This document shows positions 1 through 64,000 of a stretch of DNA of 64,000 bases, piece after piece. The notes below the pieces were generated by a model, which was not told the DNA's origin, did not search any database, and saw only the letters and a program-made list of their open reading frames with translations. The DNA comes from a virus. Taxonomy: Duplodnaviria > Caudoviricetes. The stretch lies in IMG/VR virus record IMGVR_UViG_3300015608_004971; one strand, given 5' to 3'. The translations under genes were made by a program, and so were the position numbers. Position 1 is the first letter of the stretch; each line of letters opens with the position of its first letter.

Positions 1-7
1 GATAAAG

Positions 8-490
8 ATGTCATCAAATAAATGGAATAGACCAGATTCACCACCACCTCCGTTATTTACTGGGCAAAAAGAGAGAGATTTTGCAAAGCAAATTGCTGAT
101 GAAATAATTGAAGGTGTTGTTGGCCAAACAGTCCTATATTTCCCTATTTCGCTTGAAGATACAAATTTTCATAGAATATATGGTGAAGCAATAAATAAAA
201 CATTTTTACCACCAATTCGTGTTTATGTAAGAGTTCTTTATGAAGGACAAGAGCAGCAAACAACTGATATTGGTGTTGATAAAAAATCAAAATTAAAGAT
301 ATTTTTTCATAAACGCAGATTGGCCGAGGATCAAGATCTTTATATTCGAGAAGGAGACTTTATTCAATATGGAGATAATTTTTATGAGTTAACTCAACTA
401 AATGAACCAAAGCAATTATATGGCCAAATCGATTATCGCTATGAAATAGAGGCGACAGCAATAAGATCCAGAAAAGGTGTTTTTAAATAA
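8..490 (+). CDS. Neck/head-closure protein (T4 gp14-like)
   Basis: 160 aa, 'GQTVLYFPIS...IYGEA...EGDFIQY' pattern; first gene of the neck-terminator-sheath-tube run. Confidence 0.6.
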   Translation: MSSNKWNRPDSPPPPLFTGQKERDFAKQIADEIIEGVVGQTVLYFPISLEDTNFHRIYGEAINKTFLPPIRVYVRVLYEGQEQQTTDIGVDKKSKLKIFFHKRRLAEDQDLYIREGDFIQYGDNFYELTQLNEPKQLYGQIDYRYEIEATAIRSRKGVFK

Positions 491-504
491 TATTAATGTT
501 CCTT

Positions 505-512
505 CTATTTAT
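505..512 (+). promoter_or_regulatory. Putative late promoter motif CTATTTAT
   Basis: Same octamer occurs intergenically at 2723, 35056, 38114 and 39638, ahead of virion/lysis-type genes. Confidence 0.55.
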
Positions 513-543
513 TATGTAATATTTGAAGGAAAACAAATGCTTT

Positions 544-1848
544 ATGAGTAATTATGCAAATTTAACACCAGCAAGCTCTTTATCTTCAAAAATTCTTGTT
601 TCATATGCATCTTTTTCTGATGCACAACAATTTAGTTTTCCTTACGGAATTTATTCGCAGAAATTAATAGATTCCTCTCTTGTTAATGGATTATTAAATG
701 ATCCAACATTTTTGAGCGGTGCAGCAGATCAGGTATCATATACGTTTAAGAAGCTTGGTGGTGATATTCTTGATATAGAATTAACGACTGGAAATGTTTT
801 TTCTGCATATGAAGAAGCAACACTAGAATATTCTTATTTGGTTAATCTTTATCAAGGAAAAAGTGTAATTGGTCAACTTCTAGGTCAAGCTACTGGAACA
901 TTTGATAATTCTGGACAATTAACTACTGGCTCAGATGCATCACAAAAATTTCCTGGATATTCATTGGATTATTTTTATAAAATTGGACAAGCAATATCAA
1001 ATGAATATGGATTAAATAACTCTGTCAATGAATATTCTTGTTCAATTGCTGTCGTTAATGGACAACAAGAATATGATGTTTATTCTGCAATAAGCTCTTC
1101 CGTTGCAAGCGATCCTAACGTTCCATTTGCCACAGATTTCGCAACAAATAAAAGAATAAGAATTCAAAAAGTATATTATATAACTCCAAGAGCAATTTGG
1201 AGATTTTTTGGATATTATGGCGGCCTATCAGTTGTAGGAAATATGTCAAATTATGGCCAGTATACTGATGGGTCTACCTTTGAGGTAATTCCAACTTGGT
1301 ATCACAAATTACTTCAGATGAATTTTGAAGATTCTATTAAAACAAGAACTTCTCATTATTCTTATGAAATAAACAATAATAAAATAAAGTTTTATCCACC
1401 ACCAGTAGACTTTGTTACGCCTTCAAATATGTGGTTTACATTCCGCTTTGGAAGTGGCGATCCACTAGAAGAGAATTCAAATCAAAAAAGCGGAATTAAT
1501 GGTATTAATAATATTAATTCATTACCCTTTGCTAATATTCCATATGATAAAATAAATGCAATGGGCAAACAGTGGATTAGACGATATGCTTTAGCTTTGA
1601 CAAAAGAAATGCTTGGACAAGTGCGTAATAAATTTAAAGATTCGATTCCAATTCCAGGCGATTCAGTTAGCTTAAACGGCTCAGAATTACTTTCGCAAGC
1701 AAAAGATGAAATGAAGGATTTGAGAGACGAACTTAAAGATATTCTTGAGCAAACAACTTATGATAAAATTGCTGAAAATGAACAAAAGAAAATTGAAGCA
1801 ACTGAAGCTGTTTATAGCAAAATGCCACTGCCAATAAGGGTTGCATAA
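544..1848 (+). CDS. Neck protein (T4 gp13-like)
   Basis: 'KLGGDILDIEL', 'WIRRYALALTKEMLGQVRNKF...LNGSELLSQA' C-terminal signature; ATG at 544 preferred over TTG at 523. Confidence 0.75.
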   Translation: MSNYANLTPASSLSSKILVSYASFSDAQQFSFPYGIYSQKLIDSSLVNGLLNDPTFLSGAADQVSYTFKKLGGDILDIELTTGNVFSAYEEATLEYSYLVNLYQGKSVIGQLLGQATGTFDNSGQLTTGSDASQKFPGYSLDYFYKIGQAISNEYGLNNSVNEYSCSIAVVNGQQEYDVYSAISSSVASDPNVPFATDFATNKRIRIQKVYYITPRAIWRFFGYYGGLSVVGNMSNYGQYTDGSTFEVIPTWYHKLLQMNFEDSIKTRTSHYSYEINNNKIKFYPPPVDFVTPSNMWFTFRFGSGDPLEENSNQKSGINGINNINSLPFANIPYDKINAMGKQWIRRYALALTKEMLGQVRNKFKDSIPIPGDSVSLNGSELLSQAKDEMKDLRDELKDILEQTTYDKIAENEQKKIEATEAVYSKMPLPIRVA

Positions 1849-1851
1849 TTT

Positions 1852-2703
1852 ATGAATGAAAAACAAGATAAAATAGATTTTATCGTTCCATCAACTATAG
1901 AGAATATAGATGAGGCAATTTTTAATTGGCTTGATCGAGAAATTAATTTATTTACTGATACAAATGATGGGTGGAAGAAAGTGCCTGTTTTATGGGGAAA
2001 TGCCGAACGTTCATTTATGGTGAAAAATAACCCAGATAAATCAGATCTTGAGGGCGCAATTATTTTACCAATAATTACAATTCAAAGAACATCTATGCAA
2101 AAGAATTTAGCCAATAGAAGCGTTTTTGGTGCCCATGTTTTTCCACCAAAAATTGATGTAAAAGGTGGTGTAATTCAAATAGCAAAAAGAATCCAGCCTG
2201 ATAAAACAAAAGAATTTATGAATGCTGATTCAAAATATGAAACAGGTCAAACAAATTTTCCTGGTGTCGGTAAATATGATATTCAAGGAAAACCTGCTGT
2301 TTGGGAAATATTATATTCTGCTTATCCATCCTATATTGATATTACATATACAATAAAGTTAAGAAGTGAATATTTACTTCAAATGAATGATATGGTTGCG
2401 CCTTTTATTGGAAGAACGGGCGGAATAAATTCTGTCTTATTGAAAAATAATGGCCATCAATATGAAGCTTTTTTACAAGAAGGGTTCGATCCGAAAACTA
2501 ACGCAGAAGATATGACAAACTCTGAAAGAAAATTTGAAACAGATGTTGTTATAAAAGTTCTTGGCTATATTAATGGTTCTGGAAAAAACGACGTTCAGCC
2601 AAAGATTGTTACAAGAGAGACAGCAGTAAAATTTAGATTTCAACGAGAAAGAACAATTATGGGCGATTCACCAGAAATTAAAAAAGCTTTTTATCGAAAT
2701 TAA
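1852..2703 (+). CDS. Tail terminator / sheath stabiliser (T4 gp15-like)
   Basis: 'KVPVLWG', 'LPIITIQRT', 'P.YIDITY', 'QMNDMV' motifs; lies directly before sheath gene. Confidence 0.65.
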   Translation: MNEKQDKIDFIVPSTIENIDEAIFNWLDREINLFTDTNDGWKKVPVLWGNAERSFMVKNNPDKSDLEGAIILPIITIQRTSMQKNLANRSVFGAHVFPPKIDVKGGVIQIAKRIQPDKTKEFMNADSKYETGQTNFPGVGKYDIQGKPAVWEILYSAYPSYIDITYTIKLRSEYLLQMNDMVAPFIGRTGGINSVLLKNNGHQYEAFLQEGFDPKTNAEDMTNSERKFETDVVIKVLGYINGSGKNDVQPKIVTRETAVKFRFQRERTIMGDSPEIKKAFYRN

Positions 2704-2722
2704 ATTTACAAAAATAATAGAA

Positions 2723-2730
2723 CTATTTAT
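2723..2730 (+). promoter_or_regulatory. Putative late promoter motif CTATTTAT
   Basis: Intergenic, upstream of the tail sheath RBS (AGGAG). Confidence 0.55.
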
Positions 2731-2763
2731 ATGTGAACTTTTATTAGGAGCTTGTTTAGATAA

Positions 2764-5595
2764 ATGGCTATAACAAACAAAAAATTTAAATTTGTGTCAC
2801 CAGGCGTTATCGTAAGTGAAATAGATAATTCACAATTGCCTGCCGTATCACAACCAGATGGACCAGTTATTATTGGTAGAACAGAGCGCGGCCCAGGCAT
2901 GGTTCCTGTTGAAGTAACATCTTTTTCTGATTTTATTGAGGTCTTTGGAAAACCAGTAGCAGGTAATGCTTCTGGCGATATTTGGCGTGATGGAAATTTA
3001 ACAGCACCAACTTATGCATCATATGCTGCAGAAGCGTGGCTTAAAAATAGTAATAAAGTTACTGTAATTCGTCTTCTTGGTGATCAACATGAAGAGACAA
3101 CAGAAGGTGGAAAAGCCGGATGGACAATGCCATTTGCATCATCAGGTGGCGGCGCATATGGACTGTTTCTCTTTCAATCAGGAACAGCAGCATCAAATGT
3201 AACTGGTACGCTTGCTGCTGTATTTTATTGCGGCTCAACAACAGCATTTGAATTATCTGGCGCTCTACGTCATGCTGGTACAGCTATAACCGGCACTTGT
3301 GCTCTTATAGGAAATACAAGCGGATATAGTGGCTATGAATTTACCGGTCAAATTGTTAATGGTACAACAGTATCAGATAAAACAAGCTTTAATTTTGATA
3401 GAACATCAGACAGATTTATTAGAAAAGTTTTCAATACAAATCCAATTATGACTAATGGCGATGTAATGACAACAACAAAAAATTATTGGCTTGGCGAGAC
3501 TTATGAGGAGAATCTTGCATCATTATTTGGAGCAAATCCAAATACACCATTCTTTGCGACAGTTATGGCTTTATCAAGTGGTGGTGTTGATGGTGGCGAT
3601 TTCAGAATGGGTAGCCAAAAAGCAAGCACTGGTTGGATCTTTTCTCAAGATTTAACTTCAAATACAGCAAGCTATGATCCAGATAATATGCAAAAACTAT
3701 TTCGCTTTGAGGATCTAGACTCTGGTGAATCAAATCAAAAGAAATTTAAAGTTTCGCTACAAGATATTAAACCATCACAAAATCCAACTGTTCAACCTTT
3801 TGGCACATTTACTGTCGTTATTCGGGATATTGGCGATACAGATTCTGCACCAAGAATTCTTGAAAGCTTTGTTAATTGTGATTTAAATCCAAGCTCACCA
3901 AATTATGTTGCTTTAAAAATTGGTGATAAATATAGAGAATGGAGCGATGGCGAGGCAAGATATATCGAGAAAGGCTCATATGACAATAATTCAAAATTTA
4001 TTAGAGTCGTAATGAATTCTGATGTTGATACAGGAGTTGCGGATCCAGCATGTTTACCTTTTGGTTATTATGGCCCAAAAAGATATAAGAGCTTTACAAC
4101 AATTTCAGGTTCAACCAATTTTTATCAACTTGGAAGCACAACAGTATCACAATCATCAGCTATTGTTAGAACTGTTGATGTAAAAGATACTAGAGCGAGT
4201 GGAGTATTACTAAACGTAGGAACAACTGCATTTACTGGTTCAGTTGTATTTCCAAAATTTGTATTAAGAGATTCATCGACATCAGGCTCTCTTTCAACAG
4301 GAAAAAATGCATATTTCGGTACTGTTTTTAATAAACAAACTGATTATGTTACTGTTGATAAAGGACATGTTGACTTAACAAGATGTTTGCCAACTGGTCT
4401 ATCTCATCTTTCTGATAACCCACTTCTTGAGAATAGCTTTGTATTTTCGTTAGATGATTTGGCTGGTTCAACAGGAAATCCATCAACATCTACTTCAACA
4501 ACATGGACTCAAGGCAATCGTGTTGCTGGGACATCTTTGACTGCTCAATCTGGTGCATCCGCACTGCTAAATGCAGGCTGGAATAGATTTACATTGCCTT
4601 TATTTGGCGGTTTTGATGGCTTTGATGTAACTGAAAGCGAGCCATTTAGAAATAGTGGTTTATCTGGCGGTACAGATACAACAAATTATGCATATTATTC
4701 ATTAGGAAAGGCAATTTCAATTGCATCAGATCCAATGATTAATATGAATGTTGCTGTAGTTCCAGGCATTACTGATGCCGGAATTAAAAATAGATTAATT
4801 CAACTGTGCGAAGAGAGAGGTGACGCAATCGCAATTCTTGATCCAGTTGGTGGTTTTTCACCAAGAGCGGAATCAACAGCACCAGATTTTGGCTCTATAA
4901 CAAATGTAGATACTGTTGTAAATAACACAAAGACACAAGCATATAATACATCTTATGCTGCAATGTATTATCCTTGGGTTAAATCTGTTGATTCAAGAAC
5001 TGGACAACAAGTGTGGCTCCCACCATCAATTCCAGCCTTAGGCGTTCTATCTAGCACAGATAGAAAAGCAGATCCTTGGTTTGCGCCAGCAGGATTTACT
5101 AGAGGTGGTTTATCGGCAGGCGCAGGCGGCGTTTCGGTTGTAGGTGTTGCACAACAACTTACAGCAAAAGAAAGAGATAAGCTTTATGAAATAAACATTA
5201 ATCCAATTGCACAATTTCCAGCAGAAGGAATTGTTGTGTATGGTCAAAAAACCTTGCAATTTACAAAGAGTGCTCTTGATAGAATTAATGTAAGAAGATT
5301 GCTACTGTATGCAAAGAAAGAAATTTCAAGAATTGCTGCAACCACTCTATTTAATCCAAATACTCTTGTTACTTGGAATGATTTTAAGAGTAGAGCAACA
5401 CTTGTTCTAGATAGCATCAAATCAAGATATGGACTTGAGGAGTTTTTGGTCGTTCTCGACGAATCAACAACAACACCAGATCTTGTTGATCAAAATATTA
5501 TGTATGCAAAGATCTTAATGAAACCAACAAAAGCAGCTGAATTTATTGCTGTTGACTTTGTATTAACAAACTCAGGTGCCTCATTTGAGGACTAA
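2764..5595 (+). CDS. Contractile tail sheath protein (gp18-like)
   Basis: 'SPGVIVSEID' N-terminus, 'PWFAPAGFTRG', 'RDKLYEININPI', 'GQKTLQ..SALDRINVRRLL', 'KPTKAAEFIAVDF'. Confidence 0.95.
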   Translation: MAITNKKFKFVSPGVIVSEIDNSQLPAVSQPDGPVIIGRTERGPGMVPVEVTSFSDFIEVFGKPVAGNASGDIWRDGNLTAPTYASYAAEAWLKNSNKVTVIRLLGDQHEETTEGGKAGWTMPFASSGGGAYGLFLFQSGTAASNVTGTLAAVFYCGSTTAFELSGALRHAGTAITGTCALIGNTSGYSGYEFTGQIVNGTTVSDKTSFNFDRTSDRFIRKVFNTNPIMTNGDVMTTTKNYWLGETYEENLASLFGANPNTPFFATVMALSSGGVDGGDFRMGSQKASTGWIFSQDLTSNTASYDPDNMQKLFRFEDLDSGESNQKKFKVSLQDIKPSQNPTVQPFGTFTVVIRDIGDTDSAPRILESFVNCDLNPSSPNYVALKIGDKYREWSDGEARYIEKGSYDNNSKFIRVVMNSDVDTGVADPACLPFGYYGPKRYKSFTTISGSTNFYQLGSTTVSQSSAIVRTVDVKDTRASGVLLNVGTTAFTGSVVFPKFVLRDSSTSGSLSTGKNAYFGTVFNKQTDYVTVDKGHVDLTRCLPTGLSHLSDNPLLENSFVFSLDDLAGSTGNPSTSTSTTWTQGNRVAGTSLTAQSGASALLNAGWNRFTLPLFGGFDGFDVTESEPFRNSGLSGGTDTTNYAYYSLGKAISIASDPMINMNVAVVPGITDAGIKNRLIQLCEERGDAIAILDPVGGFSPRAESTAPDFGSITNVDTVVNNTKTQAYNTSYAAMYYPWVKSVDSRTGQQVWLPPSIPALGVLSSTDRKADPWFAPAGFTRGGLSAGAGGVSVVGVAQQLTAKERDKLYEININPIAQFPAEGIVVYGQKTLQFTKSALDRINVRRLLLYAKKEISRIAATTLFNPNTLVTWNDFKSRATLVLDSIKSRYGLEEFLVVLDESTTTPDLVDQNIMYAKILMKPTKAAEFIAVDFVLTNSGASFED

Positions 5596-5617
5596 TATTA
5601 AGGAGAATTATTAAAAA

Positions 5618-6115
5618 ATGCCTAGCTTTTGGAATGACCCAAATTTAGATCCCAAACGTCAATATCGTTTTCAAGTAACATTTGGAAATGTTATTCAGCC
5701 TTATTTTGTGAAGACAACATCAAAGCCATCATTCAACGTCGGCTCAACTTCTCATGTTTATTTAACTCATACATTTAATTTTCCAACAAGAGTTACATGG
5801 AATGATATTAATATGACATTAGTTGATCCAGGCAATCCTGATGCAACAAAAGAACTAATGAATGTTATACGTTCCGCTGGATATATTGTTCCTGATAATC
5901 CTAATGTTAAAACTACAATATGTCGTAGTAAGTTTGTTAAAGCAATTGGTAATATTGTAATTTCACAGATTGATTGTGAAGGAAACGCAATTGAGACTTG
6001 GACATTAAAGAATGCATTCTTTACAACAGTTAATTTTGGTCAGCTTGCATATGCATCAGATGAAATGGTTGAAATTAGCTTGACAATCAAATATGATTTT
6101 GCTATAAAAAATTAA
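5618..6115 (+). CDS. Tail tube protein (gp19-like)
   Basis: 165 aa after sheath; 'PKRQYRF', 'W.L.NAF...V.FG.L.Y.SDE.VEI.LTI.YD'. Confidence 0.9.
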   Translation: MPSFWNDPNLDPKRQYRFQVTFGNVIQPYFVKTTSKPSFNVGSTSHVYLTHTFNFPTRVTWNDINMTLVDPGNPDATKELMNVIRSAGYIVPDNPNVKTTICRSKFVKAIGNIVISQIDCEGNAIETWTLKNAFFTTVNFGQLAYASDEMVEISLTIKYDFAIKN

Positions 6116-6127
6116 TAATGAGGTTTT

Positions 6128-6985
6128 ATGAAAAATAACGATAAGTTAACAAGAGCAGCTATGGCTTCTTCGGATCCATCTGCTCTTGCAGTTTTGGATG
6201 ATAGCACAGAATTGGCGTTTCCAACACAAACAGATTTTGTTGAGTTGCCATCACAAGGAAGATTGTATCCAGAAAATCATCCATGGCATAATAAAAAAAG
6301 TGTTGAAATAAAATATATGACAGCAAAAGAGGAAGATATTTTAACCTCTAAAACATATATTTCAAAAAATATTGTTCTTGAAAAGTTTTTAACATCAATA
6401 ATTGTAGATAAAAACGTTCCATTTGATAGCATTCTCGTTGGTGATAAAGCAGCTCTTTTGGTTGCTGCTCGCGTAACAGGATATGGCGAATTTTATTCAC
6501 CTAAAGTAAGATGCCCAGCATGTTCAGCGATTAACGAACTTGATGTCAATTTAAATGAACTTAGCAAAGTTCTTTATGAAGATGTAGAAAATCTCGATTT
6601 TGGCGAATTTAGTGACGATGGAACATATCTTATCAAAGATTTACCTGTTTCAAAATATAATGTAAATGTTAAAATTTTTAACGGTAAAGATGAGAAGTTG
6701 ATGGAATCATTGGCAGAGATGAAGAAAAAAAGAAATCTACCAGAGACGACAAATACAGATTTTCTTAAGAGCATAATAACATCAGTTAATGGCGAATCAG
6801 ACAGGATTAAAATAACAAATTTTATTAATAATTTGCCAGCCAAAGATAGTCAATACATTAGAATTGTATATGAACAAATTACGCCAAAAATTGAATTAAA
6901 AGCATCATTGACTTGCATAGATTGCCTTACAGAGTCGGACGTGGAGGTTCCGATTCGTTCAGAGTTTTTTTGGCCTAAGCGATAA
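6128..6985 (+). CDS. Baseplate hub assembly / tail chaperone (T4 gp26-like)
   Basis: 'VELPSQG..Y', 'MTAKEEDIL', CxxC pairs, C-terminal 'FFWP'; between tube and tape measure. Confidence 0.7.
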   Translation: MKNNDKLTRAAMASSDPSALAVLDDSTELAFPTQTDFVELPSQGRLYPENHPWHNKKSVEIKYMTAKEEDILTSKTYISKNIVLEKFLTSIIVDKNVPFDSILVGDKAALLVAARVTGYGEFYSPKVRCPACSAINELDVNLNELSKVLYEDVENLDFGEFSDDGTYLIKDLPVSKYNVNVKIFNGKDEKLMESLAEMKKKRNLPETTNTDFLKSIITSVNGESDRIKITNFINNLPAKDSQYIRIVYEQITPKIELKASLTCIDCLTESDVEVPIRSEFFWPKR

Positions 6986-7148
6986 TTATATTGAATCGGT
7001 CCATAAACAAATATTTCAATTAAAATATTATGGTGGCTTCTCTATACTAGAAACATATAATATGCATATTCAGTTAAGAAATTGGTACTTCAAAATGTTA
7101 TTTGATACCATAGCTGAAGAAAAGAATCCAACAAAAAATCCTTCTTAA
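6972..7148 (+). CDS. Start-less small ORF (gp51-like), probable frameshift extension of upstream chaperone
   Basis: +1 frame reads GLSDNYIESVHKQIFQLKYYGGFSILETYNMHIQLRNWYFKMLFDTIAEEKNPTKNPS*; no ATG/GTG/TTG upstream in frame; overlaps T7 run at 6965-6971. Confidence 0.65.
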   Translation, partial: GLSDNYIESVHKQIFQLKYYGGFSILETYNMHIQLRNWYFKMLFDTIAEEKNPTKNPS

Positions 7149-7202
7149 TTAATAGTTATAGTGTAATAATTATTTTATTAATTTGAAGGATTTTCTTATT
7201 TA

Positions 7203-9824
7203 ATGGCCAAAAATCAACCAGGAAGAATGTCTAATAAAGATCTTCGTGCTACAAAGCGCAAGCTCGATAATTTTGAGCAAATTAAAGAAGAACTTGGTGA
7301 TTTTAAACAAGAATTTGAAGATTTAGTTGATCAAGTTACAAAAACAGATACAATTCCAAAAAAGTCAAGAGAAGATTTAACAAAATATTTAAATGATTAT
7401 GCCTCTTTGAAAGAAAAACTTAATAATTTTTTTAATCAAGATAATGAGCAAATAAGAGGTTTTATTTCAAAATTTAAAGACGCACTATCAGATATTGATC
7501 AGAGCATTAAAAGTGCTTTGGCTAGTCGTGACGATAAAAAAGAACAAATAGCTGTTCTAAAAGAAGAAATTAAAAAAGCGATCCTATCGCAAAATAAAGC
7601 AAAAGAAGATAGTTTGCGTTCCGAGTTAAGACAAGAAAGAGAAGCACTTTCTAATCTTGAGGCAGATTATAAAGTAAAATTGAAACAAAGACACGACTAT
7701 TATTCAGAATATCAAGTCATCTTAAATCATGTCAAAAAAGTAATCGATAAATCACAAAATTCAGCAAGAATTCTAAAAACAGAATCTGATCGCTTTATCG
7801 ATCGGCACATGACAAGCATGTCGTCATTAATCAAAATAGCTGCAAATCCTCAAGATCTTGAAAATTTTTCAAATAATCTTAAGATAAAAGCAAGAAAAAG
7901 ACTTAATGAGCCTGAACTTGTTGATGCCTTTGAAACTTTTATTGATAATTCGTTAGCCAATTCTTTTTCGCAAGGTGGACAGTTTCGTGATGCTTTAATT
8001 AAATTAATTGGCTCATCAATTTTAAAAACTCTTGATAAGCATTTTACTGGTATACTGAAGGGTGGAAATTTTAATGTTCCTTTTATGGGTTCATTTCTTC
8101 CATCATTTCAAAGTGCAAGTATCGAATCTATTTTAAAAGAACGTATGCAAGGGCCAGCATCATTGTATAAAGAATACGGTAAAGATTTTGCTGATGGCGC
8201 AAACATAATGAAAGAGATAACAAAAATCTCTTATAAAGATGAAGTTAAAAATTTTGGTATAACTCAAAAAGAAATCGGTAAAGCTTTTGGCGAACTAAAT
8301 AAGCAAATGTCAGAGTTCACAAGTAAATATTCGGAACCAATGAGAGAGGAGCTTGGAAAGGCCGTTGTAATGCTTGAAAAAGCTGGCGTCGCCACAGCAA
8401 CAACCGTTAAAGCTTTCTCTACATTAACAAAAACATTTTTTGAAGAAAGAGCAATGCCTATAATTAAAAATATGGCAGCTCTTGGTAAAGCAATGAATGT
8501 GAATGATAAAGTTATTCAAGATTTAACAAGTAATTCCGGAAAACTTGCTCATCTTAATAAAGATAAATTAGAAAAATCAATTATCGATTTATCGATTGCC
8601 TCAACAAAAATGAATGTTGAAGTTTCTTCATTATTGGCTCAAATTTCTAATTTTCAAACTTTTGAAGGCGCTGCATCTGCTGCGGCAGAATTAAATATTG
8701 CATTGGGCGGCCAATTTGTTGATGGCCTTATGTTGATGAAAGATGCTATTGATGCGCCAGAAAAAGCATTATTTCGCTTAAAATCTGCTTTTGAACAATC
8801 TGGAAAATCCGTGGATTCACTCGATCCAGCACAATTAAAGTACTTTGCCTCAGCTTTCAAGCTTTCAGAAGAAGAGTTTAGACGTGTCTTTAAAGGAAGC
8901 ACAAGAGACTTATATGATTTTTCTAAGGCAATGAAAACTAAAGCAGAAAGTGAACAAAAATTTGTAACAATGATGAAAAAATCTAGAGATGTGTTTACTG
9001 AAGTTGCTAATGCTTTTTTTGGCGCTTTTAATGATGAATCTTTGGAAGCTTTAATAAGTATCACAAAAAGTTTTGGAAGTTTCATGACAATTATAGCAAA
9101 GTTTATTGATTTTTTTCCAATAATGGGCGTTGTTATAACTGCAACACTTATGAAGATAGTGTCTTCTGCCGTTCTTGCACTTTCAACAGCAAATAAGCTT
9201 GGCATACACAATGTCGGCAACATAAAAAATATAGCATCTTCAATTGCACCAACTGGCGCGGCCGGTGTTGCCTCTTTTGGCTCTAAAGTTGGTAGTTCCT
9301 TCTTAAGTCCAAAAAGTTTAATGAAAGGCGGCGCTGCTGGTGCTTTAATGGGTGGAATTTCAATGCTCGCTAAAGCTGTATCTGGTGAGCAAATAAATGG
9401 AAGCGATATTGGTTCATTTATTGGTGGTATTTTGGGCGGAATTGCTGGCACAGCTTTTGGTCCTGTTGGAACTCTTATTGGCGCTACTGCAGGAAATATG
9501 ATTGGTGGTGGAATAGGAAGTTTATTTACGGCAAAACCACCAATTGAAGATGGAATAATTGTATCCCGTGATGGTGAAACTCCACATGTAATTCCAATAA
9601 ATTCGGATGATAGTGTTCGTTTAATTGCTTCAAAGCCAAATGGACCGATTGAACAAAATTCATCAAAAGGCAATAATGATACAAAAGAACTTGAAAATTT
9701 AATGAAATTGATGATTCAAAAAATGGATGAAATATCAAAACGCCCACTTGAAATTGAGTTAGATGGCAAAAAACTTTCTGGTGCTCTTTATGATTTGAAT
9801 CGCAGAAACGCATATAATAGGTAA
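7203..9824 (+). CDS. Tape measure protein
   Basis: 873 aa helical/coiled-coil protein with Gly/Ala-rich hydrophobic C-terminal region; canonical position. Confidence 0.8.
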   Translation: MAKNQPGRMSNKDLRATKRKLDNFEQIKEELGDFKQEFEDLVDQVTKTDTIPKKSREDLTKYLNDYASLKEKLNNFFNQDNEQIRGFISKFKDALSDIDQSIKSALASRDDKKEQIAVLKEEIKKAILSQNKAKEDSLRSELRQEREALSNLEADYKVKLKQRHDYYSEYQVILNHVKKVIDKSQNSARILKTESDRFIDRHMTSMSSLIKIAANPQDLENFSNNLKIKARKRLNEPELVDAFETFIDNSLANSFSQGGQFRDALIKLIGSSILKTLDKHFTGILKGGNFNVPFMGSFLPSFQSASIESILKERMQGPASLYKEYGKDFADGANIMKEITKISYKDEVKNFGITQKEIGKAFGELNKQMSEFTSKYSEPMREELGKAVVMLEKAGVATATTVKAFSTLTKTFFEERAMPIIKNMAALGKAMNVNDKVIQDLTSNSGKLAHLNKDKLEKSIIDLSIASTKMNVEVSSLLAQISNFQTFEGAASAAAELNIALGGQFVDGLMLMKDAIDAPEKALFRLKSAFEQSGKSVDSLDPAQLKYFASAFKLSEEEFRRVFKGSTRDLYDFSKAMKTKAESEQKFVTMMKKSRDVFTEVANAFFGAFNDESLEALISITKSFGSFMTIIAKFIDFFPIMGVVITATLMKIVSSAVLALSTANKLGIHNVGNIKNIASSIAPTGAAGVASFGSKVGSSFLSPKSLMKGGAAGALMGGISMLAKAVSGEQINGSDIGSFIGGILGGIAGTAFGPVGTLIGATAGNMIGGGIGSLFTAKPPIEDGIIVSRDGETPHVIPINSDDSVRLIASKPNGPIEQNSSKGNNDTKELENLMKLMIQKMDEISKRPLEIELDGKKLSGALYDLNRRNAYNR

Positions 9825-9826
9825 AT

Positions 9827-11920
9827 ATGAAAACACTTAAGGATATAAATGAAATTTCAAGTTTTGCTTGCATGTCTCATTTCTTTGCAAATTGGAAAGA
9901 AATTGTAAAAACATCTGCACCAATTTCAGATGAAATATCATATATAAAAGATATTGATAAATCATTAAGTACTTTATATATAACAAATAAGATTGTTGCA
10001 GAGAAATATGCTATAGAAACTCTTTTTTTAAATCAAAAAGAATTGTCATCTTTATTATCATTTGTTAAAATTGAGAAAATTCCGGTTGATAAAAACAATA
10101 AATTGGAAATCAAAGAAGCAAAAGAAATTGTATTTCCAGAACATTATGATGCAAAAACAATATTTTTAAGAAACGATCCGAATCAAATAGGATTTAGAGG
10201 AATTAATATAAAATTAAATTCAGATACAGGAGCATTTTATCAATTTGGTGTAGATTTAGAACTAATAATGAATCATCCAGATGTTTTAAATACAAGAGAA
10301 GATTTGTTAAATTTAATTTATATGTCTCAAGATAAAAAAACAAAAAAAATTGATGCTGTTAAATTAACTTTTGGCTGGAATGATATTCCCGACGGAATGA
10401 ATACAGTCAATCTTTCTAAGTTTGATATAAAAACTACATCATTAATTTTAAATATGAGAACCTACTCTCTTAATATTGAAGAAACAGGAAAAACAGTTTT
10501 AACAATATCATTTATTGGAACATCTGAGAATGCTTATTCGGATTCTCAACGTTCAAATGGTGCAATTATAAGTGAATTTTATAATGAAAAGGCAGAAAAA
10601 TTATTTAATGAAATAAAAGAAAAAAATGATAGCTTTTTTGACTTATCAGAGACAGACAAAACAGAAGCATCAAAAAAAATCGATGAATTAAAAAAGATTT
10701 ATGATGATCTTATTTTCATTTCTTTTAAAGATACACTTTATGATAGTTCTTTTCTTGCTCTAACAGAGATACCAAAAAAAATCGGCTATACTTTTGTCGA
10801 AGATATAATAAAAACAACATTAATAAAAAAGCAAACAGCAAAAAAACTTGATCCTTTATATGCAAAATATTATGGAAATCTTTTTACTTTAAAAAACCAA
10901 ACCAATGAAAAACCAACAGGACAAGATCAGATAGAAGAATCCATTGTAAAACAGATTGTCACACAAATATCAGATGGATCAGAAAGATATTTTTATAATG
11001 CAATATTTCTTGGCGATATATTATCTTTTTTTCAAAGAAATTATAGATTAAATAATAAGACAAATATTGTTAATGAGATTGTATTAGGAACATTTGATGT
11101 AATCAAAAAAAATAGTGAATTATATGATACAGAAACATTTCCATTAAGTCATTTTATACTTCCGTTAAATCTTGTTTATGATTGGTTTTTTAATTTATTA
11201 ACATCTAATGGTGTAAATTCTTATACACTTTCTTTTAATGATATTATTGACTCATTATTCAATGATCTTGTTTTTAATTTATTGAATTCATATAACGAAT
11301 TAAGAGAAAAATATGTTCCAAAATCTGCTTTATTGTATGATCTTTATATAACATATGATAATAAATTCTTTCAAAGAACTGTTATTAATAATTTTGACTT
11401 TCCTAAAGAAATTAATTCTATTGATATCTCTAAATATAAAACAGATGATATTAATCCATTTTCTTTTTTATATATTTATGGACAAGGAAGATTTTTTGGC
11501 AATGGCGATGTTAAAGAAAATTTAAAAAATAATGTATATCATTTTTTTGTTGGCGCAGATACAGGATTTTTAAAAAATGTTAAATTTAATCCAATTCCAA
11601 ATGCCCAAAGAGCAACATCTATGCTTTATTCTGCATTATCAAAAAAAGAAGATATAAGAAGCTTAAAAGGAATTTCACGTTTTGACTGCACATTAAATCT
11701 TGTTGGTAATTCTTATTTTAAGCCAGGACAAGTTATTTATCTTGATATGTCCTTAATGGGCTTTGGAAATGCTGAGGATGAAGGCTCTATAGCTTTTCGA
11801 AATAATATTGGTGGATATTATATAATTACTAAAGTAGAGCATAATATAACGCCACACTATTTTGATACATCAATTATTTGTGTATATCATGATAGTGGTA
11901 AAAAAGGAAAACCAAATTAA
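9827..11920 (+). CDS. Baseplate hub-like protein
   Basis: C-terminal 'GNSYFKPGQVIYL...GGYYIITKVEH' typical of hub/gpD-like folds; position after tape measure. Confidence 0.5.
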   Translation: MKTLKDINEISSFACMSHFFANWKEIVKTSAPISDEISYIKDIDKSLSTLYITNKIVAEKYAIETLFLNQKELSSLLSFVKIEKIPVDKNNKLEIKEAKEIVFPEHYDAKTIFLRNDPNQIGFRGINIKLNSDTGAFYQFGVDLELIMNHPDVLNTREDLLNLIYMSQDKKTKKIDAVKLTFGWNDIPDGMNTVNLSKFDIKTTSLILNMRTYSLNIEETGKTVLTISFIGTSENAYSDSQRSNGAIISEFYNEKAEKLFNEIKEKNDSFFDLSETDKTEASKKIDELKKIYDDLIFISFKDTLYDSSFLALTEIPKKIGYTFVEDIIKTTLIKKQTAKKLDPLYAKYYGNLFTLKNQTNEKPTGQDQIEESIVKQIVTQISDGSERYFYNAIFLGDILSFFQRNYRLNNKTNIVNEIVLGTFDVIKKNSELYDTETFPLSHFILPLNLVYDWFFNLLTSNGVNSYTLSFNDIIDSLFNDLVFNLLNSYNELREKYVPKSALLYDLYITYDNKFFQRTVINNFDFPKEINSIDISKYKTDDINPFSFLYIYGQGRFFGNGDVKENLKNNVYHFFVGADTGFLKNVKFNPIPNAQRATSMLYSALSKKEDIRSLKGISRFDCTLNLVGNSYFKPGQVIYLDMSLMGFGNAEDEGSIAFRNNIGGYYIITKVEHNITPHYFDTSIICVYHDSGKKGKPN

Positions 11921-12636
11921 TGAAAAGTGTATTGCAAAAAGATAAAGACTATTTTGTTTATGTAACTCATATGCCAACTGGTCAAACAATCGAGTTTGAT
12001 GGATACATAAATTCTTTTTCTGATACAGTCTCACCATCGGTAAATTCTGAAGAAATGTATGGCAGAATGGACCCACTCCAGAAGTATAAAAATACAACGA
12101 GAAAAATTAGTATTGATTTTGATCTTGTTTCTGAGTGCGATGAAGATGGACTTGCAAACGCTTTAAAGGTAAAAGCTTTGCAAGGATTTTTATATCCTGT
12201 TTATGATGGTACGTCAAAATCATCAATAAATAATAATACAATTTCTTCAATATATTCGCCGCCATTAATAAGAATAGATTGGAATGTTCATCTTCAAGAG
12301 TGTTATGGTTATCTTGAGCCGATATCTGTTACATGGTCAAAAGAAGATCCGATCTTTTTTTATTCTGGTGATGATCGCGCATTAATTTTTGGAATCTATA
12401 GAATAAAATTGGCAATGACAGTTCTTCATGATTATAAATTAGGATGGAGCAAAGAAGCTGGCTTAACACCCGGCAAATCAGAGTTTGCCGCAACACCAGG
12501 ACCAGATTCTTTGGCTTTTCCAGGCGCTATTGGAAGTCGTGGATGGTATGAAGGAAATAAAAATAACTCAAAAGATTTGAGCAATACATCAAAAATAAAT
12601 AAATCTATTTCTAAGAAAGCTATGGGAATTAAATAA
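11920..12636 (+). CDS. Baseplate / tube initiator protein
   Basis: 'F..YI..FSD...YGRMDP...Y.NT.R.I...F', 'PPLIRI'. Confidence 0.6.
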   Translation: MKSVLQKDKDYFVYVTHMPTGQTIEFDGYINSFSDTVSPSVNSEEMYGRMDPLQKYKNTTRKISIDFDLVSECDEDGLANALKVKALQGFLYPVYDGTSKSSINNNTISSIYSPPLIRIDWNVHLQECYGYLEPISVTWSKEDPIFFYSGDDRALIFGIYRIKLAMTVLHDYKLGWSKEAGLTPGKSEFAATPGPDSLAFPGAIGSRGWYEGNKNNSKDLSNTSKINKSISKKAMGIK

Positions 12637-12981
12637 ATGAGATATAAACAAATAAAAACATTTAATAATGATAATGAGCTTTATAAGAAATTATTAATAG
12701 AAAAAAATAAACTTTTTATAAATCAATATGAAAGCTTAAAACTAAGAGCACTTCTTGAAAGTGATTATGATCAGTTTGATATTAAATCCCATGTTTGGAC
12801 GCAGGGTGATACTTTTGAAAAATTAAGTTCTTTATATTATTTGAATCCTAGATATTGGTTTATTTTAGCATATTTTAACTCTAAACCAACAGAATTTTAT
12901 GTTTCAAATGGAGAAACTATCTATATTCCAATGCCACTTCAAAAAGTTTTAAATTTTTATAATAGTAGCAATAAAGGTTAA
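12637..12981 (+). CDS. LysM-like baseplate wedge protein (gp53-like)
   Basis: 'HVWTQGDTFEKLSSLYY..PRYWFILA.FN...GETIYIP'. Confidence 0.75.
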   Translation: MRYKQIKTFNNDNELYKKLLIEKNKLFINQYESLKLRALLESDYDQFDIKSHVWTQGDTFEKLSSLYYLNPRYWFILAYFNSKPTEFYVSNGETIYIPMPLQKVLNFYNSSNKG

Positions 12982-12983
12982 AA

Positions 12984-13931
12984 ATGTTAAAAGATTTAAT
13001 CAAATCTAATCAAGATTATAATAAAATTATTGAATCATATAACTCAAAATATATTCAAGATAGAATTATTTCTAATCTTTATTTACCAAAATTAAATCTC
13101 TTGAAAAAGACAAAATATAATTTTATTGCTCTTGATTATATCGAGGAGCAATTTTCTGATTTAAGAGCCGATGTAATTAAATTTATCGATAAAGGAATTA
13201 TGCCGGATTATCCTGAACTTTATGGCATACTTAACCCTACCGATGTTTATTCGTCTATTTTTTCTGACAAATTTTCAAAGAACATAAAAATAGATCCAAA
13301 AAATATTAGATCTAATTCTGATTATATCAATCTACTGAGAACTGATGTTACAGAGATTGTAGATACTAAGACTGAAGCTAGCTCAGGTCTTCTTTTAAGT
13401 ATAGAACCTCCGTCGCCAATGTCAAGAGAAGAATTTGCATCATCAGACTTCTTCAAAAACTACCTTCTCAAGCTGGTTGAACAATATGGTTTTATTATAG
13501 ATAAAAACATTCCTTGGATTTTAAAAAGCAATATGCAGTCGCCATATGTTAAAAAAAACTATCCTACTTCAATAAAATCAAATTATTTTGAGATAAAGTA
13601 TCATCAAATTTTTGAATTTTATAAAAATATTCTTCAATATGAAAGTGATTCTATTATTTTATCTATGAGCAATCCTTATGAATTTACCTCCTATTGCGAA
13701 GAACAACAGAAATTTGTTATAAAAAGTAATTTTATAACAAATGTTGCTTTAAGTGATAATGATATTATTGATTTTATTGTTCATATTTTGGGTAAGCAAA
13801 ATAATTTAAATACACACAACATCTCATTTGTCAAAGAAGCAGTCAGTAAAACAGAGGGACTTGACACCGGCCAGAAGCTATGGTATGCTCAGAACATGAT
13901 CACAGCGCTTCAACAAGATCAGAAGCTCTAG
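12984..13931 (+). CDS. Hypothetical protein
   Basis: 315 aa ORF closing the structural module. Confidence 0.5.
   Translation: MLKDLIKSNQDYNKIIESYNSKYIQDRIISNLYLPKLNLLKKTKYNFIALDYIEEQFSDLRADVIKFIDKGIMPDYPELYGILNPTDVYSSIFSDKFSKNIKIDPKNIRSNSDYINLLRTDVTEIVDTKTEASSGLLLSIEPPSPMSREEFASSDFFKNYLLKLVEQYGFIIDKNIPWILKSNMQSPYVKKNYPTSIKSNYFEIKYHQIFEFYKNILQYESDSIILSMSNPYEFTSYCEEQQKFVIKSNFITNVALSDNDIIDFIVHILGKQNNLNTHNISFVKEAVSKTEGLDTGQKLWYAQNMITALQQDQKL
13861..13889 (+). promoter_or_regulatory. Sigma70-type promoter TTGACA-N17-TATGCT (extended -10), inside end of ORF
   Basis: Perfect -35, 17 nt spacer, TG before -10; about 100 nt upstream of the replication module. Confidence 0.7.
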
Positions 13932-13991
13932 TTCATATCTTCTTATATAATATCCTGAACATATATTAAGAAGCAATATAAAAGTCATATA

Positions 13992-14984
13992 ATGATTATA
14001 GATAATATATTAAAAAAATATTCCATGACATGGACAGGCTCATCTGATCCTTCTATTTTATCTCTAAAATCTCTCGAAGAAGTAGATTCTTGGGAAGATT
14101 GCAAATATTTTGCAGAGTCATATAATAAAATTCTAGCATTAGAAGAAGCAGAAGCAATATGTTATAGCAATAATAATAAATTGCTTTCTTTAGCAGAAAG
14201 ATTAAATGTCCTGACAGAACAAGAACAAAAAGAATTAAAAGAAAAGAATAATCCTGCATATAAACAAAATCTTATAATCCAGCTGCTTCTTGATGATATC
14301 AGAAAGCAAAAGATTTTTCTTCTTTCTGGAAAAGAAACAATTATAGATTATAATCAGTTTCATACATCAACCAGAAGATTATCTGACTCAGGAAGAGGTT
14401 ATAATATTTTAACAATAGCAAAGGATAAAAGAAATATTATTCCTTCTAATGACTTTTTATTAGAAGTTGATTATAACGCCTTTGAACCAAGAGTTGCATT
14501 GGGACTTCTAGGTTTGGAACAACCAAAAAACGACATATATTCAGAATTATTTCCATCAATATCAAGAGAGCAAGCAAAAAAGAAAATGCTTGTTTGGATG
14601 TATGGTGATAATAGCTCAAATGATGCAATAAATGGCCTAGAAAAAACGAAATTAATTAATTCAAGCTATGACGGCGAAAAAATAAAAACTATTTTTGGAA
14701 GGCAAATTTATTGTCCAAAGCAAAATATAATATCATATTTGATTCAATCAACAGCGTCAGATCTAATATTGGAAAAAGCTTACTTGATTAATAAATTTTT
14801 GAAAGCAAATAAATTAAAAACCAAAATATCTTATTTGGTACATGATTCTATAGTTTTTGATATTGCCAAAGATGAAAAAATAATAGTAACCTATATAGCA
14901 AAGTTTTTTTCTGATACAATGTTTGGTAAAATGAAATTAAATATTTCTTTTGGTAATGACAGTAACAACTTTCAGAGGATTTAA
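13992..14984 (+). CDS. Minimal family A DNA polymerase (palm/fingers only)
   Basis: Motif A 'LEVDYNAFEPRV', motif B 'REQAKKKMLVWMYG', 'IQSTASD', motif C 'LVHDSIVFD'. Confidence 0.8.
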   Translation: MIIDNILKKYSMTWTGSSDPSILSLKSLEEVDSWEDCKYFAESYNKILALEEAEAICYSNNNKLLSLAERLNVLTEQEQKELKEKNNPAYKQNLIIQLLLDDIRKQKIFLLSGKETIIDYNQFHTSTRRLSDSGRGYNILTIAKDKRNIIPSNDFLLEVDYNAFEPRVALGLLGLEQPKNDIYSELFPSISREQAKKKMLVWMYGDNSSNDAINGLEKTKLINSSYDGEKIKTIFGRQIYCPKQNIISYLIQSTASDLILEKAYLINKFLKANKLKTKISYLVHDSIVFDIAKDEKIIVTYIAKFFSDTMFGKMKLNISFGNDSNNFQRI

Positions 14985-14986
14985 GG

Positions 14987-15799
14987 ATGATAATAGGTAT
15001 TGGTTCTGCTGGGAAAAATATATGTTCGATATTATCAAAAACTGTTGATGATAATTTTCTTATTTTGGAACGAGAAAACACAAATCCTTTAGATTTAAAT
15101 TGGGGAATGGAAGAATATGAACGTCGTGCTGTGCTGGAAGAAAGTTGGTTTCAGCCCTTGACAGATGGCGAAGAGTGCGTTATACTCATGTCGTCTGGAG
15201 GCAACATTCAAGGAATAACACTACGTGTTCTTGAAATTCTTAAAAAAAGAACAGACAACATAATAGTCTTTTATATTAAGCCAGATCTTGATCTTTTAAC
15301 AACAGATCAAAAACTCAAGTATCGCCCAGTCTTTGGAGTGCTGCAAGAGCTAACTAGAACTGGCTCAACAAAAGAAATTTGTCTTTTTGATAACAATTTG
15401 ATATCGAAAGCAATTAGTGATATTGATATTTTTAACTATGAAGAAAAAATAAACAATATCATTGTAGAAATGATTTTATGGAAAATGTCTTGTCAAGCAG
15501 AAAAACCTTTAAAAGGCAAAATTTCTGAAAGAAAAGAATATCAAAATATCTCATCAATAGAGATTCATAATCTTGATAATGATGATATAATAAAATCATA
15601 TAATTTAGAAAATGTTAGACATATAAACAATTATATCTTCTTGAATAGAGAGCAAACATCAAAAAATAAAATAAATGACGTACTACATATAATACAATAC
15701 AATAAAAATAACGATATTAATTCGTCATACTGTATTGTTGAGAATAAGCAAAATATTTTAATAAAGTTAAACTATACACATATAATTCAAGAATATTAA
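14987..15799 (+). CDS. Divergent FtsZ/tubulin-like protein
   Basis: N-terminal 'IIGIGSAGKNI', degenerate signature 'SSGGNIQG', 'LFDNNLI'. Confidence 0.6.
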   Translation: MIIGIGSAGKNICSILSKTVDDNFLILERENTNPLDLNWGMEEYERRAVLEESWFQPLTDGEECVILMSSGGNIQGITLRVLEILKKRTDNIIVFYIKPDLDLLTTDQKLKYRPVFGVLQELTRTGSTKEICLFDNNLISKAISDIDIFNYEEKINNIIVEMILWKMSCQAEKPLKGKISERKEYQNISSIEIHNLDNDDIIKSYNLENVRHINNYIFLNREQTSKNKINDVLHIIQYNKNNDINSSYCIVENKQNILIKLNYTHIIQEY

Positions 15800-15854
15800 T
15801 TAAAACGCGAGGACAGAAGTATTAACTGTTCTTTTAACTAGGAGAAAAGTAAAA

Positions 15855-16655
15855 ATGGCATTAGATTTTTCAAAAATGAAACAAAAACAAAAAATGTTAG
15901 AGAAGGGTGGAAGCGATAAAGAATCACGCTTTTGGAAAGTTCCTGATGGAAAAAGTACAATTCGTCTTCTGCCCGATAAAGATGGCGATCCATTTAAAAT
16001 CATGTTTCTTCATTATGATATAAATGGCAAAACAGTTCCATGTATTTCAAAAAATTGGAAAGAGAAATGCCCAATTTGTGAATTTGCATACCAGATTTAC
16101 AAAGATAAAGACAAATCATCAGAACAAGAGAAACTTCTCGCAAAGAAAATGCTTGCAAAAGAGCGTTATTTTTCACGTATAGTTATTCGTGATGATGGAG
16201 TTTTACAACCAAAAACATGGTCATATTCTCCAACTGTTTATAAAGATCTTTTAGCATTAGTTCTTAATGAAGATTACGGTGATATCACCGATCCAAAAAC
16301 TGGTTTTGATTTAATCATAGATTATGGTAAAGTAGGCGGCAAAACCTATGCAGAAACCAAAGTAACACCAAAACGTAAAGAGAGCAAGCTAGCAGATACT
16401 CCAAGTGAGATTGAGCAATTAACTTCGGAGGATTTTGACGTAGAAACTCTTTATGAGCGCTTCTCAAAAAGTGATGTGCAAACAATGCTACAAGAGCACC
16501 TTGATAAGCTTGAAAAAGCAGCTTTAGGTGACACAGGCGAAGCTGCCCTATTAGAAGGGGGTGATCCAAAAGTACATTATGGTGCAGCCGCAAATAGCAT
16601 GACTTCTGAAGCTTCTTTGGAGGAAAAGCTGCAAGGCTTTCTTCAAGGTAACTAA
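15855..16655 (+). CDS. Single-stranded DNA-binding protein (gp32-like)
   Basis: 'FWK..DG...IRLLP', 'H..C....CPICE', 'DYGDITDP.TGFDL', acidic tail. Confidence 0.85.
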   Translation: MALDFSKMKQKQKMLEKGGSDKESRFWKVPDGKSTIRLLPDKDGDPFKIMFLHYDINGKTVPCISKNWKEKCPICEFAYQIYKDKDKSSEQEKLLAKKMLAKERYFSRIVIRDDGVLQPKTWSYSPTVYKDLLALVLNEDYGDITDPKTGFDLIIDYGKVGGKTYAETKVTPKRKESKLADTPSEIEQLTSEDFDVETLYERFSKSDVQTMLQEHLDKLEKAALGDTGEAALLEGGDPKVHYGAAANSMTSEASLEEKLQGFLQGN

Positions 16656-16691
16656 AAAAAGTAGTCTTTAGCGAGAAGTATTTAAAAAAGT

Positions 16692-16757
16692 TCCCACCAA
16701 ACAGATATTTTATTAATAAAACAGCATTTATGTCTGTTTGGTGGGATTCTTTTTTTT
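16692..16757 (+). terminator. Long stem-loop followed by U-tract
   Basis: TCCCACCAAACAGATA (16692-16707) pairs with TGTCTGTTTGGTGGGA (16731-16746), one G-U; T-run follows. Confidence 0.75.
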
Positions 16758-16771
16758 AAAAGGAAGAAAAA

Positions 16772-17935
16772 ATGGCACCAAGAAAAAAAGAAATAGTAGA
16801 AAAAGGAAAGATATCAATATCTCAAATTAGAGATATGATGAATAAAAAAGCTGGCCATGTCGTATCACATGATCTTTCAAAAGAAAATCCAACCGATGTA
16901 AAGGAATGGGTTTCAACTGGCTCTCATGTTTTGGATTGTATTATTAGTCAAGGAATGAAAAGCGGAATTCCCGCAGGAAAAATTGTTGAACTAGCGGGAC
17001 TTTCAGCATCAGGAAAGTCATATATGGCTGCTCAAATAGCAAGTAATGCACAGAAACAAGACTTTACAATCGTGTACTTCGATTCCGAATCTGCAATAGA
17101 TTCAGAGTTTCTCAAAAGATCTGGTTGTAATGTAGATGATATTGTTTATTGTCAAGCAGAAAATATTGAATTTGTTTTAGAGACAGTAGAAGATTTAATG
17201 AAAACATCTGATGATAAGTTTTTATTTATTTTAGATTCTTTTGCTTTCACACCATGCAAAGCTGATCTTGAAGGCGATTTTAATCCAAATTCATCAATGG
17301 CGATGAAGCCAAGAATTATGAGCAAGGGTCTCCAGAAGCTAATTCAGCCAATTGCAAATTCTGGCTCAATTTTTCTTGTAGTAAATCAATTGAGACAAAA
17401 TATTGTAACTGGACCAACAGCTCATATTGAAATGATGATGAATCCATGGATTGTTCCTGGCGGAAATACTCTTCCATATGCCTATTCTTTAAGAATTTGG
17501 CTTACAGGAAAGAAAAGCAAAGCATCATATGTATTGTCGCCAAATGGATTTAAAATTGGTTCTGAAACTAAGTGTGTACTGAAAAAATCGCGCTTTGGAA
17601 CAGAAGGCAGAGAATGCAACATTAAATTAATTTGGGGAACAGGAGAAGTTCATTGTAAAGATGAAGAATCTTGGCTTGATATTATTAAAGAAAGCGAATA
17701 TGTTGAAACTGGTGTTCGTTGGTCTATGAAAATGAAGGATGGTTCAATTTACAAATTTAGATCTGATGATTTTGAAAGTGAAATTGATAACAATCCAGCC
17801 TTTAAGCAGAGAGTTATAGAAATTGTTGAAGAAGAATTGATTACTAAATTTGCAAATCAAGAAGGCGACGCATCAAAATTCTATAATATAGAACATAATG
17901 AACTTCCCTTACAACAACCGGATGAAGGCGAATAA
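16772..17935 (+). CDS. recA: RecA/UvsX recombinase
   Basis: 'STGSHVLD', 'GIPAGKIVELAGLSASGKS', 'YFDSESA', 'FILDS', 'VVNQLR'. Confidence 0.92.
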   Translation: MAPRKKEIVEKGKISISQIRDMMNKKAGHVVSHDLSKENPTDVKEWVSTGSHVLDCIISQGMKSGIPAGKIVELAGLSASGKSYMAAQIASNAQKQDFTIVYFDSESAIDSEFLKRSGCNVDDIVYCQAENIEFVLETVEDLMKTSDDKFLFILDSFAFTPCKADLEGDFNPNSSMAMKPRIMSKGLQKLIQPIANSGSIFLVVNQLRQNIVTGPTAHIEMMMNPWIVPGGNTLPYAYSLRIWLTGKKSKASYVLSPNGFKIGSETKCVLKKSRFGTEGRECNIKLIWGTGEVHCKDEESWLDIIKESEYVETGVRWSMKMKDGSIYKFRSDDFESEIDNNPAFKQRVIEIVEEELITKFANQEGDASKFYNIEHNELPLQQPDEGE

Positions 17936-17952
17936 TAAAAAAAGGAAAATAA

Positions 17953-18930
17953 ATGATTTTAATAATTGATAGTCATAATCAATTTATTAGATCCGCTGTT
18001 GTGAATCCTACACTATCACCTTCTGGCCAACCAATTGGTGGTATTGTAGGATTTTTAAAATCACTTCAAAAACAAATTAGATTATTTGAGCCCGACAGAG
18101 TTATTCTTTGTTGGGATGGCTTTGGCGGCTCTACTAAGCGAAAAATTATAAATAAAAACTATAAAGAAGGTCGAGCGCCAATAAAAATAAATTGGCACAC
18201 AACATTATCGGAAGATCAAATTTATGCCAATAGAGCTTGGCAAATGGGCAAGCTAATGGAAATTTTAAATGAACTTCCATTTGTACAATTAATGCTCGAT
18301 GGAACAGAAGCAGACGATTTAATATCTTATATAAAAATAACATATTGGAACGAGGACAAGATAATAGTGTCATCAGACAAAGATTTCTATCAGATTGTTG
18401 ATGAAAAAACAAAAGTCTATCGCCCTATTACAGAGGAAATAGTAGATGTTCAATTTGTTCTTGACAAACATTTTATTCATCCTAATAATTTTGTAATAGC
18501 AAGATCTATTGCTGGTGATGATTCTGATAATCTTGATGGTGTTCGTGGCGCTGGCCTAAAAACGTTGTCAAAACGATTTCCAATTTTAAAAGAAGAAAAG
18601 ATTTTATTTTTGACAGATATTTTTGATGAATGCAAGAACAATAAAGATAAAAATAAAATAAAAATATTTAATGAAATTTTGTCATCAAAAGATACAATCG
18701 AACAAAACTATAAATTGATGCAATTATCAATTCCAAATATTTCTTATTCTGATAAAAGAACTGTAACAGAATCATTGATCGAGGAATCGTCATATGATTT
18801 TCTTGCATTTCAAAAGAAATTATTTGCACTTGGAATCGCAGAATTATCTTGGACAGATTTAAAGCAAGGAATGAAAAAAATATTATTGACCAATGAGTTA
18901 ATTGGCAAGGAAAATAAAAAGGAAGTATAA
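17953..18930 (+). CDS. 5'-3' exonuclease / RNase H (Pol I N-terminal-like)
   Basis: 'LIIDSHN', 'YKEGR', 'EADDLI', 'SSDKDFYQ', 'GDDSDNLDGVRGAG.KT'. Confidence 0.92.
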   Translation: MILIIDSHNQFIRSAVVNPTLSPSGQPIGGIVGFLKSLQKQIRLFEPDRVILCWDGFGGSTKRKIINKNYKEGRAPIKINWHTTLSEDQIYANRAWQMGKLMEILNELPFVQLMLDGTEADDLISYIKITYWNEDKIIVSSDKDFYQIVDEKTKVYRPITEEIVDVQFVLDKHFIHPNNFVIARSIAGDDSDNLDGVRGAGLKTLSKRFPILKEEKILFLTDIFDECKNNKDKNKIKIFNEILSSKDTIEQNYKLMQLSIPNISYSDKRTVTESLIEESSYDFLAFQKKLFALGIAELSWTDLKQGMKKILLTNELIGKENKKEV

Positions 18931-20756
18931 TGGAAAAAACATTTCAAAAATATGGAAACAGTTTTCAAGACAAACTTGTTACATTAATGCTTCGAGAGGC
19001 AGCATTTTGTGATCAAATGAGAGAAGTATTAGACTTAAGTCTCTTAACAAAAGTATCACATAAATTATTATTACAATTAATGTATGAATATAAGGATGTA
19101 TATAGAATCTATCCTGCATATGATACAATGGTAACATTAATTTCAACACAACTTGATACACAAGATGATAACATCAAAAGAGAGGTTGCAACCTTTTATT
19201 CAAAAGTAATAAAGCATGAAACTATTCATGACGAAGAATACGTAAAATCAGAATCTTTACAATTTTGCAAAACTTTAAAACTTGAAGAAGCAATTATTGA
19301 AGCAGCAAAGATGGTAAAATCTGGCTCAAGATTTGAGGATCTGATAAAAGTATTGTCAGAAGCCGGAAGACTTGGTTCTGACAATAATTACGGCTATAAC
19401 TATAAAGATGATTTTGAAGATCGATTTAAATATATTCAAAGAAACTATATTTCAACTGGATGGTCAAGACTTGATAATATCACAAGAGGTGGACTCGGAA
19501 AGAAAGAGCTATCTGTTATTGTAGCAAGTTCAGGATGTCATGCAAAAGATACAGACATTTTAATGTTTGATGGTACATGGAAAAAAGTCCAAGATGTCGT
19601 TATTGGTGACAAATTAATGGGCCCTAATTCAAAGGAGAGAAATGTTTTGTGCCTTCATAGAGGCAGAGAACAAATGGCAAAAATTATTCCGAATAGCAAT
19701 AATGATAAGCCATTTATTGTTAATATGAGTCATATTTTGTCTGTCTTAGACTATAAAACACTTAAAAAAGAAAATATCTCTGTGAGAGATTATCTATCTC
19801 AAGAAGAAAAAAAGTTATTATATAAATTTATCAATAAAAAAGATTACGGAAACCTTCCTTTTAAGCAATATTTTTATGATTTCGCTGTTAAGCTCTTAGA
19901 TGAGGATGATTATTTTGGCTTTGAAGTTGATGGTGACAATCTTTATGTAATGGAAGACTATTGGGTTACACATAATAGTGGCAAATCAATGGTTCTTGTT
20001 CATTTAGGTGCAGCAGCCCTTCGTGAGGGAAAAAATGTAGTCTATTATACATTAGAGCTCGCAGAAACAAGCATTGCGAGTCGTTTCGATGCCTGCTTGA
20101 CAGGAATTAAAATGGATGATATGCTAGAAAACAAGGACAAGATCTATGACAATATTAAAAATGTCAAAGGATCTTTAATTATTAAAGAATATCCAACAAA
20201 AACTGCCTCAATTATGACACTGAGAAATCATCTAGAAAGATTAAAAGCATCAGGCTTTAAAACAGATTTAGTTCTCGTCGACTATGCCGATCTTCTTTCA
20301 ACAAAATCATCAACAGGACAAAAATGGAGCGATCTTGAAGGTCTTTATGAAGATTTGAGAGCAACAGCACAACTTTTTGATGTGTCAATTGTAACAGCAT
20401 CACAAACAAATAGATCTGCCTTGAATCAAGAAGTAGTAACACTTGAATCAATTTCAGATGCATTTAGTAAATGCTTTGTTGCGGATCTAATTATTACACT
20501 TTCAAGAACACCAGATGATAAGATGAAAAATTCAGGACGATTTTTTATAGCAAAGAATAGAAATGGAACAGATGGTGTTGTATTTCCAATCGAAATGGAT
20601 ACTTCTAATGTTCAAATAGAAATCTTAGAAAGTGAGCTTGAATCGGTTGAAGATATAAGAAAGGCATCCGAAAAGAAAGCAGTTGTATCATTGAAGCAAA
20701 AATATAATCAAGTTAAAAATGATCTTGCAAAAGATGATTCAAACCAATCAGAATAA
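18930..20756 (+). CDS. dnaB: Replicative DnaB/gp41-like helicase with intein
   Basis: 'STGWSRLD', Walker A 'ASSG|SGKS' split by intein, 'YYTLEL', 'VDYADL', 'TASQTNR', 'AKNRNG'. Confidence 0.92.
   Translation: MEKTFQKYGNSFQDKLVTLMLREAAFCDQMREVLDLSLLTKVSHKLLLQLMYEYKDVYRIYPAYDTMVTLISTQLDTQDDNIKREVATFYSKVIKHETIHDEEYVKSESLQFCKTLKLEEAIIEAAKMVKSGSRFEDLIKVLSEAGRLGSDNNYGYNYKDDFEDRFKYIQRNYISTGWSRLDNITRGGLGKKELSVIVASSGCHAKDTDILMFDGTWKKVQDVVIGDKLMGPNSKERNVLCLHRGREQMAKIIPNSNNDKPFIVNMSHILSVLDYKTLKKENISVRDYLSQEEKKLLYKFINKKDYGNLPFKQYFYDFAVKLLDEDDYFGFEVDGDNLYVMEDYWVTHNSGKSMVLVHLGAAALREGKNVVYYTLELAETSIASRFDACLTGIKMDDMLENKDKIYDNIKNVKGSLIIKEYPTKTASIMTLRNHLERLKASGFKTDLVLVDYADLLSTKSSTGQKWSDLEGLYEDLRATAQLFDVSIVTASQTNRSALNQEVVTLESISDAFSKCFVADLIITLSRTPDDKMKNSGRFFIAKNRNGTDGVVFPIEMDTSNVQIEILESELESVEDIRKASEKKAVVSLKQKYNQVKNDLAKDDSNQSE
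19536..19976 (+). mobile_element. Mini-intein (147 aa) in the DnaB P-loop
   Basis: Starts 'CHAKDTDILMFDG', ends 'YWVTHN' followed by Ser; too short for a homing endonuclease. Confidence 0.92.
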
Positions 20757-20779
20757 TTTAAATAAAGAGGAAAAATAAA

Positions 20780-23032
20780 ATGGATATTTCAAGAAAAATT
20801 TTATCTGATATTACACATCATATGAAGTATGCAAAATTTAGACCGAGCGACTTCAGGAGAGAAACATTTGAGGAAACTGTTGATCGAAATGTGGCGATGC
20901 ATTTGAAGAAATATCCTCATCTTGAGCAAGAGATTAGAGACGCATATAAATTTGTTTATGAAAGAAAAGTTCTTCCCTCTATGAGATCAATGCAATTTGC
21001 AGGAAAAGCAATAGAAGTGTGTCCATCAAGACAGTACAATTGTAGTTATCTTGCTGTAGATAATGTTCATTCATTTAGTGAAATTATGTTCCTATTATTG
21101 GGAGGAACAGGTGTGGGTTTCTCAGTACAAAGTCATCATATTGAAAATTTACCAGAAATCCGCAAACCAAATACAAAAAGAACAAGAAGATATCTAATTG
21201 GTGATTCAATTGAGGGATGGGCAGATTCTATCAAAGCTTTAATGAAAAGTTATTTTGACGGAAGTTCAAAGATAATTTTTGATTTTACTGATATTAGACC
21301 AAAGGGGGCACTTCTTATAACTGCTGGCGGTAAAGCGCCTGGTCCGCAACCACTTAAAGAATGTTTAATGAAAATTGAGGGACTTCTTGATACAAAAGAA
21401 AATGGAGATAAACTAACTTCAATCGAAGTTCATGATATAGTTTGCTATATAGCCGATGCTGTACTGGCAGGTGGAATTAGAAGAAGTGCGTTGATTTCTT
21501 TGTTCGATGCAGACGATCAAGAAATGATTTCTGCAAAAACAGGAAATTGGTGGGAAACGAATCCGCAAAGAGGCAGAGCAAATAACTCTGCTGTCGTTTT
21601 AAGACACAAAGTTACAAAAGATTTTTTTATGCAACTTTGGGAAAGAGTAAAGCAGTCTGGTTCTGGTGAGCCTGGTATTTTTTTGACAAACGATAGAGAC
21701 GTTGGAACTAACCCTTGTAAGCCGCTAAGATCAACAATCTTAACAAAAGAAGGTTATATCACTTTTGCTCAAGCACTAGAAAAAGATCATCTTGAGGTTA
21801 TGGGAATTGATGGCAAATGGAAAAAAGCCTCAAAACCATTCAAAACAGGAACTGACAGGACAATAACACGCTTTACTCTTTCAAATGGTCATTTTCTCTA
21901 TGGAACACCAAATCATAGACATTTAGACAATAATGGAATATGGCGAGAAATGAAAGATATGAATGTTTATGATCTTTTAAGATCACAGGATAGAAAAAAT
22001 CCATTAGAAATTGTAGAAATAGTTGAAGATTTTTCAATAGAAGATGTTTATGATATTACTGTTTATGATGAAAGTCACGCATTTTATGATACTGGCGTTG
22101 TAACACATAACTGTGCTGAAATTTCTTTAAAAAATTGTGGTTTTTGTAATTTAACTGAAGTTAATGTAAGCGATCTTGAATCCCAAGAAGATTACGAGAA
22201 TAGAGTTCGTTCTGCCGCATTCATAGGAACACTTCAGGCGTCTTATACAGATTTTCATTATCTTCGTGATATTTGGAAAAGAAATGCAGAAAAGGAAGCA
22301 CTTCTTGGCGTATCTATGACTGGAATTGCATCAAACTTGATCTTCAATATGGATATCGAAAAAGCAGCAAAAGTAGCAGTACAAGAGAATAAAAGAGTAG
22401 CAAAACTGCTAGGAATAAACCCAGCAAGAAGAGTTACCACAACAAAGCCATCAGGTACATCATCATTAATATTGGGAACATCAAGCGGAATTCATGCATG
22501 GCATAGTGAATATTATATTAGACGTATTCGTGTTGGAAAAAATGAGGCAATATATCCATATCTCAAAACAAATCACCCAGAATTAGTTGAAGATGAATAT
22601 TTTAGACCACATGATACAGCAGTAATTTCTGTACCACAAAAAGCGCCAGATGGATCACTATTGCGTTCTGAATCACCAATTAATTTTCTTGAGAGAGTTA
22701 AAGCTGTCCATGATAAATGGATTAAACCAGGTCACATTAAAGGTGAAAATACACACAATGTTTCTGCAACAATTTCAATAAAAGATAATGAATGGGATGA
22801 TGTTGGCGAATGGATGTGGCAAAATAGAGATAGCTATACAGGATTGAGCGTGCTTCCTTTTTCAGAGCATTCATATGTGCAAGCGCCTTTTGAAGAGTGC
22901 TCAAAAGAGGAATATGAACGACTGTTAAGCTCACTACAAAATGTAGATTTATCTCAAATTTTTGAGACAGAAGATGACACAGATTTACAAGGCGAACTAG
23001 CATGTGTTTCTGGCAATTGTGAAATTAAATAA
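20780..23032 (+). CDS. nrdJ: Class II (B12-dependent) ribonucleotide reductase with intein
   Basis: 'YNCS', 'GTGVGFSV', 'GGIRRSA', 'TNP|CAEI', 'FCNLTE', 'KPSGTSS', C-terminal 'ACVSGNC'; no small subunit nearby. Confidence 0.88.
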   Translation: MDISRKILSDITHHMKYAKFRPSDFRRETFEETVDRNVAMHLKKYPHLEQEIRDAYKFVYERKVLPSMRSMQFAGKAIEVCPSRQYNCSYLAVDNVHSFSEIMFLLLGGTGVGFSVQSHHIENLPEIRKPNTKRTRRYLIGDSIEGWADSIKALMKSYFDGSSKIIFDFTDIRPKGALLITAGGKAPGPQPLKECLMKIEGLLDTKENGDKLTSIEVHDIVCYIADAVLAGGIRRSALISLFDADDQEMISAKTGNWWETNPQRGRANNSAVVLRHKVTKDFFMQLWERVKQSGSGEPGIFLTNDRDVGTNPCKPLRSTILTKEGYITFAQALEKDHLEVMGIDGKWKKASKPFKTGTDRTITRFTLSNGHFLYGTPNHRHLDNNGIWREMKDMNVYDLLRSQDRKNPLEIVEIVEDFSIEDVYDITVYDESHAFYDTGVVTHNCAEISLKNCGFCNLTEVNVSDLESQEDYENRVRSAAFIGTLQASYTDFHYLRDIWKRNAEKEALLGVSMTGIASNLIFNMDIEKAAKVAVQENKRVAKLLGINPARRVTTTKPSGTSSLILGTSSGIHAWHSEYYIRRIRVGKNEAIYPYLKTNHPELVEDEYFRPHDTAVISVPQKAPDGSLLRSESPINFLERVKAVHDKWIKPGHIKGENTHNVSATISIKDNEWDDVGEWMWQNRDSYTGLSVLPFSEHSYVQAPFEECSKEEYERLLSSLQNVDLSQIFETEDDTDLQGELACVSGNCEIK
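21716..22111 (+). mobile_element. Mini-intein (132 aa) at the RNR catalytic NPC.E motif
   Basis: Starts 'CKPLRSTILT', block B-like 'GTPNHRHL', ends 'VVTHN' followed by Cys. Confidence 0.92.
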
Positions 23033-23043
23033 AAGGATGTTCT

Positions 23044-23316
23044 ATGGAATTAAAAACTATAAATGGCTATCTTCTTGTCGAAGAAAGCAATAATGATGAT
23101 GATGAAAAAGTCTTAAAAGATCCAATTTTTCAATTAAAAAAGAAAGGTATGTCTGGAAAAGAATTTGTAACAGTTATAGTTACATCTGAAACAGATAATG
23201 ATAAAGGAATTTATAAAAACGATAAACTTCTTGTAGAGTCTCATTTATTGAGAAAATTTGATGAAAAAACATATGTTGTTCCAATGAATGCTGTTATAGC
23301 AATTTTTAATAGGTAA
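23044..23316 (+). CDS. GroES-like co-chaperonin (divergent)
   Basis: 90 aa, 'LKTINGYLLVE...YVVPMNAVIA' follows the GroES pattern; GroEL encoded at 36555. Confidence 0.45.
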   Translation: MELKTINGYLLVEESNNDDDEKVLKDPIFQLKKKGMSGKEFVTVIVTSETDNDKGIYKNDKLLVESHLLRKFDEKTYVVPMNAVIAIFNR

Positions 23317-23319
23317 AAA

Positions 23320-23856
23320 ATGAATATTTTTGCTTTAGAATATATAAACGATAACGATATTGACAAAGAGATTGATTGGATAAAATCTGCTCAATCTCTT
23401 GATAATATGAGAGTTGTAAAAATGATTTTGGAGTCATGTCAACTTCTTTCAACGGCACTTTTTATAAACAATATAAATGGTGCAATTTATAAGCCAACTC
23501 ATATTAATCATCCATCGACAAAATGGACAGCAGAATCATCTGCAAATTTTTTAAATTTGGTAAAACATACAAAGGCGATGCTGGATGAATATTATTTAAG
23601 GTTTAATAAAAATCATAAATGTAATAAAATTTTAGAAGAAAACATATTACCACTATTTGAAAAAAATATTGATAAATTTCCACAAGCATTAGAAACACCA
23701 TTAAAAATGGCTATGCCGTTGGAATATCAAGTTCCTAATGATCCTGTTCTTTCTTATAGAAACTATTACATAACAAAAGAAAAAATGAGATACCCAAAAG
23801 GAAAAGAACCTATTTGGTTTCTTAAGAATAGAAAAATACCTTATAAGGCAATTTAA
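23320..23856 (+). CDS. Pyrimidine-dimer DNA glycosylase-like protein
   Basis: 'MNIFAL', 'KMILESCQLLSTA', 'YKPTHINHP..KW', 'AMP', 'YRNYY..K'. Confidence 0.75.
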   Translation: MNIFALEYINDNDIDKEIDWIKSAQSLDNMRVVKMILESCQLLSTALFINNINGAIYKPTHINHPSTKWTAESSANFLNLVKHTKAMLDEYYLRFNKNHKCNKILEENILPLFEKNIDKFPQALETPLKMAMPLEYQVPNDPVLSYRNYYITKEKMRYPKGKEPIWFLKNRKIPYKAI

Positions 23857-23857
23857 C

Positions 23858-24574
23858 ATGAAATATATGGGTAGCAAAAATAAGATAGCAAAGCAATTAG
23901 CCTCTATAATTGAAAAAGATAAAAATAATGATGAACAATTTTATATTGAGCCATTTGTTGGTGGTGCAAATTTAATTGATAAAATTAATTTTAAAAATAA
24001 AATAGGATATGATATTCATGAATATTTAATTGCTTTGCTATCTGCTATCCGTGATGATTGGGAGCCACCAAAAAATATATCTAAACAAGAATATTATGAT
24101 ATAAAAGAAAATATAAATAATTATGATAAGCATCTTGTTGGATTTGTTGGTTTTCTTTGTAGCTTTGGTGGTAAATGGTGGGGCGGTTATGCTTTTGATA
24201 AAAAAAACAATAGAAATTATGCACTTGAAGCAAAAACAAATTTAAAAAAACAAGCACCAAATTTAAAAAATATTTTATTTGAATGCTCTGATTATGCATC
24301 AATTAAAGTTCCACCAAATTCAATAATCTATTGTGATCCTCCATATAAAGATACAACAGAATATAGAAATAAATTTGATCATGAAAAATTTTATGATTGG
24401 TGTAGAGAAAAACGGAATGAAGGCCATACTATATTTTTAAGTGAGTATCGGGCGCCTAGTGATTTTAAAGAAGTTTTAGAAATTAAAGCAAAGACATCTT
24501 TATGTAAAAATGTAAGACCAAATAGAATAGAGAAGCTATTTAAGTTATCAATAGAGGATAATGATTTAAAATGA
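23858..24574 (+). CDS. DNA N6-adenine methyltransferase (Dam/D12 class)
   Basis: 'YMGSK', 'EPFVGGAN', 'YCDPPY', 'LSEY'. Confidence 0.9.
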   Translation: MKYMGSKNKIAKQLASIIEKDKNNDEQFYIEPFVGGANLIDKINFKNKIGYDIHEYLIALLSAIRDDWEPPKNISKQEYYDIKENINNYDKHLVGFVGFLCSFGGKWWGGYAFDKKNNRNYALEAKTNLKKQAPNLKNILFECSDYASIKVPPNSIIYCDPPYKDTTEYRNKFDHEKFYDWCREKRNEGHTIFLSEYRAPSDFKEVLEIKAKTSLCKNVRPNRIEKLFKLSIEDNDLK

Positions 24575-24954
24575 AAGATAAACTTAAAGGCGGCATAGCA
24601 GATAATATACCTGATACAAAATTCAATAAAATAGAACTTAAAAAAGGCCAAGAGCACGAAAAAGAACATACAACTGATAAGTCTATTGCAAAAGAAATTG
24701 CAAAAGATCATATAACAGAAGATCCACAATATTATGAAAAAATTGATCAAATTGAAGGTTCTAGTGAGTCCAAGAAAAAAGATGCCCTTGACAGAGCCAA
24801 CAAAGTAGGCTACAATCAGCAAGGCCAGCAACACGCAGGCACAGTCGAGCACAAGCCAATCAAGATCAAGCTTATAAAGAAAATAGATGAATCATCTTTT
24901 ATGGCTTCTGGTGCTGTGTCATTCGCTCCAACTTTTAATGAAAAAGAGGATTAA
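24571..24954 (+). CDS. DUF5661-like phage protein
   Basis: 'LKGGIAD...ELKKG.EHEKEHT...AKEIAKDH..EDP.YY'. Confidence 0.65.
   Translation: MKDKLKGGIADNIPDTKFNKIELKKGQEHEKEHTTDKSIAKEIAKDHITEDPQYYEKIDQIEGSSESKKKDALDRANKVGYNQQGQQHAGTVEHKPIKIKLIKKIDESSFMASGAVSFAPTFNEKED
24788..24816 (+). promoter_or_regulatory. Sigma70-type promoter TTGACA-N17-TACAAT inside a CDS, upstream of thyX
   Basis: Perfect -35, 17 nt spacer; upstream context nearly identical to the promoter at 36457. Confidence 0.65.
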
Positions 24955-25655
24955 TGAAAGTAAATTTAATTGCTTACACACAACCTGCCGGAATTTTGAC
25001 CGAATCAGAAATAAAAACACCGACAGATTTAATAGCATATTGTGCACGAGTTTCGAATCCATCAAATCAAATGAACTCTGCTACATCTGAAAAATTAATT
25101 AAATATCTTATAAAAAATAAACATTGGTCACCATTAGAGCAAGTAGATATAACGTTAGAGATCGAAACAACTCGCGATATCGCTCGACAAATGATTCGAC
25201 ATGGTTCAATAAGACCACAAGAATTTAGTCAAAGATATCAAAATGTATCGGCATTGGATCAAGAAATGTTTGAATGGTCAGAATGTCGCATGCAAGATAC
25301 AAAAAATAGACAGAATAGTCTTCCAGCCGCGGATAAAGATATCCAAAAATGGTGGGATTTTGAACAAAAAAATGTTGCAAGATATGCTGAAAAAATTTAT
25401 AAAGAGGCCCTTAAAAAAGGTATTGCTAAAGAAGTGGCCAGAAAGCTCCTTCCAGAAGGATTAACTAAATCCAAACTTTATATGAAAGGTTCGATCAGAT
25501 CCTGGATTCATTACCTTCAGGTCAGAGGCGAAGGAACTGGCACACAAAAAGAACATATGATTGTGGCAGATGAAATTGCTAAAGTTATTTCAAAAATCTT
25601 TCCAATGATTAATGAATTAAAGAAGGATGATAATGAAGAAAGAGGCCATAAATAA
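24954..25655 (+). CDS. thyX: FAD-dependent thymidylate synthase
   Basis: 'AYCARVS', 'HWSPLE', 'RDIARQMIRH', 'QEFSQRY', 'KEVARKLLP', 'QKEH'. Confidence 0.92.
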   Translation: MKVNLIAYTQPAGILTESEIKTPTDLIAYCARVSNPSNQMNSATSEKLIKYLIKNKHWSPLEQVDITLEIETTRDIARQMIRHGSIRPQEFSQRYQNVSALDQEMFEWSECRMQDTKNRQNSLPAADKDIQKWWDFEQKNVARYAEKIYKEALKKGIAKEVARKLLPEGLTKSKLYMKGSIRSWIHYLQVRGEGTGTQKEHMIVADEIAKVISKIFPMINELKKDDNEERGHK

Positions 25656-26352
25656 TGACAATATATCCATTTTAAAGACGAGCCAATATCCAGCAATTCT
25701 ACAAGATTCAATAGTAATAGGAAATTCAAATCAAGCTTTAGAATTTGCTTATAAAACTTGTTCATTTTTAATTTGCACAACACCAAATCATTTTACAAAT
25801 ACAGAAATATTATATAAACAATTTTTAAGAGGATTAGTTTTTCAATATTCTTTAGAAATTTTAAATGCAAATATTGTTGAGGATACAATCTTTTTAAGAA
25901 CGCAATCTTTTGATTTAGCTTATTCATTTAATAAATTATATATTCTTGAAAAAATTAATTTGTTTGATTCGATTAATTTCTTTTATGAAAAAGAAAATAA
26001 TATTATTTTTGATGTTTTAGATCATTTTAAAGCGAATCAATTTTTAAAATCTAACTTAGATGAAAAACATTTCATTAGTAATGACGAAGGAATTCAAAGC
26101 ATTGAAATATCTAAAAGAGATATTTTTGTGAAATCAAAGATTTCTTTTTCAAAAATTAATGATTATGATATGTCATATAGACAAGTTCATCTTTTGACAT
26201 CTTCTTTTTTAAGGAACAAACAATATAATTTATATAGACATAATGATGTTATAAAAAAATTAGAAAAAAGAATAATAGAGTGGGAAGACAAAAAACATTC
26301 TTATGCAATTAATAATAACAAAATAATTTTTATAAATCTAAAAAATGGATAA
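25627..26352 (+). CDS. Hypothetical protein
   Basis: 241 aa ORF in operon. Confidence 0.5.
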   Translation: MIMKKEAINNDNISILKTSQYPAILQDSIVIGNSNQALEFAYKTCSFLICTTPNHFTNTEILYKQFLRGLVFQYSLEILNANIVEDTIFLRTQSFDLAYSFNKLYILEKINLFDSINFFYEKENNIIFDVLDHFKANQFLKSNLDEKHFISNDEGIQSIEISKRDIFVKSKISFSKINDYDMSYRQVHLLTSSFLRNKQYNLYRHNDVIKKLEKRIIEWEDKKHSYAINNNKIIFINLKNG

Positions 26353-27403
26353 TCTTATGACAGACCAAGGAAAAAAGACAAAGAATAAGAAAATTCAGCG
26401 CGTTTCAATGAAAAAAAAGCTCTGTGTAGCCGGTGTCATTGACATGTATGATATGCCTGATTTTACCGATCTTAGAACATTGGCAAACTTACCAACAAAT
26501 AAAGATCAAAGCTTATTTGAGAACGCATGTCTTCAGGCCATACATGCTGGCGCGACATATCTTTTTGTTATGTGTCCAAAAGAACATATAAACTATTTTA
26601 AAGAAAAATATAAAACATATGTCTATCTTCAAAAAAGAGGAACAAAAAGTGCAAAAGTTGGATTTCCAATTTATTGGTTTTGCAGGATAGAAAATTTATT
26701 TGAAAACAAAAAAGGAAGTCAAAAAACAAAAACACTTTTATCGGCCTATAAACAAATAAACTCATACTTTAAAACAATATCAAGATTGTATGTTCCGGAC
26801 TTCTTTATTTATATGCCATTAAATTGTTTATATGATGTTAGATTTGTTATTCAAAGATTTTATGCTTATAAGAAATTTGTTAATGGCCTAAAGATTTCTG
26901 CTTTAAACCCTAAAGATCCTGATAATTACATGTTTGTTATCAAAACAGAAACAATAAAAAAAGCTATAACATTTTTCTTTCGTTCATCTAATGCAATTGT
27001 ATCTTTTAAGAATTTTTTTAATAATAACTTTGAATGTGTATATAAGTTTTATTTAGGATGGAGTTATGTTATTAATTCTTTTTCTGACTATAGAGAATAT
27101 GTTATTAGTGATTTTTCAAATCATTATACATGTAAATTAACATTTGTTGAAGATTATAAACATATGTGGATTTATAAAGATAAAAAGAGTTCTCTTTTTT
27201 CATTTAGAAGTATTTGGAAGAGAGATAATTTCTTTAAATCCGTCCATATTGGGTTAAAACCTGGAATATACCAAAATGAGCATGAAAAGAAAGTATTTTC
27301 TTATGAACAAGAAACAGAGCAAAAATTTGAAGAATTTGATAAAATTGCACAATCAGAAGTAGATGAAATTAAAGAATCTTTTAAGGAAAAATATGAAAAA
27401 TAA
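26345..27403 (+). CDS. Hypothetical protein, weak nucleotidyltransferase-like N-terminus
   Basis: 'AGVI...LP....FENAC.QA..AG..Y.FV.C' loosely resembles the sugar-nucleotidyltransferase fold. Confidence 0.3.
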   Translation: MDNLMTDQGKKTKNKKIQRVSMKKKLCVAGVIDMYDMPDFTDLRTLANLPTNKDQSLFENACLQAIHAGATYLFVMCPKEHINYFKEKYKTYVYLQKRGTKSAKVGFPIYWFCRIENLFENKKGSQKTKTLLSAYKQINSYFKTISRLYVPDFFIYMPLNCLYDVRFVIQRFYAYKKFVNGLKISALNPKDPDNYMFVIKTETIKKAITFFFRSSNAIVSFKNFFNNNFECVYKFYLGWSYVINSFSDYREYVISDFSNHYTCKLTFVEDYKHMWIYKDKKSSLFSFRSIWKRDNFFKSVHIGLKPGIYQNEHEKKVFSYEQETEQKFEEFDKIAQSEVDEIKESFKEKYEK

Positions 27404-27875
27404 AAATAAAATTCTAAATCTAGATGATTATAAAAAAGAATTTCCAAAAATAATATTTTTAAGATATCAAGATACAATATATTTTGATGAACTTCTAAAA
27501 AGTAGCTATTCTTTTGCCGATTTATTAGAAAAATCAAATAAAATTTTAAATGAAATAAATATAAAATTTCCAAATATAAAAAATGAAGATATTATTTTTA
27601 ATTTTGTTCAATGTTATGATCATAATGATGATATATCTGGTGTAAAAAGCCTAAATATCTCAGTCAAAGATGAAGAGACTGATGAAGAATACGAAGAGAG
27701 GGTAAAAACACAGTTTAAATATTATTTAAAAGATAAAGAAAGAGAACAAAAAGAAAAAGAACGTAAAAAGCAAGATAAAATAAAAATTGAAGAGCTAGAG
27801 TGGGAAACTTATTTAAAACTTAAAAGTAAATTCTCTAATAAAGAAAAAAAGGATATAGATGATGTTTCAAAATAA
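27393..27875 (+). CDS. Hypothetical protein, charged C-terminal helix
   Basis: AAGGA RBS before ATG 27393; 'ETDEEYEER'. Confidence 0.5.
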   Translation: MKNKNKILNLDDYKKEFPKIIFLRYQDTIYFDELLKSSYSFADLLEKSNKILNEINIKFPNIKNEDIIFNFVQCYDHNDDISGVKSLNISVKDEETDEEYEERVKTQFKYYLKDKEREQKEKERKKQDKIKIEELEWETYLKLKSKFSNKEKKDIDDVSK

Positions 27876-30669
27876 AAAATTTGTTGGTCTTCATGCTCAC
27901 GATTGTTTTTCAATTTTTGATGGGTTTGGATATCCAAGCGAGCATATTGATTATGCTGTATCTAATGGTATGGATGCTCTTGCTGTAACAAATCACGGCA
28001 ATATGGATTCTCTTTCTTATCAAGTTTTACATGCAAAGAAAATTAATTCTGAGGGTATTAATTTTAAGCCAATTTATGGTGTTGAAGCGTATTTTGTTCC
28101 TTCTCTATTGGATTGGAGAGAAGCTTATGAAAAAGCAAAAGAAGAAAAGAAAGTAAAAGACAGTGCAGATGATGAAAAAATGTCTGTTGAAGATGAGGAA
28201 CAAACAAAATCTGCTGAAAAATCGTTTTTAAAGAAACGTCACCATCTTGTCTTACTTGCTATGAATGAAACTGGATTGAAAAATATTTTTAAACTCGTTT
28301 CCATGTCACATCAGGCAGAAAATTTCTATTCATATCCAAGAATTGACTTTGAAATGTTAAAAAAATATAACGACGGCGTAATATGTCTTCAAGCTTGTCT
28401 TGGCGGCTATCTTGCAAAAGCTATCTGGGAGAATAAAGATAAAGATAGAGAAACCATCAAAAATGAAATGACAAAAAGAGCTAAACAGTTTGTTGATATT
28501 TTTGGTGATAGATATTATCTAGAATTACAATGGAATGCAATCCCCGAACAACATCTTTTAAATAAAATATCTCTTGAAATTGCAAAAGAAAATGGAATAA
28601 AATTTGTTTCGACAGCAGATTCACATTACCCAACGCCAGATTCTTGGAAGCAACGGGAAATATATAAAAGACTTGGATGGCTTGGAAATAAACCAGATTA
28701 TTCTATAGATGATCTTCCAAAAACCAGAGAAGAGCTCAAATATGAAATTTATCCAAAAAATTATGAGCAAATGTTTGATGCTTATAAAAAATATTCTAAA
28801 ATATGCAACGAAGAATATAATGAGCAAGACGTCATTCAATCTTTAGATGAAACAGCAGATATTGCCTATAATAGAATAGAAACATTTTATCCCGATTCAA
28901 AGGTAAAACTTCCACAATTTCTCTTGGATAAAGATAAAAAGCCAATTCAACAATTGGCTGAAATCTGCATTCAAAAAATGAAAGAATTAAAATTAGATAA
29001 GAATAATGATTATATTGAAAGAATTCATAAAGAGCTTGATGTCATAAATAAAAGAAATTTTGCTGCTTATTTTATAACAATGAAAGCAATATCTGACGAA
29101 GCAAGACAAGTACAATTGTGTTCACCCGGAAGAGGTTCTGCCGCTGGTTCTCTTATAGCGTTTCTTTGTGGAATAACAACGATAGATCCAATACAATATA
29201 ATCTTCAATTTGAAAGGTTTCTATTAGAAGAAGGGACAGACTATCCAGACATAGACTTTGACTGTTCAGAACCAATGGAGTTAAAAGAAATTTTAACTGA
29301 AAAGTGGGGGAAAGAAAAAGTAATTCCAATTACAAATTTCAATAAACTTAAATATCGTTCTCTTATTAAAGATGCATCAAAGCTTCTTGGAATAGACTAT
29401 CAAGAGGTTAATGCTGTCACAAGCATTATGCTTGCAGAGGCGACACCTGCTGCAAAAAGAAAAAACGACATAAAAGCTGGTGCATATGAGCCAACATATG
29501 AAGAGGTTGTTGAATTTTCACCATCATTAAGAGAATATTATAAAAAATATCCTGATGTTGAGAAGACAATTAATGGTCTATTGGGACAAATTAAGTCTCG
29601 CTCTCGTCATGCTGGCGGAATTGTACTCGGTGACGATTTAACTACAGAAATGCCCTTAATATCGTCAAAAGGCGTAATGCAAACCCCTTGGTCAGAGGGT
29701 CAACACGTTAGACATTTAGAGCCACTTGGTTTTATTAAATTTGATATTCTCGGAATTGATACTCTAAATATGATTTCCGATTGTATTCGACGTATTATCC
29801 AAAAAGAAGATAAAAAAGAAGAAGTTTCTTTTCAAGAAATAAAAGATTGGTATATTAAGTATTTGGACCCATCAAATAATAATTTTGATGATAAAAAAGT
29901 ATATGAAAATGTTTTTCATAATGAAAAATGGCCAGGAATATTTCAATTTACAAAGCCAGATGCACAATCATTCTGTTCAAAAGCAAAACCATATTCAATT
30001 GCTGATTTATCTGCGATCACATCAATCTATAGGCCGGGACCAATTTCGGCTAATGTTCATAATGAATATGTACGCGTAAAATATGAAAAAGAAGAAAATA
30101 AGTTTATGAAAGATGATAGAATAAAAACAATCTTATCAGAAACAAGTGGCTTTCTTATCTATCAAGAACAAATTGCATCACTAACTGCACTCTTGGGAAA
30201 GAATATTTCTTTGAATGAAGGAAATTATTTAAGAAAACTTTTGACAAAGAAAGGCACAGGAAAAGGTCTGGATAAGATTGAGCTTATTAAAGAAAAATTT
30301 CTTGAAGGTGCGAAAGAAAAAGGCTTGACCAATTCTATAGCTAATGAGCTTTGGGAAAATATGGAAAATTTTGCGACGTATGGCTTCAATAAATGTCTTG
30401 ACGGGGAAACAACTTTTGTAATGACAAAAGAATCTGGCAAGAAAAAAATAAAAGATGTTCAAGCAGGCGAACATGTTCTTTCAAAAAATGGCTTTGTTAA
30501 AGTTCTTGATATTATGAATCAAGGAAAGAAAAAATTAGTAAAATTAACGACAGCATCAGGCAAAGTTCTCTGTCTAACAAAAGATCACAAGGTTGATACG
30601 GAAAAAGGAATGATGAGACTGGAAGATGCTTTAAAAAATAAATTAAAAATAAGAATTTTAGAAGAATAA
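27859..30669 (+). CDS. dnaE: DNA polymerase III alpha N-terminal part fused to split-intein N half
   Basis: PHP 'LHAHDCFSIFDG', 'GRGSAAGS', 'PDIDFD', 'HAGG', 'KFDILG', 'IYQEQ', then 'YGFNK|CLDGET...RILEE*'. Confidence 0.95.
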   Translation: MMFQNKKFVGLHAHDCFSIFDGFGYPSEHIDYAVSNGMDALAVTNHGNMDSLSYQVLHAKKINSEGINFKPIYGVEAYFVPSLLDWREAYEKAKEEKKVKDSADDEKMSVEDEEQTKSAEKSFLKKRHHLVLLAMNETGLKNIFKLVSMSHQAENFYSYPRIDFEMLKKYNDGVICLQACLGGYLAKAIWENKDKDRETIKNEMTKRAKQFVDIFGDRYYLELQWNAIPEQHLLNKISLEIAKENGIKFVSTADSHYPTPDSWKQREIYKRLGWLGNKPDYSIDDLPKTREELKYEIYPKNYEQMFDAYKKYSKICNEEYNEQDVIQSLDETADIAYNRIETFYPDSKVKLPQFLLDKDKKPIQQLAEICIQKMKELKLDKNNDYIERIHKELDVINKRNFAAYFITMKAISDEARQVQLCSPGRGSAAGSLIAFLCGITTIDPIQYNLQFERFLLEEGTDYPDIDFDCSEPMELKEILTEKWGKEKVIPITNFNKLKYRSLIKDASKLLGIDYQEVNAVTSIMLAEATPAAKRKNDIKAGAYEPTYEEVVEFSPSLREYYKKYPDVEKTINGLLGQIKSRSRHAGGIVLGDDLTTEMPLISSKGVMQTPWSEGQHVRHLEPLGFIKFDILGIDTLNMISDCIRRIIQKEDKKEEVSFQEIKDWYIKYLDPSNNNFDDKKVYENVFHNEKWPGIFQFTKPDAQSFCSKAKPYSIADLSAITSIYRPGPISANVHNEYVRVKYEKEENKFMKDDRIKTILSETSGFLIYQEQIASLTALLGKNISLNEGNYLRKLLTKKGTGKGLDKIELIKEKFLEGAKEKGLTNSIANELWENMENFATYGFNKCLDGETTFVMTKESGKKKIKDVQAGEHVLSKNGFVKVLDIMNQGKKKLVKLTTASGKVLCLTKDHKVDTEKGMMRLEDALKNKLKIRILEE
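30394..30666 (+). mobile_element. Split intein N-fragment (91 aa)
   Basis: Block A 'CLDGETTFV', block B 'LTKDHKV'; ends at a stop codon. Confidence 0.92.
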
Positions 30670-30671
30670 AA

Positions 30672-30972
30672 ATGAAAAAAATCAAACTAGAATGCTTAGA
30701 GTGCAAGCAAGAAGTTACATCTAATACGATAAAAATGCATACCAAAAATAAAATTAGCAATAGAAATAGATGGTGATTTTTGGCATGTTAATGAGCATGC
30801 AGGCTATTCTTTAAAATATGCAAGCCAAAAGAAGAACTTAATTAATGATAAATTAAAAAATGATTTTCTTATAAAAAATTACTGGACAATTATACGTTTA
30901 TGGGAAGCTGATATAAAAGCTGATAATAAATTATGTGTAGAACAAATAAAGGAAAAAATAAATGAATTATAA
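30672..30972 (+). pseudogene. Decayed Vsr/DUF559-type endonuclease between the two dnaE halves
   Basis: ATG 30672 'MKKIKLECLECKQ..' stops at 30776; another frame (30733-30972) reads 'IPKIKLAIEIDGDFWH...NDKLKN...WTIIRLWE.DI'. Confidence 0.8.
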
Positions 30973-31087
30973 TTCAAAATTTGATGAGATTCTTTTTGTT
31001 GAAGAAATTGATGAAAATGAAACATATGATCTTGAGGTTGATAGCGAAGATCATACATTTTTTGCAAATGGCATTTCTGTTTCAAAT
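30962..31087 (+). mobile_element. Split intein C-fragment (42 aa)
   Basis: Blocks F/G ending Ser-Asn, +1 residue Ser. Confidence 0.92.
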
Positions 31088-31948
31088 TCTCATGCGGTCT
31101 CATATAGTATTGTTTCCTATCACTGCGCATATCTATTTACACACCACCCCGACGAATGGATTATGGCTTTTTTAGATAAAACAGTAGAAAATGAAAAAGA
31201 AGAAGCAATCAATATTGTTAAAAGTTTAGGCTACGAGATTAGACCTGTCTCAATTATTAATTCAAAAAATGAATGGACAATGGATGAAGATAAAAAATTA
31301 ATTCAACCATTTACCTTCATTAAAGGTCTTGGTGAAAAAGCCATTGAGCAAATTTATATTGGACGTCCTTTTTCTAAAATAGAAGATTTTATTTTTAATG
31401 ATAAAATCACTTATTCTAAATTAAATAAAAAATCATTAGACGTCTTAATTAGATCTGGTGCTCTTTCTGAATTGATGGATGAACGTTTTACTGGCCAAAA
31501 ACATTTTTGGAAATCAGTAGCAGAAGACCGTCCAAAAACTATAAAAGCTTTTAATGAAAATATTGAAAAATATAAAGATGAAGGTGATTTTAGTTTAGAA
31601 GAAAAAATTGATTTTAAAATATCTTTAACAGGAACATATCCTTTTGATCTTGTTGTAGATTATAAATCATTAAATATTTTAAAGAAAAACGAAATTAATT
31701 CTATTTCTGAGTTTGATTATGAAAATCCATTTGTGTGGTTTTTGGTAACAGACAAAGTAGAAAAAACCACACGAAATGGTAAAAAGTACACCATACTAAC
31801 AGTGACAGACTTGACAAATAAGATGGTTGAGGTAAAATGTTGGCATGAAACTGGTTCGATTCAAAAACATGCAATTTATCTATCGAAGTTAACTCATGAT
31901 GAGTGGGGCTTCTCATCAAGAAGTGAGAAAAATTTTAAGAAAATTTAA
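30962..31948 (+). CDS. dnaE: Split-intein C half fused to DNA polymerase III alpha C-terminal part
   Basis: 'TYDLEV....TFFANGISVSN|SHAVSYS', 'IKGLGEKA', 'LIRSGAL', OB-fold 'TRNGKKY...D'. Confidence 0.95.
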   Translation: MNYNSKFDEILFVEEIDENETYDLEVDSEDHTFFANGISVSNSHAVSYSIVSYHCAYLFTHHPDEWIMAFLDKTVENEKEEAINIVKSLGYEIRPVSIINSKNEWTMDEDKKLIQPFTFIKGLGEKAIEQIYIGRPFSKIEDFIFNDKITYSKLNKKSLDVLIRSGALSELMDERFTGQKHFWKSVAEDRPKTIKAFNENIEKYKDEGDFSLEEKIDFKISLTGTYPFDLVVDYKSLNILKKNEINSISEFDYENPFVWFLVTDKVEKTTRNGKKYTILTVTDLTNKMVEVKCWHETGSIQKHAIYLSKLTHDEWGFSSRSEKNFKKI

Positions 31949-31961
31949 AAAAGAGGAAAAA

Positions 31962-32405
31962 ATGTTTAAAGTTTTAAAAATTTATAATGATTCAAAAATT
32001 CCATCAAAAGCACATAAACAAGATGCCGGATATGATTTATATGCTTATCTTAAAGAACCAAAAACATTGATTCCTGGCGAATCAGCATTAATAGGGACAG
32101 GAATAAAAGTTTCTGTGCCAGAAACATATGCAATGCATATTGCAAATCGTTCTGGTTTGGCAAGCAAATTTCAACTTTTTGTTGGTGCTTGTATTGTAGA
32201 TTCTGGCTATTCAAATGAAGTGTTCGTCAATATTCATAATTTTGGCAAAACAGATTATACGATTAGCCCAGGCGATAGAATTGCCCAAGCAATGATATAT
32301 AAACTTTATTCAGATCAATGTTTAGAAGTAACAAATGAAGAATATACTGAGCACATGTCAAAATACGATCGTAATGAAAAAGGTTTTGGCTCGTCAGGAA
32401 AATAA
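31962..32405 (+). CDS. dut: dUTPase (trimeric type)
   Basis: 'AGYDL', 'RSGLA', 'IVDSGY', 'GDRIAQ', 'R..KGFGSSG'; GAGG RBS before ATG 31962. Confidence 0.93.
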   Translation: MFKVLKIYNDSKIPSKAHKQDAGYDLYAYLKEPKTLIPGESALIGTGIKVSVPETYAMHIANRSGLASKFQLFVGACIVDSGYSNEVFVNIHNFGKTDYTISPGDRIAQAMIYKLYSDQCLEVTNEEYTEHMSKYDRNEKGFGSSGK

Positions 32406-32406
32406 A

Positions 32407-32652
32407 ATGAAAAAAAAATCAATCAAAAAAATCAGAAATCAAAAAAATAAAGAAATAGCAGAAAGCACAAGTCTTATGCTTAATAAACCTGATCATTGTC
32501 ATTTTTGTAAAGCATCTTTTGATGAAAAAAGCAAAGAAGATCATATGACATGGGCAGTTGCTGTTAATGAAAAAGAAGGAAGGGTTTTTTTATATTGTCC
32601 AAAATGTAAAGAAGCTGCAAAAAAAGCTTATGAAGCAATTACACAACCATAA
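32407..32652 (+). CDS. Small zinc-finger protein
   Basis: CHFC and CPKC pairs. Confidence 0.55.
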   Translation: MKKKSIKKIRNQKNKEIAESTSLMLNKPDHCHFCKASFDEKSKEDHMTWAVAVNEKEGRVFLYCPKCKEAAKKAYEAITQP

Positions 32653-32965
32653 AGAATTTATATCTTATCTTCGCAACAATAAACAAACTCTTGTTTATTT
32701 CTTTAAAGATTCTTGTATTAAATGCAAAGAGTTAAAAGAAGATGTCAATAAAATATATGAATGGTCCATCATGGAAAAAATTGAGTTTTGTAAAGTTGAT
32801 ATAAATGAAGATGACATTTTAAGAACTTTATTTGGCGAATATGGTGTTCCAACATTTATATTATTTGAAGGCGATCGAGATGGAAAAGAAATTCCATATC
32901 CAAAAAATGGATACAATAAAGAATATATAATTAATTATTTAAGAGGAATTAATGAGCAGCTTTAA
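32630..32965 (+). CDS. Thioredoxin-like protein
   Basis: 'LVYF...SCIKC', 'KVD', 'GVPTFILF'. Confidence 0.8.
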   Translation: MKQLHNHKEFISYLRNNKQTLVYFFKDSCIKCKELKEDVNKIYEWSIMEKIEFCKVDINEDDILRTLFGEYGVPTFILFEGDRDGKEIPYPKNGYNKEYIINYLRGINEQL

Positions 32966-33992
32966 AACAAAAGAAATTCAATTAAGCTTTGATGATGTGC
33001 TGCTTGTGCAGCAACAGTCAGATATTTCATCAAGAAAAGATATTAATTTAGCGCCAATAAAACCAATTTTAGATTTTGATTTAAAATTACCCTATATTGC
33101 TAGTCCAATGAGCACAGTTTCAGAATCAGAAATGGCGAGTAAAATTGGCGAACTTGGTGCTCTTGCAATTATTCATAGATACAACTCAATTGATGAGCAA
33201 GTAAAAATCTGCCAGAATATAAAAAATGTCCCTTATGGCGCCGCAATTGGCGTATTAGATACGTTGGAAAGAGCAGAACAGCTTTATAACAAAGCAGGCT
33301 GTAGACTTTTTTGTATTGATGTTGCACATGGATTTAATACTAATGTATATAATGCCATAAGAGAGCTTCAAAAGTGGTCTAATAACAAAAAAATTCATAT
33401 AATGGCCGGAAATATTGCAACTTATGAAGGTTTTGCTTATTTAAGTGAAGCTGGCGCAAGTTCAATTAGATCAGGGATAGGCCCAGGTTCAATATGCGAA
33501 ACGCAAGTTCAAACTGGACACGGAATGCCACAATTAGCTTCTATTTTAGATATTGTTAAGGGAATGAGGCCCTATAATTCTAATACTATATTAATTGCTG
33601 ATGGTGGAATAAAAAATTCTGGTGATGTTGCAAAAGCCTTAGCCGCAGGTGCAGATTATGTAATGATGGGATCTGTATTTTCTGGCACAGACGAAGCGCC
33701 TGGCCAATTTATAAAAACAGCAGATGGAAGAATGGTAAAACCTTATAATGGAATGGCTTCAAAAGAAAGTCAAATTCAATGGAAAGGAACTTTTTCTTCT
33801 CTTGAAGGTATTTCGTCCTTTTCTACAAGAAAAGGTTCTGTAGCAGATGTAATAGACGAATTAAATCGTGGATTAAAGAGCGCCCTATCATATTCAGGAG
33901 CTACCAATTTATCAGATTTTTTCTATAAAGCAGAATTTATTATAAGAACTTCATCTGGAATATTAGAAGGAACTGGCCATCATGCCAAATAA
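32952..33992 (+). CDS. IMP dehydrogenase / GMP reductase family enzyme without CBS domains
   Basis: 'LSFDDVLL', 'DVAHG', 'AGNIAT', 'GIGPGSIC', 'ADGGI', 'VMMGS', 'GMAS', 'GLKSALSY.GA'. Confidence 0.88.
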   Translation: MSSFKTKEIQLSFDDVLLVQQQSDISSRKDINLAPIKPILDFDLKLPYIASPMSTVSESEMASKIGELGALAIIHRYNSIDEQVKICQNIKNVPYGAAIGVLDTLERAEQLYNKAGCRLFCIDVAHGFNTNVYNAIRELQKWSNNKKIHIMAGNIATYEGFAYLSEAGASSIRSGIGPGSICETQVQTGHGMPQLASILDIVKGMRPYNSNTILIADGGIKNSGDVAKALAAGADYVMMGSVFSGTDEAPGQFIKTADGRMVKPYNGMASKESQIQWKGTFSSLEGISSFSTRKGSVADVIDELNRGLKSALSYSGATNLSDFFYKAEFIIRTSSGILEGTGHHAK

Positions 33993-34542
33993 AAAATATA
34001 TAAAGAAAACCCCAGAAGAGAGATTCAACCCAGATAAAATGGGTAGTAATTTCTTTAAGCCAAAAAAGAAATTCTCTTATGTAAGAAATGTCAGAGATAT
34101 AGAATACTCTGATCTTAATAAACTTCGTTTTGTTCATAAAAGAATTAGAAAAAGATATTCAAAGAAAAGTGAAATAGAAGGTCTTCTTATTTATGTTAAT
34201 AAAAAAATGATGTATGAAGCATATCAAAGACTTATGGCCTTGGGTATGACACCACAACATCTTTTTCACCAGATGTTATCATTGATTGTCGACAACGATC
34301 CTATTGTTACAGAAGAGTTTTTAAAATATTGTAGAGCGTCTTTTTCATCAACAATGAATAGAAAAGCAAAAGGAAAATTGTCTCATATAAAAAAGACAGT
34401 TCTGGCTGAACAAACAATGGCCCCAGAAGGATATAAAGAGCCAGAGGATAGACTTTTATCAGAGGATGAACTTAAAAATCTTTATGATTTTTATAATAAA
34501 GAATCCTTTAGTGATGATGAAGATTATTTTTTAGATTTTTAA
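33982..34542 (+). CDS. Hypothetical protein
   Basis: 186 aa ORF in operon. Confidence 0.5.
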   Translation: MPNKKYIKKTPEERFNPDKMGSNFFKPKKKFSYVRNVRDIEYSDLNKLRFVHKRIRKRYSKKSEIEGLLIYVNKKMMYEAYQRLMALGMTPQHLFHQMLSLIVDNDPIVTEEFLKYCRASFSSTMNRKAKGKLSHIKKTVLAEQTMAPEGYKEPEDRLLSEDELKNLYDFYNKESFSDDEDYFLDF

Positions 34543-34552
34543 GGAAAACAAT

Positions 34553-34846
34553 ATGGAAATAGAAAATATAAAAACAAAAAATGAATGTTCACAAGAATGC
34601 TCAAATAAAGGAAGGCAATGTGATAATAAATTTTGTGAAAATTGGATAGAATATCCTGAAGATAATAATTGTATTGATATTGCTTTGGCAAAAAATGATT
34701 ATAAAGAAATGACATATGAACAAATTTCAAAAAGAATGGGCATAACATCAATGGGCGCTCATTATATTGAAAAAAAGGCATTAAAAAAAATTGAACAAAA
34801 AGAATCAGATACTTTAAGGGAATTTTTGTGTCAAGAGAAACAATAA
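34553..34846 (+). CDS. Cys-rich protein with sigma70 region-4-type HTH
   Basis: 'MTYEQISKRMGITSMGAHYIEKKALKKI' matches the sigma region 4 pattern. Confidence 0.7.
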   Translation: MEIENIKTKNECSQECSNKGRQCDNKFCENWIEYPEDNNCIDIALAKNDYKEMTYEQISKRMGITSMGAHYIEKKALKKIEQKESDTLREFLCQEKQ

Positions 34847-35052
34847 AAATAGTAAAAATAATACACAAAAAAGAATGTGGATGCTGTTTCTTCATAAAAC
34901 AAGGTAAAATTAAAAAATCAACTTTGATTGCTGAAAAAGATATTATTGATATTAATTTTACATTAGAAGAATATAAGTGCGAAGAACACTCTACAGATCT
35001 AATAAAAATAGATTATGAAATAACAGATCAAATAACAGAAAACAAAATTTAA
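34828..35052 (+). CDS. Hypothetical protein
   Basis: 74 aa, 'CGC...C.EH'. Confidence 0.4.
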   Translation: MSRETIKIVKIIHKKECGCCFFIKQGKIKKSTLIAEKDIIDINFTLEEYKCEEHSTDLIKIDYEITDQITENKI

Positions 35053-35055
35053 ACA

Positions 35056-35063
35056 CTATTTAT
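35056..35063 (+). promoter_or_regulatory. Putative late promoter motif CTATTTAT
   Basis: Intergenic, before AAGGAG RBS of the acidic protein. Confidence 0.55.
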
Positions 35064-35094
35064 TAATGAATTTTTTAAGGAGAAAATAATCTAA

Positions 35095-35715
35095 ATGAAA
35101 AATAAAGATTTCACAAAGAGAGAAAAAGACCAACTCGTTGAGGGTCTTATGCGTAGAGCAGGTCTTGGAAAGCATGTAAGAAAGTTTGTTAATAAAAGAG
35201 ATGGCCTACTTAAAGAGGGTTATGATCCTCTTCAAGACGAGGAAGAGGACGAAGAGGATCTATTTGGTAGCGACCAAAATGACCCAGTAGATGGTGGCGC
35301 ACCAGATGCAGCAGATTTACCACCAGAGGCAGGCTCCGATGTTGTGGATCCATCTGCAGATCTTTCAGACCCAGATACAGGCTTGGGTTTGGAGCCTGGG
35401 ACACCACCAGCACAAATTACACCAGAGCAAGTTGCAAAAGCTGTTGTTGATGCTCTAAAAGGCTTAAATCTTGTTTCATATGAGGATGAAAGCGATGAAA
35501 TGGCAGGTGATGAGCTTGGTGCCGATTTAGATCTCGGAAGTGAGCCATCAGCGCCAGCACCAGAAACTGAAAAAAGCGATGTAGATCTTTCAGTTTCAGA
35601 TGACGGCATGGGTGATACCGACGTATCAGTTTCAGATGAAGAGGAAACTGATGAGGATAAAGAAGTAAATAAATTAGCAGAAGCAATTGTTCGTGCTATA
35701 AGAAAAGGCAAATAA
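35095..35715 (+). CDS. Highly acidic protein, probably head/scaffold associated
   Basis: D/E/P-rich low complexity, strong RBS, late motif upstream, terminator downstream. Confidence 0.5.
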   Translation: MKNKDFTKREKDQLVEGLMRRAGLGKHVRKFVNKRDGLLKEGYDPLQDEEEDEEDLFGSDQNDPVDGGAPDAADLPPEAGSDVVDPSADLSDPDTGLGLEPGTPPAQITPEQVAKAVVDALKGLNLVSYEDESDEMAGDELGADLDLGSEPSAPAPETEKSDVDLSVSDDGMGDTDVSVSDEEETDEDKEVNKLAEAIVRAIRKGK

Positions 35716-35754
35716 TAAGTAAACAATCCAAATATGTTATAGATTGTTTTTGTT

Positions 35755-35783
35755 GGGCACCTCTATTGGTGCCCTTCTTTTTT
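35755..35783 (+). terminator. Rho-independent terminator
   Basis: GGGCACC-TCTATT-GGTGCCC followed by a T-rich tail. Confidence 0.85.
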
Positions 35784-35794
35784 GGTGATATAAA

Positions 35795-36427
35795 ATGCAG
35801 ATAAATGAAAAAAATATTTTAATATTAAAAAATAAACTTTCACAAGAAGGAATAAGAATCATAAATAAAAAAGATTCAAAATTTATGAAATTATTGTCTT
35901 TTTTAATTTTTTTTAATAAAAACTTTATGACAAGCTTTACAACAACAATAGGAAACATAATATACGTTTCAACAGAATTTGAACAACGTGAAAATATATC
36001 AAAAGTAATAACACTCTTGCATGAATTTGTCCATTTTCAACAAAAAAATAATGATAAACTTTTTCAAGTGAAATATCTATTTCCGCAAATATTAATATTA
36101 TTTTCTTTATTTCTTTTTCCTTTTATTGGATTAATCTCTTTATTATTTTTATTATTTTTACTTCCAATTCCTGCTTATTTTCGTATGAAAGCTGAAGTAG
36201 AAGCATATGGAATAAATCTTTTTTTATTTGAAAAATCCGGCTCATTCCATATGGAACATGAATTTGAAAATTGTGTTAAGCAATTTATTTCGCCAAATTA
36301 TTTCTTTATGTGGCCTTTTGAAGATAATATAAGAAAAAGATTATTAAAGTCATGGCATAATATTTCTGATGGCAATCCTACCGAAAAGCAAAGAAAATCA
36401 TTAAAACTATTAATAGATTCTCTGTAG
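35795..36427 (+). CDS. Membrane-associated HEXXH metallopeptidase-like protein
   Basis: 'TTTIG..IY', 'LLHEFVHFQQ', hydrophobic segment, 'EVEAY'. Confidence 0.6.
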   Translation: MQINEKNILILKNKLSQEGIRIINKKDSKFMKLLSFLIFFNKNFMTSFTTTIGNIIYVSTEFEQRENISKVITLLHEFVHFQQKNNDKLFQVKYLFPQILILFSLFLFPFIGLISLLFLLFLLPIPAYFRMKAEVEAYGINLFLFEKSGSFHMEHEFENCVKQFISPNYFFMWPFEDNIRKRLLKSWHNISDGNPTEKQRKSLKLLIDSL

Positions 36428-36456
36428 CCACTAAGGCGTCAAGAAAAAAGTAGCCC

Positions 36457-36485
36457 TTGACAGGACACACGAGGGCTGTTATACT
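36457..36485 (+). promoter_or_regulatory. Sigma70-type promoter TTGACA-N17-TATACT (extended -10) for groEL
   Basis: Perfect -35, 17 nt spacer, TG motif, intergenic. Confidence 0.8.
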
Positions 36486-36554
36486 CAGTCAGACTAGCTT
36501 GACCGCTGGCTAGACTGTGTGGACAGCCCATTATCTAATTAGTTTAGAGGAAAA

Positions 36555-38108
36555 ATGCAAAATTTTGTTAATAAAAAAGATTTTAAAAATACTGTTGTAA
36601 AAAATGCACAATATATGTCAGAAACAGTTGGTTCAACTTTAGGGCCGCATGGAAAAAATGTGCTATTAAAAGCTAAGGATGGGAATCCTCTTATCACAAA
36701 AGATGGCGTAACAGTAGCAAAATTCCTTAAAGGAAAAACAGCAGAAGACGATGCAATTATCAACATAATAAGACAAGCATCGCTGGCTACAGCGAGAGAG
36801 GCTGGAGATGGGACAACATCTACAGTTGTTTTAGCTTCTGATTTACTGGCAACTGGGATTGAAAAAGAGTGGCATCATATTGAGAATTCTTTTAATGAAT
36901 TTTATGATTTTGTTGTTGATAAGTTAAAAGAAAATTCATTTCAAATAGAATCTATCGAAGATATAGAAAACATAGCAACATTATCGGCTAATAATGATAG
37001 AAAATTGGGACATATCGTTGCAGATGCAGTAGATTCTGTTGGGAAAAATGGTTCAATAACAATTCAAAAAAGTCCAAATCATGATACATTCACAAAAACG
37101 TATGATGGTTTCCAATTTCAGAGTGGCTATTTTAGTTCAAGATTTATTACTAACGAAAAATCGTCGTCAGTAGACTATGGAGAAAGTAATATTTTCATTA
37201 CAGACTTTAAACTTACGAATTTAGAACCACTGCTGCCGATGCTTGCTTTGGCCACAAGAGAAAATAAGCCATTAATTATTATCGCAGATGATTTTGATGG
37301 CGAAGTAATTGCATCATTTATGGCAAATGCATTAAAAGGAACACTGAAGATCTGTCCAATAAAAGCACCAAAATATGGCCAGTCAAAAGTAGATTTTCTT
37401 GAAGATTTGGCAGATGTAACAGGTGGTACATTTTTTTCTAGAATAGAATTTGCAAGCTTAAATGATTTTGACTTTAATAAAGCAACACCAGCAATATTTG
37501 GAAAAATTAATCAAATTACAATTGATAGAAAATCAACAAATATAATTTCTGCATTGAATAATAACGAAAAAGTTTTAAATAAAATAAATCATCTAAAAGA
37601 TTCGCTTCGTGCCGCAAACGAAGCAGAAGGAAGAGAAATTCAAGAAAGAATAACAAGATTGGCGTCAACAATGTCGATAATCTATGTTGGCGGTTCCTCA
37701 GACATTGAAATAGAAGAAAAAAGACATAGAATTGAAGATGCAATTGAGGCGGTCAAATCTGCACAAGAATTTGGCTATCAAATTGGTGGAACATTCCCGC
37801 TTTTGAAGATAATTCAAGATTATCAACCTGATAATCAAAATATAATATTATTAAGATCTTGTTATTCAATAATAAGAAAAATTATTGAAAATGGAAATTA
37901 TAATATATCTTTTGAGGAAATTTTTGAGTTTTGCAAGAACAATAAAGATAATAAAGAAATAGGATTAGATTTTCTAACAAAACAAAAAATAAATTATAAA
38001 GAAAAAGGAATTATTGAGCCAACAAAAGTAACAATAAGCATTTTAAAGAATACAATTTCAATTGCCTCTGTCCTTTTGGCTACTTCTTGCTCAATTTGTG
38101 AATTATAA
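36555..38108 (+). CDS. groEL: GroEL-like chaperonin
   Basis: 'TLGPHGKNV', 'ITKDGVTVAK', 'AGDGTTS', 'SANND', 'IKAPKYG', 'RIEDAI.A'. Confidence 0.93.
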   Translation: MQNFVNKKDFKNTVVKNAQYMSETVGSTLGPHGKNVLLKAKDGNPLITKDGVTVAKFLKGKTAEDDAIINIIRQASLATAREAGDGTTSTVVLASDLLATGIEKEWHHIENSFNEFYDFVVDKLKENSFQIESIEDIENIATLSANNDRKLGHIVADAVDSVGKNGSITIQKSPNHDTFTKTYDGFQFQSGYFSSRFITNEKSSSVDYGESNIFITDFKLTNLEPLLPMLALATRENKPLIIIADDFDGEVIASFMANALKGTLKICPIKAPKYGQSKVDFLEDLADVTGGTFFSRIEFASLNDFDFNKATPAIFGKINQITIDRKSTNIISALNNNEKVLNKINHLKDSLRAANEAEGREIQERITRLASTMSIIYVGGSSDIEIEEKRHRIEDAIEAVKSAQEFGYQIGGTFPLLKIIQDYQPDNQNIILLRSCYSIIRKIIENGNYNISFEEIFEFCKNNKDNKEIGLDFLTKQKINYKEKGIIEPTKVTISILKNTISIASVLLATSCSICEL

Positions 38109-38113
38109 ATAAA

Positions 38114-38121
38114 CTATTTAT
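38114..38121 (+). promoter_or_regulatory. Putative late promoter motif CTATTTAT
   Basis: Intergenic, before the holin-like gene. Confidence 0.5.
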
Positions 38122-38170
38122 TATGATCTTTTGATCTAAAATTATTATCATCAATTGAAGGAAAACAAGA

Positions 38171-38491
38171 ATGAACAATGACTCTGTTAATAGTAAAGAA
38201 ATTTACAATCAATTGATCGAAATAACAAAGCAGTTGCAAGAAAACGGCAAGCAGGCCAGCAAAATATCAGATCTTGATAGATTAATAAACAAAGTAGAAG
38301 ATATGGGTACAAAAGTAGATAATCTATCAATTAAAATAGCTTCAATAGAAAAGCCCGATGAGGGTCTTTACTCTCGTGTTAGAGATATAGAAAAGTGGAA
38401 AGAAGGTGTCGTAAAAATTGTTACAGTTATCGGTACGGCCGTTATTGGTCTTATAGGTAAAGTAGCATATGATCTTCTTGCGAAGAAATAA
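38171..38491 (+). CDS. Coiled-coil protein with C-terminal TM helix (holin-like)
   Basis: 'GLYSRVRDIEKW' then hydrophobic 'VVKIVTVIGTAVIGLIG'. Confidence 0.45.
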   Translation: MNNDSVNSKEIYNQLIEITKQLQENGKQASKISDLDRLINKVEDMGTKVDNLSIKIASIEKPDEGLYSRVRDIEKWKEGVVKIVTVIGTAVIGLIGKVAYDLLAKK

Positions 38492-38509
38492 CAATAAAAC
38501 GGATAAATA

Positions 38510-38962
38510 ATGAAAAATAAAAATGCAAAAGAGAGCTTTGAAAAGCTTAAGGAGCTTATATTATCTAAATATCCCGATTTAACTGGAATTGAAGAATCAA
38601 AAAATAAAGAACAACAAACATATTATGATCTAAAAGATAGAAAAATTTATATCTATTATCGAATGCAAACAAATAAAAAGATTTTTTTCCTTCTTCATGA
38701 AGCTGGGCATCATGCTTATAGAAGTAATAAATTATTACAAAATAAATTTACATCACTTTCAAAAGGCATCAATAGTGCCTCTTTAACAAAAAGAACAAGA
38801 TTAGACCATCTAAGAGAAGAGTTTGGGGCATGGGAAATAGCTTTTGAGCTTGCTGATGAGTTTGATATAGAAATTGATTATTCTGATATGAGAATACTTC
38901 TTCATAGCTGCTTATTTCATTATATAGAATGGTTTAAGAATCCTAAAAAATATAGATTTTAA
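38510..38962 (+). CDS. ImmA/IrrE-like HEXXH metallopeptidase
   Basis: 'FFLLHEAGH', 'EEFGAW'. Confidence 0.6.
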   Translation: MKNKNAKESFEKLKELILSKYPDLTGIEESKNKEQQTYYDLKDRKIYIYYRMQTNKKIFFLLHEAGHHAYRSNKLLQNKFTSLSKGINSASLTKRTRLDHLREEFGAWEIAFELADEFDIEIDYSDMRILLHSCLFHYIEWFKNPKKYRF

Positions 38963-38970
38963 GAGGACAA

Positions 38971-39636
38971 ATGAATTATAATTTTATTCCAATCGATAAA
39001 GCCCCGACTGGCTTTAAATATAGAAAAGAATTCGAAGCAGCATATTTGAATTCACATTACGCAGGAATTCCCGATCTAGGAAGAAAAAATTGGCTTTGCG
39101 GAATGAAGATCGACCCAGACATATATAAAACAATGTATTCTGCTGATATGTCGGAAGAAAATTATCTCAAATCTATTATGAAATATATGACTGATAAGGT
39201 TCATGGTCGAAAATTTAGACCAATTTATGGAAATTGTGTATATTTTAAACATAGACTTGTCAAGAGCAATTCAAAAGAATGGTTTGAATTATTATTTTAT
39301 ACGAACAAAGAAGATGTTGAAGTTTTTCTTGATATTTATAAAGAATTAGGAAAAACAAAAGATGACGACGCTCAGCAAAAAGAGTTAGATAAGGCAAAAG
39401 AAGAAATGGATAAAGCGCAGCCAGATGCAGATCCAGAAAATATTATCAAATCTATCTTGAGTGGCGATAATATTCCTCAAAAAAGAAAAAGAGGCAGACC
39501 ACCAAAATCAGCATCATTTTCTTTAAAGTCGTTCAAGGATGCATCAGTTTCTCCAATGGAACAAGTTAAAAAGAATATGTCTAAAACGAACACAAATGGC
39601 CCTAAAAAAAGAGGAAGACCCAAAAAGGTACGCTAA
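38971..39636 (+). CDS. AT-hook-containing protein
   Basis: 'KRKRGRPPK' and 'KKRGRPKK'. Confidence 0.6.
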   Translation: MNYNFIPIDKAPTGFKYRKEFEAAYLNSHYAGIPDLGRKNWLCGMKIDPDIYKTMYSADMSEENYLKSIMKYMTDKVHGRKFRPIYGNCVYFKHRLVKSNSKEWFELLFYTNKEDVEVFLDIYKELGKTKDDDAQQKELDKAKEEMDKAQPDADPENIIKSILSGDNIPQKRKRGRPPKSASFSLKSFKDASVSPMEQVKKNMSKTNTNGPKKRGRPKKVR

Positions 39637-39637
39637 T

Positions 39638-39645
39638 CTATTTAT
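39638..39645 (+). promoter_or_regulatory. Putative late promoter motif CTATTTAT
   Basis: Intergenic, before 39673 and the lysin-like gene. Confidence 0.5.
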
Positions 39646-39672
39646 AATAAAGAATTAATTTTGGGGATTAAA

Positions 39673-40167
39673 ATGAATTTCAATAAATGGAAAAATTTTT
39701 TAAATGAACAAAAATATAATCCAAAAATTGGATATCATAGAACAACAATAAAAAATTTTGAATTAATAAAAAATAATGGCTTATTGATAAATCAAGATTC
39801 AAATTTTTTATTGAGCGAAAAAAATTTGATGAAAAACATATATAAAGGAAATATTCCGCTATTCTTTTCATTAGATATTGATACAAGCAGAAGATATAAA
39901 ATGGAAAATGATATTTGTTTAGTGATTGATGTTTCACATTTTAATCTATATCCAGATGTTTGGTCTTTAATAGATTTTGGTGCTTTTCTTGAAGAAGAAA
40001 GTTTCTGGTTTAAAAATCCTCCAGGATTATTAAAAGAATATGATGAGATTTATTATAATGAATTATTTGATGATAATCTTCTTATTCAAAATTGTATTTT
40101 AACAACAAAAACATTTACAATATTAAATAATATCAATAAAAATAATATTATAGAGGTTATAAAATAA
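39673..40167 (+). CDS. Hypothetical protein, possible ADP-ribosyltransferase-like fold
   Basis: 'GYHRT....I..NGL', 'LFFS' resemble ART/Tpt1-fold motifs. Confidence 0.35.
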   Translation: MNFNKWKNFLNEQKYNPKIGYHRTTIKNFELIKNNGLLINQDSNFLLSEKNLMKNIYKGNIPLFFSLDIDTSRRYKMENDICLVIDVSHFNLYPDVWSLIDFGAFLEEESFWFKNPPGLLKEYDEIYYNELFDDNLLIQNCILTTKTFTILNNINKNNIIEVIK

Positions 40168-40992
40168 ATGAGCAATATTTTTAAAACTTTATTCGATTGG
40201 TTTGCAACTTTATTTACAGCGGCAAACGAAACACCAAAAGAACAGCTAACAGGAATTGACAGACGCTTTCCCGAAGGTCGCGGTTTTTATATTTGGCGTC
40301 TTGAAAAATGTTATGGCGGCGATCTTGACAAAATAATTGAAAGATGTAAAAAAAGCCATATAACTTGGGTTGCAGTTAAATGTGGTGACCAAGGACGCCA
40401 ATGGAACCAATTTACGAAACAAATGGTTAAGCGATTTACCGATTCAGGAATTCGTGTTTGGGCTTGGTCATATGATACACCAACATTTTTAAAAGAACAA
40501 ACAGAAGTATATAAAAAAGTTTTAGGTATGGGTATAGATGGGGTACTGGTCAACGCAGAGCAAGAATGGAAACAATCTAATGTTGATAAAGTAGCTGCCA
40601 AATATATGGATATGCTTAGAGCAATTATTCCAAAAGATAAAGGATTGGCACATGCTCCATTTGCATTAATTTCATATCATCAAAAATTTCCATATACAGA
40701 ATTTGGAAAAAAGTGTGATTGGGTTTCACCACAAATGTATTGGTATGCATTTGGCTGGTCAGTATCAGATGCGCAAGATAAAACACAAACATCGTGGAAT
40801 CGTTTTGCAACACAAAAACCAGAAGCAAATAAACCATTAGTCATGGGCGGCTCATCATGGGGAAAAACAAAACCAGCAGATTGTATAGCATTTGAGAAAT
40901 TAAGAAAATTATCGGGCGATAAAGCTGTTCTTTATTGGGAATTTTCCCAAACAGATGAAAAAGTATTTGATATATTTACTCAACCTTATTAG
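40168..40992 (+). CDS. TIM-barrel glycoside hydrolase, putative endolysin
   Basis: 'GFYIW', 'WVAVKCGD', 'GIRVWAWSY', 'DGVLVNAE.EW', 'PQMYW'. Confidence 0.55.
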   Translation: MSNIFKTLFDWFATLFTAANETPKEQLTGIDRRFPEGRGFYIWRLEKCYGGDLDKIIERCKKSHITWVAVKCGDQGRQWNQFTKQMVKRFTDSGIRVWAWSYDTPTFLKEQTEVYKKVLGMGIDGVLVNAEQEWKQSNVDKVAAKYMDMLRAIIPKDKGLAHAPFALISYHQKFPYTEFGKKCDWVSPQMYWYAFGWSVSDAQDKTQTSWNRFATQKPEANKPLVMGGSSWGKTKPADCIAFEKLRKLSGDKAVLYWEFSQTDEKVFDIFTQPY

Positions 40993-41023
40993 TTAAGGTT
41001 CATGGATTTTTTTGAGTTTTGCG

Positions 41024-41061
41024 GCGGTGATTGGTCGGCCTTTCACCGCTTTTTCTTTTTT
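41024..41061 (+). terminator. Rho-independent terminator
   Basis: GCGGTGA...TCACCGC followed by T-tracts. Confidence 0.75.
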
Positions 41062-41073
41062 AAAGAGGAAATT

Positions 41074-42192
41074 ATGACAAATAAAATTATTATGCAAAAA
41101 GATGATAAAAAATGGGAATGTGAAGTCTCTGAAAATAAAATAAAATATGTTTGGGGCCAAATCAATGGAATTATGCAAGAGTTAAATGTAGAGATCGACT
41201 CTGGAAAAAACATTGGCAAAAAAAATGAAACAACAAAGGAACAACAAGCTATAGTTGAGGCAAAAGCAAAAATTAACAATAAAATAAAAGAAGGATATTT
41301 GATTATATCAAATACATTTACAGAAAAATTTAAAAAACAAAGAGAATGTCCACAACCAATGCTTGCAAAAGAATGGAAAGCAAGAGAGCGTTTTATAAAT
41401 GATGGCGATGAATTCTTTTATCAACCAAAACTTGATGGAATTCGTTGTATTGCTAATGTGGCAACTGGAAAACTTTATTCAAGAAAGGGTGAAGAGATAA
41501 CCACAATGCAGCATATTGCAAAAGAAATTATGTCAATTGGAATATCATCTAAAATTCCTCTATCATCTGATTGGCTTGATGGCGAGCTTTATATACATAA
41601 AAAAGGTTTTCAATCTTTAATGAGTATTATTCGTTCAAACGTTAACCATCACGAAGAAGCAGAAACTATTGAATATCATGTATATGACTATATTGATGAA
41701 GCAAATGGCTTCAAAGATAGAAATTTAAAATTAAAAAATTTATTTAAAAACAATGATTTTGCTCATATTAAATTTGTTGAGGGAAAATCAATTTTAATTA
41801 ATGAAATTGAACTTGTTCATGATAAATGTGTCGAAGAAGGCTATGAAGGAATAATGATTCGCCTTGCTAATGCACCATATGAAACAAAGCGATCATCAAG
41901 TCTCTTGAAATATAAAAAATTTATTCAAGAAGAATATCCAATTATTGGCTTCTCAAGAGAGAAACATAATGAGACTTTGGCTGCTCTAATTCTCCAAACA
42001 AATGATGGAAAACAATTTGAAGCAACACCTTCAATGACAGATGATGAAAAACTTGATATTTGGCAAAATCAAGATAAATATAGAAATAATGAATTTTTTG
42101 CGACAGTAAAATTTCAAGAATATACGGACGATAAAAAGCCACGTTTTCCAGTGTGTATTGGCTTAAGACATATGTCTGACATGGACAATTAA
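41074..42192 (+). CDS. ATP-dependent DNA ligase with WGR-like N-terminus
   Basis: 'PMLA', 'QPKLDGIRC', 'LDGELY', 'GYEGIMIR', 'LLKYK', 'PRFPV'. Confidence 0.92.
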   Translation: MTNKIIMQKDDKKWECEVSENKIKYVWGQINGIMQELNVEIDSGKNIGKKNETTKEQQAIVEAKAKINNKIKEGYLIISNTFTEKFKKQRECPQPMLAKEWKARERFINDGDEFFYQPKLDGIRCIANVATGKLYSRKGEEITTMQHIAKEIMSIGISSKIPLSSDWLDGELYIHKKGFQSLMSIIRSNVNHHEEAETIEYHVYDYIDEANGFKDRNLKLKNLFKNNDFAHIKFVEGKSILINEIELVHDKCVEEGYEGIMIRLANAPYETKRSSSLLKYKKFIQEEYPIIGFSREKHNETLAALILQTNDGKQFEATPSMTDDEKLDIWQNQDKYRNNEFFATVKFQEYTDDKKPRFPVCIGLRHMSDMDN

Positions 42193-42193
42193 T

Positions 42194-42466
42194 ATGTTTT
42201 TTCTTATCACAAATGGAAATAATTATGATAATGCAGATAGAGTAAATCTCTTTTATAAAAAAGACAAAACACACTATAAAAGAAATGATGGACCAGCTTG
42301 GAATTTATTTTATCCATGTTATGTTCTTTATAACAAAAAAAATCGTCTTCTAATTTATAATCGTGATGACCCTTTATATGAGGCAAACACTACAGATAAA
42401 ATAAAAGAAAAATTTTATTTATTAAATTCAATAATTTTTAAAGAAATTAAAATTGATATAATTTAG
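42194..42466 (+). CDS. Small hypothetical protein
   Basis: 90 aa; 'KRNDG' and end 'DII' loosely match the small family at 44.4-46.7 kb. Confidence 0.45.
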   Translation: MFFLITNGNNYDNADRVNLFYKKDKTHYKRNDGPAWNLFYPCYVLYNKKNRLLIYNRDDPLYEANTTDKIKEKFYLLNSIIFKEIKIDII

Positions 42467-42590
42467 TTTATCACAAAAGTCTGTTGCCAACTTGTCGCTT
42501 GACAATGTTCTAGCTTCGCTGTATCGCGCGCCCCTGTGTGCGCGAAGTCTTTAAGGTGTATGGTGCTATCCAAGCCGCTTTGGCTTTCGC

Positions 42591-42653
42591 TTGACAGCCA
42601 GCGCCAGCCGTGCTATCATGCTTCGAGCTTCACAGCGGCAACGATAAAGCCGC
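42591..42653 (+). promoter_or_regulatory. Early promoter/stem-loop cassette, copy 1
   Basis: TTGACA-gccagcgccagccgtgc-TATCAT-gcttc; hairpin GCGGC-aacgataaa-GCCGC. Confidence 0.88.
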
Positions 42654-42676
42654 AGCAAGCAGCAAGGAATCAGCAA

Positions 42677-43072
42677 ATGAGCAGCCAAAACGAAACAATC
42701 CTTAAGCTCGTTGCCGAGCTTAAGGCATCAGCAATTGATGGCCTTTCCATTGATATTTCGGAAAAGCCGGACGGATCGGTTTCGGTCGTTTTTTGCCAGC
42801 CTTCGGCGGAAATCGATCTTGATCTGCCGACCGAAATTTGGGATAGTGATGCCAAAGTTTGGAAGAATAAAAACGGGCAGATTCACCGCGATGGTGATTT
42901 GCCAGCATTTGAAAGGGCCAACGGAGATAAATTTTATTATAAAGAAGGAAAGCTTCACCGCGACGGTGATCTTCCTGCTATTGAATATGCTTGCGGTGAT
43001 AAAGAGTATTGTAAAAATGGAAAGCTTCACCGCGATGGCGATAAGCCTGCCGTTGTATATATAGACAGATAA
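42677..43072 (+). CDS. HRDGDLPA-repeat protein, paralog A (3 repeats)
   Basis: AAGGA RBS then 'MSSQNETILKLVAELK...'; 24-aa repeats. Confidence 0.8.
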   Translation: MSSQNETILKLVAELKASAIDGLSIDISEKPDGSVSVVFCQPSAEIDLDLPTEIWDSDAKVWKNKNGQIHRDGDLPAFERANGDKFYYKEGKLHRDGDLPAIEYACGDKEYCKNGKLHRDGDKPAVVYIDR

Positions 43073-43106
43073 CAATAAAGAATTTGATATAAAAGGACTT
43101 TATTAA

Positions 43107-43847
43107 ATGAATTTGATTATTGTAGATTTTGATGGAACACTTTGTAATAGCGATCTAAAGCCTCACAGACATAAAGGCGATTGGTGGGGTAATCTTGAAT
43201 CTTTAAAAAATATCCCTGAAATAAATGGTCCTCTTCTTCAAGAAATTGACGAATATAAACAATCTCTTTGCAAGATCGTTATTATGACAGGTCGAACAGA
43301 GATTTTTAATGATAGAATTGTAGAAATTCTTGAACATCATAATGTTTTAAAATCTTATGATTACGATGAGCTGATAACACAGCCATTGAAAACCTTTGTT
43401 AACACAAAGGCTTATAAAAAGGAAATGCTTAAGGCGCTTCTTCGTCAATATCCAGATGTTGAAACTGTTATTGCTTATGATGACAAAGATATGTTTAAAG
43501 AGCCTTACGAAGAAGTATGTAAAACATTCGGTGTAGCACTTGAATATAAGCACACACCAAATGCGTTTCCACAAAGTATGAAAAGAATTACTTTTGACAA
43601 GAACCAAAAAGATAAATTCTTTGAGTTCATTAAGGGAAACAACTCTATTCTTGACGAACTCGGACGTAAAGTTAAAGATGTTGTTTTTTGTGATCTTGAT
43701 ATAATGCAAGAACACAATATTCTTTCATCATCTGATAGAGATGGAAATTATCGTGTTGATTTATATGTAATTGATCTTATTGAGGACGAGAATATGTTCT
43801 CATTTTATTTAAATGACCACCCAACAATCGCATCTTGTGGATTTTAA
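43107..43847 (+). CDS. HAD-family phosphatase (polynucleotide 3'-phosphatase-like)
   Basis: 'VDFDGTL', 'MTGR', 'YK', 'YDD'. Confidence 0.75.
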   Translation: MNLIIVDFDGTLCNSDLKPHRHKGDWWGNLESLKNIPEINGPLLQEIDEYKQSLCKIVIMTGRTEIFNDRIVEILEHHNVLKSYDYDELITQPLKTFVNTKAYKKEMLKALLRQYPDVETVIAYDDKDMFKEPYEEVCKTFGVALEYKHTPNAFPQSMKRITFDKNQKDKFFEFIKGNNSILDELGRKVKDVVFCDLDIMQEHNILSSSDRDGNYRVDLYVIDLIEDENMFSFYLNDHPTIASCGF

Positions 43848-44396
43848 ATGTTAAAAAGAATCTTGACAGCAATCCGGCTACACAAACCGAAGGTTATTTT
43901 TATGCACGGACTTCCATGCAGTGGAAAGTCTACTTATGTTAGTAAACTTGTTGCAGTCAACAATAAACTTGTTGTGATTTCTTACGACGATGAAGTTCAA
44001 GAGATTGCAAAAAAGAATGGACTTGAATATAACGATCTCTTTAGAAGCTTGCTCGGAAAAGAATTAAGAAAAGAAGCTTCCAAAAGCCTAGAAGAAAAAA
44101 TTAATAAAAATATTAAAAAGTGTGAAGATATTGTGTTTGATTTAACAAATACATCATTCTTTGCAAGAAAACGAGCATTAAGTTATTTTGAAAACTCAAA
44201 ATATTTCAAAGAAATACACATAATGCCTTTTCTTGATAAACAAGAATTCATTGAAAGAGAAACGATCAGATATGAAGAACTTTTGAAATATGGAATAGAA
44301 AAATCAATAAGCGTATCAGTTTATGATAAATTTGCGAAAGATTATTCGGTTCCGACAGAAAAAGAGGGATTCAATAGAATTATTGAAATTAAATGA
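43848..44396 (+). CDS. P-loop kinase (polynucleotide kinase-like)
   Basis: 'HGLPCSGKST', 'ISYD', 'DLTN....R', 'PTEKEGF'. Confidence 0.8.
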   Translation: MLKRILTAIRLHKPKVIFMHGLPCSGKSTYVSKLVAVNNKLVVISYDDEVQEIAKKNGLEYNDLFRSLLGKELRKEASKSLEEKINKNIKKCEDIVFDLTNTSFFARKRALSYFENSKYFKEIHIMPFLDKQEFIERETIRYEELLKYGIEKSISVSVYDKFAKDYSVPTEKEGFNRIIEIK

Positions 44397-44560
44397 TTAC
44401 CTATAGCAATAGAGATGTTTATTTTTATAAAACAAAAATGTTTGGCTATATATGTGAGCGTTTTGATGGCCGATATAATAAAAGAGAGTTAATTGATACG
44501 CAAAAACATATTCTTGATATGCGTGAATTTGAAGATTCTTTCAAAAAGGATCATATATAA
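44393..44560 (+). CDS. Small paralog (55 aa), not in ORF track
   Basis: MITYSNRDVYFYKTKMFGYICERFDGRY...KKDHI*; overlaps both neighbours' stop/start codons. Confidence 0.6.
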   Translation: MITYSNRDVYFYKTKMFGYICERFDGRYNKRELIDTQKHILDMREFEDSFKKDHI

Positions 44561-44808
44561 TGATATCTTATTGTCTTGCAAATGATTTTTATGATTATAA
44601 AAATTTCTTTTGGTATGATAAACGAAGTAATCATATCAGATTAGATGGAAACATACAAAATGGAATCCACGCTTCAGCCTCAACAGCTATGTTAACATTG
44701 CTTATTGAATTAAATGTCTATAATGGTAGTCTGCCTTCAGATTTTGAATTATCAAAAGCAATAATAATTGCAAATCATAGAATTTCATTTTATCAGGATT
44801 TTATTTGA
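44560..44808 (+). CDS. Small paralog (MI.Y...R.DG...DFI)
   Basis: Shared motif pattern with neighbours. Confidence 0.6.
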   Translation: MISYCLANDFYDYKNFFWYDKRSNHIRLDGNIQNGIHASASTAMLTLLIELNVYNGSLPSDFELSKAIIIANHRISFYQDFI

Positions 44809-44824
44809 AAAAGGATCATAATCT

Positions 44825-45091
44825 ATGATAGCATATTACATTTATGATACATCATGCCTTTTTTTCACATATTGTTTATATACTAACGAAAAAAATAAAT
44901 TATGTCGCAGTTATAGATTTGATGGAAAATTAACACAAAAATTTTTTATGTCCACTGATGAAATCGAATCTGCCGTTTATGCACTAAAAGACAGTAGAGT
45001 TCACTGCAATGATATACGGAGAAACGAACCTGATGCTATTAAAATAAAAAAATTAAATCGCAAAATCATTTTCAAACAAGATTTTATTTAA
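44825..45091 (+). CDS. Small paralog (MI.Y...R.DG...DFI)
   Basis: Shared motif pattern with neighbours. Confidence 0.6.
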   Translation: MIAYYIYDTSCLFFTYCLYTNEKNKLCRSYRFDGKLTQKFFMSTDEIESAVYALKDSRVHCNDIRRNEPDAIKIKKLNRKIIFKQDFI

Positions 45092-45104
45092 AAAGGAATA
45101 AAAA

Positions 45105-46415
45105 ATGGCATATAGAGCTTATGTTGTCTCAATCAAGGTATCAGACCATCCAGATCCTGAGGTGCATTCTATTGCATTAGGAAATGCAAACGGCAATACC
45201 GTTGTTGTTTCAAAAAAGGTTAAAGATGGCGATCTTGGTATTTATTTTGAATGCGATGGCCAGCTCTCTAAAGAATTTGCATTGGCAAACGATCTTATTC
45301 GCCATACAGATCCTGATACTGGTGAAAAAAAGGGTGGATTTTTCGATGAAAATCGAAAAGTCAGAGCACAGAAATTTAGAGGAATTAGATCTGATGGGTT
45401 TTGGATCGGAATTGAATCACTTTCTTTTATTAAAAATTTTGATCTTTCATCTCTGAAAGATGGTGATTCTTTTACTGAGATAAACGGTATTCCTATTTGT
45501 AATAAGTTTGTCACCAAAGCAACACAAAAGGCATCTAACGATAAGAAAGTGAAAAATACTCTTCATAAAGAGGAAAAGCTTTCTATTGTGTTTCCAAAGC
45601 ACTTTGATACAGATCAATTTAGACATGAAGCAAAAAAACTGCAAGTTGGCGATATTATTAGCATTACAGAAAAAATTCACGGCTCAAGTCAGAGATTTGG
45701 CTATGTTAAAGTTAAACATTTTTATCGTAAATTTAGTCTGAAATGGTTTAAAAATAAACTTGGCTTTCTTTCTGATGAAACTTATGAGCACGTCATTGGA
45801 ACAAGAAATGTAACAATGAATCCAATAGAATCTAGCAAAAACAGCAATCGTGGTTTCTATGAAGATGAGACTTTTAGACAAAGATGCGTTCAATCACTAA
45901 TTGGCAAACTTTATAAGAATGAAATGATCTTTTTTGAAGTTGTTGGTTGGACAAATAAAGATGTCCCGATCATGCCACCAGCAAAAATTAAAGATCTTAA
46001 AGATAAATCTCTGAAAAAATATGGCGATACAATGTACTACTCGTACTTAACAAATCAAGGCGAAGCAGATATTTATGTTTATCGTATTGCTAATTTGATG
46101 GAAAATGGCGACTTAATCGATCTTACCTTTGAGCAAGTTAAAGAACGCTGCAAAGAACTTAATATTAAGCATGTTAATGAGATTTGCCAAAAGTTTATTT
46201 ATGATGGAGATGAAGAGAAGCTTCGTGAATTGGTGGAATCATTAACTGATGGCGACAGCTTGATAGATACTTCTCATTTAAGAGAAGGTGTTTGTGTTCG
46301 TGCTGAAAGATATAGAACACCTTTTGTTTTAAAAAATAAGAGTTTTTATTTTAAATTGGCCGAGGGTATGGCCAAAGAAAAAGAAGATTATTTAGATGAA
46401 GAGGAATCGGCGTAA
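45105..46415 (+). CDS. RNA ligase (DRB0094-like, with N-terminal OB domain)
   Basis: 'RAQKFRG..SDG', 'FPKHFDT', motif I 'TEKIHGSS', 'EGVCVR', 'LKNKSF.F'. Confidence 0.85.
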   Translation: MAYRAYVVSIKVSDHPDPEVHSIALGNANGNTVVVSKKVKDGDLGIYFECDGQLSKEFALANDLIRHTDPDTGEKKGGFFDENRKVRAQKFRGIRSDGFWIGIESLSFIKNFDLSSLKDGDSFTEINGIPICNKFVTKATQKASNDKKVKNTLHKEEKLSIVFPKHFDTDQFRHEAKKLQVGDIISITEKIHGSSQRFGYVKVKHFYRKFSLKWFKNKLGFLSDETYEHVIGTRNVTMNPIESSKNSNRGFYEDETFRQRCVQSLIGKLYKNEMIFFEVVGWTNKDVPIMPPAKIKDLKDKSLKKYGDTMYYSYLTNQGEADIYVYRIANLMENGDLIDLTFEQVKERCKELNIKHVNEICQKFIYDGDEEKLRELVESLTDGDSLIDTSHLREGVCVRAERYRTPFVLKNKSFYFKLAEGMAKEKEDYLDEEESA

Positions 46416-46416
46416 A

Positions 46417-46737
46417 ATGATTTTATATAAAGAAAAAAGCGAGAAAGGCTTTTTTGAAATAAAATTTTATAAAATTTCAAAATCAAGACATAGTGAAGAG
46501 CTTTTTAGAAGCGATGGGTTTTATGCAGGCATTCATTATAGTAAAAGAAATACTTTTATAGCAAAAGTAAAAAGTTTTTATTTAAACGATAGCAAAAGAA
46601 GTCAAGAAATAAAGAGACATAAAACTTTTTGTTTTTATAATAATTTAATATTTAAAGAATATGATCTTTTTAAAAAACAAATGAAAAAAAGAGGATTTAA
46701 AACTTATCATCTACCCATATTAACTGATTTTATATAG
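46417..46737 (+). CDS. Small paralog (MI.Y...R.DG...DFI)
   Basis: 'MILY...RSDG...TDFI'. Confidence 0.55.
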   Translation: MILYKEKSEKGFFEIKFYKISKSRHSEELFRSDGFYAGIHYSKRNTFIAKVKSFYLNDSKRSQEIKRHKTFCFYNNLIFKEYDLFKKQMKKRGFKTYHLPILTDFI

Positions 46738-46748
46738 AAAGGAAAAAA

Positions 46749-47777
46749 ATGATTAATTTTGTTGATACAGTATTAGGTTTATCTTATGGAGACGAAGGCA
46801 AAGGGAAGATTACGCACCTTCTTTCATCAAAAAATAAATATGATTTCTGTTTGCGCGTCGCTGGCGGCGCAAATGCTGGCCATACCATCTTTCATAATGG
46901 AAAAAAATTTGTAACACATATTATACCAACTGGTATATTTTATGGAATACCTGGCATTATTGGCTCTGGGTGTGTTTTAAATGTAGGACAATTTTTTAAT
47001 GAAATTTCTGAACTAAAAAAAAGCGGAATTAATCTAACAAATAAAGTATTTATTGCAGAAAATTGTCATATTGTTCAAGATAAGCATTTGCAAGAAGAAG
47101 TTGCAGAAGCAAAAATTGGAACAACCAAACGTGGAATTGGACCAGCATATCGCGATAAATATGCAAGAGAAGGTCTTCGTGCGAAAGACATCCCAGAGCT
47201 AAAATCATATATTGTTGATCTCTATGCGCTTTTTTATGATAATAATAAAGATGTTAATATTTTGTGCGAAGGCGCTCAAGGCTTTAACCTTGATATTGAT
47301 TGGGGTGACTATCCATTTGTAACATCTAGTCACGCTACAATAGCTGGTGTAATTCAAAATGGTATAACACCAAGTAAAATTCGCAATACTTATGGTATTA
47401 TTAAAGCTTATGATACTTATGTTGGCTCAAAATCTTTTGAAGATAAAAATTGTCAAGATTCTCATTTATTTCAAAAAATGAGAGATTTAGGTCAAGAATA
47501 TGGCGCCACAACTGGACGGCCACGCCAATGTAATTGGCTTAATATGGATAATGTGCTAAAAGCGGCAAGGATGAACGGAACAAAATTTATATGTATGAAT
47601 AAGATGGACATTCTTCAGGAAATTGGAGAATATAAATATTATTTCAATAATACTTTAAAATCAACATCTTCAAAAGAAGATTTTCTAGATGAAATACAAA
47701 AAATCGTAAATATGGCAGGGTCAGCTTTACTTGTATCATATGGGCCAGATAAAGATTATGAATTAATTCGTAAATAA
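46749..47777 (+). CDS. purA: Adenylosuccinate synthetase
   Basis: 'GDEGKGK', 'GGANAGHT', 'IGTTKRGIGPAY', 'EGAQG', 'YPFVTSS', 'TTGRPR'. Confidence 0.92.
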   Translation: MINFVDTVLGLSYGDEGKGKITHLLSSKNKYDFCLRVAGGANAGHTIFHNGKKFVTHIIPTGIFYGIPGIIGSGCVLNVGQFFNEISELKKSGINLTNKVFIAENCHIVQDKHLQEEVAEAKIGTTKRGIGPAYRDKYAREGLRAKDIPELKSYIVDLYALFYDNNKDVNILCEGAQGFNLDIDWGDYPFVTSSHATIAGVIQNGITPSKIRNTYGIIKAYDTYVGSKSFEDKNCQDSHLFQKMRDLGQEYGATTGRPRQCNWLNMDNVLKAARMNGTKFICMNKMDILQEIGEYKYYFNNTLKSTSSKEDFLDEIQKIVNMAGSALLVSYGPDKDYELIRK

Positions 47778-47797
47778 TTTAAAAAAAGGAAAAATAA

Positions 47798-47992
47798 ATG
47801 AAATTTAAGCTAGTAGATGGAAAGCCTGTAAATTTTAATGTAGATAAACTTATTGATTTTTTATCAAATTTTCAATCTAATAAGGTTCGCTTTGTAAGAT
47901 CTGGAAAATTTATTTTCATTGAGGATCCATCAAAAGAAGATTATGATGAAGACGACGACGAATCAGGCAACGAAACAACTGAAGAGCTATAA
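47798..47992 (+). CDS. Small protein with acidic tail
   Basis: AAGGA RBS, 64 aa. Confidence 0.55.
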   Translation: MKFKLVDGKPVNFNVDKLIDFLSNFQSNKVRFVRSGKFIFIEDPSKEDYDEDDDESGNETTEEL

Positions 47993-47994
47993 TC

Positions 47995-48822
47995 ATGCTT
48001 AGAAAGCCAAGAACAACGCTTAGAGCAATAAATAGAGCTTTAGAAGAATTTGAAGATGATGAACCAATTTTTTATTTAAAGCTTAAAAAAACAAATACAT
48101 TTGTTAAAAATATTTATAGTTCTAAATTTGATTTTAATTTTTTCACGTATAAAAAAATGTATTATGTATGTAATAAAACTAACCAGAAATTTGAATATAA
48201 TCGTTTTATTACTCCTCCGGAAGATATTACCTGGAGATATGATGGCCAAGAAGATATGACCATACTTATCGACGGCAAAATATACGGTCAACAACTTTTG
48301 GCCTTTGAGCATAAAAAAAATAAGAACTTAATTGTATTAAAAATAAGAGACGAAGAGGCCGCATCAAACATAAGAGAATCATTAGTAAAAACATATATTT
48401 TAAGAAAAAAGCTATTAAAAAATGATGTCTTTTTTCTATCTAATGATGATAATAAAGTTTTTAAAAATTTATCAATAGCAAATAGAAATAAAGAAGAGCT
48501 AGAAGAGATTTTATTAAAAATGTTTATTGGTGAACTTCCTGCTTTTCCAATAAAACAACTTTGTTTTGAAAGAACAGAAAAATTTAAATCTGTGTTTTTC
48601 TCTAGAAATCCAATGGAGCTTTTATATCCATTATTGAATAATGGAGAATTTACTAATTCGGCAGAAGTAGAAATGTCAAATATAATTGGAAAGGCTGATA
48701 TATTTGCGGATAAAATAACTTTATGCAAGCTTCAATTTGATTTTAAAAATAATGAAATTAGCAACGTTGACGAATTACTAACAGAGTTTACAGTTTCTTC
48801 GGCAAAAAGAATAAAAATTTAA
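47995..48822 (+). CDS. Hypothetical protein
   Basis: 275 aa; weak similarity to next ORF. Confidence 0.55.
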   Translation: MLRKPRTTLRAINRALEEFEDDEPIFYLKLKKTNTFVKNIYSSKFDFNFFTYKKMYYVCNKTNQKFEYNRFITPPEDITWRYDGQEDMTILIDGKIYGQQLLAFEHKKNKNLIVLKIRDEEAASNIRESLVKTYILRKKLLKNDVFFLSNDDNKVFKNLSIANRNKEELEEILLKMFIGELPAFPIKQLCFERTEKFKSVFFSRNPMELLYPLLNNGEFTNSAEVEMSNIIGKADIFADKITLCKLQFDFKNNEISNVDELLTEFTVSSAKRIKI

Positions 48823-48838
48823 ATTTAGAGGTATACAA

Positions 48839-49546
48839 ATGTCATATATTGGTAATATAAAAATCGGCAATTTAATTGAACAAATAGATGGAAAAGTTTA
48901 TTATTGTTTAAAACATAAAGCAACAAATCTTTATGTAAGCGGAATATATAGAAGCGAAATAAGTTTGCCAGATAGAAAGAAGAGCTCTGGAATTGAGCCG
49001 GCTATTCTTTGTGATGAAAATTACGATACAAATCTTCATAGAAGAGTTTATAAACTTATAAAAATTAATAATTATAAAGAAACTAAACAAGCTTTAACGA
49101 AAGCAAAACAATATAGACAAAAGCTTGTGAATCAAAATATTATTTTTCTCGATGATGAAGATAAAATAAAATTAAAAAATTTAAATTTTAAGAAAATGAA
49201 AGATCAAGAAATTTTTGATTTTGTTAAAGATTTTTATGAGGATAAAATTTCTTATTTTAAGAAAAGTTCTTATGGTTTACAAAAGACACAAACGATCAAT
49301 AATTCTCTTTTTACAGAAAATCCATCGTCTCTTTTGCATTCTTTTTTTGAAAATAAATTTAATTTTAGATATCAAGATAATTTAAATTCTGAATTGGCAT
49401 CCGTTATACCTCGAATTAATGAAATTTTAGATATATTTGAAATTCATAAAATAGAATTTGGAATTAAACAGGATGATTTGATTGACGAAGAACAATTGAC
49501 GACAGACTTAACAGTTTCAATAGTAAATTGGAATGCAGATAAATAA
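48839..49546 (+). CDS. Hypothetical protein
   Basis: 235 aa, GAGG RBS. Confidence 0.55.
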   Translation: MSYIGNIKIGNLIEQIDGKVYYCLKHKATNLYVSGIYRSEISLPDRKKSSGIEPAILCDENYDTNLHRRVYKLIKINNYKETKQALTKAKQYRQKLVNQNIIFLDDEDKIKLKNLNFKKMKDQEIFDFVKDFYEDKISYFKKSSYGLQKTQTINNSLFTENPSSLLHSFFENKFNFRYQDNLNSELASVIPRINEILDIFEIHKIEFGIKQDDLIDEEQLTTDLTVSIVNWNADK

Positions 49547-49573
49547 TATGGTGCTGGCTTTTGGCGCTGGCGT

Positions 49574-49638
49574 TTGACAGCCAGCGCCAGCCGTGCTATC
49601 ATGCTTCACGCAACACAGCGGCAGCACAATAAAGCCGC
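49574..49638 (+). promoter_or_regulatory. Early promoter/stem-loop cassette, copy 2
   Basis: Identical 34 nt core; hairpin GCGGC-agcacaataaa-GCCGC. Confidence 0.88.
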
Positions 49639-49656
49639 AGCGATAAGGATCAGCAA

Positions 49657-50055
49657 ATGAGCAGCAGCAGCAACAAAAACGAAACAATCCTGAAGCTTGT
49701 TGCCGAGCTTAAGGAATCGGCAATTGACGGAATTTCAATTAACGTTTCGGAGAAGCCGGATGGATCGGTTTCTGTGGTTTTTCACCAATCTTCGACTGAA
49801 ATCGATCTTGATTTGCCAACAGAAATCGGTTGTTATGGTACTAAATATTGGAGAAACAAAAAGGGAAATCTTCATCGTGACGGCGATCTGCCTGCCGTTA
49901 TTTATGCTGATGGAACCAAATCTTATTATAAGAACGGAAATTGCCATCGCGAGGGCGGAAAGCCCGCAATGATCACAAAAAAACGATATGAATATTGGAT
50001 CGATGGAAAGCACATTTTGACTGTCAATCATAAGAATGGCGTTGTTGAGGTTTGA
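49657..50055 (+). CDS. HRDGDLPA-repeat protein, paralog B (2 repeats)
   Basis: Same N-terminal domain as 42677 and 55023. Confidence 0.8.
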   Translation: MSSSSNKNETILKLVAELKESAIDGISINVSEKPDGSVSVVFHQSSTEIDLDLPTEIGCYGTKYWRNKKGNLHRDGDLPAVIYADGTKSYYKNGNCHREGGKPAMITKKRYEYWIDGKHILTVNHKNGVVEV

Positions 50056-50109
50056 TAAGTAAAAATTATTGAACAATATTTTATTCATTGAAAAATAACA
50101 GGAATAAAG

Positions 50110-50679
50110 ATGGATACAGCCAATAATAGCAAGCTAAATCTTCGTCAAAAGTATAAAGATTGGACAGTAGATTTGGTTCGCAAGGATATTCAAAAGACAG
50201 TATTTCCATATTCATGCTTCATGTTTAATTGGAGCGGTGACATGAATATGGCATCAGCGATTAGATCCGGAAATGGTCTTGGTTGTAAAGAATTCTTTTA
50301 TTTTGGAAAGAAAAAGTGGGATAGAAGAGGTTCTGTCGGAACACACCATTATTCGATGGTTTCTTTTGTTAAGGAGATGGACGATTTTTTGAAAATGAAG
50401 GAAAAATATCATTTCATTGGAATTGATAATAATCATAACTTTAAATGCCATGAGATGCAAGATTTCCTTTGGGAAACAAAGGACGGCAAAGAACCTCTTC
50501 TTATTTTCGGTGAAGAAGGCGGCGGCCTTACAGAAGACATTCTTTCGATTTGTGATGATATCGTTTTCATTCCAATGTTTGGAAGCGTTCCAAGCTTTAA
50601 TGTATCATGTTGCGCTTCTATGGTAATGTATGATATTGTTACGAAAAAATTCCTCAACAAAGAGAAAGAGGATAAGTAA
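50110..50679 (+). CDS. SpoU/TrmH-family RNA 2'-O-methyltransferase
   Basis: 'NMASAIRS', 'IFGEEGGGL', 'IPMFGSVPSFNVS'. Confidence 0.88.
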   Translation: MDTANNSKLNLRQKYKDWTVDLVRKDIQKTVFPYSCFMFNWSGDMNMASAIRSGNGLGCKEFFYFGKKKWDRRGSVGTHHYSMVSFVKEMDDFLKMKEKYHFIGIDNNHNFKCHEMQDFLWETKDGKEPLLIFGEEGGGLTEDILSICDDIVFIPMFGSVPSFNVSCCASMVMYDIVTKKFLNKEKEDK

Positions 50680-50683
50680 TTAA

Positions 50684-51364
50684 ATGATTTTCCAATTAGG
50701 AAATTCAACGCTTCAAACAAGCGATAAAGAACTGGCCGAAAGATGGACAATTCCAGAATTGCGCTATTCTGAGCTTGAAATAGCTTTATCTTTCAATTAT
50801 ACTTACGAATTTATTAGTTGCTATAAAAGATGCAGAAAAAAAGAAAGAAAGTTTTTGATTTATAAATCAAAAATTATGCAGATTGAAAAATGGTGGTATT
50901 TTGAGAATAAAGAGTCTCAAAATGAAATTGAATGCTTATTTGTCAATAATGATGGAATGATAGAATCACAATTTTTTTGGTCGACAAATCGGCCTTCATC
51001 GCTTGATATGATTGAGGCTGGAAAGAAAGGTCATGTTGGAAGCGTTTTTGTTCAATCATCAACATTGACTGGGCATTCTGAATATCTTGACGAATGCTTC
51101 TTTACTAAAGATGAACAAATAAAATATATTCAGCATGAATTTAATAATGGAAAAATGCCAAAATTAACTCATAAAGAGAAATATTTAAAACAGCGTCTTT
51201 CTGAAAGAAATCGTTGGTTGTATGCCAACAGAGCATCCGTAAATGTTTCTTATATTGTAAAAAAAGAACATCTAAAGGCTTATTCAAACTCAATGAGAAC
51301 ATTTGCTCGTCATAACGTGAAATATTCACCAAGAAATGTATTTGAAAATAATCATATTATTTAA
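50684..51364 (+). CDS. Hypothetical protein, paralog of 60627
   Basis: Shared 'T.DK.L.ERW', 'N.IEC', 'S.F.WS', 'VF.Q.S...GHS.YL'. Confidence 0.65.
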   Translation: MIFQLGNSTLQTSDKELAERWTIPELRYSELEIALSFNYTYEFISCYKRCRKKERKFLIYKSKIMQIEKWWYFENKESQNEIECLFVNNDGMIESQFFWSTNRPSSLDMIEAGKKGHVGSVFVQSSTLTGHSEYLDECFFTKDEQIKYIQHEFNNGKMPKLTHKEKYLKQRLSERNRWLYANRASVNVSYIVKKEHLKAYSNSMRTFARHNVKYSPRNVFENNHII

Positions 51365-51391
51365 GAAAGTTAAAAATGAATTTTAACATCC

Positions 51392-51418
51392 CTTTCTTTA
51401 ATTAAAGAAAGCTTTTTT
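51392..51418 (+). terminator. Perfect 20 bp palindrome followed by T-run
   Basis: CTTTCTTTAATTAAAGAAAG. Confidence 0.55.
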
Positions 51419-51475
51419 ATAGGTTGATTTCTTCTTAAAATTTGTTTATCATGTTGCATATTTATAAGCATAGAT

Positions 51476-51766
51476 ATGCAGGTGAAAATAATGAACAAAG
51501 ATTTAAGATTATTGGAAGCAGAATCATATATAGGAAAAATTTTTAGAAATAAAAGCGGCGGTGTAAATCTGCTTGATCTTTATATAATAATAACAGATGC
51601 AAAACAGAGAGACAATACAATGATTTCATCATCAATTTCAGCTAGAGATAAAATTTTTAAGGATTCAATAACAATTTCCTATATTGAATTGTCTAATGAC
51701 GAAAAGCCTTCTTTCGTAGAAGAATGTCCATTATCTTATATTAAATATTCTTTTGTTGAAGTTTAA
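51476..51766 (+). CDS. Hypothetical protein
   Basis: 96 aa; TTGATT-N17-TATCAT upstream (51424-51452). Confidence 0.5.
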   Translation: MQVKIMNKDLRLLEAESYIGKIFRNKSGGVNLLDLYIIITDAKQRDNTMISSSISARDKIFKDSITISYIELSNDEKPSFVEECPLSYIKYSFVEV

Positions 51767-51791
51767 AAATCTTCTATAAAAAAGAGAAAAA

Positions 51792-52430
51792 ATGTCACAA
51801 GAACTTTCTGTTGTTAAAGATTCTGATAAAGATTTTGATTTTGTAAGCAAAAAAATTCCAATTAATGAAGGCGAATTGGAGCAATATATTATTGCTGTGC
51901 TTCAAAAAGCCGAAGAAGATTACTTAAAAAGTTCTATCAAAAAAGAAAAAGAACAAACTGATGAGCTAAAAAAGCATATTGTATTCTTTTATGATAGAAC
52001 ATATTATGAAGAAAATGTGGCCTTTGTTCTCAATAGAAAAGGCACTCCGATTCAATCGGGGAATATCAAATATAATGTTTTGATGACAAAATATATAAAA
52101 ACGCAAAATTTTAGAATTGTTTGCTCTCTTTGCAAAGCACCCCTCTTTTTTGCAAAAGAATCGAATTCAAATTTTTGGAGTTTTATGCCTGAAAAAGGAA
52201 ATGTTAATGCTAGATGTAATGCTTGTCATAGAAAGGCAACCATGCTATTTCAAACATATTTAGAAGAATTTGATAAAGAAGTCGTTCTAAGGCAACCAAA
52301 AGATAATAATTTTTTATCTAGCCAAAGTGATGGTAATAATATAGCTAATCAAAACAACGATAAACAAATTGAGATTATCCGTCATGCAATTAAAAGTCTA
52401 AAAAAGAGCTCCCACCTTGTGGAATTTTAA
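51792..52430 (+). CDS. Zinc-ribbon protein
   Basis: CSLC and CNAC pairs; A AAA AAG near 3' end. Confidence 0.6.
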   Translation: MSQELSVVKDSDKDFDFVSKKIPINEGELEQYIIAVLQKAEEDYLKSSIKKEKEQTDELKKHIVFFYDRTYYEENVAFVLNRKGTPIQSGNIKYNVLMTKYIKTQNFRIVCSLCKAPLFFAKESNSNFWSFMPEKGNVNARCNACHRKATMLFQTYLEEFDKEVVLRQPKDNNFLSSQSDGNNIANQNNDKQIEIIRHAIKSLKKSSHLVEF

Positions 52431-52612
52431 ATTGTAATGGCCAATGCGATGATTTTAGACATGTGCCAGTTTTACCAATTGAAGATAAAATAGAAGAAAA
52501 CTCTAAAAAACGCAATGATATTGTTGTTAAAGCTTCTTTTATTGGCTTTGGAATACTAACCATTGTCAGTTTTTTAAAGCTATTTTTCTTTATGTAATTT
52601 AGGTTGCTAAAA

Positions 52613-52795
52613 ATGCCAAATTGGACTAATGATGAAGGCGAAAGTATGTTTGCAAAATTGATATGCAAGCGTTGCCAAAATATTTTCGATACAGATAAAA
52701 AAGGCGAAATTCCAACCCATAAATGTCTTAATGGCGATTTATATAAATCGGAATCATCTAATAAAGGACACATCATCCAGTTAAGGTCAAAATAA
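52613..52795 (+). CDS. Small zinc-binding protein
   Basis: CKRC...H.C. Confidence 0.45.
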   Translation: MPNWTNDEGESMFAKLICKRCQNIFDTDKKGEIPTHKCLNGDLYKSESSNKGHIIQLRSK

Positions 52796-52796
52796 A

Positions 52797-53375
52797 ATGA
52801 ATAATGAATTAAAAAATAAAATTGATTTAAAAAGAGAAAATGCAAAATTAAATATTGATAAAGTATTTGATAATTTCATTACAGTTTTAAATTATCTTGA
52901 AAGCAATAATTTAGAGCTTTTTAAATTCATCAATTTTATTATGCAACATAATCCATCTTTTAGAGATGAAATCTCTTTAGAAGGAAGAGAACTATCTCTA
53001 TATATAAGAAATCAATGGTTTTTTATGATGGTAATACCAAATATTACTAATAACGATCCATATAAATTTATTGATGACCTTTCAAATTTTATTTCGTATA
53101 TAACTGATGATATGGAATTCACCATAAAGTGGTGTACCAATATTCCAAGCGCCATAAATAAAAAAGATAAGATGATTGTGGTGCACAAACCATATAATAT
53201 TGATGAAAATATATATCCTGTCTTATTTGAGGATAATTCAGAAATAGCTACACAAAATGTAGACATTTTTCTTCAGGCACTAAAATACAATGAAGATGTT
53301 ATAAATCATGAAACACCTTATGAAAAATTTCTTAAAATAAAAAAAGAACGAGATAATAAGGATAAGGAGCCATAA
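52797..53375 (+). CDS. Hypothetical protein
   Basis: 192 aa ORF in operon. Confidence 0.5.
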   Translation: MNNELKNKIDLKRENAKLNIDKVFDNFITVLNYLESNNLELFKFINFIMQHNPSFRDEISLEGRELSLYIRNQWFFMMVIPNITNNDPYKFIDDLSNFISYITDDMEFTIKWCTNIPSAINKKDKMIVVHKPYNIDENIYPVLFEDNSEIATQNVDIFLQALKYNEDVINHETPYEKFLKIKKERDNKDKEP

Positions 53376-53377
53376 AT

Positions 53378-53890
53378 ATGATTCTATGTATTGATGTTTA
53401 TTATGACGAACAAAATGACCTAAACAAAATAGGTTGTGTTCTTCTTAAAAACTTTGAAGATGAAAAGCCATATAAAACATATGAATTGTTTAAATATGGT
53501 GTTCATCCTTACATTTCTGGTGAATTTTATAAACGAGAAATGCCATGCATTCTTTATGCTTTAAATCATATTTATAATGATGGTGAAAAAGTCGACATTA
53601 TTATTGTTGATGGCTATTGCACGCTAAAATACGATCATATTGGTCTAGGCGAGCATCTTTTTCAAGAATTAAATGAGAATATTATTGTTATTGGTATTGC
53701 AAAAACCTTATATAAAGGTGCTGAATATGTTATGGCTAGGAAAGGTCTATATATTACATCATCTGGCATTCCTAAAGAAAAAGCTGCAGAATATATTGAG
53801 CTTATGCACGGTAAGCACAAAAATCCATCAATCTTAAAGATTGTTGATCACCTATCTAGAGGAATTTTTAATCCTAAATTTAAATATTAA
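53378..53890 (+). CDS. nfi: Endonuclease V (deoxyinosine 3' endonuclease)
   Basis: 'CIDVYY', 'YISGEFYKRE.P', 'IIVDG', 'GLGEHL', 'VIGIAK'. Confidence 0.85.
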   Translation: MILCIDVYYDEQNDLNKIGCVLLKNFEDEKPYKTYELFKYGVHPYISGEFYKREMPCILYALNHIYNDGEKVDIIIVDGYCTLKYDHIGLGEHLFQELNENIIVIGIAKTLYKGAEYVMARKGLYITSSGIPKEKAAEYIELMHGKHKNPSILKIVDHLSRGIFNPKFKY

Positions 53891-53921
53891 ATAGCTTATA
53901 TGGCATGTCAAGCTCTGACGC

Positions 53922-53984
53922 TTGACAGCCAGCGCCAGCCGTGCTATCATGCTTCAAGCAACACAGCGGCAACGATAAAGCCGC
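53922..53984 (+). promoter_or_regulatory. Early promoter/stem-loop cassette, copy 3
   Basis: Identical core and same hairpin as copy 1. Confidence 0.88.
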
Positions 53985-54014
53985 AGCAAGGAAAGCCCCA
54001 AGCGAAGAAGAGGC

Positions 54015-54072
54015 TTGACAGCCAGCGCCAGCCGTGCTATCATGCTTCAAGCAACGCAGCAATCATGCTGCG
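54015..54072 (+). promoter_or_regulatory. Early promoter/stem-loop cassette, copy 4 (tandem with copy 3)
   Basis: Identical core; different hairpin CGCAGCA-atca-TGCTGCG. Confidence 0.88.
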
Positions 54073-54094
54073 CCGATACACGAGACAAGCAAAA

Positions 54095-54364
54095 ATGGAA
54101 ATCGAAAAAATCTCCTTTCCTAAAGTTAAAGATTTTATGCGGCATCATAATTTGATGCCCAAACTACAATTCAATGTCGTTTATTCGGGCTGGGATAGCG
54201 ATAATACTGGTTGGGTTTCTTACGATCGGGAAGGAAATAAAAAATATGTAATGACATGCTGTGGTGTTCCTTATTTTGAGGAAGAATCTAATGTTAGAAA
54301 TCTTATTCAAGATTATCTTTCTTGGATTAAAGAAACAGAAGAAGCTTTGAATTTTAAAATGTAA
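54095..54364 (+). CDS. Small early protein
   Basis: 'MEIEKISFPKVK...'; first plausible start after cassette copy 4. Confidence 0.55.
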   Translation: MEIEKISFPKVKDFMRHHNLMPKLQFNVVYSGWDSDNTGWVSYDREGNKKYVMTCCGVPYFEEESNVRNLIQDYLSWIKETEEALNFKM

Positions 54365-54370
54365 ATAAAC

Positions 54371-54447
54371 GGACGAATGGCTCGATTGGTCAAGGCAGCG
54401 GTCCTATAAACCGTCTTATATGGGTTCAAATCCCATTTCGTCCACCA
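54371..54447 (+). tRNA. tRNA-Ile (anticodon UAU), encoded CCA
   Basis: Acceptor GGACGAA/TTCGTCC, anticodon stem GCGGT/ACCGT with loop CC-TAT-AA, T arm ATGGG-TTCAAAT-CCCAT, A73-CCA. Confidence 0.85.
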
Positions 54448-54461
54448 TATTGGAAATAAAT

Positions 54462-54842
54462 ATGATCACCTTCGATTCTCTTCTAGACGAAGTCTTCTTT
54501 CTTGCAAAAGAAAGGAATGGTGAGGTGATTGAAGCTTTTATTTCTTCTTTAAGCGATATTGAGCAAAAGCAAGAGACCAATTTTATTATTAATAATAAAA
54601 TTGATAATGAAAGACATAATTTTCTTCTTGAATTGATAGAAGATATTGTAAATGATAAAATTTTTTCATGTGTTGAAGAAGAATTTAAATATTCTGATAT
54701 AATTTTTAATATTAACATCGATCTCTTTATTAGAGTAGAAATTTATACTGTTCTAAGTAATTGTAAAAACATTACAATTAAAAATAACAAAACGATTCCA
54801 TCGGAATGTGTCATGTTTAATGCAAAAAAAAACATTATATAA
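54462..54842 (+). CDS. Hypothetical protein
   Basis: Start moved to ATG 54462, downstream of the tRNA. Confidence 0.5.
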   Translation: MITFDSLLDEVFFLAKERNGEVIEAFISSLSDIEQKQETNFIINNKIDNERHNFLLELIEDIVNDKIFSCVEEEFKYSDIIFNINIDLFIRVEIYTVLSNCKNITIKNNKTIPSECVMFNAKKNII

Positions 54843-55026
54843 TGAATTGAGATCTCTTTCTTTTTCGGAGAAAGATATAGAACATTATATGACGCAAATT
54901 CCTTCTTGGTGGACGCATATAAAGCGCAAAATCATTAATATGAACGAATGGTCATATGATAGAGATGGTTTTATGGCTGAAGCCAAATTTATTATTCTTA
55001 ATTCAAAGGAAACATCATTGATATGA
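54808..55026 (+). CDS. Hypothetical protein
   Basis: 72 aa; start uncertain. Confidence 0.4.
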   Translation: MSCLMQKKTLYNELRSLSFSEKDIEHYMTQIPSWWTHIKRKIINMNEWSYDRDGFMAEAKFIILNSKETSLI

Positions 55027-55619
55027 ATGAATTGACTTTAAAAATTATTGCCGAGCTTAAGGCATTGGCCGTCGACGGCCTTTCCATTGACATTTCGGAG
55101 AAAACAGACGGATCGGTTTCGGTTGTTTTTCACCAATCTTCGGAAGAGATCGATCTTGATCCGCCGACAGAAATTAATTGTTTTGGCTCCAAATATTGGA
55201 AGGATAAAGACGGACTGCTCCACCGCGACGGTGATTTGCCTGCCGCTATTTATGCTGATGGTAGCAAATATTATTATAAGAACGGAAATTGCCATCGCGA
55301 CGGTGATTTGCCTGCCATTGAACATGCTGATGGCACCAAATGTTATTATAAGAACGGAAATTGCCATCGCGACGGTGATTTGCCTGCCATTGAACATGCT
55401 GATGGCACCAAATGTTATTATAAGAACGGAAAATGCCATCGTGACGGCGATTTGCCAGCAATTGAATATGCTAATGGCGAAAGAGATTATTATAAAAATG
55501 GCAAGCCTCACCGCGACGGCAATAAGCCTGCGATTATCAGAAAAAATCGATATGAATATTGCCTTGATGGAAAGCTTATTTTGATTGTGAAGCATAAGAA
55601 TGGCGTTGTCGAGATTTAA
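55023..55619 (+). CDS. HRDGDLPA-repeat protein, paralog C (5 repeats)
   Basis: Same N-domain as A and B; C-terminus shared with B. Confidence 0.8.
   Translation: MNELTLKIIAELKALAVDGLSIDISEKTDGSVSVVFHQSSEEIDLDPPTEINCFGSKYWKDKDGLLHRDGDLPAAIYADGSKYYYKNGNCHRDGDLPAIEHADGTKCYYKNGNCHRDGDLPAIEHADGTKCYYKNGKCHRDGDLPAIEYANGERDYYKNGKPHRDGNKPAIIRKNRYEYCLDGKLILIVKHKNGVVEI
55221..55535 (+). repeat. Coding 72 bp tandem repeat
   Basis: Units start at 55221, 55293, 55365, 55437, 55509; units 2 and 3 differ by one base. Confidence 0.9.
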
Positions 55620-55653
55620 GCATGGTCAAAAAAGGCCCAAGCGAAGAAGAGGC

Positions 55654-55738
55654 TTGACAGCCAGCGCCAGCCGTGCTATCATGCTTCGAGCAACACAGCG
55701 GCAACGATAAAGCCGCAACAATGTAGCAAAATGCTGCG
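55654..55738 (+). promoter_or_regulatory. Early promoter/stem-loop cassette, copy 5
   Basis: Identical core; carries the GCGGC/GCCGC hairpin plus a copy-4-like hairpin. Confidence 0.88.
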
Positions 55739-55755
55739 AAGAAGAGAGAGGAACA

Positions 55756-56133
55756 ATGTCGGATTCAATTTTTTCGGATTTGAGTAAATCAGTCGCAGAA
55801 TCACTTAAGGGACGGAACGGTGAAGTTCTTGATTCTCTTAAGAAGAAAATGGTTGAAGAAGTACTTGCAAAGCGAGTTACTATTCTCTCTTGGGCCTTTT
55901 CAAGGCGAAAAGAATTAGATGGAAAGTCGCGATCCCTTCAGGAAGGTGATATTAAGCATTTTGATGCTAATGGCGTTGTTGTTTCGTCTCTGTTCTCAAA
56001 GGAACGTCTTGAGAATAAGAAGCAAGCCGAACAAGAGCTAAAGAAATTTGATGAAGCCCTCGATAAGGCTATGAATGAGGCCAATTGGGATTCTTTGGAA
56101 AAGCTTATACCAAATGGTGGCGCTAAGCAATAA
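55756..56133 (+). CDS. Helical early protein
   Basis: GAGG RBS, 125 aa. Confidence 0.65.
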   Translation: MSDSIFSDLSKSVAESLKGRNGEVLDSLKKKMVEEVLAKRVTILSWAFSRRKELDGKSRSLQEGDIKHFDANGVVVSSLFSKERLENKKQAEQELKKFDEALDKAMNEANWDSLEKLIPNGGAKQ

Positions 56134-56136
56134 AAA

Positions 56137-56165
56137 TTTATCAAACAAACGGTTTGTTTGATAAA
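56137..56165. repeat. Perfect 14 bp inverted repeat, 1 nt spacer
   Basis: TTTATCAAACAAAC-G-GTTTGTTTGATAAA. Confidence 0.85.
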
Positions 56166-56226
56166 GATAAGTTTGTAGCGGGTATTGCCGCATTTTTATC
56201 TAAAACACTTTTCAAGGTGAAATAGA

Positions 56227-57399
56227 ATGATTACTTTTGATACGTTTATTAGAATCGCTCCAGCTATTATGGAGCAGCGTTTGCCAATTCTTCTTCGTGG
56301 TCGTCACGGTATCGGCAAATCTGAAGTTGTGCGACAAATTGCAAAAAATGCTGGCTTGAATTATATTTCACGTCGTATCTCTCAAATGACAGAAGGCGAT
56401 TTGATTGGTTTGCCTATTGTTGATGGTGATTCGACAAAGTGGCTGCCACCTGATTGGTTTATGCAAGCATGTCAAAAGCCTTGCCTTCTATTTCTTGACG
56501 AAGTGGATCGTGGCTCAATCGAGGTTCGTCAAGCTGTATTTGAGCTAAACGATAGCCGTTGTCTCAATGGTTTTCATCTCCATAAGGATACTGTTGTGTT
56601 TGCCGCAGTAAATGGCGGTAAACATGGCGAAAACTATCAAGTAGGAACAATGGATCCTGCTGAACTTGATCGTTATGCCGTTTTTGATCTTGAGCCAGAC
56701 GAAGCTGATTGGCTTCGTTGGGCAAAAATGGATAATGAAGAAACTGGAAGACAGAATATTCATCCTCTGATTGTATCTTATATTGATAAGCATCACAAAT
56801 CTCTTGAACATCGCGGAGATGTTGAGCCCGGAAAAGTTTATCCTTCTCGTCGTTCTTGGAAAAGATTGAGTGATGTTGTAACTGGCGCATCCATGCTAGA
56901 TAATGGTGGAAGCAATTTGCTATCTCATGCCGCAACAGCATTTATTGGTCTGACGATTGCAACCGAATTTGCTGATTTTATTAAAAATTATAAGATCATG
57001 ATTTCGCCAGAGGATATTTTGACAGGCAAAGCTCTTAAACTTCTGGAAGCTTTGAAGAAAAAGGGCGAATCTTTGCCAGATTCTGAGCAGATGGCGACGA
57101 TGGAAAGATTCATCGACAATCTCCAGATTATGGACGACAATAATATTGATAAATATTTGGTTAATAACCAAAAAACTTTTTCCAACGTAGGAAACTTCTT
57201 TTCAACTTTCTCTTCAGAAAAAATCGTGGCCTTGATCTCAAAGGTTGCTGCTGCAACGCAAAAGAATACAAACCTCAAGAAGAAGGCGCCAGATATTCTG
57301 CAAAAGCTTCTTAATGCCGAGTTTGAAATCGTTGATGCGGCAGGAAACAAAGTGAAGTCTTCACTACAGAAGACAAATTCAAAGAATTTGAGAATTTAA
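56227..57399 (+). CDS. MoxR-like AAA+ ATPase
   Basis: 'GRHGIGKS', 'DLIGLP', 'LFLDEVDR', 'AAVN', 'DPAELDRY', 'PSRRSW'. Confidence 0.85.
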   Translation: MITFDTFIRIAPAIMEQRLPILLRGRHGIGKSEVVRQIAKNAGLNYISRRISQMTEGDLIGLPIVDGDSTKWLPPDWFMQACQKPCLLFLDEVDRGSIEVRQAVFELNDSRCLNGFHLHKDTVVFAAVNGGKHGENYQVGTMDPAELDRYAVFDLEPDEADWLRWAKMDNEETGRQNIHPLIVSYIDKHHKSLEHRGDVEPGKVYPSRRSWKRLSDVVTGASMLDNGGSNLLSHAATAFIGLTIATEFADFIKNYKIMISPEDILTGKALKLLEALKKKGESLPDSEQMATMERFIDNLQIMDDNNIDKYLVNNQKTFSNVGNFFSTFSSEKIVALISKVAAATQKNTNLKKKAPDILQKLLNAEFEIVDAAGNKVKSSLQKTNSKNLRI

Positions 57400-57518
57400 T
57401 AGTTCTCCATAAATTTCTGATCGAAATTACAGAATAAAATTGTTAATTTCAAATACAGTGTTCATGAATGATTAATAGATTCCTTTCTGCATTTGGAATT
57501 AAAATTAAATGCAGCAAA

Positions 57519-57599
57519 ATCGGCATGGTGGAATGGTAGACACAACGCACTTAAAATGCGTCGATTAATATCGTGCGAGTTCAAGTCTCGCTGCCGATA
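57519..57599 (+). tRNA. tRNA-Leu (anticodon UAA), no encoded CCA
   Basis: Acceptor ATCGGCA/TGCCGAT, anticodon arm ACGCA-CTTAAAA-TGCGT, long variable arm, T arm GCGAG-TTCAAGT-CTCGC. Confidence 0.92.
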
Positions 57600-57622
57600 C
57601 TAAAACGAAGGAAACGATTGTC

Positions 57623-57976
57623 ATGAGACAATGCCCAAAATATGAAGATTATAGACTAGAAGATCTTCTTGTAAAAGAACATAAAAAAGATACAGAGATT
57701 TTAATCAAAAAAGGCAAAGAACACCCTTTCAATCAGGGTGAAATTTCTCTCTCATTAGAGCAACTAAAAGAGATTTATTTAATAGCCGAGAAGTATCATA
57801 GAAATGATAATCAAAAGATTGAGATCCGTCTTTATAACGGAGGATTTGCTTTTAAAATTTTAAGACATACAATTTCACATGAAATGAAATATCACAAAAG
57901 ATACGATGAAATTCTCTATCAAAAAGATATTTCCGAATGGCAAAAAGAAAAAGAAGCAGAGAATGCTCTCAAATGA
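57623..57976 (+). CDS. Hypothetical protein
   Basis: 117 aa. Confidence 0.5.
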   Translation: MRQCPKYEDYRLEDLLVKEHKKDTEILIKKGKEHPFNQGEISLSLEQLKEIYLIAEKYHRNDNQKIEIRLYNGGFAFKILRHTISHEMKYHKRYDEILYQKDISEWQKEKEAENALK

Positions 57977-58146
57977 AAGACGGAATCATATTCGCTAGAG
58001 AACATATTTTAATGGAACAGATTTTATCCATTATTAGACAAAAATATAAATATGAGCTCTTTATATGGCATTATTATATAATAGTGCCATATCGTCCACT
58101 ATCATTGTTAAACGACGAATTGCCAACATCAGCAATAAAATTATGA
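57973..58146 (+). CDS. Small hypothetical protein
   Basis: ATGA overlap with upstream stop. Confidence 0.4.
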   Translation: MKDGIIFAREHILMEQILSIIRQKYKYELFIWHYYIIVPYRPLSLLNDELPTSAIKL

Positions 58147-58268
58147 GAATAGATGATAAACTTGCAGTAACAGTTTATCCAGATGGTTGTTCAAAAACTT
58201 TCAGCCATTATACTGATGCAATTAAATATTTTTTACATACTCAAGGAATAAAAACAAATGAATGTTGA
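58143..58268 (+). CDS. Small hypothetical protein
   Basis: ATGA overlap with upstream stop. Confidence 0.35.
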   Translation: MRIDDKLAVTVYPDGCSKTFSHYTDAIKYFLHTQGIKTNEC

Positions 58269-58479
58269 ATATTTTTTAGTTCTTGTCGATAAACGAATGA
58301 CAGATCACCCAAATGAAAGAAAAGGACAAGCTGCTTTTAATTTATTGTGTTTTGATATTGGTCGGGACGATCTTGCTGATTTGGTCCGCTCTACAAAATA
58401 TGATCCATTTTTTGATAATGCAAGAATGGACGATTTCATTCATTTCCTTGTTGAAAAAAACTTCCTATTTCGTCAGTAA
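58258..58479 (+). CDS. Small phage protein
   Basis: AAGGA RBS; 'RKGQAAFNLL...DPFF'. Confidence 0.6.
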   Translation: MNVEYFLVLVDKRMTDHPNERKGQAAFNLLCFDIGRDDLADLVRSTKYDPFFDNARMDDFIHFLVEKNFLFRQ

Positions 58480-58492
58480 TAGAATCTGCAAC

Positions 58493-58849
58493 ATGAATAT
58501 TATACAAAAATTATCAACACCTTATATTAGACAAGAAATTGTAAAGCGAGTAGATAAAGTTAATTATCTATCATTAGATGCTTCTAATATGAAAATTGCA
58601 CAAAATGTATCTTCTTGGAAGCGCAATTCGAAGCAAAAATTGAAAAACGCCATAAATGATTATGGTGTCTCTTCAGTCCAAGAATTTTTGGAATGTGGCG
58701 ATGAAACAGAATTGTTTTGCAAACCCAATAGTATTACAGAGAAATGTATTGTTCGTCATTTTGTAATTGCTGATTTGACTTTGGATTGTACCTGCATTAC
58801 AGACGAGACAGACCAAAATATTTTAGTTTTCATTTGGCATCAAGATTAA
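58493..58849 (+). CDS. Hypothetical protein
   Basis: Start moved to ATG 58493 to avoid overlap. Confidence 0.45.
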   Translation: MNIIQKLSTPYIRQEIVKRVDKVNYLSLDASNMKIAQNVSSWKRNSKQKLKNAINDYGVSSVQEFLECGDETELFCKPNSITEKCIVRHFVIADLTLDCTCITDETDQNILVFIWHQD

Positions 58850-58890
58850 TTAGAAATACTCACAGACATATATCGCAATGGAGTTAATTA

Positions 58891-60144
58891 ATGATTGTCA
58901 ATTGTAGAATTATGTCTATGCGCAGACATGGCAAAATTGCTTTTGCTCAATTTAAGGAATTTTCCAATCACAATAATACTGCTTCAATTACTCAAGCAGT
59001 TTTTATGAAGCAAAATCTTGAAGACTATGATTTGATTTTGTCTTCATTAAAGATTGGTTGTATAGTAACACTTAGGGGTGAAGAATATGTAACTTCTACA
59101 GGTGTTCTCTCTTTGAGCGTTGTGAAGTGCGATATAACTTACATTCCAAATGTTGGATTTCCAACAGAACATTTTGGGATTGAAAATGAAAATCTTAAAA
59201 GACGTCATAGGTTTCTAAGTTGTCTTTATAATGACAGTGTAAAGACAACTTTTTTGAAGAGATTTGAAATTATTAATAACATTAGACAATTTTTAATTTC
59301 AAATTCTTTCATTGAATTTGAAACTCCAATTATGTCTTCACATGCTTCAGGAGCTCTTGCAAAGCCTTTTGTTACACACTACAACGCATATGAAACAGAT
59401 TTTTATCTTAGAATTGCGCCAGAAACTTTTCTAAAGAGAATTTTGGCAGGTGGTTTTGATAACATTTTTGAAATTGGAAAAAACTTTCGTAATGAAGGAG
59501 TAGATCCATCTCATTTGCAAGAATTTACTGTTGTTGAATGGTATAGCGCTTTCAAAAATTATAAAGACAATCTTGAATTATTCAAGTCTATGTTAGACTT
59601 TTTGATTAAAGATAAAATTGTTACATTTGAAAATGTTCAACTTGATTTTTCTAATTGTCAAACTCTGACTTATAGAGAATGTTTTGAAAAGTATGCGCCA
59701 GATTTTGATCCATTTTGTAAAGAGAATAGTGAAAAATCTGTTGATCTTGTTTTCAAGACAAGAATTAGACCAAATATTGTACAGCCCACTTTTGTAATCG
59801 ATTATCCGTCTTTTATGTCTCCAATGGCTAAGAGATCTGATCAAGATGAAAATATTTGTGAGCAATGGCAATTTATAGTCAATGGATGGGAAATCGTTAA
59901 GTGTTACACTGAACTTGTTGATGCTACTCTTCAAAGACAGCTTCTTGAAGAGCAAATGCAACAAAAGATTAAAGCGAATAACGCAGATGATGAATTTATG
60001 GAATTAGAAGAAGACTTTCTATATACAATGGAATATGGAATTCCGCAATCCTCTGGCGTAGGCGTGGGTATCGATAGACTAGTTGCAATCTTGACGAACA
60101 ACTCATCTTTGAGAGATGTTGTATTTTTTCCTGCTGTTCTATGA
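58891..60144 (+). CDS. lysS: Class II lysyl-tRNA synthetase (compact)
   Basis: OB 'R.HGK..F', motif 1 'FIEFETP...GA.AKPF.TH', 'YLRIAPE', motif 2 'FRNEG.D.SH..EFT', motif 3 'G.GIDRL'. Confidence 0.92.
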   Translation: MIVNCRIMSMRRHGKIAFAQFKEFSNHNNTASITQAVFMKQNLEDYDLILSSLKIGCIVTLRGEEYVTSTGVLSLSVVKCDITYIPNVGFPTEHFGIENENLKRRHRFLSCLYNDSVKTTFLKRFEIINNIRQFLISNSFIEFETPIMSSHASGALAKPFVTHYNAYETDFYLRIAPETFLKRILAGGFDNIFEIGKNFRNEGVDPSHLQEFTVVEWYSAFKNYKDNLELFKSMLDFLIKDKIVTFENVQLDFSNCQTLTYRECFEKYAPDFDPFCKENSEKSVDLVFKTRIRPNIVQPTFVIDYPSFMSPMAKRSDQDENICEQWQFIVNGWEIVKCYTELVDATLQRQLLEEQMQQKIKANNADDEFMELEEDFLYTMEYGIPQSSGVGVGIDRLVAILTNNSSLRDVVFFPAVL

Positions 60145-60294
60145 TAACATGTGTATTGCGCTTTGTTCTATAGTTATAATTTAATCCTCAACAAACAAAG
60201 GAAAAACAATGAAGTAATTAGACTTTGTTGTATGACTTCAAAACAAAGAATTCAAAAAATCAGATATTTTTCAGATTAAAGAGAGTATTTTGAT

Positions 60295-60627
60295 ATGAAT
60301 ATTTTTCTTTTAAAAAGAAAGAATTTAATCAGACAAACTGAAGAAGAAAAATTAAATTTTAAAAAATTTAAATTTGTTTGTGTTTCTGTTATTGTTTATG
60401 CTGAAAATGAACAAAACGCAAGAAAAATTGCGGCAAAACCTGCACCAAAATTTGGTAAAAAGGTAAGAGTCGATAATACAATTGACAATTCTTATTCTTG
60501 GTGTTATGACACAGAAAGCAAAATTTGGTTAGATCATTTACAAACTGATTGTTTGTTAACAACAAAAATAGAGTCTAAGATTGAAAAAGTTCAAAGTAGA
60601 AATTTTATTGAAATTGGTGTTAAGTAA
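60295..60627 (+). CDS. Hypothetical protein
   Basis: 'VIVYAENEQNARKIA'. Confidence 0.5.
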   Translation: MNIFLLKRKNLIRQTEEEKLNFKKFKFVCVSVIVYAENEQNARKIAAKPAPKFGKKVRVDNTIDNSYSWCYDTESKIWLDHLQTDCLLTTKIESKIEKVQSRNFIEIGVK

Positions 60628-61316
60628 TGTATAATTTAAATGAAAAATTAAAAACTAAAGATAAAAATCTTTTTGAACGTTGGAAAAATGAAAGATTAGA
60701 TTATGTTTCTTTAGAGCCATATTTAGAATCTAAATATGCTTATAATTTTATTGTAGCATCATATAATAAAGATTATAATACTCCACCAAAAGAAATTATA
60801 ATCTTTAAAACAAAAATTTCACATATTGAAAAATTTCTTTTTTTCGAAGAAAAGCAACAAAGTCATAATCATATAGAGTGTATATATCTTGATGAAGATG
60901 ATTTCGTTGTTTCTGAATTTTGGTGGTCTGATGTTACACCGACAAATGAAGAAATTGTAGAAAAAAGCAAAAATGGTCCAGTATTTCTTCAGACAAGTGA
61001 GTGTCTTGGTCATAGTGATTATTTAGAAGATCATTATTTGACAGAATCTTCTCTAAGAAAATATATTAGAGAAAGATATCATATTCAACATGATATAAAA
61101 AAGGCTAAAAAATCTTTTGCAAAAAAGATACTTTATGGATACATAAAAGATAACATAAAACATATTCAACTTAACAACGCTATCGTTAATGTTAGTTTTA
61201 TTTTAAATAAACGTGATATTAAGAAAATAAAAAGAAAGAAACTTTTTACAAAAATGAGAATAGCGAAAGTTAGATTTAATGTGAAAATGTCACAATTAGA
61301 TAATATCGTAGTGTGA
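60627..61316 (+). CDS. Hypothetical protein, paralog of 50684
   Basis: Colinear motif sharing with 50684. Confidence 0.65.
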   Translation: MYNLNEKLKTKDKNLFERWKNERLDYVSLEPYLESKYAYNFIVASYNKDYNTPPKEIIIFKTKISHIEKFLFFEEKQQSHNHIECIYLDEDDFVVSEFWWSDVTPTNEEIVEKSKNGPVFLQTSECLGHSDYLEDHYLTESSLRKYIRERYHIQHDIKKAKKSFAKKILYGYIKDNIKHIQLNNAIVNVSFILNKRDIKKIKRKKLFTKMRIAKVRFNVKMSQLDNIVV

Positions 61317-61334
61317 ATATAATTTGGATTTTAA

Positions 61335-61571
61335 ATGAAAACGAATATTTTTGAAAAAAGTTTAATTCATCAACTAGATGAGATAAAAAATTTAATTAAT
61401 GAATTTGGTATTAATTATGTTGTAAAAAATAGATTAAGTCAAATTTTGGCTAGTATTTCTAATGTCGATACAGCAAAAATTTCTTCTGATAAAGAATTAC
61501 AGAATTTCATAATGAATGCTAGAATAAATTCTGATAAAATATTTGAAGACGTCATGCCACTTCCAGTTTAA
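61335..61571 (+). CDS. Hypothetical protein
   Basis: 78 aa. Confidence 0.45.
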   Translation: MKTNIFEKSLIHQLDEIKNLINEFGINYVVKNRLSQILASISNVDTAKISSDKELQNFIMNARINSDKIFEDVMPLPV

Positions 61572-61639
61572 TCTAATATCTAGAATTTCTTGTGTAACTT
61601 GAGATGTGATATTATATAATAATTATTATAGGAGATGTT

Positions 61640-62503
61640 ATGGGTTATCAACATATTACTAATCTTTATAAAAATAAATCAGTTTTAATGTTTAAAGAAG
61701 TTTATGCACTTGAAAAAGTTCACGGAACTAGTGCACATATTTCTTATAGACAAAATCAACTTTTCTTTTCGCCTGGTGGTGAGAAGCTAGTGAATTTTAC
61801 TAAACTTTTTGATCAAGATGAACTTTTTGAGAAGTTTAAACTTCTTGGTCATAATCATGTTGTTGTTTTTGGAGAGCTTTATGGTGGTTCTCAACAAAAG
61901 ATGAGCGCAACATATGGAAAAGATTTAAATTTCATTGCTTTTGAAGTAAAGATTGATGATGCTTGGCTAAACGTAAAAAATGCTTTTTCAGTTTCAGAAA
62001 AACTTGGAATAGAATTTGTTCCATTTGAATTAGTTGAATGCACGATTGAAAATCTAAATTTTGAACGTGATAGACCCAGCCGAGTTGCAAAACGTAGAGG
62101 AATTTTAGAAGATAAGCCTTCTGAAGGGATCGTTATCCGTCCATTGGAGGAAGTTTATTTTTCAAATGGTGATAGAGTTGTTGCCAAACACAAAACAGAA
62201 TTGTTTAGCGAACGAACATCAAAATCAGATACAATTATCAATGATGAGAAACTTACCTTGATGACTGAAGCAAAGGAAATTGCTTTAGAATGGGTAACTC
62301 CAATGAGATTGAATCATGTTCTTGATAAATTACCAAAAGACATTCAAATGAAAGATGTGCGTGAAGTTATTCTTGCTATGCAAGAAGATGTCACAAGAGA
62401 AGCTGCTGGTGAAATTGTTATTAACAAAAATGTTCTTTCTGAAATTGGAAAATTGACAGTAGAACTTTTTAAGAAGTTACGTCTTGATAAAAAAGTTAAT
62501 TAA
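61640..62503 (+). CDS. RNA ligase (Rnl2-like)
   Basis: 'EKVHGTS', 'FGELYG', 'FIAFEV', 'EGIVIRP', 'AKHK..F.E', 'VT.MRL..V'. Confidence 0.85.
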   Translation: MGYQHITNLYKNKSVLMFKEVYALEKVHGTSAHISYRQNQLFFSPGGEKLVNFTKLFDQDELFEKFKLLGHNHVVVFGELYGGSQQKMSATYGKDLNFIAFEVKIDDAWLNVKNAFSVSEKLGIEFVPFELVECTIENLNFERDRPSRVAKRRGILEDKPSEGIVIRPLEEVYFSNGDRVVAKHKTELFSERTSKSDTIINDEKLTLMTEAKEIALEWVTPMRLNHVLDKLPKDIQMKDVREVILAMQEDVTREAAGEIVINKNVLSEIGKLTVELFKKLRLDKKVN

Positions 62504-62525
62504 TAATAAATAATTATGTTGTAAA

Positions 62526-63308
62526 ATGAATGAACTAATAAAAAAATTAGCTCTAAGAGCAGAATCTATTGGAATAACAAAACATCAATTTGATTTTATT
62601 GTTTCTTCTTATAATAGAAGTGATCGTTTTTATCACAATTTGAAACATATTGCTGATTGTTTCGATTTGTATGATAGAACTATTAATAATTTTGCTTTTA
62701 CTCAGACTGAAAAGTTAATTATTCAATTAGCAATTATGTATCATGATGTAGTTTATGATGTCAAAAATCATAACGGCGAAAATGAATTACTTTCTGCTGC
62801 TTTAGCAAATTATCATTGCAAATCACATGATCATGAAAAACTAGCTTATATGATTGAAAGATCTTTTGCGCATAAAGAATCACAATTTGCATGTGTAAAT
62901 TATTTTCTTGATATTGATATGTCAATTCTTGGAACAGATGAGTCTTCTTTTAAAGAGTATAGAGATAACATAAGAAAAGAATATTCTATTTATGATGATG
63001 TTACATTTTTTAAAGCAACAGTGAAATTTTGTAACAATTTGTTAACTAAAAGAATTTATCATACTGAACTCTTTTATAGAGAATTTGAGGAAAATGCTAA
63101 AAATAATTTAAAGAAATGTAAGAATGAAGCATTAAAAATGCTAGTTAAAAATATTTTTTTAGAATATCATAAAGTTGAATCTTTAACTAAAGATGAACTT
63201 CTTGAAATTTCATCTTTGTTTGATACAAAATGTGAAATTCCTGCTTCTTGTACGAAAGAAGAAATCCTTATGTCATTAGGACCAGTTTTTGCGTTTTATC
63301 TAACTTAA
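62526..63308 (+). CDS. HD-domain phosphohydrolase
   Basis: 'RFYHNLKH', 'YHDVVYD', 'NE..SA', 'D.DMSILG', 'IRKEY'. Confidence 0.85.
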   Translation: MNELIKKLALRAESIGITKHQFDFIVSSYNRSDRFYHNLKHIADCFDLYDRTINNFAFTQTEKLIIQLAIMYHDVVYDVKNHNGENELLSAALANYHCKSHDHEKLAYMIERSFAHKESQFACVNYFLDIDMSILGTDESSFKEYRDNIRKEYSIYDDVTFFKATVKFCNNLLTKRIYHTELFYREFEENAKNNLKKCKNEALKMLVKNIFLEYHKVESLTKDELLEISSLFDTKCEIPASCTKEEILMSLGPVFAFYLT

Positions 63309-63358
63309 AATTAGAAAATTTATTGTATGTTTTAGATTTTATACAACGGTAGTGAAAT

Positions 63359-63604
63359 ATGATAATTACATTAATCAAATATATTGATACTGAAATTCCT
63401 GATCCACCAACGGGATTTTATTGGAATTCTGACAATTATCTTTGTAAAGAAGACAATGATAAGAAAATTGCTTTTTTGGAACTTTCTAAAAATGATTATT
63501 TTTATGTCCGTTTCATGCACAATGGCGAAAATAAATATTCTCTATTTGAAAATAGAATAGAAGCAATTAATTGGCTTTATAAATTATTAAATGATGTTTG
63601 TTGA
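63359..63604 (+). CDS. Hypothetical protein
   Basis: 81 aa. Confidence 0.45.
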   Translation: MIITLIKYIDTEIPDPPTGFYWNSDNYLCKEDNDKKIAFLELSKNDYFYVRFMHNGENKYSLFENRIEAINWLYKLLNDVC

Positions 63605-63607
63605 AAA

Positions 63608-63799
63608 ATGAAAAAAATTATAACAAAATCTTCACAAAAGAAAGATCCAAGAAGAAAGATCCTAAAGCAAATAATTTATGCTAGACAAAAACCATACAAA
63701 TGGAATCCTTTTAGAGATTTAGAGTGCGTTGATTTGCATAAATTTATTGACGGCGTTATTGTTGCAACATTTCTTAAAAAGCGGAAAAATTTAAAATGA
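63608..63799 (+). CDS. Small basic protein
   Basis: 63 aa. Confidence 0.4.
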   Translation: MKKIITKSSQKKDPRRKILKQIIYARQKPYKWNPFRDLECVDLHKFIDGVIVATFLKKRKNLK

Positions 63800-64000
63800 A
63801 TAATAACAAAAAATATAATTTAACAATTCAAGATATCGATCTTAGTCCATTTATAGATGAGCATCAAAAAAATCAAAGTGATGAGGAAAAGCTACAATTT
63901 GCTAAAATTATAATTGATGATCTTTTTTCATATATGATTGTGCAAATTCATTTTAATGAGCTAAACAATTTGAGCTACGATTCTATTTCAGAGGATGTAA
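63796..64000 (+). CDS. Partial ORF running off the window end
   Basis: ATGA overlap, open frame to 64000. Confidence 0.45.
   Translation, partial: MNNNKKYNLTIQDIDLSPFIDEHQKNQSDEEKLQFAKIIIDDLFSYMIVQIHFNELNNLSYDSISEDV

Follow-up and report, generated by a model that had tools for sequence, protein, structure and literature searches.

A phage DnaE gene apparently fractured by a naturally split, gp41-1-like intein, with a decayed endonuclease gene between its halves

Fractured genes were described in the GOS metagenomes by Dassa et al. (2009), at the loci DnaE-1, -2 and -3, gp41-1 to gp41-8, NrdJ-1 and IMPDH-1. At these loci a free-standing Vsr-like endonuclease gene is located between the N-terminal (IntN) and the C-terminal (IntC) intein half, the 3' end of the endonuclease overlaps the start of IntC by 6-69 bp, and a hairpin and/or the late-promoter sequence TATAAATA is found upstream of the endonuclease start in most, though not all, cases. 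The DnaE inteins of cyanobacteria (Ssp, Npu; PolIII-alpha site a) are naturally split too, and their trans-splicing restores the polymerase.

The locus considered here belongs to a window of 64,000 nucleotides, i.e. the whole stretch of DNA analysed, from the virus record IMGVR_UViG_3300015608_004971. In common with the loci of Dassa et al. (2009), it features a replication gene of phage type which a split intein divides into two, an integration point other than the cyanobacterial DnaE site, and an endonuclease 3' end which overlaps the start of IntC. The difference lies in the endonuclease, which is an intact ORF in the published loci, whereas in the window it is a deleted, frame-broken remnant without the upstream hairpin or TATAAATA. 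The arrangement is not new in kind, as it was published in 2009 and included three DnaE loci with Vsr-like endonucleases; a literature text search combining the junction motif with the term intein found no paper.

Layout of the two dnaE genes

All features are located on the plus strand. The first gene is an ORF of 936 aa (27859-30669), which encodes an 845-aa N-extein of DnaE (Pol III alpha; 27859-30393) with Pfam matches to the PHP domain (2.8e-33), the polymerase core (DNA_pol3_alpha, 2.1e-52) and the finger domain (4.4e-29). The N-extein ends in NFATYGFNK and is directly followed by an IntN of 91 aa (30394-30669), which begins with CLDGETTFVM at the Cys1 codon (nt 30394, residue 846 of the gene) and ends in KIRILEE before a TAA stop (30667-30669). 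The second gene, an ORF of 328 aa (30962-31948), is read in another frame 292 nt further downstream. It opens with an IntC of 42 aa (MNYNSKFDEILFVEEIDENETYDLEVDSEDHTFFANGISVSN; 30962-31087) ending in ANGISVSN, and continues from Ser+1 (SHAVSYS) into a C-extein of 286 aa plus stop (31088-31948), which carries HhH and OB domains (HHH_6, 5.9e-13). The end of the first gene, the start of the second, the change of frame and the spacer, put at about 290 nt, had been given in a preliminary description of this DNA and are confirmed. The ATG at 30962 is the sole possible start of IntC, with an in-frame stop codon directly 5' of it, and a Shine-Dalgarno-like AAGGA (30949-30953) can be read in the sequence 8 nt upstream.

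This layout supports a reading of the locus as a phage polymerase gene fractured by what appears to be a naturally split intein. The spacer contains several stop codons in each of the three reading frames and, therefore, a single sequencing frameshift cannot yield a contiguous intein. An assembly or sequencing error could be suspected from the A-rich run which adjoins the frame change of the endonuclease remnant, but, besides the stops, the 292 nt themselves are a recognisable remnant, absent from the contiguous allele, and the relative P0186, which comes from different assemblies, has this IntC at the head of an ORF of its own. The split might also be artefactual in the sense that an RNA-level intron is removed and the intein is contiguous, Vsr-like endonucleases being found in group I introns as well; this reading was rejected, since the spacer matched no intron in Rfam and its RNA folding did not stand out from chance (z = -0.28). 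An artefact of either type is regarded as highly improbable.

Splice junction and relation to described inteins

Joining the two exteins restores YGFNKSHA, as had been proposed. Residue 845 of the N-extein abuts residue 1 of the C-extein exactly as in nine intein-less relatives, where YGFNK/SHA is contiguous; YGFNK/SHA(V/I)SY is uninterrupted in L001-L012, and removal of the intein restores this conserved host motif. On sequence grounds, the Pfam domains, the matches to the gp41-1 intein reported below and the exact junction in relatives exclude a chance match.

The intein halves retain the motifs of splicing. IntN has the position 1 nucleophile of block A (Cys, CLDGET) and the T-x-x-H of block B (LTKDH), which aligns with SEEH of gp41-1 and is kept in the relatives, while blocks F and G are present in IntC (ETYDLEVD..DHTFFANGISVSN/S), with a terminal Asn followed by Ser+1. 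In alignment A1 of this intein family N42, S43 and H44 are invariant. The usual penultimate His is replaced by Ser41, which is also invariant across the family; inteins without the penultimate His are reportedly still able to splice. Its absence would suit an alternative in which the DnaE halves form a non-covalent complex and the intein halves act just as a dimerisation module, with no splicing, and reassembly of this type is known where an endonuclease gene, in the absence of an intein, has fractured a phage enzyme, e.g. Aeh1 NrdA. A dimeriser alone, however, would not need Cys1, T-x-x-H, the terminal Asn or Ser+1, whereas all the splicing nucleophiles and block motifs are kept and, in a comparison of more than 30 loci, vary less than any other part of the intein. 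The non-covalent complex is consequently considered unlikely, and trans-splicing is the preferred reading.

A similar pattern is visible at closer range. IntN and IntC are colinear with a contiguous intein of 132 aa and with the mini-intein profile, of which they cover positions 1-84 and 95-133, respectively. The splicing blocks of the window differ very little from those of the contiguous P0002/P0188 allele, while the remaining intein diverges: identity to P0002/P0188 is 67% and 60% in the intein (67% for IntN against the N-part of the contiguous form), compared with 86-89% in the exteins.

The best PDB match for IntN is the gp41-1 intein (6QAZ, E 6.7e-10), and IntC is likewise best matched by the gp41-1 intein structure (E 1.6e-3). 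The fold was tested on the contiguous allele L016, modelled as one chain and about 50% identical to the halves in the window. The resulting AlphaFold model (pLDDT 96.9) superposes on gp41-1 with a TM score of 0.91 and an rmsd of 1.6 A, and the split site maps to L016 residues ~85-88, in the turn preceding the long hairpin at 90-110. The gp41-1 intein is split before the long hairpin as well, at the same position. As in other fractured genes, IntN and IntC of the window are encoded by two different ORFs, and the break between them falls in the loop where endonucleases insert. The two pairs are further alike in having a basic IntN, an acidic IntC and Ser+1, and the halves of gp41-1 (88 and 37 aa) are similar in size to the 91 and 42 aa found here. 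Sequence identity to gp41-1 is ~33% for the window IntN, by hand count, and 34% for the L016 model in Foldseek. The pairs differ in the host protein (gp41 helicase against DnaE), in the penultimate residue (His in gp41-1, Ser in the window) and in the junction, which is K(-1)/SHA in the window and Y-1 with Ser at +2/+3 in gp41-1. The window pair is thus a gp41-1-like intein, with gp41-1 as its nearest solved relative and the cyanobacterial DnaE intein as a more distant one.

The cyanobacterial intein resides in the same enzyme and in the same Y-G/C-F-N-K-S-H motif region, and the contrasts which the preliminary description had drawn with it are borne out. By motif alignment, its junction, AEY/CFN, lies four residues upstream of the K/S of the window, and it has Cys+1 in place of Ser+1. 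The charge polarity is reversed: the cyanobacterial IntN is acidic and IntC basic, whereas in the window IntN is very basic (pI 9.5, net +7) and IntC very acidic (pI 4.05, net -11). None of these three cyanobacterial features is found in the window pair. Moreover, the cyanobacterial halves are encoded at unlinked loci, unlike the co-oriented window halves, 292 nt apart, and Npu DnaE is a weaker fold match to the L016 model (rank 24, 24% identity).

The endonuclease remnant in the spacer

Two pieces of a homing-endonuclease gene occupy the spacer. The 5' stub (30672-30740) comprises an ATG and a CxxC-x11-H zinc-finger start, which aligns with the N-terminal CxxC...H...H of the ~300-aa EDxHD endonucleases P0005-P0018, and its frame runs on into non-homologous codons until a stop at 30774-30776. 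The 3' part, in the +1 frame (30739-30972; IPKIKLAIEIDGDFWH...NDK...INEL and stop), represents the last ~75 codons and corresponds to the end of a Vsr-like/EDxHD nuclease domain. A start codon is lacking, an in-frame stop lies just upstream, and the overlap with the start of IntC amounts to 11 nt (30962-30972). Its Pfam matches (MTES_1575, 8.5e-6; DUF559; Vsr) are all weak and under the curated cut-offs, and a homology search returned 545 matches, the best of which (3.8e-19) aligned to residues 214-282 of 293.

When aligned, the remnant lacks both the NUMOD3 region and the Y-x-(I/L)-D-I-A motif, with a stop in place of the D-I-A segment, while it retains E-x-D-G..W-H and N-D-K. Set against I-Bth0305I and the EDxHD family, the remnant keeps the nuclease segments (...AIE-x-DGDFWH... 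and NDK) and the zinc-finger start, whereas a deletion has removed the DNA-binding NUMOD region together with the Asp-bearing motif ahead of the nuclease segments. Compared with relatives of 280-390 aa, about 200 or more codons have been lost, and the reading frame differs between the two pieces. As judged from the sequence, the spacer is an internally deleted, out-of-frame EDxHD/Vsr-like homing endonuclease gene, which could not encode an active enzyme. At the same place, an intact free-standing endonuclease gene is found in relatives, among them L013, L015 and L023.

No promoter or terminator was detected in the spacer above chance, and the hairpin or TATAAATA element of many fractured genes was not found upstream of the endonuclease start, where positions 30620-30680 were read by eye and folding was applied.

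The decay of the endonuclease gene invites the question of whether the endonuclease insertion turned dnaE itself into a pseudogene, with replication carried out by another polymerase. Against this, each half is a long, uninterrupted ORF in which the domains are matched over their full length, the exteins are 86-89% identical to those of an uninterrupted relative, and the start codon and ribosome-binding site of IntC are kept; furthermore, the two-ORF layout is repeated in many independent contigs. Loss of the polymerase is accordingly very unlikely, and a functional gene in two parts remains the favoured interpretation.

Alleles at the insertion site and proposed origin of the split

An intein occupies this insertion site in at least 37 phage loci of IMG/VR, in another 18 protein clusters and in the cultured Rhodococcus phage NiceHouse; the layout with IntC at the start of an ORF is found in 18 protein clusters. 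Some of the IMG/VR alleles are contiguous; in the split ones, an intact endonuclease ORF of 280-390 aa, remnants of one, or nothing lies between IntN and IntC. The pair had been put forward as independent, which holds in that it is separate from the cyanobacterial intein; it is not a new kind, considering its likeness to gp41-1, the arrangement published in 2009 and the loci sharing its site.

A search for contiguous homologs, suggested in the preliminary description, found P0188/P0002, L014, L016, L017 and NiceHouse. In these mini-inteins the insertion point, FNK/...N/SHA, is identical to that of the window, but the intein belongs to a single polypeptide, uninterrupted by a stop, a spacer or an endonuclease gene. 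The nearest relative overall is P0188 (N-extein 89% and C-extein 86% identical), whose unsplit intein of 132 aa shows a weaker charge segregation, +4/-7 against +7/-11 in the window. In P0186 the IntC of the window (41 of 42 residues identical) is joined to an extein of the P0188 type, and because of this mosaic structure the intein cassette appears to have moved, which indicates lateral transfer.

The reading which best fits these observations, and which we hold to be very probable, is that DnaE is encoded by two genes and joined by split-intein trans-splicing, the split having arisen through insertion of an endonuclease gene which later decayed. A myovirus-like phage would produce its DnaE-type replicative polymerase from two co-oriented genes, the first yielding N-extein-IntN and the second IntC-C-extein. 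The basic IntN and the acidic IntC would associate into a gp41-1-like HINT domain, and class-1 splicing would proceed from the Cys1 thioester through transesterification to Ser+1 and cyclisation of the terminal Asn, joining ...YGFNK to SHAVSY... in a full-length polymerase of 1131 aa. As for its origin, a reconstruction of the insertion event from the protein sequences of the closest relatives, P0186 and P0188, suggests that the loop of a contiguous mini-intein of ~130 aa received a free-standing EDxHD (Vsr-like) homing endonuclease gene, at the canonical endonuclease-insertion/split site. The gene would later have lost ~200 or more internal codons and, as it is dead in this genome, the split would be fixed and no longer mobile by itself.

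The locus offers a trans-splicing gene arrangement, with splicing predicted, for the polymerase with which a large phage replicates. It is part of an allelic series at one site (empty, contiguous, or split, the endonuclease gene then being live, decayed or absent) which illustrates the published model of split-intein origin, and the closely related contiguous and split pairs provide a chance to ask what changes after an intein splits. More tentatively, the window, P0188 and P0186 may constitute a natural before/after pair at ~88% extein identity, in which extra acidic residues in the first part of IntC and extra basic ones in IntN, acquired after the split, form a charge zipper in the style of gp41-1, and the product might be a fast Ser+1, penultimate-Ser pair without cross-reaction with gp41-1 or Npu DnaE; this is possible, although we would not expect it. 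For protein engineering, the pair is one more gp41-1-like candidate and leaves what is known of inteins unchanged.

Among cultured phages, a blastn of the whole locus gave no match, DnaE proteins are at most 31% identical, and a search of phage genomes with IntN returned just weak matches, all of them to inteins of other genes; with P0002 as the query, a scan of metagenomes found nothing. Escherichia phage Cyrano, which had appeared as a match to the IntC junction, was rejected, since an intein is lacking there. In Rossellomorea phage phiT1, DnaE also comes in two pieces, with the break at another position.

A two-piece DnaE gene and its junction

The dnaE gene of the window is composed of two pieces lying on the + strand in different frames, namely a 936-aa ORF at 27859-30669, in which PHP, DNA_pol3_alpha and finger domains are recognised by Pfam, and a 328-aa ORF at 30962-31948, with an HHH_6 and a weak OB match. 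The first ends in ...NFATYGFNK followed by CLDGETTFVM...LTKDHKVDT...KIRILEE and a TAA stop and, since the intein Cys1 sits at nt 30394, the N-terminal intein half (IntN) is 91 aa long. The second is headed by a 42-aa C-terminal half (IntC), MNYNSKFDEILFVEEIDENETYDLEVDSEDHTFFANGISVSN, which is followed by SHAVSYS. IntN has a pI of 9.5 and a net charge of +7, and IntC a pI of 4.05 and a net charge of -11. The preliminary description had reported a basic IntN and an acidic IntC, and on re-reading of ORFs, frames, intein halves and charges all its factual statements on the locus were correct.

The window DnaE is 45-57% identical to that of twelve IMG/VR relatives, in nine of which the surroundings of the site were read. 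N-extein residue 845 directly adjoins C-extein residue 1 in all nine, where the site reads (S)GYGFNK|SHA(V/I)(S/C)YS; a strictly conserved polymerase motif is thus recovered once IntN, spacer and IntC are excised, and the rejoining to YGFNK|SHA proposed earlier corresponds to what these relatives carry uninterrupted. The split intein in the window dnaE is real, and predicted trans-splicing is very probably the best explanation for the gene.

Every long ORF of the window (1-64000) is on the + strand, GC content is about 30% and the cumulative GC skew climbs steadily. Tail sheath, tape measure, GroEL-like chaperonin, RNA ligase, dUTPase and IMPDH/GMP-reductase-like dehydrogenase genes are present, and the parent contig is listed at 198,888 bp.

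Relation to the gp41-1 split intein

Among solved structures, the gp41-1 split intein 6QAZ matches either half best (IntN E 6.7e-10, IntC E 1.6e-3). IntN aligns with gp41-1 residues 11-87 and IntC with 95-126, so the window intein is broken at the same place as gp41-1; on a contiguous mini-intein profile, the halves match positions 1-84 and 95-133. A structure model was built from L016, a contiguous IMG/VR allele about 50% identical to the window halves (alignment A2), with a pLDDT of 96.9. Its closest structure is gp41-1 (TM 0.91, rmsd 1.6 A, 34% identity), and Npu DnaE ranks 24th among its structural matches (24% identity). The window break falls at model residues ~85-88, the turn ahead of a long hairpin (90-110), and in the gp41-1 structure paper the natural break of gp41-1 is put at the front end of the equivalent strand.

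According to the same paper, the charge of the gp41-1 IntC is predominantly negative, the reverse of Npu DnaE, and the N-positive/C-negative polarity of gp41-1 and gp41-8 was noted by Dassa et al. (2009); reversed polarity and Ser+1 are thus characteristic of gp41-1 and no novelties. The window intein is a member of the gp41-1-like group, with which it shares split position, IntN+/IntC- polarity and Ser+1. Of the contrasts with cyanobacterial DnaE inteins drawn in the preliminary description, the opposite polarity stands, as does the junction offset: in an alignment on Y-(G/C)-F-N, the window's K|S lies four residues downstream of the cyanobacterial junction, AEY|CFN.

A decayed endonuclease gene in the spacer

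The 292-nt spacer (30670-30961) has stops in all three frames. From 30672 it translates as a 5' stub, MKKIKLECLECKQEVTSNTIKMH..., which aligns to the N-terminal CxxC...H...H of full-length EDxHD endonucleases, and its +1 frame reads ...IPKIKLAIEIDGDFWHVNEHAGYS...NDK...IRLWEADI...INEL*, ending at 30972 and overlapping the IntC ATG by 11 nt. Pfam matches of the +1 piece to MTES_1575, DUF559 and Vsr are weak and under curated cut-offs. An exhaustive search returned 545 matches (best E 3.8e-19, 58% identity), and in most of the top-scoring ones the piece aligns with the final ~70 residues of ~280-350-aa proteins carrying NUMOD3 and DUF559/Vsr-type domains. These full-length homologues belong to the EDxHD family, the prototype of which is I-Bth0305I. 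The remnant starts just past their conserved Y-x-(I/L)-D-I-A segment, where a stop is found instead. As the stub represents the N-terminus and the +1 piece the C-terminal end, roughly at least 200 internal codons were lost, with the junction near 30739. The two pieces are mutually out of frame, and the gene is dead.

The IntC start is the first codon past an in-frame stop, with AAGGA 8 nt upstream. The spacer showed no terminator, above-chance promoter, significant RNA structure or Rfam intron match, and the halves are most simply regarded as co-transcribed.

This kind of arrangement is already known. Of the 26 fractured-gene loci, mostly in phages, reported by Dassa et al. (2009), three are DnaE loci whose split inteins occupy integration points other than the cyanobacterial one; Vsr-like endonuclease genes occurred at half of the loci, their 3' ends overlapping the IntC start by 6-69 bp. 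The window locus, with its 11-nt overlap, conforms to this pattern, and its place is near the late end of their model, in which a contiguous intein is invaded by an endonuclease that is later lost. In a 2025 preprint, Pol III alpha is named among the proteins that host inteins in actinobacteriophages. What is specific here is the decayed endonuclease gene together with close contiguous and mosaic relatives.

Alleles at the same site and other inteins

The window N- and C-exteins share 89% and 86% identity with the DnaE protein P0188 (1260 aa), whose unsplit 132-aa intein is colinear with IntN plus IntC. The intein of P0002, another relative, differs from it by one residue; compared with the window (67% identity in IntN, 60% in IntC), it is nearly constant in blocks A, B, F and G and strongly divergent in the break-flanking segments. 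Charge segregation exists already in the contiguous allele (+4/-7) and is stronger in the split one (+7/-11), the net charge of the first 20 IntC residues changing from -2 to -6; this strengthening is no more than suggestive. In P0186 (328 aa), the IntC is identical to that of the window at 41/42 residues, with a C-extein 94% identical to P0188 and only 85% to the window; of 41 informative sites, 32 agree with P0188, and the one nearest the junction is window-like. This mosaic of a window-type IntC and a P0188-type C-extein points to lateral movement of the split-intein cassette, accompanied by a short co-conversion tract. For both P0187 and P0002 the record is a single Logan contig of 39,320 bp; the DnaE of this close relative keeps a contiguous mini-intein at the window's site and is seemingly fractured elsewhere, at ~residue 580 (...SN|CGRHAGG), by another split intein. 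P0173 shares this IntC-like start.

On a broader scale, 18 protein clusters (322-388 aa) open with a 33-42-aa IntC (...ETYDLEVDHxDH(T/Q)F(F/Y)...SN|SHA) before the C-extein. A junction-pattern scan of IMG/VR gave 62 loci, 37 with both junctions placeable: five hold contiguous mini-inteins of 126-147 aa (L014, L016, L017, L030, L042), three hold larger contiguous inserts, about 20 are split by spacers of roughly 840-1170 nt with a long ORF, matching EDxHD proteins in most, and eight by spacers of just 27-157 nt, which in L020 and L026 consist of a 29-aa endonuclease tail remnant. In cultured Rhodococcus phage NiceHouse, a single annotated DnaE gene is interrupted at this point by a contiguous intein (FNK|CLAKDT...LTHN|SHA). 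The site is a commonly occupied intein hot spot, and within this allele series the 292-nt remnant of the window represents an intermediate decay stage.

A second split-intein subfamily occupies this site in L018 (3720-5105), L021 (3523-5093), L025 (3771-5117), L028 (3641-5105), L036 (3681-5102), L038 (3505-5093) and other loci. It has no catalytic cysteine, as intein position 1 is Ser or Thr and +1 is Ser, and natural split inteins of this type are said to be rare. Its IntC reads ...DLEVDHPDHQ(F/Y)YL(A/S)NGxLTSN, and in most members the halves are separated by an intact endonuclease gene.

Three inteins, of which only that of DnaE is split, occur in 12 kb of replication genes in the window. 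A DnaB/gp41-like helicase (608 aa, 18930-20756) is interrupted in its Walker A loop by a contiguous mini-intein of 147 aa (...VIVASSG|CHAKDT...YWVTHN|SGKSMV; Pfam Hom_end_hint 1.9e-14), and a class II-type ribonucleotide reductase (750 aa, 20780-23032) by a contiguous one of 132 aa (...DVGTNP|CKPLRS...GVVTHN|CAEISL). The IMG/VR DnaE loci L006 and L007 (about 2200-3540 and 4460-4870) lack an intein where the window has one; instead, an insertion of ~1.3 kb, its ends intein-like, lies near residue 183, in the PHP domain, and a frame-changing 414-nt insertion near residue 460. In cultured Rossellomorea phage phiT1 (L075, 2486-5768), DnaE is annotated as gp20 (573 aa) and gp18 (469 aa) with a 49-aa ORF in between, and the break position differs from that of the window.
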